DNA from: Prorocentrum cordatum
Lineage: Eukaryota
Direction of reading: 5' to 3'
NCBI GenBank assembly: GCA_963575745.1
Contig: CAUYUJ010000101.1
Coordinates: 1-64,000 of the forward strand
Length of the DNA stretch: 64,000 bases
Each line of letters opens with the position of its first letter. Position 1 is the first letter of the stretch. A program made the position numbers and the translations under genes. This document shows, in pieces, positions 1 through 64,000 of the stretch. Below the pieces are notes generated by a model. The model searched no databases. It was not told the DNA's origin and was given only the letters and a program-made list of their open reading frames with translations.

Positions 1-782
1 GACGAGGGAGGAAGGTAAGGGGGCCCCTTCCAGATCCTTCATATTCAAAACGTCTGCCCTTCACCTGTGAGCGAGGGGCTGCTCGTACACTGCATGGATA
101 GCCTTCAGTTGCCCTGTATGGGTGGGAGGGAGGGAGGGAGGGAGGAAGGGAGGGAGGAGGGGGAGGGGGGGGAGAGAGGGAGGGAGGGAGGGAGGGAGGG
201 AGGGAGGGCAGGTAGGGAGGCGGGGAGGGAGGGAGGGTGGGGAGGGATGGAGCAGGGAGGGAGGAGAAGAAGGAGGAGGAGACGGAGGGGGAGGGGGGAA
301 AAAGGCGAGAGGAGGATCGATGCTCTTGGATTCCCTTTCGCACTTTTAAAAACTTGTTGGGCATCCTTGTCGCCATGGCTGGATCTGCCTCGAAAGTAAG
401 GTGGTAACGCGACCCTGGAAAGACCCTGGGGGGCGACTTTTGATCGGAGGAGAGGCAGGAGAAGGAGGAGGGGGGAGGAGGAAGGGGGGGAGGGAGAAGG
501 AGGACAGGAAGAAACGAGGAGGAGGAGGAGGAGGACAGAGAGGAACGAGAAGGAGGAGGGGAAGGAGGACGAGGAGAGAAAGAAGAAGAAGAAGAAGAAG
601 AAGAAGAAGGGAGGGGAAGGATCGACGATTCTGTATCGACGTGTTTGGGCGCCTTTACTCCTCTTTGGCTTTCCAGTGAGCTCTGGAGGCCTCTGGAGGC
701 CTCTGGGGATCCTTCCCGGGGGATCTGCGGAGGCCTCTGGGGACCTCGAGAAGCCCACACCTATGGCGATTTGAAGAAGCGC

Positions 783-1386
783 GCCTCCTCCTCCTCCTCC
801 TCCTCCTCCTCCTCCCTCCTCCCTCCCTCCTCCTCCTTCCTCCCCTCCTTCTCCTCTCCTCCTCCTCCTCCTCCTCCTCCTCTCCTCCTCCTCCTCCTCC
901 TCCTCCTCCCCTCCTCCTCCTCCTCCTCCTCCTCCTCCTCCTCCTCCTCTCCTCCTCCTCTCCTCCTCCTCCTCCTCCTCCTCCTCTCTCTTCTCCTTCT
1001 CCTCCTCCTCTCCTCCTCCTCCTTCTCCTCCTCCTCCTCCTCCTCCTCCTCCTCCTCCTCCTCCTGTTCCTCCTCCAGATGTTATTCACGGAGTTCGGCT
1101 TCCAGGCGCCGCTTCCTGGACCCCAGACCGTCAAGAAACTGACCAGCTCGGGGAGAAGTTGAGCTGCCTTGGAGCTGGCGAGTCCAAGAAATCGAATCGC
1201 GGAAGACTGGTGGAGGAGGAGGAGGAGGAGGAGGAGGAGGAGGAGGAGGAGGGAGGAGAGAGGAGGAGGAGGAGGAGGAGAGGAGGAGGAGGAGGAGGAG
1301 GAGGAGGAGGAGGAGGAGGGAGGAGGAGGAGGAGGAGGAGGAGGAGGAGGAGGAGGAGGAGGAGGAGGAGGAGGAGGAGAAGCAGG

Positions 1387-1446
<60 letters not shown>

Positions 1447-1563
1447 AGGAGACGAGTCGCCGCAGCCGGATTCGCGCCTCGCAGTCCCGGCCAGGACGCG
1501 CGTCTGTCCGGGTCGAGGGGATCGACGTCGAGGCGGAGCACGAGGAGGAGGAGGAGGAGGAGG
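783..1563. repeat. (CTC)n then (GAG)n/(GCAGGA)n microsatellites (representative of many GAG/CTC tracts across the window)
   Basis: Directly visible. Similar tracts near 7720, 20695, 21940, 24515, 25445, 44580, 50140, 58970 and 62105. Confidence 0.95.
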
Positions 1564-1869
1564 AGCGGCAGGCGGAGCAGGGGCAGGGGGGGCCAGCAGG
1601 GCGGAGCGCTCCCGGCCTGGGAGGGGTCAGGGCGGTGCCTGGGAGAGCTCGGGGGAACGATCTCTGGCGAGAAGACGGGGTGCAGCGGAGCAGAGGTCAG
1701 GGGGAAGGGTACGCAGGAGGGCAAGAAGAGGGAGTGAAGGGGGGGAGGATGCTGAGAGAGACGGGAACGGAAAGGGGGAGGGGGGGGGAAGGGCGAAAGG
1801 GGCAAGGGGGGAAGCGGCAAGGGCGGGAAGGGGGGGAGGGGGAAGGGGGAGGGGGGAGAGGGGTGGATG

Positions 1870-2640
1870 GCAAGCTAGGTGCGCTCGCGCCTCATCTGAC
1901 ATCCTATCCCTCCATTTCATCTCTTCGCGGAGTTTTCTCTATCCGCGGACGCGTGTCCTGGCCGACCTGCGACTCCACTGACAAAAAATCGTGTGATGCG
2001 CAATCGGAAAAAAAAGGTGAGCCGCGGGCACAGGAGGAGGCGGGGGAGCAGAAGAAGGAGGAGGGCGAGGAGACGGAGAAGGCGGCGGGTGAGCAGGAGG
2101 ATGAGCGGGAGGAAAAAGATGAGGGCGAACAGCAGCAGCATGAACGAAAGCGGAAAGATCGGGAAGAAAAGGAGGACCAGAGGAAGGCGGAGGATAAGAA
2201 AGGAGGGGAGTGACAACGATGAAGAAAGACTCGGATTCAGAAAAGTTGCCCGCGCTTGGGCGAGAGGAACAGGAACAGTAGGAAATGGAGTGGAAGGAGC
2301 GGGAGGAACAGGAGGAACAGGGGAAGGCGGAAGAGGGGAAACGAGGGGGGGGACTACAATGAAGCAAGACTCGGATCCAGAGAAGTGGCCCGCGCTGGGG
2401 CGAGAGCGCCATTCTGAACGACGGGAGCAAAGCGCCGATCCGAAAATGAGGCCCACGCTGCAGCGGGAGCACCACTTGGAAACACCGAAAATAATCGGAT
2501 TGCAAAAAAACATTAGCAAAATCAAGATTTCAAATCCTGTGTGAATCAGCAGCACACGGAGTGAGCTGGAGATGTTCCCGACAACTTCAGGGGAGGAGGG
2601 AGAGCTGTACTCGGACTGATCAATTGTAGAGCGGATGCGG
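1870..2640 (+). repeat. Dispersed repeat family A
   Basis: Starts CAAGCTAGGTGCGCTCGCGCCTCATCTGACATCCT after a G-rich tract and contains GACTCGGATCCAGARAAGTGGCCCGCGCTGGGGCGAGAGCGCCATTC. Homologues at ~55533, 56480, 57445, 60015, 62990 and 63777. Confidence 0.85.
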
Positions 2641-2687
2641 CCATGGGGAAGGGAAGGGCAACAGAGGGGATGCGGGGAGGAGTGGGC

Positions 2688-4031
2688 CTATCTGTAGCCT
2701 GCGAACTTCTTCGGGCACGTGTCGAACATGGGAACGATGGTGCACTTCCTGTACAGGTCAGGGATGCACGGCTTGCTGGAGCCGGCCACGTACCGCGCCT
2801 CGAAGCGGCGGAACTCGAACTTCGTGACGTTGGCGTGGGCGGCCTCCAGCAGCCTCTTGAAGTACTCCTCCGTCATCAGCGGGTCGGTGCCCTTGGTGGC
2901 CGTCGGTGCCATGTTGATCCACTGCGCCATCTGGGAGATGTGCGCGTCGCGGGTCCGAGCAAAGAGCACGTCGATGCCCCGCCGGGAGGCGAAGTAGAGC
3001 TTGTCGGAGTAGAAGTTCCAGCCGCAGTGCTTGTCCACCAGGATCGCCGCCGGAGACTCCGAAGGCGCGGCTCCGTTGTCCATATCCCTGGCGAGCTGCA
3101 GCAGGGTGAAGGGCGGGTGCACGAAGACGTTGTCCTCGCGGGTGTACAGGACGTGCGTGTACTTGTAGGGGAGTTTCTTCTCGGCCGCCACAGCGGAGCT
3201 GTAGGCGAGGTGGCGCAGGTACATCATGTTGCCGTTCTGCTCGAAGCGGCCCTCGCGGCTCGGCAGCTTCCTCCACCAATAATCGAAGGCATCGGGATCC
3301 ATGTTACTCGTCGCCTTGGCTTTGGCCAAGATGTCCTCCCGGACTTTCCTCATGTCCTTCTCGAACCCATCGCCATCGACGATTCTGATATGGACCTCGC
3401 GAGCACCAGAACTCGCGAACTCATTACGCATCGACTCAGCCACCCGTCGCATTCCGTCACTCACCCGCATGGTCTCGAAGTGCTTCTCAATGGAGGGCTT
3501 CTCGAACGCCCCCTCCCCATAGGCTGGCAGCTCGTACTTCGCTCCCCGGAACCCCGTCACGTTTGTGTTGGACAGGGCGATGTGCACATCGACAGCGATG
3601 GGACACTCAGCGTGCCGTTTATCGTAATCACTGCATCCAGACCACGCGTGGATACCTCGAGAGTAATGGCATAAACATAAACTTTGAGAGGTCCGCTCGG
3701 ATTTCTTGGATCGGCGCTGGACCCCCTTACCCGGCGCGCGTAGCGCGCCAGGGGCTGCGCCAGAGGCGCCTCCAGGGGGTCCAAGCGTCACTCCGAGAAA
3801 TCCGCGCGGACATCCGAAAGTTATGTTTATGCCAATTCTGTTCCCCGAAACACCTCCATCGATGAACTTGGCGGAGTCCTTGTAGATGAAGCGAGACACC
3901 TGGCCCGAGATCAGCCACGCCACGGCCCTCGGCTGCTCGCGGCCCGGGCCCTCTGTCGCGAGGGTCTGCTGCTGCAGACCACCCGAGGACCGCAGGGTCG
4001 CAAGGACAGCGACCACAGCGAGGCGGCCCAT
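2688..4031 (-). CDS. Putative glycosyltransferase-like protein with N-terminal signal/anchor; exons ~4031-3854 and 3655-2688 (possible additional short intron starting at 3464)
   Basis: Non-repetitive, GC3-rich coding sequence with a hydrophobic N-terminus (MGRLAVVAVLATL). Motifs LISGQVSRF, YTHVLYTREDNVF, CGWNFYSDKLYF and TEEYFKRLL resemble the 'SGQ.R ... YD.V...R.D ... ND' putative GT-like families (recalled, not searched). Removing 3656-3853 gives the in-frame junction FIDGG-IHAWSGC. Confidence 0.8.
   Translation of the reverse strand: MGRLAVVAVLATLRSSGGLQQQTLATEGPGREQPRAVAWLISGQVSRFIYKDSAKFIDGGVSGNRIGINITFGCPRGFLGVTLGPPGGASGAAPGALRAPGKGVQRRSKKSERTSQSLCLCHYSRGIHAWSGCSDYDKRHAECPIAVDVHIALSNTNVTGFRGAKYELPAYGEGAFEKPSIEKHFETMRVSDGMRRVAESMRNEFASSGAREVHIRIVDGDGFEKDMRKVREDILAKAKATSNMDPDAFDYWWRKLPSREGRFEQNGNMMYLRHLAYSSAVAAEKKLPYKYTHVLYTREDNVFVHPPFTLLQLARDMDNGAAPSESPAAILVDKHCGWNFYSDKLYFASRRGIDVLFARTRDAHISQMAQWINMAPTATKGTDPLMTEEYFKRLLEAAHANVTKFEFRRFEARYVAGSSKPCIPDLYRKCTIVPMFDTCPKKFAGYR
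3656..3853 (-). mobile_element. Introner-like intron (198 bp, GT...AG) with subterminal inverted repeats
   Basis: GGAG|GTGTTT donor and TCGAG|GTATC acceptor, with GAGGT repeated at both junctions. Imperfect ~38-bp inverted repeats: GGCATAAACATAACTTTCGGATGTCCGCGCGGATTTCT / GGCATAAACATAAACTTTGAGAGGTCCGCTCGGATTTCT. Confidence 0.8.
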
Positions 4032-4854
4032 CGCGTGCGAAGTGGGTGTACGCAGTATGACACGGTGCGGGCATTGGATAAGGAACCACCAGGAGGGGCT
4101 GAGTCCGGACGGACACGGTCTGGACGGACGCCGAACACGCCGTGGGGACTCTCCCCGCACGGACGGAGCATCCCGTCGGAAGAGGCCAAAGTCCCGACGG
4201 GGACAGCCCGGACGGAAACTGAGCATTACGTACGGACTTCCTCCACACGGGCTTGGCCTCCTCTGAACACATTGGGTAAGGAACCCACGGTATGGAAGCC
4301 AGTGGAACTCCATTCGTTGATTGGCCATGAGTGCCACTGCCGCCCTCATCCGATAAGGAATCCCCCAGAAGCCTCCTGGGCAGATTCCTCAACCAACGCC
4401 CCCACCGTATGTAATGTAATGTGATACGTGTTAGCAGCAACTGAGGCGACTGGCAACCAGGCGGGCTGCCAGCCAGGCCCGACCCAGCAAGGACAGAATC
4501 CGCCGAGCCGTCTGGGATCACCAGGCGCGCGAGTGAGACTGGGATCAGATCTCCTTTGCCTGCATGAGAGATTGACTGGTGGGCCTTGGGACGGTCTTGG
4601 GCGGGCAGCCTGGTTTGCATGTCGCACTTGACCGCCGGAGAGGTCCAAACAAGACGCCCAATGCAGCTCCAAAACACCCACAAGAGACTCCTAAGGCTGG
4701 CCTAGACAGCCCCAGAGCGATCCTTGACGGAACAAAAATGGCCGTCAGACACCCGAAGGCCCTCTGGAAGGCCCTGAAGAGGATCCACACAGGCCACCGG
4801 CCAGCCCCCAAAAAGGCCCTCGCGAAACCCTCGAGACGCTCAGGAAAAACAGGA

Positions 4855-5500
4855 CCCTATGATCAGGATCACACATTGTTTGCAACATCTCTGCAGGAGG
4901 TCGAGGTGGTGGCGACTTTGCGTGCAAAAAATTGCTAGCGCACGGCTGAAAGCAAATTGCAAAATAACGAACTCGTGCCCCGGGCTTCTTATCGATACCG
5001 CGGGCATGCTCGCGGAAGTCATCAAGATGTGTCCACAGCGAAAACAACAGATTGACAAAGCACTGCAAAAAGATCTTTCCGCACGCGAGGGAGAAATATT
5101 GTAAACCGGCTGCCTTGTATGTGGATGCAGCATGACAACCTGCGAAACACTCCGCCCAGCCGCAAGATTATCGTCCTGTTGCGTCCCAGGTCGTCGGCTT
5201 CTGCAGAAGTCTAGCAGCCTTGCACATCTTGCCAACACCAACAATAACATCATTACATACGGGTAGTCACGATGACGTCAAGTGGAAGATGATGAGACAT
5301 GTTGTAGGCTGGGTGAAACAAGAAGAAGAGGAGTGGCATGACACAGGGCAACGCATGAAGCCCTGGAACACAGTTTTGACAAGCGCCCGCGTGGCAATCT
5401 GGAGCCAAGCACGGCAAAGACGAAGGCTCGTTGGCAAGACTACCAACCGAGCACCAGAGGTCACCTACCGGACTGCAGGGGCAAAAGTGGGCGATGCAGG
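4855..5500 (+). pseudogene. Decayed non-LTR retrotransposon RT fragment (RTE-like C-terminal half)
   Basis: Across frameshifts it reads YDQDHTLFATSLQEVE (degenerate YADD..LFATS), RGRNIVNRLPCMWMQHDNLRNT..SRKIIVLLR and KMMRHVVGWVKQEEEEWHDTGQRMK, in the order expected after the RT active site. Recognised by eye only. Confidence 0.55.
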
Positions 5501-6639
5501 GTGTGCTTTCTGTAGGGCCAGCTGTGCAGCCGTGCGGGGTGACTGCACTGACCGACAGCAGTCAGGACGAACTGTCGGCCCCGGGCTGGGGAAGGGGTTG
5601 TGAGGTCTGGGACCGACTGGCGGCTTTCAAACATCGAGTCGTGTGAGGTCGCGGATGCTGGCTCTGGACCGACCTCCAAGCCTTCAAGGGGCCAGCTTGC
5701 TTGGGCCACGTCGCCACGCGGGCCCTCAGGCGTGCAGGGGCGGATGCCTGTCGCTGTTTGCCAGTCCTGTGGATCGGAGGTTGCTACCAGATGCCCAGAA
5801 TGACGGCACAGCTCTGGCGCAACCCTTCGAAAGGTCGCAGGAAGTCTGGGACCACAGACGGCCTCCCTTCTGCACGAGAGGCCTCAGGAGGTCGTGCTGG
5901 TCCGCGGAGGACGCGGGACACGAGGCATCGGGCAGCAACAGCCGGGTCGCGGCAGAGCTCGCGCACCGGAACGAGCGTCGGGGGGGTGGAGAGAGAGAAC
6001 TTTTCCCGTCGCGGCGAGGCAGAGGCGATCCGCTCGCGCGTCGAGCGAATCGGGCTACGGCGTTGCGAACTGTCCCGAATTGCCCCGTAGACAAAAAATC
6101 TGCGATTTCAAAGGGTGTGGCTTGCAAAGGGTGTGGTTTGCAACAGGCACCTTGGGGAACATCCTGGGGGGCACCCTGGGGGGCACGCGGGGACCTCGAC
6201 AGGGTTCTCCCGCGCCCCGAGGAGGCCCGACGAGGACAGTGTCGTGCCCCCCCAGGTCCCAACAGTGCCGATCGCAAACCACCCCCAGTGTAACCATACA
6301 CGTCGTTCATTTCTTATCGTGCTCATTTCTAATTGTGCTCGTTTCTAGCTGTTCCTGGCCCCCTAGTGGCCAGGAAGAGGCCCAGGATAGAAGAATCAGA
6401 AAGGAAAGGATCTTGGCCCCCAAAAAATCAAAGAACCCTCGAAGAATTGGATAGGAACAGTGTGTGCCCCGCGTGGCCGCCGAAGAGAACACCCTGGGCA
6501 TAACGACAACGACCCAGTTGTCAGGCCCGGAGGGCGCAGCCCCCCGCGGCAGAGACCTGGTGCCGCGGGCCATGTTCGGCCTCTCTTCGGGGCCTCGGGG
6601 GCCGCCCTGAGGCGATCTTCGGGGCGTCCTGCACGCTCT

Positions 6640-6790
6640 TCTGAAGGGGCCCCAGGACACACAAATAAATACACACAAATAAAAGTATCCCGCATATTTT
6701 CCTATATTTTCTGGGTTTTTGTCTTCCCCCCACTTCCCATATTTTTGCATATTTTCCCCTCCTGTGTGTTTTTTCCCCTCCTGATTGACG
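6640..6790 (+). repeat. Dispersed repeat family D
   Basis: GGACACACAAATAAATACACACAAATAAAA...TTTTCTGGGTTT..GTCTTCCCCCCACTTCCCA, also at ~42655-42820 and ~46565-46730. Confidence 0.85.
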
Positions 6791-8659
6791 CGGAACGAGC
6801 GAGCGGGCACACGATTGACGAGCCACTGCCAGCTGCCTGCGGCAAGTGCCGCCGCCGGCAGCTGCATGCGCGAGGGCAGCATCCCCTCGGGGGCGGGACA
6901 CGAAGAAGGCACCTCGCCGATGGAGGCCTCGCGGGTGGGGCCGGAGCGCAGAGGGACAACAAAAGTGAAGCCTTGGCTCCGCTCCCTCCTTTCTAGGGAG
7001 TCGAACTCTATATGCTCACGCGTTTCCCCGGGACATCGGGGAAAAAAGTATACACCACATCACCCCAGAGTCGTCCTTGACCCTCCAAAAAAACTGGGAT
7101 CGAAAAACAGCCCGCCACTGGTAATGTGGATGTTCCAGTTTCAGACTTTCCCCCTCGCTGTTCAAAGTTGGCCCTGGGCATTCGGGAGCACGGGCTCGGA
7201 AGGACAGCCAGAGTGGAACCCCCAGGGGCCTCCAGCAGGCCGGTCGCCAACTTTTGAGTCTGGGGGGGGGGGGGGGGGGCGAACACGGGGGCGAAAACGA
7301 AGGGGTTCCACTTGTCTACCCCCTTGCTGGAGCAGGTGGGGCCGGAGGATGGCGCCACATCGCCGACGCATCGCCGATGCATCATCGATGCACTGGCGAC
7401 GTGGGCGATGCATGGGCGACGTCGCTGTGGAGAACATCGGGCTCCACATCGAGCCGCATCGCCGATGCGTCGGCGATGCGGCGCGATGCTCCTGCCCCAT
7501 CTGCTCGGACCCCGTGTGGGAGGCCCAGGGCTGCTCGACCTGCCGAGGCGGGGGAGATGCCGTCAGCCTCCGGGCGTGGATAGCGGCAGGCCTTCCAGGA
7601 CGCCTTCGCCGAGCCCAACGCGCTCGCGCCTCGGCGAGGATGGCCTCGGGAGGGCGCCGGCGGACGCGGCGCAGGCCTGGTGAGGTCCGCCCGTCAGGTC
7701 GACGGCCTGCGAAGGCCCCCTCCTCCTCCTCCCCCTCCTCCTCCTCCTCCTCCTCCCTCCTCCTCCTCCTCCTCCTCCTCCTCCTCCTCCTCCTCCTCCT
7801 CCTCCTCCTCCTCCTCCTCCTCCTCCTCCTCTCAGACCGCCCAGCAGAGCCGCAGACGGCCCCGGGGGACCCCCCGAAGCGGCCGAGAGGGGCCCGGGAG
7901 GGCCCGAGGGGGGGCCACAGAGCAGCCCGAAGAGGACCCACGAGGCGGCCCGGCAATGGACGAGACGCCTGTCTGGCCGTGTCCCCCGCGAAGCGGTGTG
8001 AACCAGCCAGCCGCAGCAGGTCCTGAGCCGGAATGGCCGAGGAAGGCAGGGAGAGCAGGAGCCAACAGCAGCAGGAGAGGGAGGAGGGGGGGAGAGAGAG
8101 AGAGAGAGAGAGAGAGAGGAGGAGTAGCAGCGGCAGGGGGGAAGGAGACAATGAGAAGGGCAGGGAGCAGGTGGAGAATGGAGAACGAGCGGGAGGAGGG
8201 GAACGAGGGGGAGAAGCAGAAGCGAGGGGAGGGATCAGGAGCAGGAGCGGGAGCAGGGAAGGAGCAAGAGGTAGGGAAGGAGGCTGAGGAGGAGCCGGGT
8301 GCTGGAGGACAGAAGATTAACCCTCATGATAAGCACCCCGACAACCAGAGCCCTTCAGTAAACGCACTCGAAGAAAGAATCGAACAACATAGTGAACTCC
8401 CAGGATTGTTCTGCAAGAACCGGTAATGGGGATCGGGGTAGTCTTCCCTTTCTTGAAATACGGGGGAAGCGTGGCGCAGGGAAGGAGCACTTTTCGGAGC
8501 AGATCGTTCGCAACAGGGGACGCGCGCGCGCGTCGCAGCCCCCCGCGCCCCCTGAGCTGGACTGCGGCAGGCTTGAATATGCCTGATGCTCGCTTTCGCG
8601 CAATGCACACTGCTCCAGCCCCTTACTGGACGGCCAAGCTTGGCCTGGGGAGCACACGT

Positions 8660-9880
<1,221 letters not shown>

Positions 9881-10007
9881 GGGTCACCCGTCGTCGATGG
9901 CAGGCCTGTTTGTGGCGAGTAGTTTGGTTGGGTTTGTATACAGGTGTACGAAAACCCGATATAAACGACGCGTCCTTCACACTTGACCTAGGGCCCCGGC
10001 ACGCTGT

Positions 10008-10890
10008 GAGGAATCCTAAGGAAGGAATCTTCAGGAATTCTCCTGGAAACCTAAAAGAATTCTCTCGGAATTCTAAGGAATTCTCCAGGAATCCTAAGGA
10101 ATTCCTGAGGAATCCCGAGGAATTCATCAGGAATCCTAGGGAATCCCTGAGGAATCCTGGGGGATTCTCCCGGAATCCTAAGGAAATCTCTGAGATTCCC
10201 TAGGAATTCTGTAGGAATCCCAAAGAAGCCTGAGAAAACCTAAGGATTTTGTAAAGAAGCTTCCAGGAATCCGACGGAATCCTAAAAATCCTGAAGGAAT
10301 CTTAAAGGAATCCTAAGGAATCCTTAGGAATCCCTGCGGAATCCCAAGGAAGCCTCCAGGAAACCGAAGGAATTTTCGGGAATCTCAAGGAAGTCTCCAG
10401 GAATCCTCAGGAATTCTTCCGAAATCCTAAGGAATACCAAAGGAATCCTTAAGAATTCTTCAGGAATCCTAAAGAATTCAACAGGAATCCGAAGGAATCT
10501 CGAAGTTCCCGAAGGAATCTCTGAGGAATCCCAAGGAATCTCGGAGGAATCCGAAGGAATTCACCAGTAATTCTTAGGAAGCCTCCAGGAATCCAAACGA
10601 ATCCCCGACGAATCCTAAGGAATCCTTGGGATTCCATCGGAATTCTCCAGGAATCCGAAGGAATTCGTAAGGATTTCTTAGGAGTTCTTCAAGAATCCTA
10701 AAGAAGTCTCCAGGAATCCTAAGGAAGTCTCCAGGAATCCGAAGGAAGTCTCCAGGAATCCGAAGGAATGCACGAGGAATCCTAAGGAAGTCTCGGTGAA
10801 CCCGAAGGAATATCCGAAGGCTTCCTCGGTGACTCCTAAGAATTTACCCCGAAGATTCCTAAGGAAGTCTCGAGGAGTCCTCAGGAATTC
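10008..10890. repeat. Degenerate short-period satellite (AGGAATCCTAAGGAATTC-like units)
   Basis: Continuous variants of aggaatcc(t/g)aaggaa(t/g)tc. Confidence 0.9.
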
Positions 10891-11119
10891 TCGAGACTGA
10901 GTATGCGCGTGGAGTTGAGGTAGCTCCGCAAGAGAGGAGATCACAGTAGCAACTGCGGTGGCCACGGTGGCGCGGGACAGAAATGCCCATGGAAAAGGGC
11001 TCCCATGAGGCCACCAAATTGACACCAAAAAGACCAACTTAGCGCGATTCCTTCAAGGGACAGATACGTCTTCCGCACCCAGGACGGCCCAAGACGCTTC
11101 CAAGGTCGCTCCGACACAG

Positions 11120-12270
11120 CTATTGGTTTGCAATAGAAAACTGATTAAAACCATTGGTTTCCAATAGTTAGTTTTCAATAGAAAACTAATCAAAACCATT
11201 GGTTTCCAATTGGGAACTAATCAAAACGACTGGCTTTCCTAATTAAAACCGTTGGTTCCCCAATAGAAAACTACTGGAAACCATTGGTTGCCAATAGAAA
11301 ACACTTATATATATAACAAAAATGGTTTCCAATAGAAAACTAATTAGAACCATTGGTTTCCCTAATGAAAACCATTGGTTCCCCAATTGAAAACTAATGG
11401 AAACCAGTGGTTTCCAATCGAAGACTGAAAACACCATTGGTTTCCAATAGAAAACGAATCAAATAAAATGGTTTCCTATGGGAAACTAATTAAAACAATT
11501 GGTTTCCAATAGAAAACTAGCAAACACAATTTGATTCCCATAGGAAAGCATTAAATATATAACTACTGGCTCCCAATAGAAAACTAATTGAAACCATTGG
11601 TTTCCAATGGGAAGCTAATTAAAACCATTGGTTTCCAATAGAGAGCTCGATAAAGACAATTGGTCTCCCAAGGAAAACTAATGAGAACCCTTGGTTCCCA
11701 ATGGGAAATTCATAAAAACTATTGGTTCCCAATAGAATAATAATACTAAAAACAAGCGGCTTACAATGCAAAACTATTTAAAACCATTGGTACCCAATAG
11801 GAAACTAATGGAAACAATTTGTTGCCAATAGAGAACTAATTAAAACCGCTGGTTTCGAATGGAAAGCCATTTTTAAAATAATAAACACCAAAAAAAAAAT
11901 GAAACAATTGGTTACCCATGGAAAACTAATTAAAACACGTGTTTCCCCATAGAAAAGTAATAAAAACCCTTGGTTCCCAAAAGAAAACAAATGAAAACCA
12001 TTGGTTCCCAATAGAAAACAAGTTAAAACCATTGGTTTCTAATTGTAAATTAATTAAAGCCATAGGTGTTCAATGGAAAACATAGTCAAACCATTGGTTT
12101 TCAATAGAAAACTAATTAAAACAGTTGGCCCCCAATAAAAACTAATTAAAACAATTGGTTTCCAATAGAAAACGAATTAAAACAATTGGTTTCCCAATAG
12201 AAAACGAATTAAAACAATTCGTTTCCAATAGAAAACAAATTCAAACAGTTGGCGTCCAATAGAAAACAAA
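11120..12270. repeat. AT-rich ~31-32-bp satellite (AAAACCATTGGTTTCCAATAGAAAACTAATT)
   Basis: Dozens of degenerate copies, each containing the imperfect palindrome AAACCATTGGTTT. Confidence 0.92.
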
Positions 12271-12454
12271 CTACCCTGCGGCGTACCCAACCCACGTGCA
12301 TCAAGTGGCAAGAGGAGTAGGCCAACATTAGCAGGAACAACGATAATGTAGGCGATGTGAATTGCTGTGCAAACTACATGGGATGCGCACGCATTGCACG
12401 GCTCACAGGACGACGATCGAAAGAACGAGGATTAAAGCCCCAGGCTCGCGTATG

Positions 12455-14790
12455 ACGTCACTCCGCTGGGCCACCCAGCAGCCCTCGAAAGTGGTGACAG
12501 TTTCGCAGATCGCAGCCCTTCGGGGATGGCGAAGTCGAGCCTGAGTCTGCGTAGGACCCACTCCGCTGGCCCCCCAGCAGCCATCGAAAGTGGCGACGGT
12601 TTCGCAAATCGCAGTCCCCCAGGAATGGCGAGGTCGAATCTGAGTACCCCACTCCGCTGCCCCCCCCAGCAGCCCTCGAAACTGGCGACAATTTCGCAAA
12701 TCGCAGCCCCCCCCAGCGATGGCGAGGTCTAATCTGAGTCCCCGTGGGGGCTCACTCCGCTGGTCACCCCAGCAGCCCTCGGAAGTGGCGACAATTTCGC
12801 AGATCGCAGCCCCCCAGAGATGGCGAGGTCTAATCTGAGTCCCCGTGGGGCCTCACTCCGCTGGGCCCCCCAGCAGCCCTCGAAAGTGGCGACGGTTTCA
12901 CATCACAGATCGCAGCCCCCCAGGGATGGCGAGATCTAATCTGAGTCCCCGTGGTGCCTCACTCCGCTGGGCCCCCCAGCAGCCCTCGAAAGTGGCGACA
13001 GTTTCACAGATCGCAGCCCCCCCAGGGATGGCGAGGTCTAATCGGAGTCCCCGTCCCCGTGGTGCCTCACTTCGCTGGACCCACCAGCAGTCCTCGAAAG
13101 TGGCGACGGTTTCACAGATCGCAGCCCCCTCAGATGGCGAGGTCTAATCTGAATCCCCGTGGTGCCTCACTCCGCTGGACCCACCAGCAGCCCTCGAAAG
13201 TGGCGACAGTTTCACAGATCGCAGCCCCCCACAGATGGCGAGGTCTAATCTGAGCCCGCGTGGTGCCTCACTCCGCTGGACCCACCAGCAGCCCTCGAAA
13301 GTGGTGACAGTTTCACAGATCGCAGCCCCCCCCAGAGACGGCGAGGTCTAATCTGAGTCCCCGTGGTGCCTCACTCCGCTGGACCCACCAGCAGCCCTCG
13401 GAAGTGGCGACAGTTTCACAGATCGCAGCCCCCCAGGGATGGCAAGGTCTAATCTGAATCCCAGTGGTGCCTCACTCCGCTGGACCCACCAGCAGCCCTC
13501 GAAAGTGGCGACAGTTTCAGAGATCGCAGCCCCCCCAGGGATGGCGAGGTCGAATCTGAATCCCCGTGGTGCCTCACTCCGCTGGACCCACCAGCAGCCC
13601 TCGAAAGTGGCGACAGCTTCACAGATCGCAGCCCCCCACAGATGGCGATGTCTAATCTGAATCCCCGTGGTGTCTTACTCCGCTGGACCCACCAGCAGCC
13701 CTCGAAAGTGGCGACAGCTTCACAGATCGCAGCCCCCCCCCCCCCCAGAGATGGCGAGGTCTAATATGAATCCCCGTGGTGCCTCACTCCGCTGGACCCA
13801 CCAGCAGCCCTCAAAAGTGAGTGGCGACAGCTTCACAGATCGCAGCCCCCCAGCCCCCAGGGATGGCGAGGTCTAATCTGAATCCCCGTGGTGCCTCACC
13901 CCGCTGGACCCACCAGCAGCCCTCGAAAGTGGCGACAGTTTCACAGATCGTAGCCACCCCCAGAGATGGCGAGGTCTAATTTGAGTCCCCGTGGTGCCTC
14001 ACTGGACCCACCAGCAGACCTCGAAAGTGGCGACAGATTCACAGATCGCAGCCCCCCCAGGGATGGCAAGGTCTAATATGAATCCCCGTGGTGCCTCACT
14101 CCGCTGGACCCACCAGCAGCCCTCGAAAGTGGCGACAGTTTCAGAGATCGCAGCCCCCCCAGGGATGGCGAGGTCTAATATGAATCCCCGTGGTGCCTCA
14201 CTCCGCTGGACCCACCAGCAGCCCTCGAAAGTGGCGACAGTTTCACAGATCGCAGCCCCCCACAGATGGCGAGGTCTAATATGAATCCCAGTGGTGCCTT
14301 ACTCCGCTGGACCCACCAGCAGCCCTCGAAAGTGGCGACAGTTTCAGAGATCGCAGCCCCCCCCCCCCAGAGATGGCGAGGTCTAATCTGAATCCCAGTG
14401 GTGCCTCACTCCGCTGGACCCACCAGCAGCCCTCGAAAGTGGCGACAGCTTCACAGATCGCAGCCCCCCAGCCCCCAGGGATGGCGAGGTCTAATATGAA
14501 TCCCCGTGGTGCCTCACTCCGCTGGACCCACCAGCAGCCCTCGAAAGTGGCGACAGTTTCACAGATCGCAGCCACCCCCAGAGCTGGCGAGGTCTAATCT
14601 GAGTCCCCGTGGTGCCTCACTCCGCTGGACCCACCAGCAGACCTCGAAAGTGGCGACAGTTTCACAGATCGCAGTCCCCCAGCGATGGCGAGGTCTAATC
14701 TGAGTCCCCGTAAGACGTCACTCCGCTGAACCCCCCCAGCAGCCCTCGAAAGTGGCGACAGGTTCACAGATCGCAGCCCCCCAGGGATGC
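12455..14790 (+). repeat. Tandem array of ~100-102-bp units (~23 copies)
   Basis: Unit approximately GAAAGTGGCGACAGTTTCACAGATCGCAGCCCCCCAGRGATGGCGAGGTCTAATCTGARTCCCCGTGGTGCCTCACTCCGCTGGACCCACCAGCAGCCCTC. No unique spacers. Confidence 0.97.
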
Positions 14791-14975
14791 AAGAGAAAAG
14801 AGGAGGAGAAGGAGAAGGGAGGAGAGGAGGGGGACGGGAAGGAGGAGAAGGGAAGACGCGACCGCAGTGCTCTATTCAAAACCAGTACCCAACGCAGGAG
14901 GGTTGGGAAACAAAATATCCCAGTGCGACCCTACCTAGGAGTTGGAACCCCTAGGAAAGCAGCCGTAGTAGTGAC

Positions 14976-15335
14976 GCTAAAGCTAAGCTAAAGCTAAGCT
15001 AAAGCTAAGCTAAAGCAAAGCTAAAGCTAAGCTAAAGCTGAGCAAAGGCTAAGCTAAAGCTAAGCTACAGCTAAGCTAAATATAAGCTAAAGCTCAGCTA
15101 AAGCTCAGCTAAATATAAGCTAAAGCTCAGCTAAAGCTAAGCTAAAGCTAAGCTAAAGCTAAGCTACAGCTAAGCTCAAGCTAAGCTAAAGCTAAGCTAA
15201 AGCTAAGCTAAAGCTAAGCTAAACGCTAAGCGAAAAGCTAAGCGAAACGCTAAGCTAAAGCTAAGCTACAGCTAAGTTGAAGCTAAGCTAAAGCTAAGCG
15301 AAAGCTAAAGCTAAAGCTAAAGCTAAAGCTAAAGC
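14976..15335. repeat. (GCTAAAGCTAA)n / (GCTAAA)n simple repeat
   Basis: Directly visible tandem 5/6/11-mers. Confidence 0.95.
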
Positions 15336-15515
15336 TCCCAGGGGACTGGGGGGAACCGCTCCCAGGGGACTGGGGGAACCGCCCGGGGCGCTTTGCACTG
15401 CCCGGCCCCTTCAAGCTAAGAGAGAAAGAACCCTTCTAGGCAGAGCCAAGGTAGGGAACAAACCCAAACCCAAACCCAAACCCAAACCTCTCCGGCCATA
15501 AGTCAGGTGTGACCC

Positions 15516-17930
<2,415 letters not shown>

Positions 17931-20900
17931 GAACGCGCCAAGAGGAAGAGGAGGAGGAGGAGGAGGAGGGGGGAAAGGAGGAGGAGAAGAAGGAGGAGGG
18001 GAAGGAGGGGCAGGAGCAGCAGGAGAAGGGCGGAGGAGGAGGGGGAATAGGATCAGGAGGAGGGATGACGACGACGACGACGACGATGAGGAAAGGAAAG
18101 GAGACCGCGGAGGAGAGGGAGGAGGAGGAGGAGGAGGAGGAGAAGGAGAAGGAGGAGGAGGTGGACGAGGCTACCGCGAACGCGCCAAAGACTTCGCTGG
18201 AGGCGCCGCCAGGGTTGTTTGGGAATGGGGGCCCACCGGCGGCCCAAGAAATCCCCGCGGATACAGAAGGTACACACGGTACGAGGTGTTATTACAAGAA
18301 ATGTAGAGGATGCGGGGCCTAAAGTGCGCCAGAATTTCTCCTCCTCCTCCTCCTCCTCCTCCTCCTCCTCCTCCTCCTCGTCCTCCTCCTCCTCAATGTA
18401 GATGCTGCGGGGCCTAAAGTTCGCCAGAACTCGTGTGGGTCCCAAGGGCCATCGGGGGAGAGGAAGCTTCCATAGGCCACCTGCTGACAGGCCAATTTCT
18501 TATTGAAGCTCCTGACGGAGTCGAAGAGCTGCACGTAATGCTGTTTTTGGAGGAACAAGTGCGTGTCAGCCACCGTGGACCCCAAACATTGTGTTTCTAG
18601 CAATATGTATGGTGCGATCTACGCGGGGCGATATATGTGGTACAACCCATGTTGTACTATTGATGTTGTGCAGTAGAAGTAATGCTACCCGTGTGGTGCA
18701 ATAGTGGTTGTGCAGTTGTATGTGATGCGATCTACGTGGGGCAATACATGCGGTGCATTCTATGTGGCCAATTCACCCTGCCGAACTTGACGTTGTCAAC
18801 TCCCCTGCTCGCGCAATAATTCTACCCACGCACCCGCAACATGGTTTGCAAAACCCATGCAGCGGCGCTGGCTGGTGCATCGCTGAGGCCGCGCTAGCGC
18901 GCGTTGGCTCGCGCGCAGAGCGGCCAGCTAGTCTGGCAAAACCGACGCGGCCGCGGTGGCGCTGACCACTGGGACCTTCCCAGCGCGTCTCGCAGCCCGC
19001 GCTGACGCGCGGGCGGGCGCGGTATCATGGCGACGCCGACAACGGCAGGCACGATGATGATAGCAGCGATGCTGGTGACGATGGTGACAATGACAACGGC
19101 AAGGCCGATAACGGCGCCGATGCTGATCGCGCCGATGACGATGCTGTTCACGTGTCGGCGATGAATGTTTAGAAGGATTTCGACATGCGCGCGCGGCCGA
19201 CGCGCGCGAGTGGCCCGCATGGTGTGATTAAACAAGGATCGCCCACCCACCCCCCAGCACGCGCGCAAGAGCTTTCGAATGGTTTCGACATGCGCGCGCT
19301 AGACGCCCGCTTGGTCGCACTTGGTGAATATTTGAAAACATGTAGTTGCCGCAAGAATTCGCGCAAACCGCTCCCGCAGATGTTTTTCTGATGGCATGTT
19401 GAAAAACCGCTGGGGTTACGAACCTGGGCTTCGTTTTGCAGGATGTCGGCATGCGCGCACGACGACGCGTGCGTGTCGAGTTTGCCCCGTTTCTTCATGC
19501 AAGGGGTCATTGAAAACTGATGATTGTTGATGAGCGAATGTGCGCGCATAGTCTTATTTGACGAGGCGGAGCGGGGTTGTCGATACCAGTTTGGCTGGGA
19601 TGATATGAATTCATATCTAGTATGAACAGCGAGGCAGAATCATGGCAACTTGCACGTACACCGCCAGAGAATACGGATTACGGATAACCCTGGGGGGGAA
19701 GGGGATGGGAAATCCATATTCCTTTTCGAGAGGCGCACGACAGGCGGCGACGAGGCGGCGACGAGGCGGCGACGAGGCGGCGACGAGGCGGCGACGGCAG
19801 CATAGTCGCCAGACCAACACTCAGGCCCAGACGACGGGCGGCGACGCGGCGGCGACGGGGCGGCGACGGCGGCAACATAGCCGCCAGACCGACATTCAGG
19901 CCCAGACGACGGGCGGTGACGAGGCGGCGACAGGTCGGCGACGGCGACGGCGACGTCAACGTAGCCGCCAGCCCGCCATTCAGGGCCAGTTCCTTAGAAC
20001 TGACGTAAGAGCCCCTCAATGCAGGAACCGTTCGGAGAGTAAACAAAAGTTCTTTTAGCAGCGCGCGTGTTTTGAGGATCGGCGCTAGAAACCAAACACC
20101 CTTCCTGGCGTGCACAGCGCAAGGGGAGGCGCCAGAGGCGCCGCCAGGGGGCCCAGCGCCGATCAAAGAAATGCGCTCTGACCTCCGATAGAGTATGCCT
20201 GTGCCGTTGATTTGTCTTCCAAGAGTTGCATTTGATTCCGCTCTTGTTTCGTTCTCGATTTCCGCATGAGGGACAGCATGATGGACAGCGGACAGCATGA
20301 TGGATCCAGCTACCCCAGCCTGACGCACGTTAGGAGCATATGCTAGACACGTGGTGGCAGACAATGGGTTAAGTGAACGGCCCTGGGGGCAAACGTTCCG
20401 TGAACAGCTCCATTACTGAACCATCTCCGATTGGAAACGCAGGATACGAATCAGGTGCTCGCTTTTGGTCGAAATTGTGGGAATGCGTTTGGTGTCGCTT
20501 TTGTTCGGTTCTTTATTTCTTCGTCGCGTGGGCCCACAGGGGGCCATCCCGCGCCGTCCAGGCGAGCTTGCCCGGGCTGGGCGCTGGCAGCCACAGACCT
20601 GCCTGCCCCGCGCCCACGTCCTCCTTGACCTCGCCATCTGCTGGCAGCTTCCCCCTCCTGCTCCCCTCGACCTCCTCGCTGGCACTTCCAGAAGGAGGAG
20701 GAGGAGGAGGAGGAGGAGGAGGAGGAGGAGGAGGAGGAAGAGAAGAAGGAGGAGGAGAAGGAGGAGGAAGAGGGAGCAGGGGAGGGGGAGTGAGAGGGAG
20801 GAGGAGGAGGAGGAGGAAGGAGAAGAAGAAGAAGAAAAAGAATGAGAAGAAGAAGAAGAAGAAGAAGAGGCAGGAGGAGGAGGCGCAGGAGAAGCAGAGC

Positions 20901-22139
20901 CCGAAGACGACGACCACGCCCAATCCACGGACCCACGGCGACGGCGGCGGCGGCGACCGCGAGCGCAGCGGCCAGCGGCGGCTGCGACGACCCACGACCC
21001 TGGCGGCTCGAAGACGGGTCCCCGAGGGATGTGCCCCCCGAGGACGCGCGGCCTCGACGAGGGAGGGCTCGGCTTGGGAGCCCACTCCTATCCTCGGGGC
21101 CGCCCCCTGCACCAGGACCCCGCCCTGCCATCGCCGACGCTGACGTGCGCCAGGCAAGGTCGGGCCGAGGACGGAGGAGCATCCTTCGAGAGCATGAGGC
21201 CCTCCGCCGGCCAACGCAGGGGAGCATTCGAGGGTGCCCTCCCCCAGGATGCGCAAGAACATCAACAAAAGAAAAGCACGAAGAACATGAGGGCACCCTC
21301 GGCGAGCCGACTTCGATCTTGCACCTCGGCCCGACTGCATGCTTTGACCACAGACGCGGGGGGGAAGGAGAGAAGGACAATGCTCGGTGGCAACTCATCG
21401 GAGCCTCGACGCACGTCTGGGCCTGGAGGGCCGGGCCAAGGCGGTGGGCGAGGGCAGGCAGCTGCACGCCGCTCGCCGTCTCCGGTGATGGGAGCGCGCT
21501 GCTCCTCACTGTCCTCCGTGGCAAGTTATGGGAGCCTGGCGTACCGTCCTAATTCCGTCGTAAGCGTCGAACTAGCGTCGATTAGCGGCTGGGAGCCGAT
21601 GCGATAGCCCAATATAGCGTCGATTCGAATCGATGAGCGTCGATTTAGCGTGGATTAGCGTCGATTTAGCGTCGACTAGCGTCGATTCGAAAGAGCCGAC
21701 AAGATGACACGGGAGGCTCCCACGACTTGCTACCGAGGACAGTGGCGGAGCAGCACGCTCACCTCACCGGAGACGCACACACTTAATAACGTCGCCTTCG
21801 GGCGTGCAGCTGCCTGCCCTCGCCCACTGCCTTGAAACCCGGCTCTCTGGGCTCAGACGTCCGTCGAGACGTGGTTTTTCTGGCCCGCGGCCCAAGAGGT
21901 CCCGAGCGCTTCCCTGGGGGCGGATCTTCTCCCCCGGTCCACTCCTCCTCCTCCTGCTCCTCCTCCTCCTCCTCCTCCTCGTCCTCCTCCTCCCTCCTCC
22001 CTCCTCCTCCTCCTCCTCCTCCTCCCTCCCCCTCCTCCTCCTCCTCCTCCTCCTCTCCTCCTCCTCCTCCTCCTCCTCCTCCTCCTCCTCCTGCTCTTCC
22101 TCCTCCTTCTCCTCCTCTTCTTCCTCCTCCTCCATTCCT

Positions 22140-22803
22140 TCTCCTGATAGATAACTTCTTCCTGTCGCACACCGAGGCCAGTTTTTAGGGCGGGCCAGGC
22201 GTTTCGCCTGAGACTTCCTCACCACTGCTGACCCTGAAGCTGAAAAATTGACAACAGCTTCACATGTGGAGGGCGGGTCGTTTTCAAAATGTGGCTCTCG
22301 CCCTGGCGCCGCGCACATTCGTTCTAAAAATACGCAAGAGCTTCACGGATTGAGGGCGGGCCGTTTTCAAAATGTGGCTCTCGCCTTAGCGCCGCGCACA
22401 TTCGTTTCCACAATTGCAAGAGTTTGACAATAATGAGGGCGCTCCTTTTGAAGAGATAACTCTCGCCTTAGCGCCGCGCACATTCGTCTTAAAAAAGTTG
22501 GCAAATGGAGTTCTGGAAGAATTCAAGATTATGAGGGTACAACAGTTACGTTGATTCGCGGTCATGAAGTCCCAGGAATGGCGTTCGGGCACGATTCAGA
22601 ATCGTCAAGACGCAACAGTCATGTTGATCCGTGGCGTTGAAATCCCGAGAATATTGTCTTGGCATGCTCTAGGGTATTCAAACGATTGTCTTCCAACGAG
22701 GCAGTTCCCTCAGTGGAAATGAACCGTTGCAGGGTCCTATGAAGAGGGAGCTCGGATGGAGGGTTTACTTCAACATCGTTGAAGCCTCTTGGGTTTACAC
22801 TGG
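22140..22803 (+). mobile_element. Dispersed repeat family C (SINE-like, bounded by (TCC)n tracts)
   Basis: Collinear homologue at ~51800-52500 and a 3'-part copy at ~51545-51720. Internal repeats CTCTCGCCTTAGCGCCGCGCACATTCG. All three copies end ...ACA(C/A)TGGT followed by (CCT)n. Confidence 0.7.
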
Positions 22804-23729
22804 TCCTCCTCCTCCTCCTCCTCCTCCTCCTCCTCCTCCTCCTCCGCCTCCTCCTCCTCCCCCGAGGCGGCATGGCCACAGACCTTCGGAGCTCCGCGCG
22901 GAGCTCCCTCGGATCGGCGCGGGTACATCCTCCCCGCTCCCTGGATCTCCACCCCAGGTCCACTCCCGATGGCCCCGGGGGCCCGAGCGGGGGACCCGCG
23001 ATGCCGACCGAGATCGGGAAGAACTGCCGGGAAAATAGCAAAAACATACAAAACAACAACAACAACAAAAAAACAAAAAAACGTGGCGTGACCCTCGGTG
23101 CGCGGCCTCAGGGAACCGCGAAGGGCCCAAATCTCCACGCGTGCGGGCTGGTGCCGGGGCCAGCCCTGCAAGCCCGCACCAAGACGCCGCTCCGACGAAA
23201 GGTCACCTGGACGTGCAGCCGAGAGGCCTCTCTCTGCTCACGCCCGCCTCCGCCTGCCCTCCGGCGGCCTCCGCCGCCGGAGCCGCCCTCCGCTTCACTC
23301 CGCCGCCCTCCGCTGGCCTTCCGCCGCCTTCCGCCGAGGAAGAGATGGCAACTCCTTCCATCGTCCAAGCTCGGGCCTCGGGCCTCTGGCGACCGCTCGG
23401 GGCGACCCCGGCACCCCCCGGGCACGCCCTCGGCGAGGCGCAGCTCGCGGCGCCGGGACACGACCGTGTCCACTGCTGCGGGGCCGTGCTCCGAGGACTC
23501 GGGGAGCGGCGGCTGTGGATGTCTGCACCGCCAGCGCGGGCGGGCGAAGATGTCCACACCCACCGCGATCCCAGGGAACGGCTCCGGAGCGATGGATGAG
23601 GGCATCTTCCGGCGGTGGGCACCTACTGGAAAGCATCCCGGGGGTGGATGGGAAAAGCCTCCCGAAGCAGGCGTCCGAAAGCCTCGATCGCCGGAGAAGT
23701 CTGCGAGCGTCGGTCGTCGGAGGCGTCGA

Positions 23730-23825
<96 letters not shown>

Positions 23826-24004
23826 TGACGACCACAGCGACGACAACGACGACCGCCACGATGACGACGACGACGACGACGACGAGATCTGGGGACGACC
23901 GCGAGACCGCGAGCGGCTGGCGGCCGAGCAGCCGATGAGGGGCAACGACAGGGGGGGCAGGCAGAGGGGGGGCGCATCGACACCGAATGGCCGATACATC
24001 CCAC

Positions 24005-24174
24005 ATATATATATATATACATACACATACATACATACATACATACATACATACATACATACATACATACATACATACATACATACATACATACATACAT
24101 ACATACATACATACATACATACATACATACATACATACATACATACCATACATACATACATACATACATACATA

Positions 24175-24229
<55 letters not shown>

Positions 24230-24247
24230 AAATATATATACATATAT
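24005..24247. repeat. (TACA)n and (TA)n microsatellite
   Basis: Directly visible. Confidence 0.97.
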
Positions 24248-27200
24248 CTGTATGTTCGACGCATCGTCGATGCAGACCGCCCCGTGCATCGTGTATACAT
24301 CGTCGATGGGTATACATCGCCCTTGCATGTCGTCGGACAGCGCGCCCTGATATCAACGACGCCTCGTCGATGCATCGTCGATGTATCAACCAGTCGAGGT
24401 CGATGCATCCCCCCTACGCCTACCCCCCTCCCAATCGTTCCCCCAGAGCCCATCTTTCTGCGCCCTTTTTCGAGCTACCCAGTGCACGGTTTCCCCCGAG
24501 GCCGTAGGCGACCCGAGGAGGAGGAGGAGGAGGAGGAGGAGGAGGAGGAGGAAGAAGAGGAGGAGGAGGGGGAGGGGGAGGAGGAGATGGAGGAGGAGGA
24601 GAAGGAGGAGAAGGAGGAGGAGGGAGGAGGAGGGAGGAGGAGGTGGAGGAGGAGGAGGAGGAGGAAGAGGACGAGGACGGGTCGCCTAAGCCCTTCGGAG
24701 AAACCCTCCATCCCGGGGCCCGAGACTGGGCGAAAACGCCCGTTGTGAAAAATTGCAACGCTAGGATCTGAGGGTTCGTAATCCTGGGGCCCTCCGCGGC
24801 GGGCGGCGCGGGCGCCGGGATCTCTCATAACCTTTTCGTTTATGACCATTGGCTGTCGCGAAAACGCGTGATCATCCACAACTACTGGCTGTCTCGTATA
24901 TATGTGATTACCCTGATATAGCAGCGGAAGAAAAAACGGTTCAAAGGGCAAACACTACAAAAACAAGCATAAAAACAAAAAGCGTGTTAACAACCACAGT
25001 GTCTGAGGGTATGCCTACTTACCTAGGGCAACTATCTTCGCGCTTCGCGCAAGCCGCGAAGCGCGAGGCGCGATTATCTTCGCACTTTTGCGCCGCCCTC
25101 CGTCAGGAACAGGATGAGGAAATCGCCGAGACCGCAAAGTACGAAACGCGCACCCTCGTGGTGGTCCTAGCCTACTTCCCATATCCCCAACGTCATAATT
25201 TTTCCATGACGTCGACCCCCAGAGTTCCCGACCCATTCCCCAGGACCGGCTCTTCATCCCGAACCGTTCTTTCACAGTCCCGAGAGCCAGTAAGGGCCCC
25301 CAAAGGCCGATAATGGCGAAAAAACTCCCGTCGTGATGTCTTCATAACTCGAGGGGGTCTGGGAGGCAAGCCTGTCCTCGGTCCACGACACGCAAGGGTG
25401 CCCCTTCGCCGGAGAGGCCTCTGGTGCGGGCTCACAGAAGGAAGGGGGAGGAGGAGGAGGAGGAGGCGCAGGAGGAGGAAGAGGAGGAGGAGGAGGAGGA
25501 GGAGGAGGGAAGGAGGAGGAGGAGGAGGAGGAGGAGGAGGAGGAGGATAAGGGAGGGGACGAGGAGGAGGAAGCAGGAGGAGGAGGAGGAGGAGGAGGAG
25601 GAGTCGTGACTTGCTCATGACTCGAAGTGGTCTGGGCTCCCGTCCTCCCCTGCCGCTGCCCCCGGGAGCGAGCCTCCGGCGCCACCGCCAGCGGGCCCAC
25701 CGCGGGCGCCAGCGGCGAGGCCGGCGCGGCTGGGCCGCGCGCGCCCGTGGGCGCCGCGGCGGAGGCCGCGCGCGCCCGCGGGGCGGGCCAGCGGAGCGGC
25801 GCGGCCTGGGCGAGGCGTTCGAGGAGTTCGAGGAGTTCGAGGCGCTCGAGGCGCTCGAGGCGTTCGGGGTGTCCGAGGCGCTCGAGGCGTGCGAGGCGTG
25901 CGAGGTGTCCGAGGTGTTCGGGGCGTTTGTTGAGGAGGCCGAGAGGTCCGAGGTCCGAGGTCCCGAGGTCCCGAGGCGTCCGAGGTTCGAGGCTCGGGGT
26001 GTTCGAGGTTGTGTTCGAGGTGTCCGAGGCGTTTGAGGCTCGAGGTGTTCGAGGTTCGAGGCTCGAGGTGCCCGAGGTTCGAGGTTTTTGTTACTTTCGG
26101 CCTCTGGGGGCCCTTGCCGGCCCTCGGAGCCGTCAAAAAATCACTCGGGATCAAAAACCGGTCCCGGTCAGTGGGTCCAGACCTCTGAGGGGCCACTCTC
26201 TTCAACAAAAAACAAAACAAAACAAACAAACAAACAAAAAAACGTTGGGGGTCTGGGTTCGAGGTCTTCAGACGTTCTCGTCAGGTCTCCCTCAGATCCT
26301 GGCGCTGCAATTGTGTCACAACGGGCGTCTTCGCCCGGCTGCGGGCCCTCTCGGAGCGGTACGGCTCGAGAATGGCGCATCAAGATGAGGTGTGGGGATT
26401 CGGTCCGGCTTCTTCTGCGATGGCGCACTTCTTGCTGCAACGTCAGGTGTCAGGGGCGCTCTCGAGAAGCTGCGCCTCGCCGAGAAGCGTCCGGGGGTGC
26501 TCGGATCGTCCCGAACGGCCTCCAGAGGCCCGAGCTCTGGCCCGAAGACCGCCAGGCGTCGTGCCAGCGAGAGTGGGTCGCAGCGCTAGCGGAAGCTGGG
26601 CGCGGTCGTGGCGCGGAGTTGGCGGCAAACCGGGCTACGGGATCGCGGCTTGGGCGCCAGAGGGAGGGGGCGGCGGCCGGGGGAGGCGAGGGGGTGGGAA
26701 CGCGCGCTCAGATCGTGAAGTGAAAAAACTCGGTGGGAGGCTTCTGCTCACCTGAGGCAGGCCCTTACCGAGCCCTGGGGTCGTCCACAAAAAGACAAGC
26801 TTGGGATTTCAAGCCGGTCCCGGGGAAGTGGTCTGGGGAGCCACGCTGAAAAAAGCACGTTGGAGACTCTGGCTCGTGAGCAGCAGCATGCAGTTAGCAT
26901 CATGCACAAACTGCGACTGGCAGCCTTTCCCCTCAAGCTCTTGACGAGCGGCCCGGTTCCGCGAAAGCTCGAGCATCAGAGAAAAGTGATGATCGTCGCA
27001 GCTCTCAGCTTGACTCGTCCCATGATCGACCGCCGCCGGCGCCGACGTCGCCGTCGCCGTCGCAATTGCCGTCGTCCTGCTGCTCCCTCCCTGTTCCTGC
27101 TCCGTTCCTCCTGGCCTGCCTGCGGCATCCTCCTCGTCCTCCTCCTCCTCCTCCTCCTCCTCCTCCTCCTCCTCCTCCTCCTCCTCCTACGACGTTTGCT

Positions 27201-28334
27201 GAAGGGGCTCCACCCAAAGGACAATGTGTCGCTAACCTTGTCTGCTGTGCCTGCTGGTGGTGGAGCCTGCAACGCAGCCAAGTCGAATTCGTCGTCAGCT
27301 TGATCGATTATGTGCTTTCGTATCGAGTGACCGACGGCAGTTGATGTCAGGCCGCTGCCGTGGAGTCGCTCTTCGCCACGCTCTGTCTTCCTTGTGGGCT
27401 GCGGCTTCTTTGGCCCGCTGGCTGTGGCAGAGCGGGAGTGTCGTCTGGCTACGCTGAGGCCAGTCTCGACCTTGGGTGGGCACGCGGTGGAGCTGGAGGC
27501 CACTGGCAGCGTCGTCAGGTGTTTGATCGTCGGCGGGTGCTTTCGTATGTGAGTGACCGACCTCAGTGCGGATTTTGGCCGCGGAGGGTGGGCGCTGCTC
27601 TTCGCCGTGCTCACAGGTCGACTTTGTGGGCAGCGGCATGATAGAGCCCTGGCTTTGGGCACGAGCGGGAGTGTCGGCTCCTTTGAGGCCCGTCTGGCCC
27701 TCTCTCAGGGGGCGGGCACATGGTGGAGCTGGATGTGTCCTGCTGCGTCGTCAGGTGCCTGATCGACGACGCGTGCCTCGATGTCGCTGTGCCCTACGCC
27801 TTCCTCGCGGGCATCGGCTTCAGTATGGCCCGCGTGGCTCCCTGTGGGGGAGAGCGGGAGCGTCGCCGTCTGCTACGCTGATGGCCCGCCTGGCCCCTCC
27901 TGGGGGCGGGCCCACGGTGGAGCTGGAGGAAGACGCCCACCTCGTCCTCGGCTGAGGACGCGGCCGCCTCGGCCGTCCCGCCAGCTGTTCGTTTCGACGG
28001 ACGGTTGCGCCAGGCCTCGTTCCTCGTTCCTCCTCCTCTTCCTCCTCCTCCTCCTCCTCCTCGTCCTCCTCCTCCTCATCCTCCTCCTCCACCACCTCTT
28101 CCCCCTCCTCCTCCTGAGGGCAACGGGCGGATGCGGGGGAGAAGAGGAGGAGAAAGAAGCGGAAGAATTAGACGCAGAGGAAGCGCCAGAAAGCCCCGGG
28201 GGAATACCTGGAGGCCCCAGGGGTGGCCAAAGGGGAGGCGAAGGGGGGAGAAAGAAGAAGAAGAAGAAGAAAAAGACGAGGAGCGTACGATGAGGAGGGG
28301 GAGAGGGAAAAAGTATAAGGATCATGATAGTAAA

Positions 28335-29950
<1,616 letters not shown>

Positions 29951-31785
29951 AGCAGAATCATTGGTCATGATATGCTCATGAGGATGGTGGTGGCACGTGG
30001 CGTTGGGGCCCGAGGACGCCGCGCGTCATCGACGCATGCATCTGGCGCGGTCTTGGCATGGCGGACGTGCCGCCGCCACCCTGGCGCGGTTTACTGCCAG
30101 ATCGGCGCGGCCAAGTGGCCCCGCGTTGCAGTCGCGCAGAGGTCGCGCGAAAGGAAATCTTCCCGCGCGAATCTCCAATAAACCCAGCTACGGCAGGCTC
30201 ATGTCATGCCGACGTCGGTGTTGGTTTCTGACACTGCGGGGATCGTTCAACCCTTGAACGATCGGCCCTTTCCGAAACGTCACATCGTTCAACATCGACT
30301 GCTTCTGGGTCGCCAACGGCGTTCCCCGTTGAATGCTGGCGGCGGGGTCGCCGCGGGTCGACGCGACGCGAACCTACCGCAAGGCCCTTGCAGGACCCTG
30401 TTACAGAGGAGAGCTGCAAGACGGTGCTCTTCACTTCGGGGTGGACAATCCCCATGACTAGCTGGCTGGGCGTTGCGAGAGTACCCACCTGCTGCGTGGG
30501 AGCGGCCGGTATCTCTGCAGGGTTCGCGCGGTCGGCGCCGCAGTGGGGAAGCGGTCGGTGACGCCGGAGAGGGAGCGGTCGGTGCCGCTGCCAGGAGGCA
30601 GGATCACCAGAAAGAATCTCGAGCACCAGGGAAGCATCGAAACTGGAGGGTTTTCACGTGTCGACCCCTTGGAGGCGATACTCGCTCGGCACTTCGCCAG
30701 CGTGTCGTGCAGGCGCTGCTTCGATAACTCTTCTCTGGGTGCTCTAAATTATGTTTTGGATGTGGCCCTTAAGCACGATGGGAACAACATAGGTCTGGGA
30801 GTGCGCCCGCCGCCGCCAGACCTCCGTCGCAGACCCGACGTCACAATTGTTTCATGACGTCGACCCCCAGCGGTCGGGACCCGTTCCCCTGGACCGGCTT
30901 CTCGTCCTGAGTCGTGTCTTTGTTGACGGTCCCGAGAGCCAGAAGGGCCCCCTGAGGCACAAAATGACAAACAAAAAAAAAAAAGAAAAACCACCCCCAA
31001 AAAAATCGTCATGACTTTTGTCATGGCCCCAGGGGCCCAGGGGGTCTGGGGTGGGGGCCCAGTCCTGGCCGAGACGGCTGCTGCAATCACGGCCCCTCGT
31101 GGGGCCGAGGCCGCCCCCCCAACAAAAAACGCCCAGACCGAAAAAGAGAGCACCTCGTCGAAATCGGAGCTCTGCGCCACGGCTCGCCGCCAAGGCCGGC
31201 CACGGCGACGGCAAAACCGAAAGCCGACCTGCCCAACAGCAAAGCCGAAACCGACCGAATTCAATGCGAAGGATATGTCGACCCCTATATCCCAGGCGTC
31301 GTGGGGTTCTCGGATGGACCAAGAGGTTGGGGCCCAACCCATGCGAGGGGGGGCCTCCATTCTCGATTGGGGTGCGTCCGAGTAATTAGCCCCCCTGAGG
31401 TTGTTCCTCTCCTGTTCTTGGCCACTTCGTTTTTCGTCGGAAGAAATCGGGGGTTGGGATAGAAACATCGCCAGCGACGACAGGCCGCAAGTCGCCAAGA
31501 AGGGCGCAGCGACGCAGCTACGACACCACAACCGACCGAACCAAACCCGCAAGGGCCTGGGGCCCGGGGGGCAACGAGGTACCGACACCGCCGGTCCACG
31601 GACCTCCTCCAGGAGTGCGCCCTCTGACCAGAACTGCGAGGAGAATTCAGTCGCGGTGGACGAGCAGCGGTGTGGGCACCCCCAGACCCCCGACGTCTTG
31701 GGGGAGGAGGAGGAGGAGGAGGAGGAGGAGGAGGAGGAGGAGGAGGAGGAGGCGGAGCGTAGCTGAAGGAGTCCCACGTCCCACC

Positions 31786-34700
31786 CTACACATATCTGCA
31801 CTGCCCTCCCTGCCTCTCTCCTTGCGAGAGCACGCAGCAGGGGCCTTCACGAAGGGAAACTTCACCAGCCAGGGGGCCTGAGAGGGAGGCCTGCTCCTCG
31901 GCAGACAACACCTTGATCGCAGCGTAGTTGCGAGGCATGTCGTAATCCACGAATTGGAAGAGGGTGAGGTGGGGCGGGGACGAGGCGTCATCAGAGCGAG
32001 GGGAACGAGGGGGGAGATGAGTCGACTTCGACGGCGCCTGGGTTTGAGGCCCGCCAGCATATAATGCCTGCTCTTCGGCAGTGATTGCCCTGACCCTACT
32101 AGGGTCGCGGGGCATCTCATAATCAATGAAACGAAATTCGATGAGCTCGTCCTCCCGACCGAGTCCGAGCGAGGAGGGGGGAGCCTGAGGGATCGGCGAG
32201 AGAGGTGGGTGAGGCGACACCAGCCATGGAAGACCTATCGCTTCAGAGCCCCGAGCCTCACACGATGGGCCGTCCTCCTCGGGGTCTCCGCGGGCCGCCT
32301 CGATGGACTCACGAAGGGTGGGACGACGAAGAAGTGCCAGCTGCTGTCGTCCACGGAGAGGGAGCCTCAGAGCGATCTGCGCGGCAGGGACGAGCTCCAT
32401 CGCCCTCATGTATGTTGGTGGGGAGCTGTGCCGTGCCGCCATCAGCCGGTAGTGGTGGTAGCAAGCGATGAGAGCGGCAGGAGTCGGCCCCCCCAACCCG
32501 AGTCGATGCCGAATCTTACCTGGAAGATCTTCTCGAAGAGCGAGGGCGCCGAAGTGTAGACACCGATGGCACTCCATTAAATAATGTCGCATAGTATCTG
32601 GGCCGCCACAACCATAGATACACCACGCCTCACGTTGCATACGTGGGTGAGTGATCCAACCCCCTAAGTACGACCTCACACATATGAAGGCCCAAGATGC
32701 GGGCATTAGCTGCAATTGGCTGATTACCGAAGGCCAGCACACATCCCGAATACCAAAGTGCTTCTGCACGCGGGCGGAGAGCAGCTCTGGAAGTCTGTCA
32801 GGGAAGACTGCACGATGGAAGATGTCGGTGAATGCCGCCTGCCACTTGGGAGCTCGGGAACGTGGCAGTCCTTGTCCCTCAGCTGGCTCCGGAACTCTAC
32901 GGGCGAGGCTCCATGGGAGCGGACAAGGATTGGGTTCAGCTCGGAAGAACTCGACCACCTCTGCTGGGACTGACGACTCGCCGCCTTCCCATAGACTCAA
33001 TGCCATTCGCCCTCCCTCTTTCAGCACTTGGGACGAAGGGAAGCCCTTCGCTGCCTCTTCTAAGCGGCAGGCAAAAGGTGGTGCCCTCCAGAAGCTCGGG
33101 GCCAAGACGTCACTGGCGGCTTGGGAGAACGTGCCGTATTTCCAGAGGAGATCCCGATGTCGCTGCAGCTGCTCGCGCCATGTCGAACATGTGATCAGAG
33201 CTGCTCGAAGCCGTGCGGCTGCAGCAACGCAGAAGACAGAGCTGAACTTCGGGCCGTTCACTGTGCTGAGCGCGAAGCAGTCACCAGTCCGAAGCATGCT
33301 AGCAGGTGTGCGCATGATGCGAGCCAGCAGAAAGCGCTGCTGTTGCCCGACCCTCCACGGAAGAGGAACCAGCTGGGCCACGTACGACAGCGTAGAAGCA
33401 GCTCTCTGACGATAAAGAGCGGCAGCCGTGGAGAGAGCTGCACCCTGCGAAGAAATTGCCGTAGCACGAGTGGCATGCTTGAGAACAGGAGTCGCCCATT
33501 GACTATCATCAGTGGCTCCAGGCCCAATCTGAAATCCAAGATATGTACACACTGAAACAATCGCGAAGTCTGCCCAGGCGGGGTCGGCCCCCACAAGTTG
33601 GTGTCGAAGTAGAGTACCGTGCTCAGGCATAGACGGGTCACGAAGAGGAATCACATTGCATTTGGCAGGCTTAAGTCGTAGCTGAGCAAACCTCGAAGCA
33701 TGTCGAAATACTCGAGCCAAACGTGGATACGCTCTGTTGTGGAAGAGGACTGCCCCGAGATCATCCGCGCATGCACGAACCACACCCAAGAGACGCCCAC
33801 GTGCAACTAGACAGCGTTCTAAGTCCAGAAGGAACGGGTTGCTCGCGATCACATAGAGCGAACCACTCAGCGGACAGCCCTGAAGCACCCCTGAGTTCAT
33901 GTGGTAAAGGTACGTCGGAGAGTCGCCGACGAAGTAGCATGGAGTGCAGTGGTAGAGGGAGCGAAGAGCGCGGACCAGAGGGGCAGGAATACGGAGTCGG
34001 GCGAGACATTGGAATAGCCACTCCTGGGATACCGACGGGAAGGCCTGGGCAAAGTCAAACGCGATCAACGACGGTGCCTGGGAGGACGCTGTAGACATGA
34101 TACTGGCCGATCGAGCGTAGAGGTCCAAATCGACAATATTATCCAGAAAATTTCGCCTCCGAATAAAGCCCCTTTGGGATGGAGCCCCAATCTTCTGCGT
34201 CACCCAGCTCATAGTCTGGTTCAGCACACTGCACACCACTTTATTCGAGGAGTTCTTGAGCCCGAGCGGGCGTGTATCACCAGGGGCCCGTACAACCCCA
34301 CCATCGTCGGGATCAAGGGAAGGGGCCTTGGGGTCCTTCGGGAGGAAGACGGCCAGCAACGCAGTGAAATTGGAGGGCATATAGTTCCCAAGAGCAATCC
34401 AGCGAAGAACTTCGAGAAGGACCCTCGACCCCAAACCACACCTCCAGGCCGCATAGTGAAGCCCATCGGGGCCAGGAGCGGACCAATTCGACTGTTTCAG
34501 CGCACGTTCCACATCTCGAAGGATGGGTGGGCGAACCTCTGAGAAGTCCTCTGAGCTGCTGAATCGGTCTATGTATTTCTTGGCGACAGCGGGGACGGAG
34601 TGGGTCTTGGAGAACACGGGGCCCCAATAAGAGGCCAATGCGTCCACCATCGGGGCTTGGGAGGGAGGTGCATGTTCCGACGTCAGTGGGCCGCCCGCCA

Positions 34701-36372
34701 GCATCTCCGAAACCGAGATCATCTCATTCGCCTTGACCGATGCTAAGTACTTACGCCGACACAACGGATTCCATAGCTGTGCAGACCTAATGATAGCACG
34801 ACGACGCCCAGCCAGCCGAATCCTGACCGTGCTCGACGACGACTGGTTGATCTCTGACTCGAGAGCTTTCCTTCTGGATTCTGCTTCTTGCTGCTGCCAC
34901 AAACTATGGACATCATGGAAGCCACCAGGATCAATGAAGGACACAACCTCACCTTCTACACGTATGAGATTCTGCGTCCATGGGTGCTGGAATAGGAGAA
35001 CTCGGGCAAGACGGGCGTCGTTACGCCAGACACATCGCGCGACAGAACGAGAAATCATAGCCCGAGAGGTCAGTGATGATGGTGCAGCACGGCAGATGGC
35101 ATTGCGTGCAAGGAGCCCAGCAGCTTGTCGGACAGCAGTAGCAGCAGCGAGCATGCGCGGCGGGTCGAAGGCGAGATCCTCTATGCCCACCTGGGATTCC
35201 ATGTGGGAGACTAGCTGAGCGTAAATCTTGTCTTTGTACACCCAACGCGGGAGGGGCCTCTGTCGTTTCGTTCTGGAGTGATCTCGTGGGCGCCAGACGA
35301 CCTCCAGGGGCGAGTGGTCAGAGATACCCCGATGGGCCAACTCATGAGGTTCATCACGGACCGAAACTAGCTGAGCGGTTTGACACAGGAGCCATGGCGG
35401 CGAGGCGACAAAGAGACGATCAATTTTGGACTCGCATGCGGTCGAGGCGTGCCAGTGGGTTGGCGCCTCCGAGGCGAGCTCCGTCATCTCCCTGAAGATC
35501 TTCAGCCAGCTCGAGTCGCCAGGACGGGACGCCCGAGTAGAGCCAACCCGCAAGGTGGAGTCGCCCCGCTGGGCACCATCCGCCTGTACCGAAGCAGGTG
35601 CGGCCTGCCTCCCCTGTGAAGCCCCCATCGCCGCGGCACTGAGGGAGGCTGCGGGTGGTTGGGAGGATGCAGGAGACGAAGCCGAGGAAGAGGACGGACT
35701 CGGAGAACATGGCCCAGAGGGTGGTGTGCAGGTGGCCGGTGTGGTCCTCGATGCCGCCGAACTCGGAGTGCATGTGGCCGTGGGGTTGTGACTTTGCAGG
35801 GCTGAATCCTGCCCCCCACGGCCTGACGAACGTGGCGTACTTGTGTGATCCTCTCCACGATGGTGCTCGATGGGCTTCGCAGGAATGTTGAAGTCGCCCG
35901 TGAGGATCACCGTGCACTTCAGCGGATCATCCCGCACTCGCCGAAGCTGAGATTTTATACATGTTTGGATCTCCTTCAGTCCAGCAGCGTCGATGGCAAA
36001 ATTGTGCACGTTCCAGTGGTAGATGGTGAAGTCAACCGCTGAATTATGGATAGTAACCAGAAGAACCCGACCAGCGACCAAGCTCTTCCCCTTGGCTCGA
36101 ACGCGTGGGTCCTTGGGAACGAGAGTGGCAACGCCTCCAGTCCGCGGCATCCCAGACTCAGAAACGAAGCAGGAATGCGAAGTACAATGAATCCTCTGAA
36201 GAGCTTCCTCCATAGCATATTCACCACCGTGGATCTCCTGTATCGCCACTACTTTGCCAGCACCCAACAGATTGCTCAAGTAGCTGAGTTTCCTGCTCAA
36301 AATCGCTGGTCTGTAGTGTAACAGGGCCCCTGAATTCCAGGTCGTGAAAGCTAAGAATCCCACGCCAAACAT
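31786..36372 (-). CDS. LINE ORF2: APE-like endonuclease + reverse transcriptase + C-terminal CCHC zinc knuckle (1528 aa from ATG 36372)
   Basis: EN motifs: TTWNSG, AIQEIH, GRVLLV, NVHNFA, LTGDFN, SKIDRLFV, ISDHSP. RT motifs: SAPGPDGL, TRPLGLKN, QRGF, FDFAQAFPSV, GVLQGCPLSG, ACADD, YLGF. C-x3-C-x7-H-x4-C at 32569-32622. No stops or frameshifts. The ATG lies 4 nt after the ORF1 stop. Confidence 0.95.
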   Translation of the reverse strand: MFGVGFLAFTTWNSGALLHYRPAILSRKLSYLSNLLGAGKVVAIQEIHGGEYAMEEALQRIHCTSHSCFVSESGMPRTGGVATLVPKDPRVRAKGKSLVAGRVLLVTIHNSAVDFTIYHWNVHNFAIDAAGLKEIQTCIKSQLRRVRDDPLKCTVILTGDFNIPAKPIEHHRGEDHTSTPRSSGRGGQDSALQSHNPTATCTPSSAASRTTPATCTPPSGPCSPSPSSSSASSPASSQPPAASLSAAAMGASQGRQAAPASVQADGAQRGDSTLRVGSTRASRPGDSSWLKIFREMTELASEAPTHWHASTACESKIDRLFVASPPWLLCQTAQLVSVRDEPHELAHRGISDHSPLEVVWRPRDHSRTKRQRPLPRWVYKDKIYAQLVSHMESQVGIEDLAFDPPRMLAAATAVRQAAGLLARNAICRAAPSSLTSRAMISRSVARCVWRNDARLARVLLFQHPWTQNLIRVEGEVVSFIDPGGFHDVHSLWQQQEAESRRKALESEINQSSSSTVRIRLAGRRRAIIRSAQLWNPLCRRKYLASVKANEMISVSEMLAGGPLTSEHAPPSQAPMVDALASYWGPVFSKTHSVPAVAKKYIDRFSSSEDFSEVRPPILRDVERALKQSNWSAPGPDGLHYAAWRCGLGSRVLLEVLRWIALGNYMPSNFTALLAVFLPKDPKAPSLDPDDGGVVRAPGDTRPLGLKNSSNKVVCSVLNQTMSWVTQKIGAPSQRGFIRRRNFLDNIVDLDLYARSASIMSTASSQAPSLIAFDFAQAFPSVSQEWLFQCLARLRIPAPLVRALRSLYHCTPCYFVGDSPTYLYHMNSGVLQGCPLSGSLYVIASNPFLLDLERCLVARGRLLGVVRACADDLGAVLFHNRAYPRLARVFRHASRFAQLRLKPAKCNVIPLRDPSMPEHGTLLRHQLVGADPAWADFAIVSVCTYLGFQIGPGATDDSQWATPVLKHATRATAISSQGAALSTAAALYRQRAASTLSYVAQLVPLPWRVGQQQRFLLARIMRTPASMLRTGDCFALSTVNGPKFSSVFCVAAAARLRAALITCSTWREQLQRHRDLLWKYGTFSQAASDVLAPSFWRAPPFACRLEEAAKGFPSSQVLKEGGRMALSLWEGGESSVPAEVVEFFRAEPNPCPLPWSLARRVPEPAEGQGLPRSRAPKWQAAFTDIFHRAVFPDRLPELLSARVQKHFGIRDVCWPSVISQLQLMPASWAFICVRSYLGGWITHPRMQREAWCIYGCGGPDTMRHYLMECHRCLHFGALALREDLPGKIRHRLGLGGPTPAALIACYHHYRLMAARHSSPPTYMRAMELVPAAQIALRLPLRGRQQLALLRRPTLRESIEAARGDPEEDGPSCEARGSEAIGLPWLVSPHPPLSPIPQAPPSSLGLGREDELIEFRFIDYEMPRDPSRVRAITAEEQALYAGGPQTQAPSKSTHLPPRSPRSDDASSPPHLTLFQFVDYDMPRNYAAIKVLSAEEQASLSGPLAGEVSLREGPCCVLSQGERQGGQCRYV

Positions 36373-36376
36373 CTCG

Positions 36377-37765
36377 TTACCCACTCCACCGTACTTCACG
36401 TGTGTCGAAGACCTGGCGAACCAGCTCATTGGCCTCCTCCCTGGACAAGGAATTGTCGGCAAGTGTAGAGAGGTTCCATTCCACTTTCGGCGTTCTGCTT
36501 GCAGGTAATGGGAGCACTCGCGCCAGGGGCTCCCACTTGGCCATGAGCTGACCATTCTCCTTGTCGAGGAAAGTGCGGATGCCACGGTCGGCGAGACACC
36601 TCTGCAGCTTCTTGCATGCAATCTCTGTGGCAACCATCTTCTTGTTTTTGTCCGCGGAAATGTGGATCGGTACTGATTCAGTGCCCACATCAACGTGGAA
36701 TGCGCGCCATGACCCGTTTGGCAGACGGAGTTGCTGCTGGGCCTGACTCCTTCTCGACGAACGGGTAGCTTCCATGGGGCCTTGAAATGCGAGAGTGAAG
36801 GATTTGGCGACATCATCTCCGTGAAGTTCCACCCCTTCCCCGAGAGGGACATTTGCTTCAGTGAGCCAAGGGGCCAATGCCGCCGCCACAGCGTTCTTAG
36901 CGACGGCTGATGACGCCCGCACAGTGAGGATGGTGAGGTCCACGTCCCTGTCCCATTCTGGATTCGGAACCACAGGAGGACGTGGCTTCGCCTTTGCGAG
37001 GTCCAGCTCTTTCTCCAAATGCGATAGACGATGAGCGAGACCCGCCACGGTGCTGTCGAGAAGGTCCGAACGCGCGCGCTGTGCATGGACCTCCCCATCG
37101 ACACGTCGAAGCTGCTGATTGAAGCGCTCCTCATACTTTTCCATGAGCGGTACTGTGGCCGCGCTGAGTGCGGCAGGAAGCTGAGCCAGGATGGTCTCCA
37201 TCGCCTTCTGTGTGAAGGCCTGCATGGCCTCCGCCTGGAAAGAGTCCACAGATTGGGCAACATTGCTGCCTCCGTCATGCGGTGTGGTTCCATTGGACAT
37301 AGCTGCTGTAGCCCAGGGATCAGGGGCACGGCCTTCAGCGGGGGTGCCAGGAGTCGCCCATGGCCTCGATGCAGGCGGAGTCGGCCATGGTGACGGAGAG
37401 GGCGAGGCCTTCGCACCTCCAGCTGGGACTGGCCCTTCGTCAGCTGGGATGGGGGTGGCGATGCCGTAATGCTGTGTGCCACAAGAGCTGTCGACCATGA
37501 CGGGCGATGCGCCACGGCCAGCACTGCGGGACCGCCGAGAGCCCTCCGCCGATGCGTCACTGGCGGCGGGGAGGTATCGGTCCCGCGTCCGAACGCGATC
37601 ACGTTCACGGACGTCAGGAGCGCCGTGAGAATCCCGAAGATCACGCAGCCGCGCCGGTGGAGAAGAGGCACGTGGAGTGGACGATGCAGAACGTGATGAG
37701 GCCGTCGGCGCCCGTCGCTCCTCCTTGGCCTTGCGGGACTTCCGTTCATGACGACTGCCGCCCAT
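36377..37765 (-). CDS. LINE ORF1 (putative nucleic-acid-binding protein, 462 aa from first ATG)
   Basis: Open frame directly upstream of ORF2. It has an R/S-rich N-terminus, a heptad coiled-coil-like segment (EKYEERFNQQLRRVDGEVHAQRARSDLLDSTVAGLAHRLSHLEKELDLAK) and then a globular alpha/beta-looking region, an architecture reminiscent of L1-type ORF1p (inference). Confidence 0.85.
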   Translation of the reverse strand: MGGSRHERKSRKAKEERRAPTASSRSASSTPRASSPPARLRDLRDSHGAPDVRERDRVRTRDRYLPAASDASAEGSRRSRSAGRGASPVMVDSSCGTQHYGIATPIPADEGPVPAGGAKASPSPSPWPTPPASRPWATPGTPAEGRAPDPWATAAMSNGTTPHDGGSNVAQSVDSFQAEAMQAFTQKAMETILAQLPAALSAATVPLMEKYEERFNQQLRRVDGEVHAQRARSDLLDSTVAGLAHRLSHLEKELDLAKAKPRPPVVPNPEWDRDVDLTILTVRASSAVAKNAVAAALAPWLTEANVPLGEGVELHGDDVAKSFTLAFQGPMEATRSSRRSQAQQQLRLPNGSWRAFHVDVGTESVPIHISADKNKKMVATEIACKKLQRCLADRGIRTFLDKENGQLMAKWEPLARVLPLPASRTPKVEWNLSTLADNSLSREEANELVRQVFDTREVRWSG

Positions 37766-37912
37766 GTGCGCCTGCAAGCACTAAGCGCGGCGAGACTCAA
37801 GACGGCAGCGCGGAGCTCCCCGCCCAGGTCCTGAGAGAGGGTGTCGGGCTGAACAGCCCTGGCACTGCCGCGGACTAGCGGTATCCACTTGTTCCCCTGC
37901 GGAACTCAACAT

Positions 37913-37933
37913 CTTGAGCCAAATGGCTACGGA
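37913..37933 (-). other. Relic dinoflagellate spliced leader (DinoSL)
   Basis: The minus strand reads TCCGTAGCCATTTGGCTCAAG versus canonical DCCGTAGCCATTTTGGCTCAAG (one T fewer). It is immediately followed by ATG and lies exactly at the LINE 5' boundary. Confidence 0.93.
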
Positions 37934-38300
37934 GGAGGAGGAGGAGGAGGAGGAGGCGGAGGAGGAGGAGGAGAAGGAGGCGGAGGAGGAGGAGGAGGAG
38001 GAGGAGGAGGAGGAGGAGGAGGAGGAGGAGGGGAGGAGGAGGGGGGGGAGGAGGCGGAGGAGGAGGAGGAGGAGGAGGAGGAGGACGATGAGGAGAAGGA
38101 GGCGTGGGAAGAGGAGGAGGAAGAAGAGGAGGAGGGGGAGGAGGAGGCGTTTCGTGACGGCCCCGCGGCCCAGCGAGGGGGCCCCCGGGGGCCGAACATG
38201 GAGACAGGCCTCCCGTCGGGATGTTTCATGGCCCGATGGGGTCTGGGCCCCAGACATGCTCGCGTCGCAAAAAAACAAAATATATACATATATATAAGGA

Positions 38301-38680
<380 letters not shown>

Positions 38681-40264
38681 CATTTTACCCGAACGCGTGG
38701 TGTTCTCCCCAGTGCCAGGGTTTTCATACGACACCAGGCAATACCCCCACTTCGTGGGGGGGCATTACAAGCTCTACCAAATATCCAAACGACTCTTCGC
38801 GACCACCCAAACCCAGCTTCCCGCCCTATGACGTTGGGACACTTCACTTCGTGGCGTGCGGACGACCGTGGCTACTACACTGGCGTGGGGTACACACCCA
38901 CAGAACTTGGTCACTTATTCGGGGCGCGCATGTGCCCAGCATGGTGCAATTGTGCCATACAATACATAATACAGAGAGACAGAGAGAGAGACAGAGAGCA
39001 GACAGAGAGAGAGACAGAGAGAGCGGAGTTGGTCACATTTTTGGGTCAAGTTCCTGGGACAGCGCGCGCGGGTGGAAATTTTGAAAAGTCGTGCAGGTGT
39101 TTTTCGAGGACCTACGGTGCGATTCGTGTGATTTTATGATGCGCGGTGCTAAAATTCTTAAGAACCCAATGGTTTTTGGAGATTTCGGCGTGCGCGCGCA
39201 AAAAACGAATGTGTCCCGCATGGTATTATTTGACAGGGATGATGGCCCTGGCAGGTGCGCAACCGTTGTCGCAGAAGTTCGAAAAAGTTGCTCGCAAAAG
39301 CCCGTTTGACAGAAATGTTTAAAAAGTGTTGGGTTTCCTACGAATCCGCAAGAGCGCGCGGGATGAGATTTTGACATTTGTTTTGTTGAAAAACCATTGG
39401 TTTTTTGATGTTTTTATGTTGAAATCGCTCCGAACACTAAGCTTTTGGAAGGATTTCGTCTTGCGCGCGCGAATGTCCACTTTACCTTATTTTTTGCAAG
39501 GGATTCTTGAAATTTGATTATATTAGAACAAGAAATGTCATTTTATAATGTTTTTTGCAAGGGAAAACGGATTACAACAAAACAACCGGATCTTGATCAC
39601 CTCGAATTACCTGAGGCTTCCTCACGAAAATGATGAAAACGTGGCTGCGGCCTAGGCGCGGCGGGGGGGGCGCGCACCAGGGGGCCCAACAATAATTATT
39701 CTTTAGAATTAATAATGTTCAACAACAACAACAACAATAACAACAACAGCAGCAGCAGCAGCAGCAAGAACAACAACAACAACAACAACAACAACAAAAA
39801 CAAAAACAAAAACAGGACAGAGGTTATTCATCGTTGTCGACCCCTGGGGGCCCTCGCCAGGCCCCGGGCCCGTCAACAAAAGGACAAGGGGTCGGGACCT
39901 CCAGGGACCGAGCATCGAAACAAATCAGGTCATCGCATGGCTGGGGTTTCCCAGAGATTCGATGTCGTGATGTTTTCAGTACGGGGTCCCCGGAAGCCTC
40001 GACCCCTTCCCGGGCACCAGCTTCTCATCCCGAGTCGTTTTTGTTAGCGGTCTCTGAGTCCGACGAGGGACCCCAGAGGCCGAGAACAGTGCAAAAGCAC
40101 CGCGCCGATCTTTGCAATACGTGGGAGGTCTGGATTTTCTTCCCCAGACCCCCGACGTCTTGATTTGTTCATAACGCGTCTGATTTGGACGCCCGAATTG
40201 GGCACAGAACAAACACAATACCCAACAACAGATGTTGCCCAACACCGAGAGCGGCCGCAGTAAG

Positions 40265-40582
40265 GCTTGGTTCGCCTTAAAAGCGCCCTGGACGTTTTGT
40301 TGCGGGGTTTCTACGTTGGTCTCTTGACAGGCTGAAAATGCTTAAAACAACGTTACGTTGGTTTAGCGTTTTTGAAGCCGTTTGTTTGGCGTTGTTTTGG
40401 CGTTTCTGGTGGCGTCTTCAGGATACGCTAAACATGTCTGAAAACGCTAGAACAAAGCATCATGGTTTAGCGTTTCTTTGATTCTCTTGTTGAGACCTGA
40501 AAACGCTTTTAAAAAATGGTGTTCCAAGACGCCGAGCTGAAAACTTTAAAAACGCCCTGGGCAGACTTAAGGCGAACCAAGC
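40265..40582. mobile_element. MITE-like element with 16-bp perfect (longer imperfect) TIRs
   Basis: GCTTGGTTCGCCTTAA at 40265-40280 and its reverse complement at 40567-40582; AT-richer non-coding interior; TSD not clear. Confidence 0.7.
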
Positions 40583-40627
40583 AGTTGGGCAGGCGGCCTT
40601 CTGTCTCAAATGGACAGCGACCGCAGC

Positions 40628-40772
40628 CTCGCCGACAACGAACTCTGTTCATAATGAACGAGAGCTGCTGTTGGACTTTGTACACATTGCTTCCGTACAC
40701 GTCGGTCGCAAGAAGTGGGTAGAAGCATGAAGTAGGAAGGCGCTGAAAGTAGATTGGACTCCCGCCCGCACC
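40628..40772 (-). CDS. Candidate internal exon of an unidentified host gene
   Basis: Pyrimidine tract + CAG acceptor (CCTTCTCCTTCCTCTTCAG|GGT), open unique sequence GAGGSPIYFQRLPTSCFYPLLATDVYGSNVYKVQQQLSFIMNRVRCRR, and a possible AG|GC donor. Confidence 0.4.
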
Positions 40773-41371
40773 CTGAAGAGGAAGGAGAAGGGAAAACCAC
40801 TCGACCCTTGAAGTAGCAAGGCGGCTAAAATGGACTGGGCCTTGGGCATCCACAAATACCTACATTCAACGACCGGCGTGTACCGACCCAGACCCCCTAC
40901 GTCATGATCTGCACATGACGTCGACCACCAAAAGTCTCGACCTATTCCCCAGGACTTGTTTTCCATCCCAAGTCGTTTTCTGACGGTCCCGAGGGGGCCC
41001 CCAGGGGCCGAAAATAGTGCGACAAACCTCCCGCCCTGATTTTTTCATGACCCGCGGAGGTCTGGGGATTTCGATCGGTTTCTCGTCCAGGATCCAGTTT
41101 TTGATGGCCCCCCCGGGCCCGAGAACGGGGCACCGAGGCCGACATCCAGGAACAACCGCCAGACTGAAAAAATCATGCCCTCGGATAGCTGTCGAAATAC
41201 ATGCAGAGCGGCTTTGCCCACCCCCTCGCAGCCGCTCCCGCTGGAACCGCTGATGTGAGGACAGTCCTCCCGACCGCAGGAGAGGGTGGACCGAGGTGCT
41301 CTGTCCGAACTGCCTCCAGCGAATGATTTGCTCTTGCCGGCCTGGTGCTCCATCTGGGTTCGATCTTCCCG

Positions 41372-41555
41372 ATCCCCAGACCCCCGACGTCATGAACTCT
41401 TCATGACGGCCACTTCCAGCGGTCTCGACCCATTCCCCGGGACCGGTCTGTCGTCCTGAGTAGTTTTTTCACGGTCCCGAGGGCCGGTAAGGGCCCCTGG
41501 GGGCCGAAAATGGCGAAAAACCTCCCGTCGCGACTTCTCATGCCCCGAGGGGGTC
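41372..41555. repeat. Dispersed repeat family B (representative copy)
   Basis: CCCAGACCCCCGACGTCATGAA..TCATGACG...GGACCGG...ACGGTCCCGAGGG...GGCCGAAAAT. Related copies in either orientation near 25195, 26095, 30850, 38148, 39835, 40885, 42060, 43365, 44250 and 58355. Confidence 0.85.
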
Positions 41556-41775
41556 CCGAGCTGACGCGCGGAGGTCCTCGCGCCCGCGCGGGCCTGGCGC
41601 CCCACGGCGGCGACGCCGCGCGCGGGGCCGCCCACGCCGCGGGCGCGGCGCCGTGCGCGCGGGCGGCCTCTGCGCGGAGGGGGGGCCGGCCGCCGCCGCC
41701 CGCGGAGGGCCCGCGAAGGGCCCGCGGAGGGCCCACTGGAGGGCCCATTGGAGGGCCCGCGGAGGGCCCGCGGAG

Positions 41776-42045
41776 GTCGGTGATTCAGAGATGGGGTCCT
41801 GAAGGGTCGTCCTCCTCCTCCTCCTCCTCCTCCTCCTCCTCCTCCTCCTCCTCCTCCTCCTCCTCCTCCTCCTCCTCCTCCTCCTCCTCCTCCTCCTCCT
41901 CCTCCTCCTCCTCCTCCTCCTCCTCCTCCTCCTCCTCCTCGTGGGATCCTCGGGGCGAGGTGCCTCGGATAGTGCAGATTCACCCTCGCGTCCCTTCCTA
42001 TCCTCAGGGCCCCATCCCTCAGGACCCCATCTTTGAACCACCGAC
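41776..42045. mobile_element. MITE-like element with ~30-bp TIRs and 4-bp TSD (GGAG), containing a (CTC)n tract
   Basis: Left end GTCGGTGATTCAGAGATGGGGTCCTGAAGGG; reverse complement of right end GTCGGTGGTTCAAAGATGGGGTCCTGAGGG. GGAG at 41772-41775 and 42046-42049. Confidence 0.8.
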
Positions 42046-45000
42046 GGAGGGGGCCTTCCCCAGACCCCTGCGGGTCACGCAACAAAAATCACGACGGGCA
42101 GCTCTGGCGCAAAAAAAATCGGCCTCTGGAGGGCCCTCACCCGCCCTCGCGGCCGTCAGAAAACGGCTCGAAACGAAGAACCGGTCCCAGAGGATGGGTC
42201 CAGACCGCTGGGGGCCGACGCCATGAAAAAGCCTTAGGTCGGGCTTGTACCCCTACAGGGGGATTCTGGACGAAAAATACCTCCAACAAATATTCAAAAG
42301 ATGCCCAAAAATATTCACAAAAAAAGTCCCCAGATTATGCTTTAACTATTTCTGAACATTCCCCCTGTGGAGGGACAGGCCCGACGTCAAAAAAGTCAGG
42401 GCGTCGGGGGTCCGAGGAGGGCCCGCGGAGGGCGTCCCCAGAGCGGCGGCGAGCGGCGCGGGGGGCCAGGCGCTCCCCCCGGGCAGCTTCGCTCCGCAGG
42501 CCCGAGAAGGCGGCACAGGCCCGCACCGCGTCGACGCCCCGGCGGCCCCACGCGCGCGCCCAGAACCATCACCACGAACACCCCCCTGAGGAGGCAACGC
42601 AGGAGTTCTTCTTTGAGCTTTCGCTTTTTCCTCGGAAGGCGTTTTGTGGAGGGGAACTGGGACACACACACACACACACATAGAGAGAGACACAACTAAC
42701 AGAATTCCCCATATGCTCCTACATTTTCTGGGTTTGCGTCTTCCCCCCCACTTCCCATATTTTCCCATATTTTCTGGGGAATCGACGATTAATTATGTCT
42801 GTGTTTTGTCCCCTCCTGATTTTGAGGCGCCCGCGCCGCCTGATTGGCGCGGCCTGGCGAGCTGTCGCGCCGACCTGGCCACTGCCATCTCCCTGCGCCG
42901 ACGGCCCAGATGCAAAGACTTCGACACCGTCTGATTCCATTAGGTTTGTGGATGCCACGACAATGAACACTCTAACAATCCTATCATTGAACCAAAGATG
43001 TGTTTAAAATGTGTAAGACATGTTCTAAAAATGTGTCAAATATGCTTTTTACCTACTTAAACATAATTGTAACATCCTTTAGACATCTGGGAATTATTTG
43101 GCAGCATGTTCCCTCTCCATTAATCGACTTCCACAAAATCAGGTGGTATCGAACGGTCTGCGCCATCAGGCGCCGGCGGCGAGCGAGGGGGGCAAGCGAA
43201 AGGGGGCGGGCCTTCTCGGAAGGCTCGGAAGTCCCACGGCCTTCCTTCCCCGAGGGCACAGAGCACTTCCCGGAAGGCCGGGGGGCTTCTGAGAAGCACC
43301 GCCGCAGTCTGAGAAGGCCTTATCCTTCTCATTTCCCCCTCTCGCTCGCCGCCGGCCAGACCCCCGCGAGTCATAACCAAAAATCTCGACGGGAGTTTTT
43401 TCGCCATTCCCGAGCGCCTGTAATCCGCTCGCCACGGGGCCCTTACCGGCGCTCGGGACCGCCAAGCAACGACTCGAGGTGAAAAACGGGCCCCAGGGAA
43501 TGAGCCCAGACCCCCGACGTCATGAATTCTTCGTGACCTGGACCCCCAGCGGGCAGGACCTGTTCCCCAGGACCGGCTTGTCGTCCCGAGCCTTCCTTTT
43601 TGACGGTCCCGAGGGCCAGTGAGGGCCCCCCAGAGGCCGAAAATGGCCAAGAACTCCTCGTCGCGATTGTTGCCTCACCCGGGGGGGGGTCTGGGTCGGG
43701 GAGTGCGTCGAGACTCCTGGGGGGCCCACGTCGCGAATAACTCGGGGCGTCGGGGGTCCGAGTTTGCGCTATAGGCCCCGCCGCCTGGCACGCTCCTCGA
43801 CACACGCTGGCGCCCTTCGGCGCCGGGCGGCGCCATGGAGGAACCAGCTGCGGGAGCTGTTTCGCGGACCTCCCGGGGCGCCGTCGCTGTCTTACTCAAT
43901 GTCTGGCCGATCGGCGCGGGCCCGCGCACCCGCTTTTTCCCCCCCCAAAGGAGCAGGCCTTGGCTATTTTTCTGCTGGCGCCTGTTTTTCAAGCAGGTGG
44001 AGTCTCCCCCTATGGGGCGCACTGCTGCAAAGCGTCGCACGAAGCAGAGGTCCGGAGCCAGACCCCCCCCCTCCCCCGCCTCTCTTTGGCCGTCTTGGGG
44101 CGATCTTGTCGGCTCCTGCGGCCGTCTTCGACGCGGCCGACGCCGAAACGGTGAACATCGTGAAAATGTATGGAATGGGGCCATTTTTGCTTCTTGAGGC
44201 GCTCTTGGGAGTCCTCTTGGGGGACTCTTGAGCCGTCGTGGGGGCTCCTGGAGGCCCTCCGCCCAATGTCGAAACGCCAAAGCCTCGGGAGTCAGAAAAC
44301 GACTCGGGATGAAAAACCGGTCCCAGGGAATGGGTCCTGCCCGCTGGGGGTCCACGTCATGGAAGATCATGACGTCGAGGGCCTGCGGAAAGCCTGCGGA
44401 GGGCCTTCGAATGGCCTCGGACCCTGAAATCTGGGCGTCACAGATCGGTCCGGCTCGAAAAATTGCGCGGAAGGGTGAGGTCCAGGGCTCGGATCGCGGT
44501 TTTTCGCGAGGTTGCCAGTTTTGTCGCCACGTCGGATCTCAGGGTCGGAGGGCCTCGAGGGTGCGCGGGCAGAGAAAGAGGAGGAGGAGGAGGGAGGAGG
44601 AGGAGGAGGAGGAGGAGGAGGAGGAGGAGGGGAGGAGGAGGAGGAGGAGGAGGAGGAGGAGGGAGAGGAGGAGGAGGAGAAGGAGGAGGGAGGAGGAGGA
44701 GGACGAGGAGGAGGAGGAGGAGGAGGAGGAGAGGAGGAGAGGGGGAGGGGGAGGAGGAGAGGAGGAGAGGAGGAGGAGGAGGGGGGGGGGGAGAAGGAGG
44801 AGAAGGAGGAGGTGATGTCGTGAGTGCAATCGGGTTGTTCCCTCGACTGGCCGAGCCGATCCGCCTGGATCTCCTCCCATCCCCCTCCCCTCTCCTTATC
44901 TCCTCCTTCTCCCCCTCCTCCTCCTTCCCCTCCGCCTCCCCCTCCTCCTCCTCCTCCTCCTCGTCCTCCCCCTCCTGCAGCTGTTCCTCACACCTCTGTT

Positions 45001-46740
45001 TCATCTTCATCCTCTCCCCATCCTCCTCCTCTCCCCATCCTCCTCCACCTCCTCCACATCATTCCCCATCTCCTGGTCCTCCTACTGGTCCTCGATCCCT
45101 CTTCCTTACAGGTCCACCAGCGTGCCTCGTGGACGTTGGGGGAAGTTTCGTGAGCGCTTTCTGAGGCCGACCCCATCCCTTCCTCGCACGCGTCTTCTGA
45201 AAATCGCCCCCCGTCTCTGGAGCAGATGCTCTGCCATTGACCATGTGAAATTGCATGTCGAGGGCCCCAGCTTGTACCTTTTCTCCTAGGGTAGCCTCCC
45301 CCCCGTGCTGCGGCCCACGCCTACGCACCGGCTGATCGGCACAACTGCGTGGAGAAGCTTCTCTGTCCCAGAGGGACCCCCCGAAACAAACAGGTGCCGG
45401 TCAGGCAGGCCTGGAGCTTCGCCCGGGACCTCGTCCCCGCCAGCGAGCCCGACGCCAGAAAGTTCCAGCAGCTACACGGATGGAGGTGGGTCGGTTTCAG
45501 CATGCACCCTGCGAAATGCTTAAGAAATCATGGGTTAAGAAATTCATGGTCTCGGAACTTGAACAAAAACCCAACTTTTCTATTAAAATCTTAAGATTTA
45601 CATTGAAACGTTAAGAATAATCGAGACTCTGGCCGAAAACTTAAGTTTTCTAAAGCATCGCCTAAAGTGTGTGGCTCTCGCCGCAGACGCACGCGCAGTC
45701 GTGCGAAAAAAAACCGGAAGCTACACGGGTGGAGAGGGGGCGGGGGTCAACATGTGGCCATCGCTCGAACGCCCGCGCACCTTCGTCTTCAAAGCTTACC
45801 ACATCCAGGTGGGCATGTGGCTCTCGCCTTATCGCCGCGCGCATTCGTCTCAAGAGCGTCCCAGAATTACACCGATAGAGGGGGGGCGTTATCGAAATCT
45901 GGCTGTCGGCATAGCGCCGCGCACGTTCGTCTCACAAGTTCCCAACAGCTACATGGAAGGAGGCCGGCGAAGCTTCAGACTGTGGCTTTCGCCGCCGCGC
46001 CGCGCACATGGGCCCTGAAGACATTCGGCGGTCACGCGGGTGGGGGCGTTTGCAAGGTGCGGTCATCGCCTTAGCGCCGCGCATATTCGACATAGTTTTT
46101 CTGTTAGCAGCCGAAGGCGAGCGCGCCCACGGCGAGTGAGGTCCGAGCGGGCCGCGCGTGCGCCCGATTACCTAGCAAGGGGCAGCATATTCGACATACA
46201 CCCTGCGAAATGCTTGAGAAGTCATGGGTTAAGAAATTCATAGCCTCAGAACTTGAATGAGAACCCAACATTCCCATTCAAACCTCAGGATCTGCATTGA
46301 AACGCCAAGAGAGTAATCGAGACTCTCTGGCCGAAAACTCAAGTTTTCTGAAGCATCGCCTGAGGTGTAGAGGCCCCCACCAACCACACGGACGGGGGGC
46401 GTGTCCGCTCCAGTCCGCTCGAGACCTCCCCCCCCTCGTTGAGCCGCAGGCGGCTCCACCGGGGGGAGGGGCCGGCGCCATTCTCTCAGGGCGGGGGCGC
46501 TCGCGCGCCCGAGGCTGCCGTGAGAGCTCTCGTTTTTGTTGTAGGCCAGGGCTGTGTTTTTTTTTTGAAGGGGCCCCAGGACACACAAATAAATACACAC
46601 AAATAAAAAGATTCCCCATATTTTCCCATATTTTCTGGGTTTCTGTCTTCCCCCCCACTTCCCAAATTTTCCCATATTTTCTGGGGAATCGAGGATTAAT
46701 TGTGTCTGTGTGTTTCTTTTCCTCCTGATTTTTATCGGAG

Positions 46741-46957
46741 AAGCACGCGGGGACCGAGGGCGGGTCCTGTCCAACGAAGGGCTCTCGCTGCACGCTCGAT
46801 CGCGGTTCACGACGGAGCACGCGGGGACCGAGGGCGGGTCCTGTCCAACGAAGGGCTCTCGCTGCACACTCGATCGCGGTTTGCGACGAGGCACGCGGGG
46901 ACCGAGGACGGGTCCTGTCCAACGAAGGGCTCTCGCTGCACACTCGGTCGCGGTTTA
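46741..46957. repeat. Three tandem ~75-bp repeats
   Basis: GCACGCGGGGACCGAGGRCGGGTCCTGTCCAACGAAGGGCTCTCGCTGCAC.CTCG.TCGCGGTT x3. Confidence 0.92.
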
Positions 46958-47426
46958 CGACGCCCCTCGCCGCCGTCCTTACGGAAGTACTGCTTACTTT
47001 TTAAACCACTTGTCGTTAGTGTAAGAAGAAGAAGAAGAAGAAGAAGAACAGTTCTTATAATTACAAAAGGCTCTGCCTGAATTGCAAGGCCATGGGGCGT
47101 TCGTCTGTCGAGGAGGCAGCACTTCCCGCAGTGGAGCAGCATCCCCGCAGGGGCTTACATGGGCTGGGAGACGTGGGACGGGTGGGCGCATTGCAGCAGC
47201 GTTGATGCACCTTGAGTTGACTCTGGTCCACCTCCTCTTCCACCTCCTCCTCCTCCTCCTCCTCCTCCTCCTGACCATAGTTTTCGTCCTTGGCACCATG
47301 TTCGACATCAACAACATCGTCGTCATCAGAATCCTCCTCCTCACCGTCATCCTCCTCCTCATCCTCCTCGGCAGCAGCAGCATTATCGGCATCGCCATCA
47401 GCATCACCATCACCATCATCGTCATG

Positions 47427-47480
<54 letters not shown>

Positions 47481-47594
47481 AGCAGCATCAGCATCAGCAT
47501 CAGCATCAGCATCAACATCATCATCATCATCATCAGTAGCAGCAGCATCCTTATCCTCATCTCCATCACCATCACCATCATCATCATCACCATC

Positions 47595-47628
<34 letters not shown>

Positions 47629-47894
47629 TCAACACCACTATTATGATCATCACCACTATCACCATCACCATCATCATCATTCACAATCGCCGTCACCATC
47701 CTCATCATCTGCATCACTAACATAAACAACGTATACATCTCCCCTGCTCCTCCTGCTACTGCTCTCCCCTACCGTCCTCCTCCCCTTTCCTCCGACGGCG
47801 GCGCCCATCATCACGACAACGACCACGGCGACCACAGCGACCACGACCACCACCGAGGTCACGCCCACGACCACCTCTGACAATGGGCCAACGA

Positions 47895-47949
<55 letters not shown>

Positions 47950-49266
47950 CACGACCACGACCACGACCACGACGACCACAGCGACCACCACCACGACCAC
48001 GACTATCACCGCAATCATGCCCACGGCGACGACGACCACCACCACCGCCACCACAAGAGTGATGTTTTATCCTCTGACACGTAACGGTCTTGACGCGGAC
48101 CAACCCCTCCCCCACCCCCTGGACACCCCCTGGTCCAGGTCCCCACCTGAGGAGACGGGGACCTGGACCACCACCCCCCACATGCTGGTCCTGGCGCGCA
48201 AACGACGGCGATCGCAGCGCACCCGCGCCCCGACGGGCCCCACCCCGCCCCGCCCGAGCGCTACCGTCAGCCGGGGCCCCAACACCCCTCCCCCGCGGGA
48301 AACGACCGTTGCCCGAAACAGAAACAACAAGAGAAACTCCACGGCGGCGGCGGCGACGATGACGACGGCGGCGGGCCATAGCGACGACGTTGACGGACGG
48401 TGACGACCTGCCGCTGCCGCTGCCGCCGCGCACGCCTCCGCCCTCCGAGCCGCCGCCGCACGCCGCCGCGCCCGCCGCCGCGCCGCTGCCGCCGCGAGGC
48501 CCACCGCCCCCCGCCGTGCCGAGGCGCCTCGGCGAGCGCCGCCGACTGCCGCGCGTGCCGCTCGAGGACCTGCGGCCCGGGCGCGCCCACGGCGGCCCCC
48601 ACGGCGGCGCCCACGGCGGCGCCCTCGGCGGCCCCCTCGGCGGCCCCTGCGGCGGCGCCCTCGGCGGCCCCCACGGCGGCCCCCACGGCGGCCCCCACGG
48701 CGGGCAGACGCGGGCTCTCGCTCGGATTCTGGGCAGCCGCGCGAGCCGCTCCGCTCCTCCGGGCCTTCCTCCCTTCTGTCCCTGCTCTTGCTCCGTCCTC
48801 GTGCCTGTCCACCTGCTCCTCCTGCTGCCGATGATCCCCAGGACGTGTGTGCGCGTGTGCTGGCGCCAAGGCGTGCTTCTCCACCGAAGCACTTCGACAC
48901 GGCGCATGCGGTGTAGAGCGAGGGCCTAGACAGGCTGCGTGCTATGGCTGGGGACCGAGCGGAGAAGCACGCACGCTGGGCCAAGACGCATCCTGAGAAT
49001 GATCGATGCCGTGCTGGCGAGGTGGGGGCGCCTGCTCCTGGTCCTCCCCCTCCTCGTCTCGCTACTGTCCCTGCTCCTGGGCGTCTCTGTGGCCGCTTTC
49101 TGGCCGTCGGGGGGGGAGGGGGGAAGGGCCCGGGGGCGCCCCCAGAGACCTCCCCTCGAGCCTTCCAGGAGGCCTCCGAACACCGCAGGAGATCGCTCGC
49201 ACGCGGCGGGTGCTGCTTCGCCGAGTGGGCCTCTGAGGGCCGATCTCAGCGACGATCGGCGAAACA

Positions 49267-49302
<36 letters not shown>

Positions 49303-49344
49303 CGACGACGACGCCGACGAGAGGAGGAGGAGGAGGAAGAAGAG

Positions 49345-49413
<69 letters not shown>

Positions 49414-49989
49414 GGACCGCCCGACCGACCGACCGATCCCCAGACCTCTTCTGGCGCTCGCTCTGGCCGGAACTTCGAGGCGAACCCAGCCGCGACCACG
49501 AGTGCATCCCCCGAGTCTCGAAAAGCCGAGTCTCGAAAAGCCTGCATGAGAATAATGTCCGGAGGCCAGGTGAGCGTTTTCTTATTCGGCGTTTCGACAT
49601 TGGGCAAAAGGGGGGGAGGGGGAGGAATCTGGCTCCTCTAGACCTCTGCTTAGTGCGACTGTTTGCAACAGTGGGTCCTATGAGGGGAGACTCCACCTGC
49701 TCGAAACGGGCGCCCAAAACGGCCCAAGATCTACTCCAAAACAATGAATAAAAAAACGATCACAGGCCAGTGCGGAATTTCTTGCATCCGCGCCCGAGGA
49801 ACCCCTCTCTGACGGGCAAAGGGTGCCAGCCAGGGGCGGCGCCCGGGGCGCCGCCAGGGGGGGGGGGGCCCAGAGCCGACCCCAGAAATCCGCGCGCAGC
49901 TCCGCATGTTCATGCCTAGGCCGTTTCACTTCCTCGAACCATGAGCCTCAAACGCCGATCGATCGATCGATCCTCCATCGATCGACGGC

Positions 49990-50047
<58 letters not shown>

Positions 50048-50879
50048 GCAGCAGCAGCATAGCGAGGAGCCACTGACGCGCGGGCGGGGTGGCCTCGAGC
50101 AAGGCCGGGCCGCCGCCGCGAGCCGGGCCTCGCGGGGGGGAAGGAGGAGGAGGAGGAGGAGGAGGAGGAGGAGGAAAGGAGGAGGAGGAGGAGGAGGAGG
50201 AGGAGCACCAGGAGGAGGAGGAGGAGGAGGAGGAGGAGGAGGAGACGGAGGAGGAGGAGGAAGGAGGGAGCGAGGGAGGGAGGGAGGGAGGAAGGAGGAG
50301 GGAGGAGGGAGGAGGGAGGAGGGAGGAGGGAGGAGGAAGGATGGAGGAGGAAGGAGGGAGGGACCGTTGTGTTGGACCGCAGTGGTGGGGGGCTTCGGGG
50401 GAAGCAATGGAAGAGGGTAGGCAGTGGGGGGGCAAGAGGGGGGAACGAGAGAGGGGGTGGAAGGGCGACGGGCGCCTTCGGGGCCGTCTTGGGGCAAGTT
50501 TCAAAGGTAATAGGACTGTCCTGGGCGTTGTTCATACGAGAAACGCGAGGATCCTGACACTGCACATTTTCCGAAAGGATTAGGACGAAGTTTGCTTCTT
50601 GGGGTCCTCTTGGAAGCCTTCATCGAGGCCTGTGGGGGCCGTCTTGAGAGCGTCTTGGGCGGCCTTGGAGCCCTCCCGAGCGTCTGGAAGCCTTCTTGGG
50701 GCCGCCTGAGGCCTTCGTGAGGTCACGGTACGCCGTCTCGGGGTAACCCTGCGGCCCTCCGGAGGCGTCCTTGTGCGTCCTGGGGGCCGCCCGGGAGCGC
50801 GCCCGGGCCGGCTGGCACGATCTTGAGCCATTGAGTCCCCCGCCCTTCCCGCACGCGGCGCCGCCAGCGCTGAAGTGTA

Positions 50880-50974
50880 AATGACGCCGGGTTCCAGCTT
50901 CGCCTCCCGCATCTCGCTCAGCAGCGCTGGGCCCGCTGCCACTGCTCGCCCTTCTCGCACGCGCTGATCCCAGC
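50880..50974 (-). pseudogene. Single frameshifted PPR (pentatricopeptide) motif fragment
   Basis: AGISACEKGEQWQRA is in one frame and ALLSEMREAKLEPGVI in another. Together they match the PPR pattern (y.a.isac.k.g.w..Al.ll.eM....l.Pdvi). Confidence 0.75.
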
Positions 50975-51544
50975 AGTCAGCTGGCCAGGGCGGCTAACCC
51001 ACGGCCTTCTGGCCGCGGAGTCTGCCCGCCATGGTGCGGACGTGGAAGTGGAGCGTCTCCGGGGCCTCGCGGGGAGGGCCCTCTTGGGGCTGTCTTGGGG
51101 ACCACCAGGGGCTCTGCGAGGCTGTCTTGGGCTTCTCCTGGGCAGTCTTCGAGCCCTCTGGGGCCGTCTAGGGCACTTGGCGGGTACTGCTCCCCCGGCC
51201 TTTCCAGGGAGCCTCCACAGCACTCCAGGAGGGCCCAAGACGCCGCCCAGGAGCCCCCAGAAGGCGAAAGGATTGCGACGCTCCCAAGAAGCCCAAGTCA
51301 GCCTTCCGACGGCTCTCGAAGCTCCCAGGTGGCCTCCAAGAGACCCCAAGAGAGGTCCGAGAGGCGTCCCGGGACGGCCCGAAGAGGCCATAATCGTCGA
51401 TTGTTTGTTAAAACTGTTTTTTGGCTTCTCGCGTTTTCGAGCTTCCAACGCTCCAAGAACGCCGAAGAGCCGCCCAAGACCGCCCCAAGACCACCCAAGA
51501 GACCCTCAGGACGGCCCCGAGACGGGCCAAGGGGGCTCCAGGAC

Positions 51545-52500
51545 TGACGAAGTGGCGCTGGAATGCCGAGAATAATGTTTTGGCATGCTTCAAAGTCTTC
51601 AAACGATTGTCTTCCAACGACACAGGTCCCTCTGTGGAAGTGAACCGTTTTAGGGGGCTCTGAGGGGGAGCTTGGGGGGTTATTCCGACATCGTTGGTAA
51701 CTGTTGGGCTGACACTGGTCCTCCTCCTCCTCCTCCTCCTCCTCCTCCCCCTCCTCCTCTTCCTCCTCCTCCTCCTCCTCCTCCTCCTCCTCCTCCTCCC
51801 CTTTTTCCTATAAGTAATTTCTCCCTGTCGCACCCCGAGGCAAGTTTTTAGGGCGGTCTGGGCGTTTCGCCTGAGATTTCCTGACCATTTCTGACCCTGA
51901 AGCTTTAAATATGGCAACACCTTCATAGACGGAGGAAGGGTGGTTATCAAACTGTGGCTCTCGCCTTAGCGCCGCGCACATTCGCTTTAACACGTTGCAC
52001 GAGTGTCACGGGGTAAGGGCAGGTCGTTTTCAAAGTGTGGTTCCCGCATTCGTCTTAAACACTGCAACAGCTTCACGGATTGAGGACGGCTCCTTTTCAA
52101 AATGCTTATCTCGCCTTAGCGCCGCGCACATTCGTTGTAAAAATTGCAAGAGTTTCACGGAACCATGGCTGTTCCTTGCTCCGTTTCGAAAGTTGACTCT
52201 CGCCTTAGCGCCGCGCACATTCATTCCAAAAAGTTGTAAGGGTTCCGCGGGGTCCCATGATCGACGTGCCAGAAATGGTAGTATGAGGGCGCAACCGATA
52301 CGTTGACTCGGGGTGCTAAAGTCCCAGGACTAGCGTTCTGGCACGGTTCAGGGTCGTCAAGAAGCAAGCAACAGTCATGTTGATTCGTGGCGTTGAAATC
52401 CCGAGCAACAGTCATGTTGATTCGTGGCGTTGATTGTGAGGAGGGAGCTTGGGGACAGGGTGTATTCCCACATCGTTGGTGACCCGTGGATTTACAATGG
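51545..52500 (+). mobile_element. Family C: partial + near-full copy in tandem, each followed by (CCT)n
   Basis: Shares TTGTCTTCCAACGA..GTGGAARTGAACCGTT, CCTGTCGCAC.CCGAGGC and the internal CTCGCCTTAGCGCCGCGCACATTC repeats with 22140-22803. Confidence 0.7.
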
Positions 52501-52779
52501 TCCTCCTCCTCCTCCTCCGCCTCCTCTTCATGATCTTCGTCCTCCTCCTCCTCCTCCTCCTGCTGCTTCTCCCCCTGCTCCTTCTCCTCGTCCTCCTCCT
52601 CTTCCTCCTCCTCTTCCTCCTCCCCCTCTTATCGTTATTCGTCTTAGTAATACTGCTAATGTTAATTCTCATTCCCAACCCTCCTTGGTTGGGTATTCGT
52701 TTTGAATAGAGGGGTGTGGTCGCGTCCTTCTCCTCCCGCCCCCCCTGTGGTCGCCGTCCCTGGGGGGCTACGACCTGCG

Positions 52780-54490
52780 GGGGCTGCGATCTGCGAAACT
52801 GTCGCCACTTTCGAGGGCTGCCGGGGAGGCCAGCAGAGAGGGCACTCACCGCGGACCCAAACGGGACCTCGCCGTCCCTGGGGGGCTGCGACCTGTGAAA
52901 CTGTCGCCACTTTCGAGGGCTGCTGGGGAGGCCAGCAGAGAGGGCATTCACCGCGGACCCAAACGGGACCTCGCCGTCCCTGGGGGGCTGCGATCTGCGA
53001 AACTGTCGCCACTTTCGAGGGCTGCTGGGGAGGCCAGCAGAGAGGGCACCCACCGCGGACCCAAACGGCACCTCGCCGTTACTGGGGGGCTGCGATCCGC
53101 GAAACTGTCGCCACTTTCGAGGGCTACTGGGGAGGCCAGCAGAGAGGGCACTCACCGCAGACCCAAACGGGACCTCGCCGTCCCTGGGGGGCTGCGATCC
53201 GCGAAACTGTCGCCACGTTCGAGGGCTGCTAGGGAGGCCAACAGAGAGGGTACTCACTGCGGACCCAAACGGGACCTCGCCGTCCCTGGGGGCTGCGATC
53301 TGCGAAACTGTCGCCACTTTCGAGTGCTGTTGGGGAGGCCAGCAGAGAGGGCACCCACCGCGGACCCAAACTGGACCTCGCCGTCCCTGGGGGGATGCGA
53401 TCTGCGAAACTGTCGCCACTTTCGAGGGCTGCTGGGGAGGCCAGCAGAGAGGGTACTCACCGCGGACCCAAACGGGACCTCGCCGTCCCTGGGGGGCTGC
53501 GATCTGCGAAACTGTTGCCACTTTCGAGGGCTGCTGGGGAGGCCAGCAGAGAGGGCACTCACCGCGGACCCAAACGGGACCTCGCCGTCCCTGGGGGGCT
53601 GCGATCTGCGAAACTGTGGCCACTTTCGAGGGCTGCTGGGGGGGCCAACAGAGAGGGCACTCACCGCGCACCCAAACGGGACCTCGCCGTTCCTGGGGGG
53701 CTGCGATCTGCGAAACTGTTGCCACTTTCGAGGGCTGCTAGGGAGGCCAGCAGAGAGGGCACTCATCGCGGACCCAAACTGGACCTCGCCGTCCCTGGGG
53801 GGCTGCGATCTGCAAAACTGTCGCTAATTTCGAAGGCTGCTGGGGAGGCCAGCAGAGAGGGTACCCACCGTGGACCCAAACGGGACCTCGCCGTCCCTGG
53901 AGGGGCTGCGATCCGCGAAACTGTCGCCACGTTCGAGGGCTGCTGGGGAGGCCAACAGAGAGGGCACTCACCGCGGACCCTAACGGAACCTCGCCGTCCC
54001 TGGGGGGCTGAGATCTGCGAAACTGTCGCCACTTTCGAGGGCTGCTGGTGGGTCCTGCGGAGTGAGGCACCGCGCGGATCTGAGTGGGACCTCGCCGCCA
54101 CTGGGGGGCTGCGATCTGCGAAACTGTCGCCACTTTCGAGGGCTGCTGTTGGGTCCTGCGGAGTGAGGCACCGCGCGGACCTGAGCGTGACCTCGCCGTC
54201 CCTGGGGGGCTGCGATCTGCGAAACTGTCGCAACTTTCGAAGGCTGATGGTGGGTCCTGCGGAGTGAGGCACCGCGCGGACCCAAACGGGACCTCGCCGT
54301 TCCTGGGGGCTGCGATCTGCGAAACTGTCGCCACGTTCGAAGGATGCTGGTGGGTCCTGCGGAATAAAGCACCGCGCGGACCTGAGCGGGACCTCGCCGT
54401 CCCTAGGGGGCTGCGATCTGCAAAACTGTCGCCACTTTCGAGGGCTGCTGGTGGGTCCAGCGGAGCGAGGCACCAGGCAGATCTGAGCGG
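52780..54490 (-). repeat. Tandem array of ~102-bp units (~17 copies), same family as 12455-14790 in opposite orientation
   Basis: GGGCTGCGATCTGCGAAACTGTCGCCACTTTCGAGGGCTGCTGG recurs every ~102 bp and is the reverse complement of the first array's core. Confidence 0.97.
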
Positions 54491-54615
54491 GGCATGGCAA
54501 GCCATGGGTGGCTGCGAGCCTCACGAATGCCGCTCGCAGAAGTATATGCGCCCATGTCACGTCATCACCTCTGTAGAACGACTCCCAAGCTACTCATGCC
54601 CCGCATTGCGCAGGG

Positions 54616-54715
54616 NNNNNNNNNNNNNNNNNNNNNNNNNNNNNNNNNNNNNNNNNNNNNNNNNNNNNNNNNNNNNNNNNNNNNNNNNNNNNNNNNNNNN
54701 NNNNNNNNNNNNNNN
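54616..54715. other. Assembly gap (100 N)
   Basis: Run of 100 n. Confidence 1.
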
Positions 54716-54797
54716 CTACTACGACTACGACTACTACTACTACTACTACGACTACTACTACTACTACTACTACGACTACTACTACTACTACTACACG

Positions 54798-54835
<38 letters not shown>

Positions 54836-54836
54836 A

Positions 54837-54886
<50 letters not shown>

Positions 54887-54920
54887 CACTATTACCACTA
54901 CTACTACTACTACTACTACT

Positions 54921-54991
<71 letters not shown>

Positions 54992-55532
54992 TACTACGAC
55001 TACTCCTTCTGTTCCTACTCCTCCTCTTCCTCCACCTCCTCCTCCTCCTTCTCCTCCTCCTCCTCCCCTCCTCCTTCTCCTCCTCCTCCTCCTCTTCCTC
55101 CTCCTCCTCCTCTTCCTCTTCCCCCCCCTCCTTCTCCTCCTCCCTCCTCCTTCATCTTCTGCTCCGACGCCCTCCGACCCACCACCACCACCACCACCCC
55201 CACCATCGCGCTGCTGCCGCCGCCACCGCCGCAGCCACCACCGACGCCGCCGCCGCCACCGCCGCCACCGCCGCCGCAGGCGGCGAGGGCAACGTGCGGT
55301 GGCCTGCCCGCTGCGGGTGCAGGCCGGGGCCTGCTGGCACGCTCCTCGCGCACGCGCGGGCCGCCGAGCGCCCCCCTCCCCCCTCCGCCGAAGGCCGCGC
55401 AGCCTCGGCGGCGGCGGCGCCGTCGCCGTCGGCGCCGGCGGAGGGAGAGGAAGGGAGGAAGGGGGAAGAGAGGGGAGGAGGGGGAGAAGAGGCAGGGGGG
55501 GGCGGGGGACGGGGGAGGGGGTGGGGGAGGGG

Positions 55533-58010
55533 GCAAGCCAGGTGCGCTAGCGTCACATCTGACGTCCTACCCCTCCCTCCCGTCCCTTACCACGGCGTCG
55601 ATCTCTCATCTATTCGCACAGTCGGATGTCGAGCAGGGCCATGATCCCAGTAGGGTACGCGATGGATGGGCAAGCATGGCGTAGAAGAGCATGGCTGGGC
55701 ATAGCATGTCATGGCATGGCGTGGAATTGCGTAGTGAAGCATTGCGTCACAAAGCATAGCAACGCAAAGTATGGCATCGCACAGCGGTACACAACACAGC
55801 ATCGCATTGCATGCCGTGGCATGGCACTGGAATGATTTGGAGGGTAAGTGGCCCGTCTACGAGAGGACAAGGCCTGTCTGGAATGCTGGCTCCATGTCCT
55901 CCGCAAGCGTGCCTGCCCGATGTGGACGCTTTCGAATGCCAAGTGCCGTCCGGATGCGCGGGAACGAGATCAGCGCTGAAGCGACAGCACGATTTTGAAT
56001 GACCGAAACGCGGAAACGAGAGCGGCGCTACAGCGGGAGCACCGTTTTGGAAGAACCAGAAACGACCAGATCGAAAAAAAAACATGGGAAAAACAAACAA
56101 TGGAATCCAGGGTGGAAAAAACAATACGCGGAGAGCACGGGACACTCTCTCGACAGAGTCCAGATATTCATATCGTGTATTTGTAGAGGGGGGAGGGGGG
56201 GAGGAGGAAGGGGGAGGTGGGGGAAGGGGAGAGGGAGGAGCAGGAGGCGGGTCGAGGGTTTGGTGTTGGATACCGTCGAGGCACCGCGCAATCGGCTGCC
56301 GAGCAAAAAGGGGGAAGGGGGGAGAAAAAAGAGAGAGGAGACAGGGGAGATGGACGTGGAGGAGGAGCCCCACTTCGCTTCCCCCTCCCCTTCACCCCTA
56401 TCCCCGCCACCCAAAACTCATCTCATGCCCTCCACCCTTCCTCCTTTTGCTGTCGCAGGGGGAGGGAGCGGGGGAGAGGGCAAGCCAGGTGCGCTCGCGC
56501 CATATCAGACATCCTACCCCGCCCTCCCATCCCTTTCCATTGCGCTGTTTGTTGTCTATCCGCCGACGCGTGTCATAGCCGACCTGGAAATCTAAGCAAG
56601 ACCCCATCGTGTTGTGCGCAATGAAAAAAAAGGAGCTGCGTACTTAAGAGGAGAAGGAGGAGGAGGTGGCGGGTGAGCAGGAGGATGAGCAGGAGGAAAA
56701 GGAGGAGGAGGAAGGAGAAAGACGAGGTCGAGCAGCAGCAGCAGCAGGAAATGGAGTGGAAGGAGTGGGAGGAGCAGAAGGACCAGGGAAAGACCGAGAA
56801 GGGAAAATAACGAAATGACAGGGCGCTGACGATGAAAAACGATTCGGAACCAAAAAAATTGTACGCGCCGAAGCGAGAGCGCCATTCTGAACGACGGGGT
56901 CACAGAACCGATCCAAACATTAGGCCCACGCTACAGCGGGAGCACCGTCTTGAAACACCGAAAACAGTAGGAGTGCAAAAACACAAAACGCATCCGGAAT
57001 ATCAAGGGCTGAAATCCGATGTAACAGAACCATGCGCGGAGAGGGCCGAACATTTGCCGCACAGAATCCGGGGAGAGGGGAGATTAGCATTCATAATGTG
57101 CAGTCGTAGAATGGGAGGGGGTGTAGATCGGCGGCGAGCGAGGAGGGGAAGTGAGAAGGAGAAGGCCTTCTCAGAGGGCGGCGGGGCTTCTCGGAAGTCC
57201 CCACGCCTTCTGAGAAGTGTTCGGTGTTTTCGGGGAAGGCTAAGGAAACTACTCCGAAGGCCCGGGGACTCCCGAGCCTTCTGAGAAGCCCCGCCCCTCC
57301 TCACATCCAACTCGGCCTCGCCGCCGAGCGGAGAGGGAGGGAGGGAGGGAAGGGGAAGGGGGGGGGGGGGGGGGGGAGGGGGAGGGGGAGGGGGGAGGGG
57401 GAGGGGGAGGGGAGGGGAGGGGGAGGGGGAGGGGGAGAGGGAGGACAAGCTAGGTGCGCTCGCGTCATATCTGACATCCTACCCCTCCCTCCCATCCCTT
57501 ACCAAGGCGTAGATCCCCTCTCTACTCGCACAGTCGGATAACGAGCAGGGCAATGATCCCGAAAGGGTACGCGATGCATTGTAGAACACGGCATGGCATG
57601 GGGTAGAAGAGCACCGCAAAGCGCAGTATCAACCTAGCATTGCATTGCATTGCATGCCGTGGCATGGCACGGGAAATGACGCCAGCGCTGCAGCGGGAGC
57701 ACGAGTCGGAACGAGCGGAAGCGCGGAAATGACGCCAGCGCTGCAGCGGGAGCACGAGTCGGAACGAGCGGAAGCACGGAAATGAGGCCAGCGCTGCAGC
57801 GGGAGCACGATTCGAAACGAGCGGGGCCCGAAAATGAGGCCAGCGCCTCAGCGGGAGCAGCATTTTTCTGGAAAAAAATGCAGGCGGAAACCCAACTCCG
57901 GGGAATCCTGCGGGCAAGAAAACAGTACGCGGGGGGGGGGGGCTGATACTTTCAAACCGTCCTCAGGGGAAGAGGGAGAGTAGCATTCAGATTGAGTAAT
58001 TGCAGAGAGG
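55533..58010 (+). repeat. Cluster of three family-A-related copies
   Basis: The start motif CAAGC(C/T)AGGTGCGCT.GCG recurs at ~55533, ~56480 and ~57445. The first and third copies share a (GCATG/GCATA)n segment. Confidence 0.8.
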
Positions 58011-59435
58011 GGAGGGTGGGAGAAGAGAGGGCGAGAGGGGCGGGAAGAGGGGAAGAGGAGGGGACTTTTGATTTGCGCGCGGGTGATCGTCTGCCGAACA
58101 CTCCTGCCCGTGGCGCCGAAACGACGAGCGAGGTGCCCGAAGAAGGGCCGAAAGAAGCGAGGGACGGACCAGGAACGGGAGAGGAGCGAGGGGGGGGGGA
58201 GCTCCGCCGGCGGGGCCCGCCTCGGGCGCGGGCCCCGCCTCGGGGCGCCGCCGCGCTGCCGCTCGCGGGGCGGAGGCGGGGAGCGCAGCGCGGCGGGGCG
58301 GAGGGGCAGCAGCTCAGCCCGCGAGGGCTCGAGCGCGGCCCGGGCAGCACACGCCCCAGACCCCCTCGAGTTATGAAAAAAACACGACGGGAGGTTTTCC
58401 ATTATTTTTGGCATATGGGGGCCCTTACCGGCCCTCGGGACTGGCAAAAAACGACTCAGGACGAAGAACCGGTCCCGGGGAAGGGGTCCAGACCGTTGGG
58501 GGTCGACGTCATGAAAAATTCATGACGTCGGGGGTCTGGGGCGCGAGGCCTCGAGAGCCCGAGCGGGCGGGGGCGGGGGAGGCTGGCTCCCTCCACGGGG
58601 GCCGTGGCCCCCGCTGCTGCCGCAGAGATCCGCTCTTGTCGGGTCGAGGAAGAGAAAAAAAAAAGGATACCGGACCAGAGGGCTAGAGGGGTACAGCACA
58701 GGGCTATAGGGCTTTAGGGCTGTAGGGCTATAAGGCTATCAGGCAAAAGGGCTATAGGGCTATGGGGCCACCGGGCACGCGGGCACCTGGGCACCCGGGC
58801 ATTCGGGCCGGCCACCGAAATCGGCGACGCACCTCACCTAACCATATGAATCCGCCAGGACCCCTACAGAGGCAAGCTCTGACTGGGGAAGAAAAAAAAA
58901 AAAAGAAGAAGCACAAAGCAAAACAAAACAAAAAACAGCGCGGCGAGACGTCCGCCTGGTCTTTCCCGTCCCTCCTCCTCCTCCTCCTCCTCCTCCTCCT
59001 CCTCCTCCTTCCTCCTCCTCCTCCTCCTCCTCCTCCTCCTCCTCCCCCCTCCTCCCCCCTCCTCCTCCGCCTCCTCCTCCTCCGCCTCCTCCTCCGCCTC
59101 CTCCTAATCCTCCTAAGCCTCCTCCTCCGCCGCCTCCTCCTGCTCCTCCTCCTCCGCCTGATCGTGCCCCGCTGGAGGTCTATCTCTGAAGATCTCCAGA
59201 GGTCGCCAGAGCAGAGCTCCCGGAGGCCTCCAGGCCGAAGAGCGCCCGAAACCATCGACCCTGGACCTCGATCCTCCCTCCCCTTCCTCTTCCTCATCCT
59301 TCTCCGACGCCGAGGCCGATGCGGACACCGATCACGACAACGACCACGGCCACGGCCTCGCCGCCGACCCGATGCCGACGCCGACGACGACGCCGACGCG
59401 AACGACGACGCCGACGCCGACGCCGACGCCGACGA

Positions 59436-59494
<59 letters not shown>

Positions 59495-59509
59495 ACGACG
59501 ACGACGAAA

Positions 59510-59546
<37 letters not shown>

Positions 59547-59770
59547 CGACGACGACGCCGACGCCGACGACGACGACGACGACGACGACGGCCACGACGG
59601 CGACGGCCACGACGGGGGCCGCGGCGGTGGCGGCGCGCGCCGCGGCGGCCGGGCGGCAGGGCGGGGGCACTCCCGGCCCGCGACACCGAGGGCGACGAGG
59701 GCGGCAGGGTGGGCGGCCCGGAGAGGCCTGCGCGGCGGCGACTGGGCGCAGCCGGCGGGGCGCAGCCGGC

Positions 59771-59865
<95 letters not shown>

Positions 59866-60014
59866 CGACGACGACGACGATGACGACGACGACGCTGGCT
59901 GTGGCGGCGGCGACAGCCGCGGCAGCGAGGGCGGAGGGAGGAGGGAGGAGTGAGGAGCAAGAGTGAAAGAGAGAGAGAGAGAGAGAAAGAGGCGGGAGGT
60001 AGAGATGAGGGAGG

Positions 60015-60570
60015 GACAAGTTAGGTGCGCTCGCGCCTCATCTGACATCCTCTCGCTCCCTCCCATGCCTTCCCATGGCGCTGACTCTTCATCATCCGCG
60101 GACGCGTGTCGGAGCCGACCTGCGACGCCCACAGAAAAACCAACTCGTGGCATGAACAATCGGAAAAAGGGCAGCTTCGTGCACAGGAGGAGGAGATGGC
60201 GGGTGAGCAGGAGGACGAGCGGGAGAAAAAGGGTGAGGACAAACAGCAGCACCAGCAGCAGGAACGAAAGGGGAATGAGGGGGGCGACAACGATGAACGA
60301 AAGACTCGGAGTCAGAAAAGTGGCCCCGGCTGGGGCGAGACGAACGGCGGCAGCTGGAGCTGGAGTGGAAGGAGCGGGAGGAACAGGAGGACCAGGGGAA
60401 GGTGGAGGAGGGGACATGAGGGGGGGACCATAGAAGCTAGACTCGGATCCAGAAAAGTGGCCCGCGCTGGGGCGAGAGCGCCATTCCGAACGACGGGAGC
60501 AAAGCGCCGATTCGAAAATGAGGCCAAAGCTGCAGCGGGAGCACCCTTGTAAAACACCGAAAACGATAGG
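60015..60570 (+). repeat. Family A copy
   Basis: Collinear with 1870-2490. Confidence 0.85.
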
Positions 60571-61284
60571 ATTCCCCTAAGAAGCCTATTTCTGACATCC
60601 TATTCAAAAAAATGTTTCATCTATGAAAAAGTCGGAGGGGGGGCAACTGTGTAATTGTTAGCTGTGGAGAGAGCAAGGAGGGAGGGAGGGAGGGTGGGAA
60701 GGAGGGAGGAAGGAAGGGAGGGAGGGGGAAGGAGGGAGGCGGGGAGGAGGGAGGGAGCGAGGAGCGAGGAGGGAGGAGGCAGGCAACGAAGAGCGAGAAC
60801 CAGACTGCACACGCCGAGGGAGCAGCAGCAAGACAACAAACCAAGCCAGGGCACCGAACAGTGAGACAACGAACCAAGGCGCCACAGGGGCCCCGTCGAC
60901 CGAAGGAACGACCTCATTGGGATGGGAGCACGAAGGGGAGCCTAAGCCGAGGGGCCGACCGAGACATGGCCGAGCGGGGCCGACAGCCACCCCGCGGGAG
61001 GGTCGCGAGCACGCCTCGCTGTCCTTGCCCGCCCCAACGAGCTTGAGAAAGGGCTCTGCATCAGAGGGCTCCCTCGCCCAGGCCCGCGGCCGCCCCACGC
61101 CGAAGCGGGAGAACAGAAACGGCACTTCGCGCGTGACAGGGCACTTCTAGACCTCGCTCGTCGCGCTTCCCCCCACAAAGGGCGGAGTCTGGCCCTCAGC
61201 CGCTCTATACCTGCGCATCTGCTCGACCACAGCCGCGCCGACGACGACGACGACCACCACCACGAGGACGACGAGGACGACGAG

Positions 61285-61349
<65 letters not shown>

Positions 61350-61379
61350 CGACGGACGACGGCGACGGCGACGGCGACT

Positions 61380-61414
<35 letters not shown>

Positions 61415-61435
61415 TGACGACGACTGACGTCGACG

Positions 61436-61500
<65 letters not shown>

Positions 61501-61519
61501 TACGACGACGACGACGACG

Positions 61520-61551
<32 letters not shown>

Positions 61552-62989
61552 CACCACCACGACGTCCACGACGACGACGACCACCGCCACCACCGCCAGA
61601 CCGAGACCGCAACAAGAAACCACGACGACGGCCGCGCCGATGGGCGACGGCGACGGCGGCGACGGCGACGAGCACCCCGAGGGGCCGCCTTCGGCAACCG
61701 CGAGCGCCTGCGGCCCCTGCGCCTGCCCGGCGGGGGGCGGCGGGCGCCCGCCCCGCCCGCGGCGCCGCCCGCGGCGGAGGGCCCCCCCCCGGCGGCGGCC
61801 GGAGCGCCAGAGCGCGGCGGCGCCGCGGCCGCCGGCGCGCGGGGCGGCGGACGAGGACGAGGACACGACGCGGGCGAGGAGAGATCTCGAGTGGGAGGTC
61901 GGTGTTCTCCCGCGCGGGAGACATCTCGAGTGGGAGGCCGTCTTTTTCTCGAGCGGGAGACATCTCGAGCGGGAGGTCGTGTTGTTTTCTGTTCCTTTCC
62001 CGCGAAGCAACCCGCCCGCCCCCCGATCTCGTTCCCCGCAGTGCACACGGCAGCGAGGCTGCGCTGCAGCGTCGGGCAGAGGGATGGCACGAGGGCCCCC
62101 GCACTCCTCCTCCTCCTCCTCCTCCTCCTCCTCCTCTCCTCCTCCTCCTCCTCCTCTCCTCCTCCTCCTCCTCCTCCTCCTCCTCCTCCTCCTCCTCCTC
62201 CTCCTCCTCCTCCTCCTCCTCCTCCTCGAGGCCCTCCGTCGGCCGAAGCAGACAGGGCATCCAAGGAGACCCCCCTCGGGATGCGCAGGAGCATCCAGCA
62301 GGCGCGAAGAGCACCAGGGCACCCTCCCTGAACCGACCTCGATCTCATACCTCGGTCCGACTGTGCAAAAGTGATGGGCCCAAAAATGAATACCTGTCCC
62401 GCCGACATGCGACGCCTCTGCTGAGCAGCCCACGCATTTGGGATAGATTCGACGGGGAAATGAATTCTGGGGTAAACCAATGTTGTAGTCGATCCCCTAC
62501 TCGAAAATCGAGAATCTCTGAGACCTGGCGGCTCTCGAGGATGTCTCGGGCGCCGCGGCCTTCGCAGAGCGTTCCGGAGCGCCCTGAGAGCGCTCGGAAA
62601 CGCTCCAGAGCGGATCCGTCCTCGTCGTGGCCCCCTCCGTGGCGGCCGCCGGCGACGGCGGCGGCGGCGGCGACGGCGCCGGACACGGCGGCGGCGGCGG
62701 CGGCGGCGGAGTGCGGAGATGTCGATGAGGCCTACGACGCCTCAGAGCCTGGCGTGCGTTGCCATTTCTTCGCCACGGGCGTCTTCGCCCAATTTTGGGG
62801 CCCGGGGGCCCCACAGATCGATCCGGGGAGTGCTGTCCGAAGCCTCCTTCGAGTTTCGGGGCCCGGGGTGCTTTCCACGAGCCGCGCCTCGTCGAGATCG
62901 TTCGGGGGGCGCCCGAATCGTCCAAGAAGGCCGCATGAGGCCCGAGTTATGGCCCGAAGGCCAACTGGTGAAAGAAGAGGGGAGGGGAC

Positions 62990-63850
62990 AGGCTAAGCGC
63001 GCTTCCGCCATGTTTGACACCCTGCCCCTCCCACCCATCGCTTCCCACTGCGATGATGTTTTCTTCGATGCGCGGACGCATGTCACAGCGGGCCTGGAAC
63101 TCCCAAGAAGACCCTATCCTGTTGTGCACAATCGGGGACAGGAGTTGCGTACGTAAGAGGACGGGGACAAGGAGGAGGTGGAGGATGAGCAGGAGGATGA
63201 ACAGGAGGAAAAGGAAGATGACACAGGAGGAGGACAAAGACGAACAGAAGCAGCGGGAACTGGAGCAGACTGAGCGGGAGGAGTCGGAGGAGGACGACCG
63301 GGGGAAGGCGGAGGAGGGGAAGTGGTGGGGGCGATAACGATGAGGAAGGACTCGGCTTCCGTCAAGTGGCCTGCGCTGGGGCGAGAGCACCGTGATGACC
63401 GGCGGGGGGCACAGCGCCGATCCCAAAATGAGGCCCACGCCGCAGCGGCAGCACCACAGGAAAGGCCAAGTCGTGAAATCCGGGGGAAAAAAGAAGTGCG
63501 CAGAGGGGGGCGGGCTGCTCACTGGCCATCTTCGGGAGATGGAAGAGAGCAGTACTCAGATTGAGTAACTGCGGGTGACAGGGAGGGGGGAGGAGGGAGG
63601 GGGAGGGACGAGAGAGGTGGGAGGAGGGAGGAGAAGGAGGAGGAGGAGGAGGACGACGACGACGACGACAACGACGAGCAGCAGCAATGGGAACTGGAGT
63701 GGAAGGAGTGGGAGGAGTCGGAGGAGGACCAGGGGAAGGCGGAGGAGGGGAGATGGGGGCGACAACGATGAGGAAGGACTCGGATCCAGAAAAGTATCCC
63801 GCGCTGGGGCGAGAGCGCCATTCTGGACGACGGGTGCAAAGCACAAATGA
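62990..63850 (+). repeat. Family A copy plus partial second copy
   Basis: Diverged start motif and two GCGCTGGGGCGAGAGC..C blocks. Confidence 0.75.
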
Positions 63851-64000
63851 TACGCATGTACGTATATATTCCATAAACAAGCAAGCAAGCAAGCAAGCAA
63901 GACAGCAAGCAAACAAACAAACAAACAAACAAACCAGCATAAAAAAAACGACAAGCAAATGTAGCGGCAGCACCATATATATAATGTAATGTCATATCAT

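What the first reader, a model, noticed from the sequence alone, without database searches (positions are those of the whole stretch)
31703..31785. No poly(A): 28-nt 3' UTR runs into (TCC)n, with a candidate 28-31-bp TSD
Seen: (GGA)8GGCGGAG abuts the element on the left (31727-31757) and recurs on the right (37931-37961, its first 3 nt overlapping the SL), including the same C interruption. Inference: either sequence-specific insertion into (GGA)n with a TSD, or the element carries a (TCC)n tail. Both would link this family to the extreme abundance of GAG/CTC tracts in the window. Caveat: GGCGGAG interruptions are common in these tracts, so the match could be chance.
Basis: partly seen in the sequence, partly recalled or inferred. 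Interest (0 to 1): 0.75.

Follow-up and report, generated by a model that had tools for sequence, protein, structure and literature searches.

The report
LINE inserted in a TCC microsatellite
A complete jumping gene in a dinoflagellate-type genome ends without a poly(A) tail and sits inside a simple TCC repeat, part of which it probably duplicated when it landed; repeat-seeking of this kind is known, but this repeat is not among the described targets I could find.

Summary
A minus-strand LINE has one intact 2004-aa ORF with endonuclease and reverse transcriptase. It starts with a 21-nt spliced-leader relic and stops at 31786-31788. A 28-nt 3' UTR with no A-run follows and runs into CTCCGCC(TCC)16. 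(GGA)8GGCGGAG is present at 31727-31757 and 37931-37961.

The match is modestly better than chance. Of 63 pure (GGA)>=5 runs in the window, only these two are followed by GGCGGAG. The right-hand tract is locally rich in GGC, and a second register (52-55 nt, 2 mismatches) fits as well.

Best reading (about 0.55): insertion by target-primed reverse transcription into a (TCC)n/(GGA)n tract in sense-TCC orientation, with a 28-31-bp target-site duplication and no poly(A).

Support from elsewhere:
- Distant spliced-leader-headed relatives in metagenome contigs lie next to (AT)n, one with an exact 25-nt duplication.
- One relative with a homologous 3' terminus has no repeat, so there the repeat comes from the target and is not a tail.
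- A second, SINE-like family in the window also ends in (TCC)n (3 of 3 copies).

I could fetch no other copy of this family, so an element-borne tail is not excluded. This scan noted TCC-embedded LINEs before on other pieces of this genome. It is a new member of a known kind.

The parts
37913..37933 (-). Spliced-leader relic, the first 21 nt of the element. Its first three letters, TCC, cannot be told from the flanking repeat unit.
   Evidence: It differs by one missing T from the leader seen at L001 118-138 and in the loose ends.
31786..37800 (-). Single intact ORF of 2004 aa, stop included. The frame is open from 37905 and the first ATG is at 37749-37747.
35761..36342 (-). APE-type endonuclease domain, the part matched by Pfam (residues 487-680). 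The SDH motif lies further on, after a Ser/Pro/Ala-rich insertion of roughly 100 aa.
   Evidence: Exo_endo_phos, E 2.9e-4, 21.1 bits, below the 24.5 cut-off. The motifs QEIHG, GDFN, IDR and SDH match the consensus of relatives.
33529..34284 (-). Reverse transcriptase domain (residues 1173-1424), with active site ADD.
   Evidence: RVT_1, E 2.4e-15, 57.2 bits, above the cut-off. A246, D247 and D248 are invariant in alignment A1.
32569..32622 (-). C-terminal Cys-x3-Cys-x7-His-x4-Cys motif.
   Evidence: C628, C632, H640 and C645 are nearly invariant in A1. The residues can be read.
31758..31785 (-). 28-nt 3' UTR with no poly(A) and no structure beyond chance.
   Evidence: Fold z-score +1.07.
31727..31757 (+). 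3'-side copy of the candidate TSD, (GGA)8GGCGGAG. Under this reading the plus strand was nicked after 31757 and primed the cDNA.
37931..37961 (+). 5'-side copy of the candidate TSD (28 nt, from 37934, if the leader keeps its own TCC).
31703..31757 (+). The whole GGA tract at the element's 3' end: (GGA)16GGCGGAG. In the alternative register all of it is the duplicate.
37931..38147 (+). 217-nt interrupted GGA tract directly 5' of the element, read as the rest of the target microsatellite.

Best explanation
This is a full-length, probably recently inserted copy of a multicopy APE-type LINE. It integrated by target-primed reverse transcription into a pre-existing (TCC)n/(GGA)n microsatellite, with TCC on its sense strand.

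Shown: the anatomy, namely leader relic, one intact endonuclease-plus-RT ORF, 28-nt 3' UTR, no poly(A), and the same repeat on the same strand on both sides.

Inferred: the purine (GGA) strand was nicked between GGCGGAG and GAGGAGG. Its 3'-OH primed cDNA synthesis right at the end of the 3' UTR, so either the template had no poly(A) or the tail was not copied. The TCC strand was cut 28-31 nt away, so (GGA)7-8GGCGGAG was duplicated. The cDNA end, the complement of the leader's TCC, joined the repeat by 3-nt microhomology.

Open: whether the repeat is chosen by the endonuclease's sequence preference or by pairing of a read-through (UCC)n RNA end with the GGA primer.
For: Element identity. RVT_1 scores E 2.4e-15. 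Exo_endo_phos gives a weak match, but the catalytic motifs are present. The 2004-aa ORF is intact.

Multicopy. In run X1, 660 contigs lay on the element at 85-100% identity, 105 of them at 99% or more. Summed depth was 42.6-174.8 over 31888-37362, against 3.6 in the left flank.

Same-strand repeat on both sides. GGA/TCC tracts cover only 4.7% of the window, so a random insertion point would fall in a sense-TCC tract about 2% of the time.

Shared interruption. 2 of 63 runs of >=5 units, and 6 of 133 runs of >=3 units, are followed by GGCGGAG.

Relatives (20-35% aa identity). Six leader-headed 5' ends were found in 80 loci. Five of them lie within 16 nt of a short tandem repeat: (AT)n four times and a 9-10-nt AT-rich repeat once. 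(AT)n of >=6 units covers 0.84% of the 60,269 nt in the seven loci of contig prefix Ga0099797; one of the four (AT)n cases (L007) and the 9-10-nt case (L001) carry another prefix, for which no background was computed.
- L003 element 2 has its stop at 8139-8141, a 41-nt UTR, then (AT)12. The 25 nt before its leader are identical to the 25 nt after its 3' end.
- L037 has a homologous 3' terminus but is followed by non-repeat DNA. In that lineage the repeat is therefore not a tail.

Dinoflagellate LINEs with TSDs and without poly(A) are in print (PMC5890265, legend of Fig. 1e, passage seen).

A second, unrelated repeat family of about 690 bp in this window ends in (TCC)n in 3 of 3 copies. Two of the three also have TCC directly 5'.
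Against: Only one copy of this family was seen, so neither target specificity nor the exact 3' end is established.

The duplicate is low-complexity. Only the GGC interruption is informative, and the right-hand tract has about five GGCs in 217 nt, which may raise the local chance of a match to about one in three. A 52-55-nt register with 2 mismatches fits equally well.

The CTCCGCC next to the UTR could belong to the element.

One SINE-like copy, truncated at about 51552, has TCC only on its 3' side.

None of the 80 metagenome loci has a sense-strand (TCC)>=5. Relatives L037 and L021 are not at a microsatellite. L006's 3' end is ambiguous: either 38-50 nt after the stop, or at 9043.

A single ORF with a very short 3' UTR ending in a simple repeat is also the RTE-type tail pattern (PMC2887409, abstract).
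Confidence: 0.55

Rival explanations
1. Element-borne microsatellite tail. The family carries CTCCGCC(TCC)n as its own 3' end, made by read-through or by RT slippage as in RTE-, I- and CR1-type LINEs. The (UCC)n RNA end pairs with a nicked GGA strand, so copies land in or beside older TCC tracts. The shared GGCGGAG is then partly templated by the RNA and partly coincidence.
For: The architecture fits: a single endonuclease-plus-RT ORF, a 28-nt UTR and then a simple repeat, as described for RTE elements (PMC2887409, abstract). The 3' tract is a pure run of 16 units, as a young tail would be. SINE-like copy b has TCC only at its 3' end. All 3 SINE-like copies and the LINE end in TCC.
Against: A tail does not explain the 217-nt same-strand tract directly 5' of the leader, nor the same interruption at matching distance. 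In the related lineage a homologous 3' terminus occurs with and without a repeat.
Confidence: 0.25
2. No specificity. The element landed by chance in a repeat-rich, gene-poor region, and the 28-31-nt match is a coincidence between two parts of one GGC-rich tract. The true TSD is short or absent.
For: Perfect microsatellites make up 10.2% of the window, and the AGG class is the largest at 3.3%. The right-hand tract has several GGC interruptions. Two registers fit. None of 36 ORFs tested outside the element reached a Pfam curated cut-off (five weak sub-threshold matches).
Against: Sense-strand tracts cover about 2% of the window, yet the LINE and 2 of 3 SINE-like copies have TCC on both sides. 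Away from this element, GGCGGAG follows 0 of 61 runs of >=5 units. Leader-headed relatives show the same habit with (AT)n.
Confidence: 0.1
3. Structure-driven rather than sequence-driven targeting. The machinery uses unwound or non-B DNA, or pre-existing breaks, at microsatellites: H-DNA-forming (TCC)n/(GGA)n here and cruciform-prone (AT)n in relatives. That would account for long, variable duplications.
For: Related elements sit in chemically unlike repeats, TCC here and AT in L003, L006 and L007. Candidate duplications are long, 25-55 nt. That these repeats form non-B DNA is general knowledge, recalled and not tested.
Against: Other abundant repeats in this window (ACG, ACT, ATC and AAC classes) carry none of the four elements seen. 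The endonuclease has all catalytic motifs. Nothing here tests DNA structure.
Confidence: 0.1

Closest known systems
Microsatellite-targeting APE-type LINEs of animals: Waldo (ACAY)n, Mino (AC)n, Kibi (TC)n, Koshi (TTC)n, Dong (TAA)n (list in PMC3812793, passage read; primary papers not read)
   Same: An APE-type LINE flanked on both sides by one microsatellite in one orientation. The 3' end joins the repeat directly, without poly(A).
   Different: The repeat here is (TCC)n/(GGA)n, which is not in that list, and the host is a dinoflagellate-type protist. The element starts with a spliced leader. The candidate duplication is long, 28-55 nt. Only one copy was seen, and clade membership (R1 or Tx1) was not tested.
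RTE-clade LINEs with simple-repeat 3' ends (PMC2887409, abstract read)
   Same: [quoted passage not shown]
   Different: Here the same repeat also lies directly 5' of the element. The ORF is about twice as long and carries a C-terminal CCHC motif (that these two points set it apart from RTE is recalled, not from the abstract read). RTE membership was not tested.
SymbioLINE-Dnmt of Symbiodinium (PMC5890265, passages read)
   Same: Dinoflagellate LINEs with flanking duplications, conserved UTRs and no poly(A) tail.
   Different: No DNMT domain and no separate ORF1 were found here. That paper holds neither 'microsatellite' nor 'spliced leader' (0 occurrences each).
DinoSL-relic retrocopies of dinoflagellates (PMC6050394 and PMC12014239, passages read)
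   Same: A DNA-encoded spliced leader at the exact 5' end of a retro-copied sequence.
   Different: Here the copied RNA is the retrotransposon's own. PMC6050394 states that the kind of element mediating retroposition is unknown and leans towards LTR elements.

Membership tests
APE-type non-LTR retrotransposon (LINE) | Reverse transcriptase domain of the non-LTR type | tested here: met
   RVT_1 E 2.4e-15, 57.2 bits against a cut-off of 29.6. The best solved relative is human LINE-1 ORF2p, E 2e-4.
APE-type non-LTR retrotransposon (LINE) | APE-like endonuclease N-terminal to the RT, with catalytic motifs | tested here: met
   Exo_endo_phos scores 21.1 bits, below the 24.5 cut-off. The motifs QEIHG, GDFN, IDR and SDH are present and match the consensus of 39 relatives. 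A search of solved structures with the endonuclease part alone found nothing.
APE-type non-LTR retrotransposon (LINE) | No long terminal repeats; many copies | tested here: met
   Self-BLAST of 31650-38000 gave only the identity hit. In run X1, 660 contigs lie on the element.
Microsatellite-specific APE-type LINEs (Waldo, Mino, Kibi, Koshi, Dong) | This copy is flanked on both sides by one repeat on one strand | tested here: met
Microsatellite-specific APE-type LINEs (Waldo, Mino, Kibi, Koshi, Dong) | Most or all copies of the family sit in that repeat in the same orientation | not testable with these tools
   No genome is held. There is no other copy in the window. The read-laying tool skipped the repeats. 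Collection scans found no close copy.
Microsatellite-specific APE-type LINEs (Waldo, Mino, Kibi, Koshi, Dong) | Membership of the R1 or Tx1 clade | not tested
   No reference sequences of these clades were available from a tool.
Microsatellite-specific APE-type LINEs (Waldo, Mino, Kibi, Koshi, Dong) | The endonuclease cuts the repeat specifically | not testable with these tools
   This needs a nicking assay.
LINEs with element-borne simple-repeat tails (RTE type) | Very short 3' UTR ending in simple-repeat units | tested here: met
   A 28-nt UTR followed by CTCCGCC(TCC)16.
LINEs with element-borne simple-repeat tails (RTE type) | Repeat at the 3' end only, with the 5' flank unrelated to it | tested here: not met
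   A 217-nt same-strand tract abuts the 5' end.
DinoSL-relic retrocopy | Spliced-leader sequence encoded in DNA at the 5' end | tested here: met
   37933-37913, one T short of the leader in L001 118-138.
SymbioLINE-Dnmt | Cytosine methyltransferase ORF upstream of the RT ORF | tested here: not met
   Only RVT_1 and Exo_endo_phos were found in the 2004-aa product. There is no room for a second ORF between the leader and the ORF.

The most novel reading that the evidence does not exclude
A clade of spliced-leader-capped dinoflagellate LINEs integrates preferentially at microsatellites, (TCC)n in this genome and (AT)n in relatives, with unusually long duplications of 25-55 bp. Each jump would then split a tract and add repeat units. 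It would also give the new copy an upstream polypyrimidine tract suited to leader trans-splicing. Under this reading LINE activity both feeds on and multiplies the simple-repeat tracts that fill these genomes. The same machinery would be the source of leader-tagged retrogenes.
Probability: 0.2. Interest if true: 0.7.

Novelty: new member of a known kind. Interest (0 to 1): 0.45.

Why it matters
If copies of this family regularly home into (TCC)n, this would be a repeat-targeting LINE from a dinoflagellate-type protist, outside the insects, fishes and snail in the list of PMC3812793, with a repeat target not in that list. It would also tie part of the simple-repeat load of a dinoflagellate genome to retrotransposition. 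Together with the leader at its 5' end, it gives a concrete candidate for the enzyme that copies leader-capped RNAs back into DNA; the 2018 review (PMC6050394, passage) calls that enzyme unknown. As a single copy the finding is only suggestive. The absence of poly(A) on dinoflagellate LINEs is already in print (PMC5890265).

Tried and rejected
- **Whole genome:** none is held.
- **Other copies in the window:** none by blastn, nor by tblastn with the element's protein and 39 relatives.
- **Sequencing runs:** no RNA holder was listed. Laying four runs gave no junction information, because the tool skipped 31691-31762 and 37922-37990. No contig joined across the element, so no empty site was seen, and 83 loose-end rows were not shown.
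- **Metagenome scan:** 80 loci, all distant at 20-46% identity. None has a sense-strand (TCC)>=5; one, L067, has (GGA)6.
- **Exact 23-nt 3' UTR pattern:** 0 hits in genome contigs and in viral contigs.
- **Protein-pattern scans of viral contigs and genome contigs:** no relative.
- **Earlier notes by sequence or look-alike:** nothing.
- **Alternative-frame peptide across the 3' junction, to catch other copies' junctions:** no candidate.
- **Rfam on 31400-38400:** only two chance-level hits.
- **Fold of the last 123 nt:** no better than shuffles, so no 3' stem-loop.
- **Endonuclease part against solved structures:** nothing.
- **SINE-like family against the LINE:** no shared 3' end.
- **Pfam on 36 other window ORFs:** no match reached a curated cut-off; five weak sub-threshold matches in four ORFs.
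- **A clean TSD for L003 element 1:** none with <=2 mismatches.
- **Literature search on Prorocentrum genome repeats:** returned nothing relevant.
- **Papers on GGA or TCC repeat targeting by non-LTR elements, and on dinoflagellate LINEs with microsatellites:** none describes such targeting in the listings I saw.

Full report
**What is there.** The finding lies at the 3' end of a minus-strand element.
- On the sense strand the element starts at 37933-37913 with a 21-nt spliced-leader relic. It is one T short of the leader seen intact at L001 118-138 and in loose ends of public contigs.
- One intact ORF runs 37800..31786 and gives 2004 aa. The frame is open from 37905 and the first ATG is at 37749.
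- Pfam finds RVT_1 at residues 1173-1424 (E 2.4e-15). It also finds Exo_endo_phos at 487-680 (E 2.9e-4, 21.1 bits, below the curated 24.5).
- The endonuclease motifs QEIHG, GDFN, IDR and SDH are present. They match the consensus of 39 relatives, as do the RT motif ADD and a C-terminal CCHC motif.
- The best solved relative is human LINE-1 ORF2p, only weakly (E 2e-4).
- This is an APE-type LINE. The nearest named proteins come from Prorocentrum cordatum and Polarella glacialis records, at about 30% identity.

**The observation.** After the stop (31788-31786) come 28 nt of 3' UTR (31785-31758), then CTCCGCC(TCC)16 (31757-31703), then unique DNA.
- There is no run of four or more A in the last 210 nt.
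- The last 123 nt fold no better than shuffles (z +1.07).
- On the plus strand (GGA)8GGCGGAG stands at 31727-31757 and again at 37931-37961. The leader's first TCC overlaps the second copy, so the duplicate is 28 or 31 nt. All stated coordinates are right.

**Is it more than chance?** GGA/TCC tracts cover 4.7% of the window, 33 on one strand and 31 on the other.
- Of 63 pure (GGA)>=5 runs, only the two at this element are followed by GGCGGAG.
- With runs of >=3 units, 6 of 133 are, that is 4 of 131 others. Window-wide the coincidence is about 3%.
- Three things weaken this. The (GGA)8 part carries no information, because the left run has 16 units. The 217-nt right-hand tract has about five GGC interruptions by my count, so the local chance may be near one in three. 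A second register, in which the whole 55-nt 3' tract matches the 5' flank over 52-55 nt with 2 mismatches, fits as well.
- I take the duplication as favoured, not proven.

**Copies of this family.** No genome is held and the window has no second copy.
- In run X1, 660 contigs lie on the element: 105 at 99% or more, 186 at 95-99%, 216 at 90-95% and 153 below 90%. Summed depth is 42.6-174.8 over 31888-37362, against 3.6 in the left flank. The family is multicopy.
- The tool skipped both repeats, so no junction and no empty site could be seen.
- Scans of other collections found no close copy.

**Relatives.** A profile scan of metagenome contigs gave 80 loci at 20-46% identity. None has a sense-strand (TCC)>=5.
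- Six leader-headed 5' ends were found among them: L001, L003 twice, L006 and L037, plus a truncated relic in L007.
- Five of the six lie within 16 nt of a short tandem repeat, (AT)n four times and a 9-10-nt AT-rich repeat once. (AT)n of >=6 units covers 0.84% of the 60,269 nt in the seven loci of contig prefix Ga0099797; L007 and L001 carry another prefix, for which no background was computed.
- L003 element 2 is the clearest case. Its stop is at 8139-8141, a 41-nt UTR follows, then (AT)12. The 25 nt before the leader equal the 25 nt after the 3' end.
- L037 has a homologous 3' terminus, but non-repeat DNA follows it and non-repeat DNA precedes its leader. In that lineage the repeat is therefore not an obligatory tail.
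- L006 matches over 35 nt with one mismatch, including five or six non-repeat letters. Its 3' end is ambiguous, because an A-rich terminus followed by a short TA run also lies 38-50 nt after its stop.
- L021 has no (AT)n of >=6 units anywhere in its 9.8 kb.
- These relatives show a preference for microsatellites, not a strict rule.

**Other evidence in the window.** A second family, unrelated to the LINE, is a SINE-like repeat of about 690 bp with internal 83-bp repeats. It ends directly in (TCC)n in 3 of 3 copies, at 22804, 51719 and 52501.
- Copies a and c also have TCC directly 5'.
- Copy b, truncated at about 51552, does not.
- I found this family by looking at tract flanks, so it is not an unbiased sample.

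**Mechanism.** Best reading, about 0.55: target-primed reverse transcription into the repeat.
- The GGA strand is nicked at GGCGGAG^GAGGAGG.
- The cDNA starts at the last base of the UTR.
- A second cut on the TCC strand falls 28-31 nt away.
- The 5' end is joined through the leader's TCC.
- Rivals are an element-borne tail that pairs with GGA (0.25), chance (0.1), and structure-driven rather than sequence-driven choice of repeats (0.1).

**What is known.**
- Microsatellite-targeting APE-type LINEs are established in animals: Waldo, Mino, Kibi, Koshi and Dong (PMC3812793, passage). TCC/GGA is not on that list.
- Searches showed no paper describing a TCC- or GGA-targeting LINE, or a dinoflagellate LINE in microsatellites.
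- Dinoflagellate LINEs with TSDs and no poly(A) are in print (PMC5890265, Fig. 1e legend). That paper holds neither 'microsatellite' nor 'spliced leader'.
- RTE elements with simple-repeat 3' ends are the model for the tail rival (PMC2887409, abstract).
- Earlier notes of this scan on other pieces of this genome report LINEs inside (TCC)n in the same orientation: e1-7625186, e1-7625585 and e1-7629228. I could not see their DNA, and by sequence look-up they are not this family.

**Verdict.** The TSD reading is favoured but rests on one copy in low-complexity DNA. This is a new member of a known kind, of moderate interest.

Noticed in passing
window 22134-22803, 51552-51718, 51800-52500 (+): A SINE-like repeat of about 690 bp with internal 83-bp tandem repeats and no leader. 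All three copies end in ...TGG followed at once by (TCC)n. Two also have TCC directly 5', and one is 5'-truncated. It shares no sequence with the LINE.
   Followed up: partly
window 37867-37904 (-): A 38-nt block of the 5' UTR sits under very high summed depth in that bin in runs X1, X2 and X3. In other contigs it is joined to an intact leader through different 8-nt linkers. It looks like a leader-proximal module shared by several elements.
   Followed up: no
L003 2939-3011 and L006 2615-2686: Two LINEs that do not otherwise align at the DNA level share their first 73 nt (leader plus about 52 nt) at 88% identity. All four leaders in the loci of contig prefix Ga0099797 read T where L001 and the window have G at the seventh letter.
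   Followed up: no
window 35380-35700 (-), residues about 690-800: A Ser/Pro/Ala-rich insertion of roughly 100 aa lies in the endonuclease between GDFN and the next conserved motif, and is absent from the consensus of relatives. One X1 contig skips 203 nt here (35553-35755).
   Followed up: no
window 12458-14789 and 52774-54473: Two arrays of a satellite of about 101 bp. By eye from the repeat table, their consensus units are reverse complements of each other.
   Followed up: no
window, whole: The region is gene-poor. Perfect microsatellites make up 10.2% of it; the AGG, ACG and ACT classes are the largest. None of 36 long ORFs outside the element reached a Pfam curated cut-off. A 100-N gap lies at 54616-54715.
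   Followed up: partly
L003 8142-8182, L037 7182-7234: The related LINEs L003 element 2 and L037 end in a shared A-rich terminal motif after a UTR of 41 or 53 nt and have no long poly(A); L006 has a comparable A-run about 40 nt after its stop. This suggests a defined 3' terminus recognised by the RT.
   Followed up: partly
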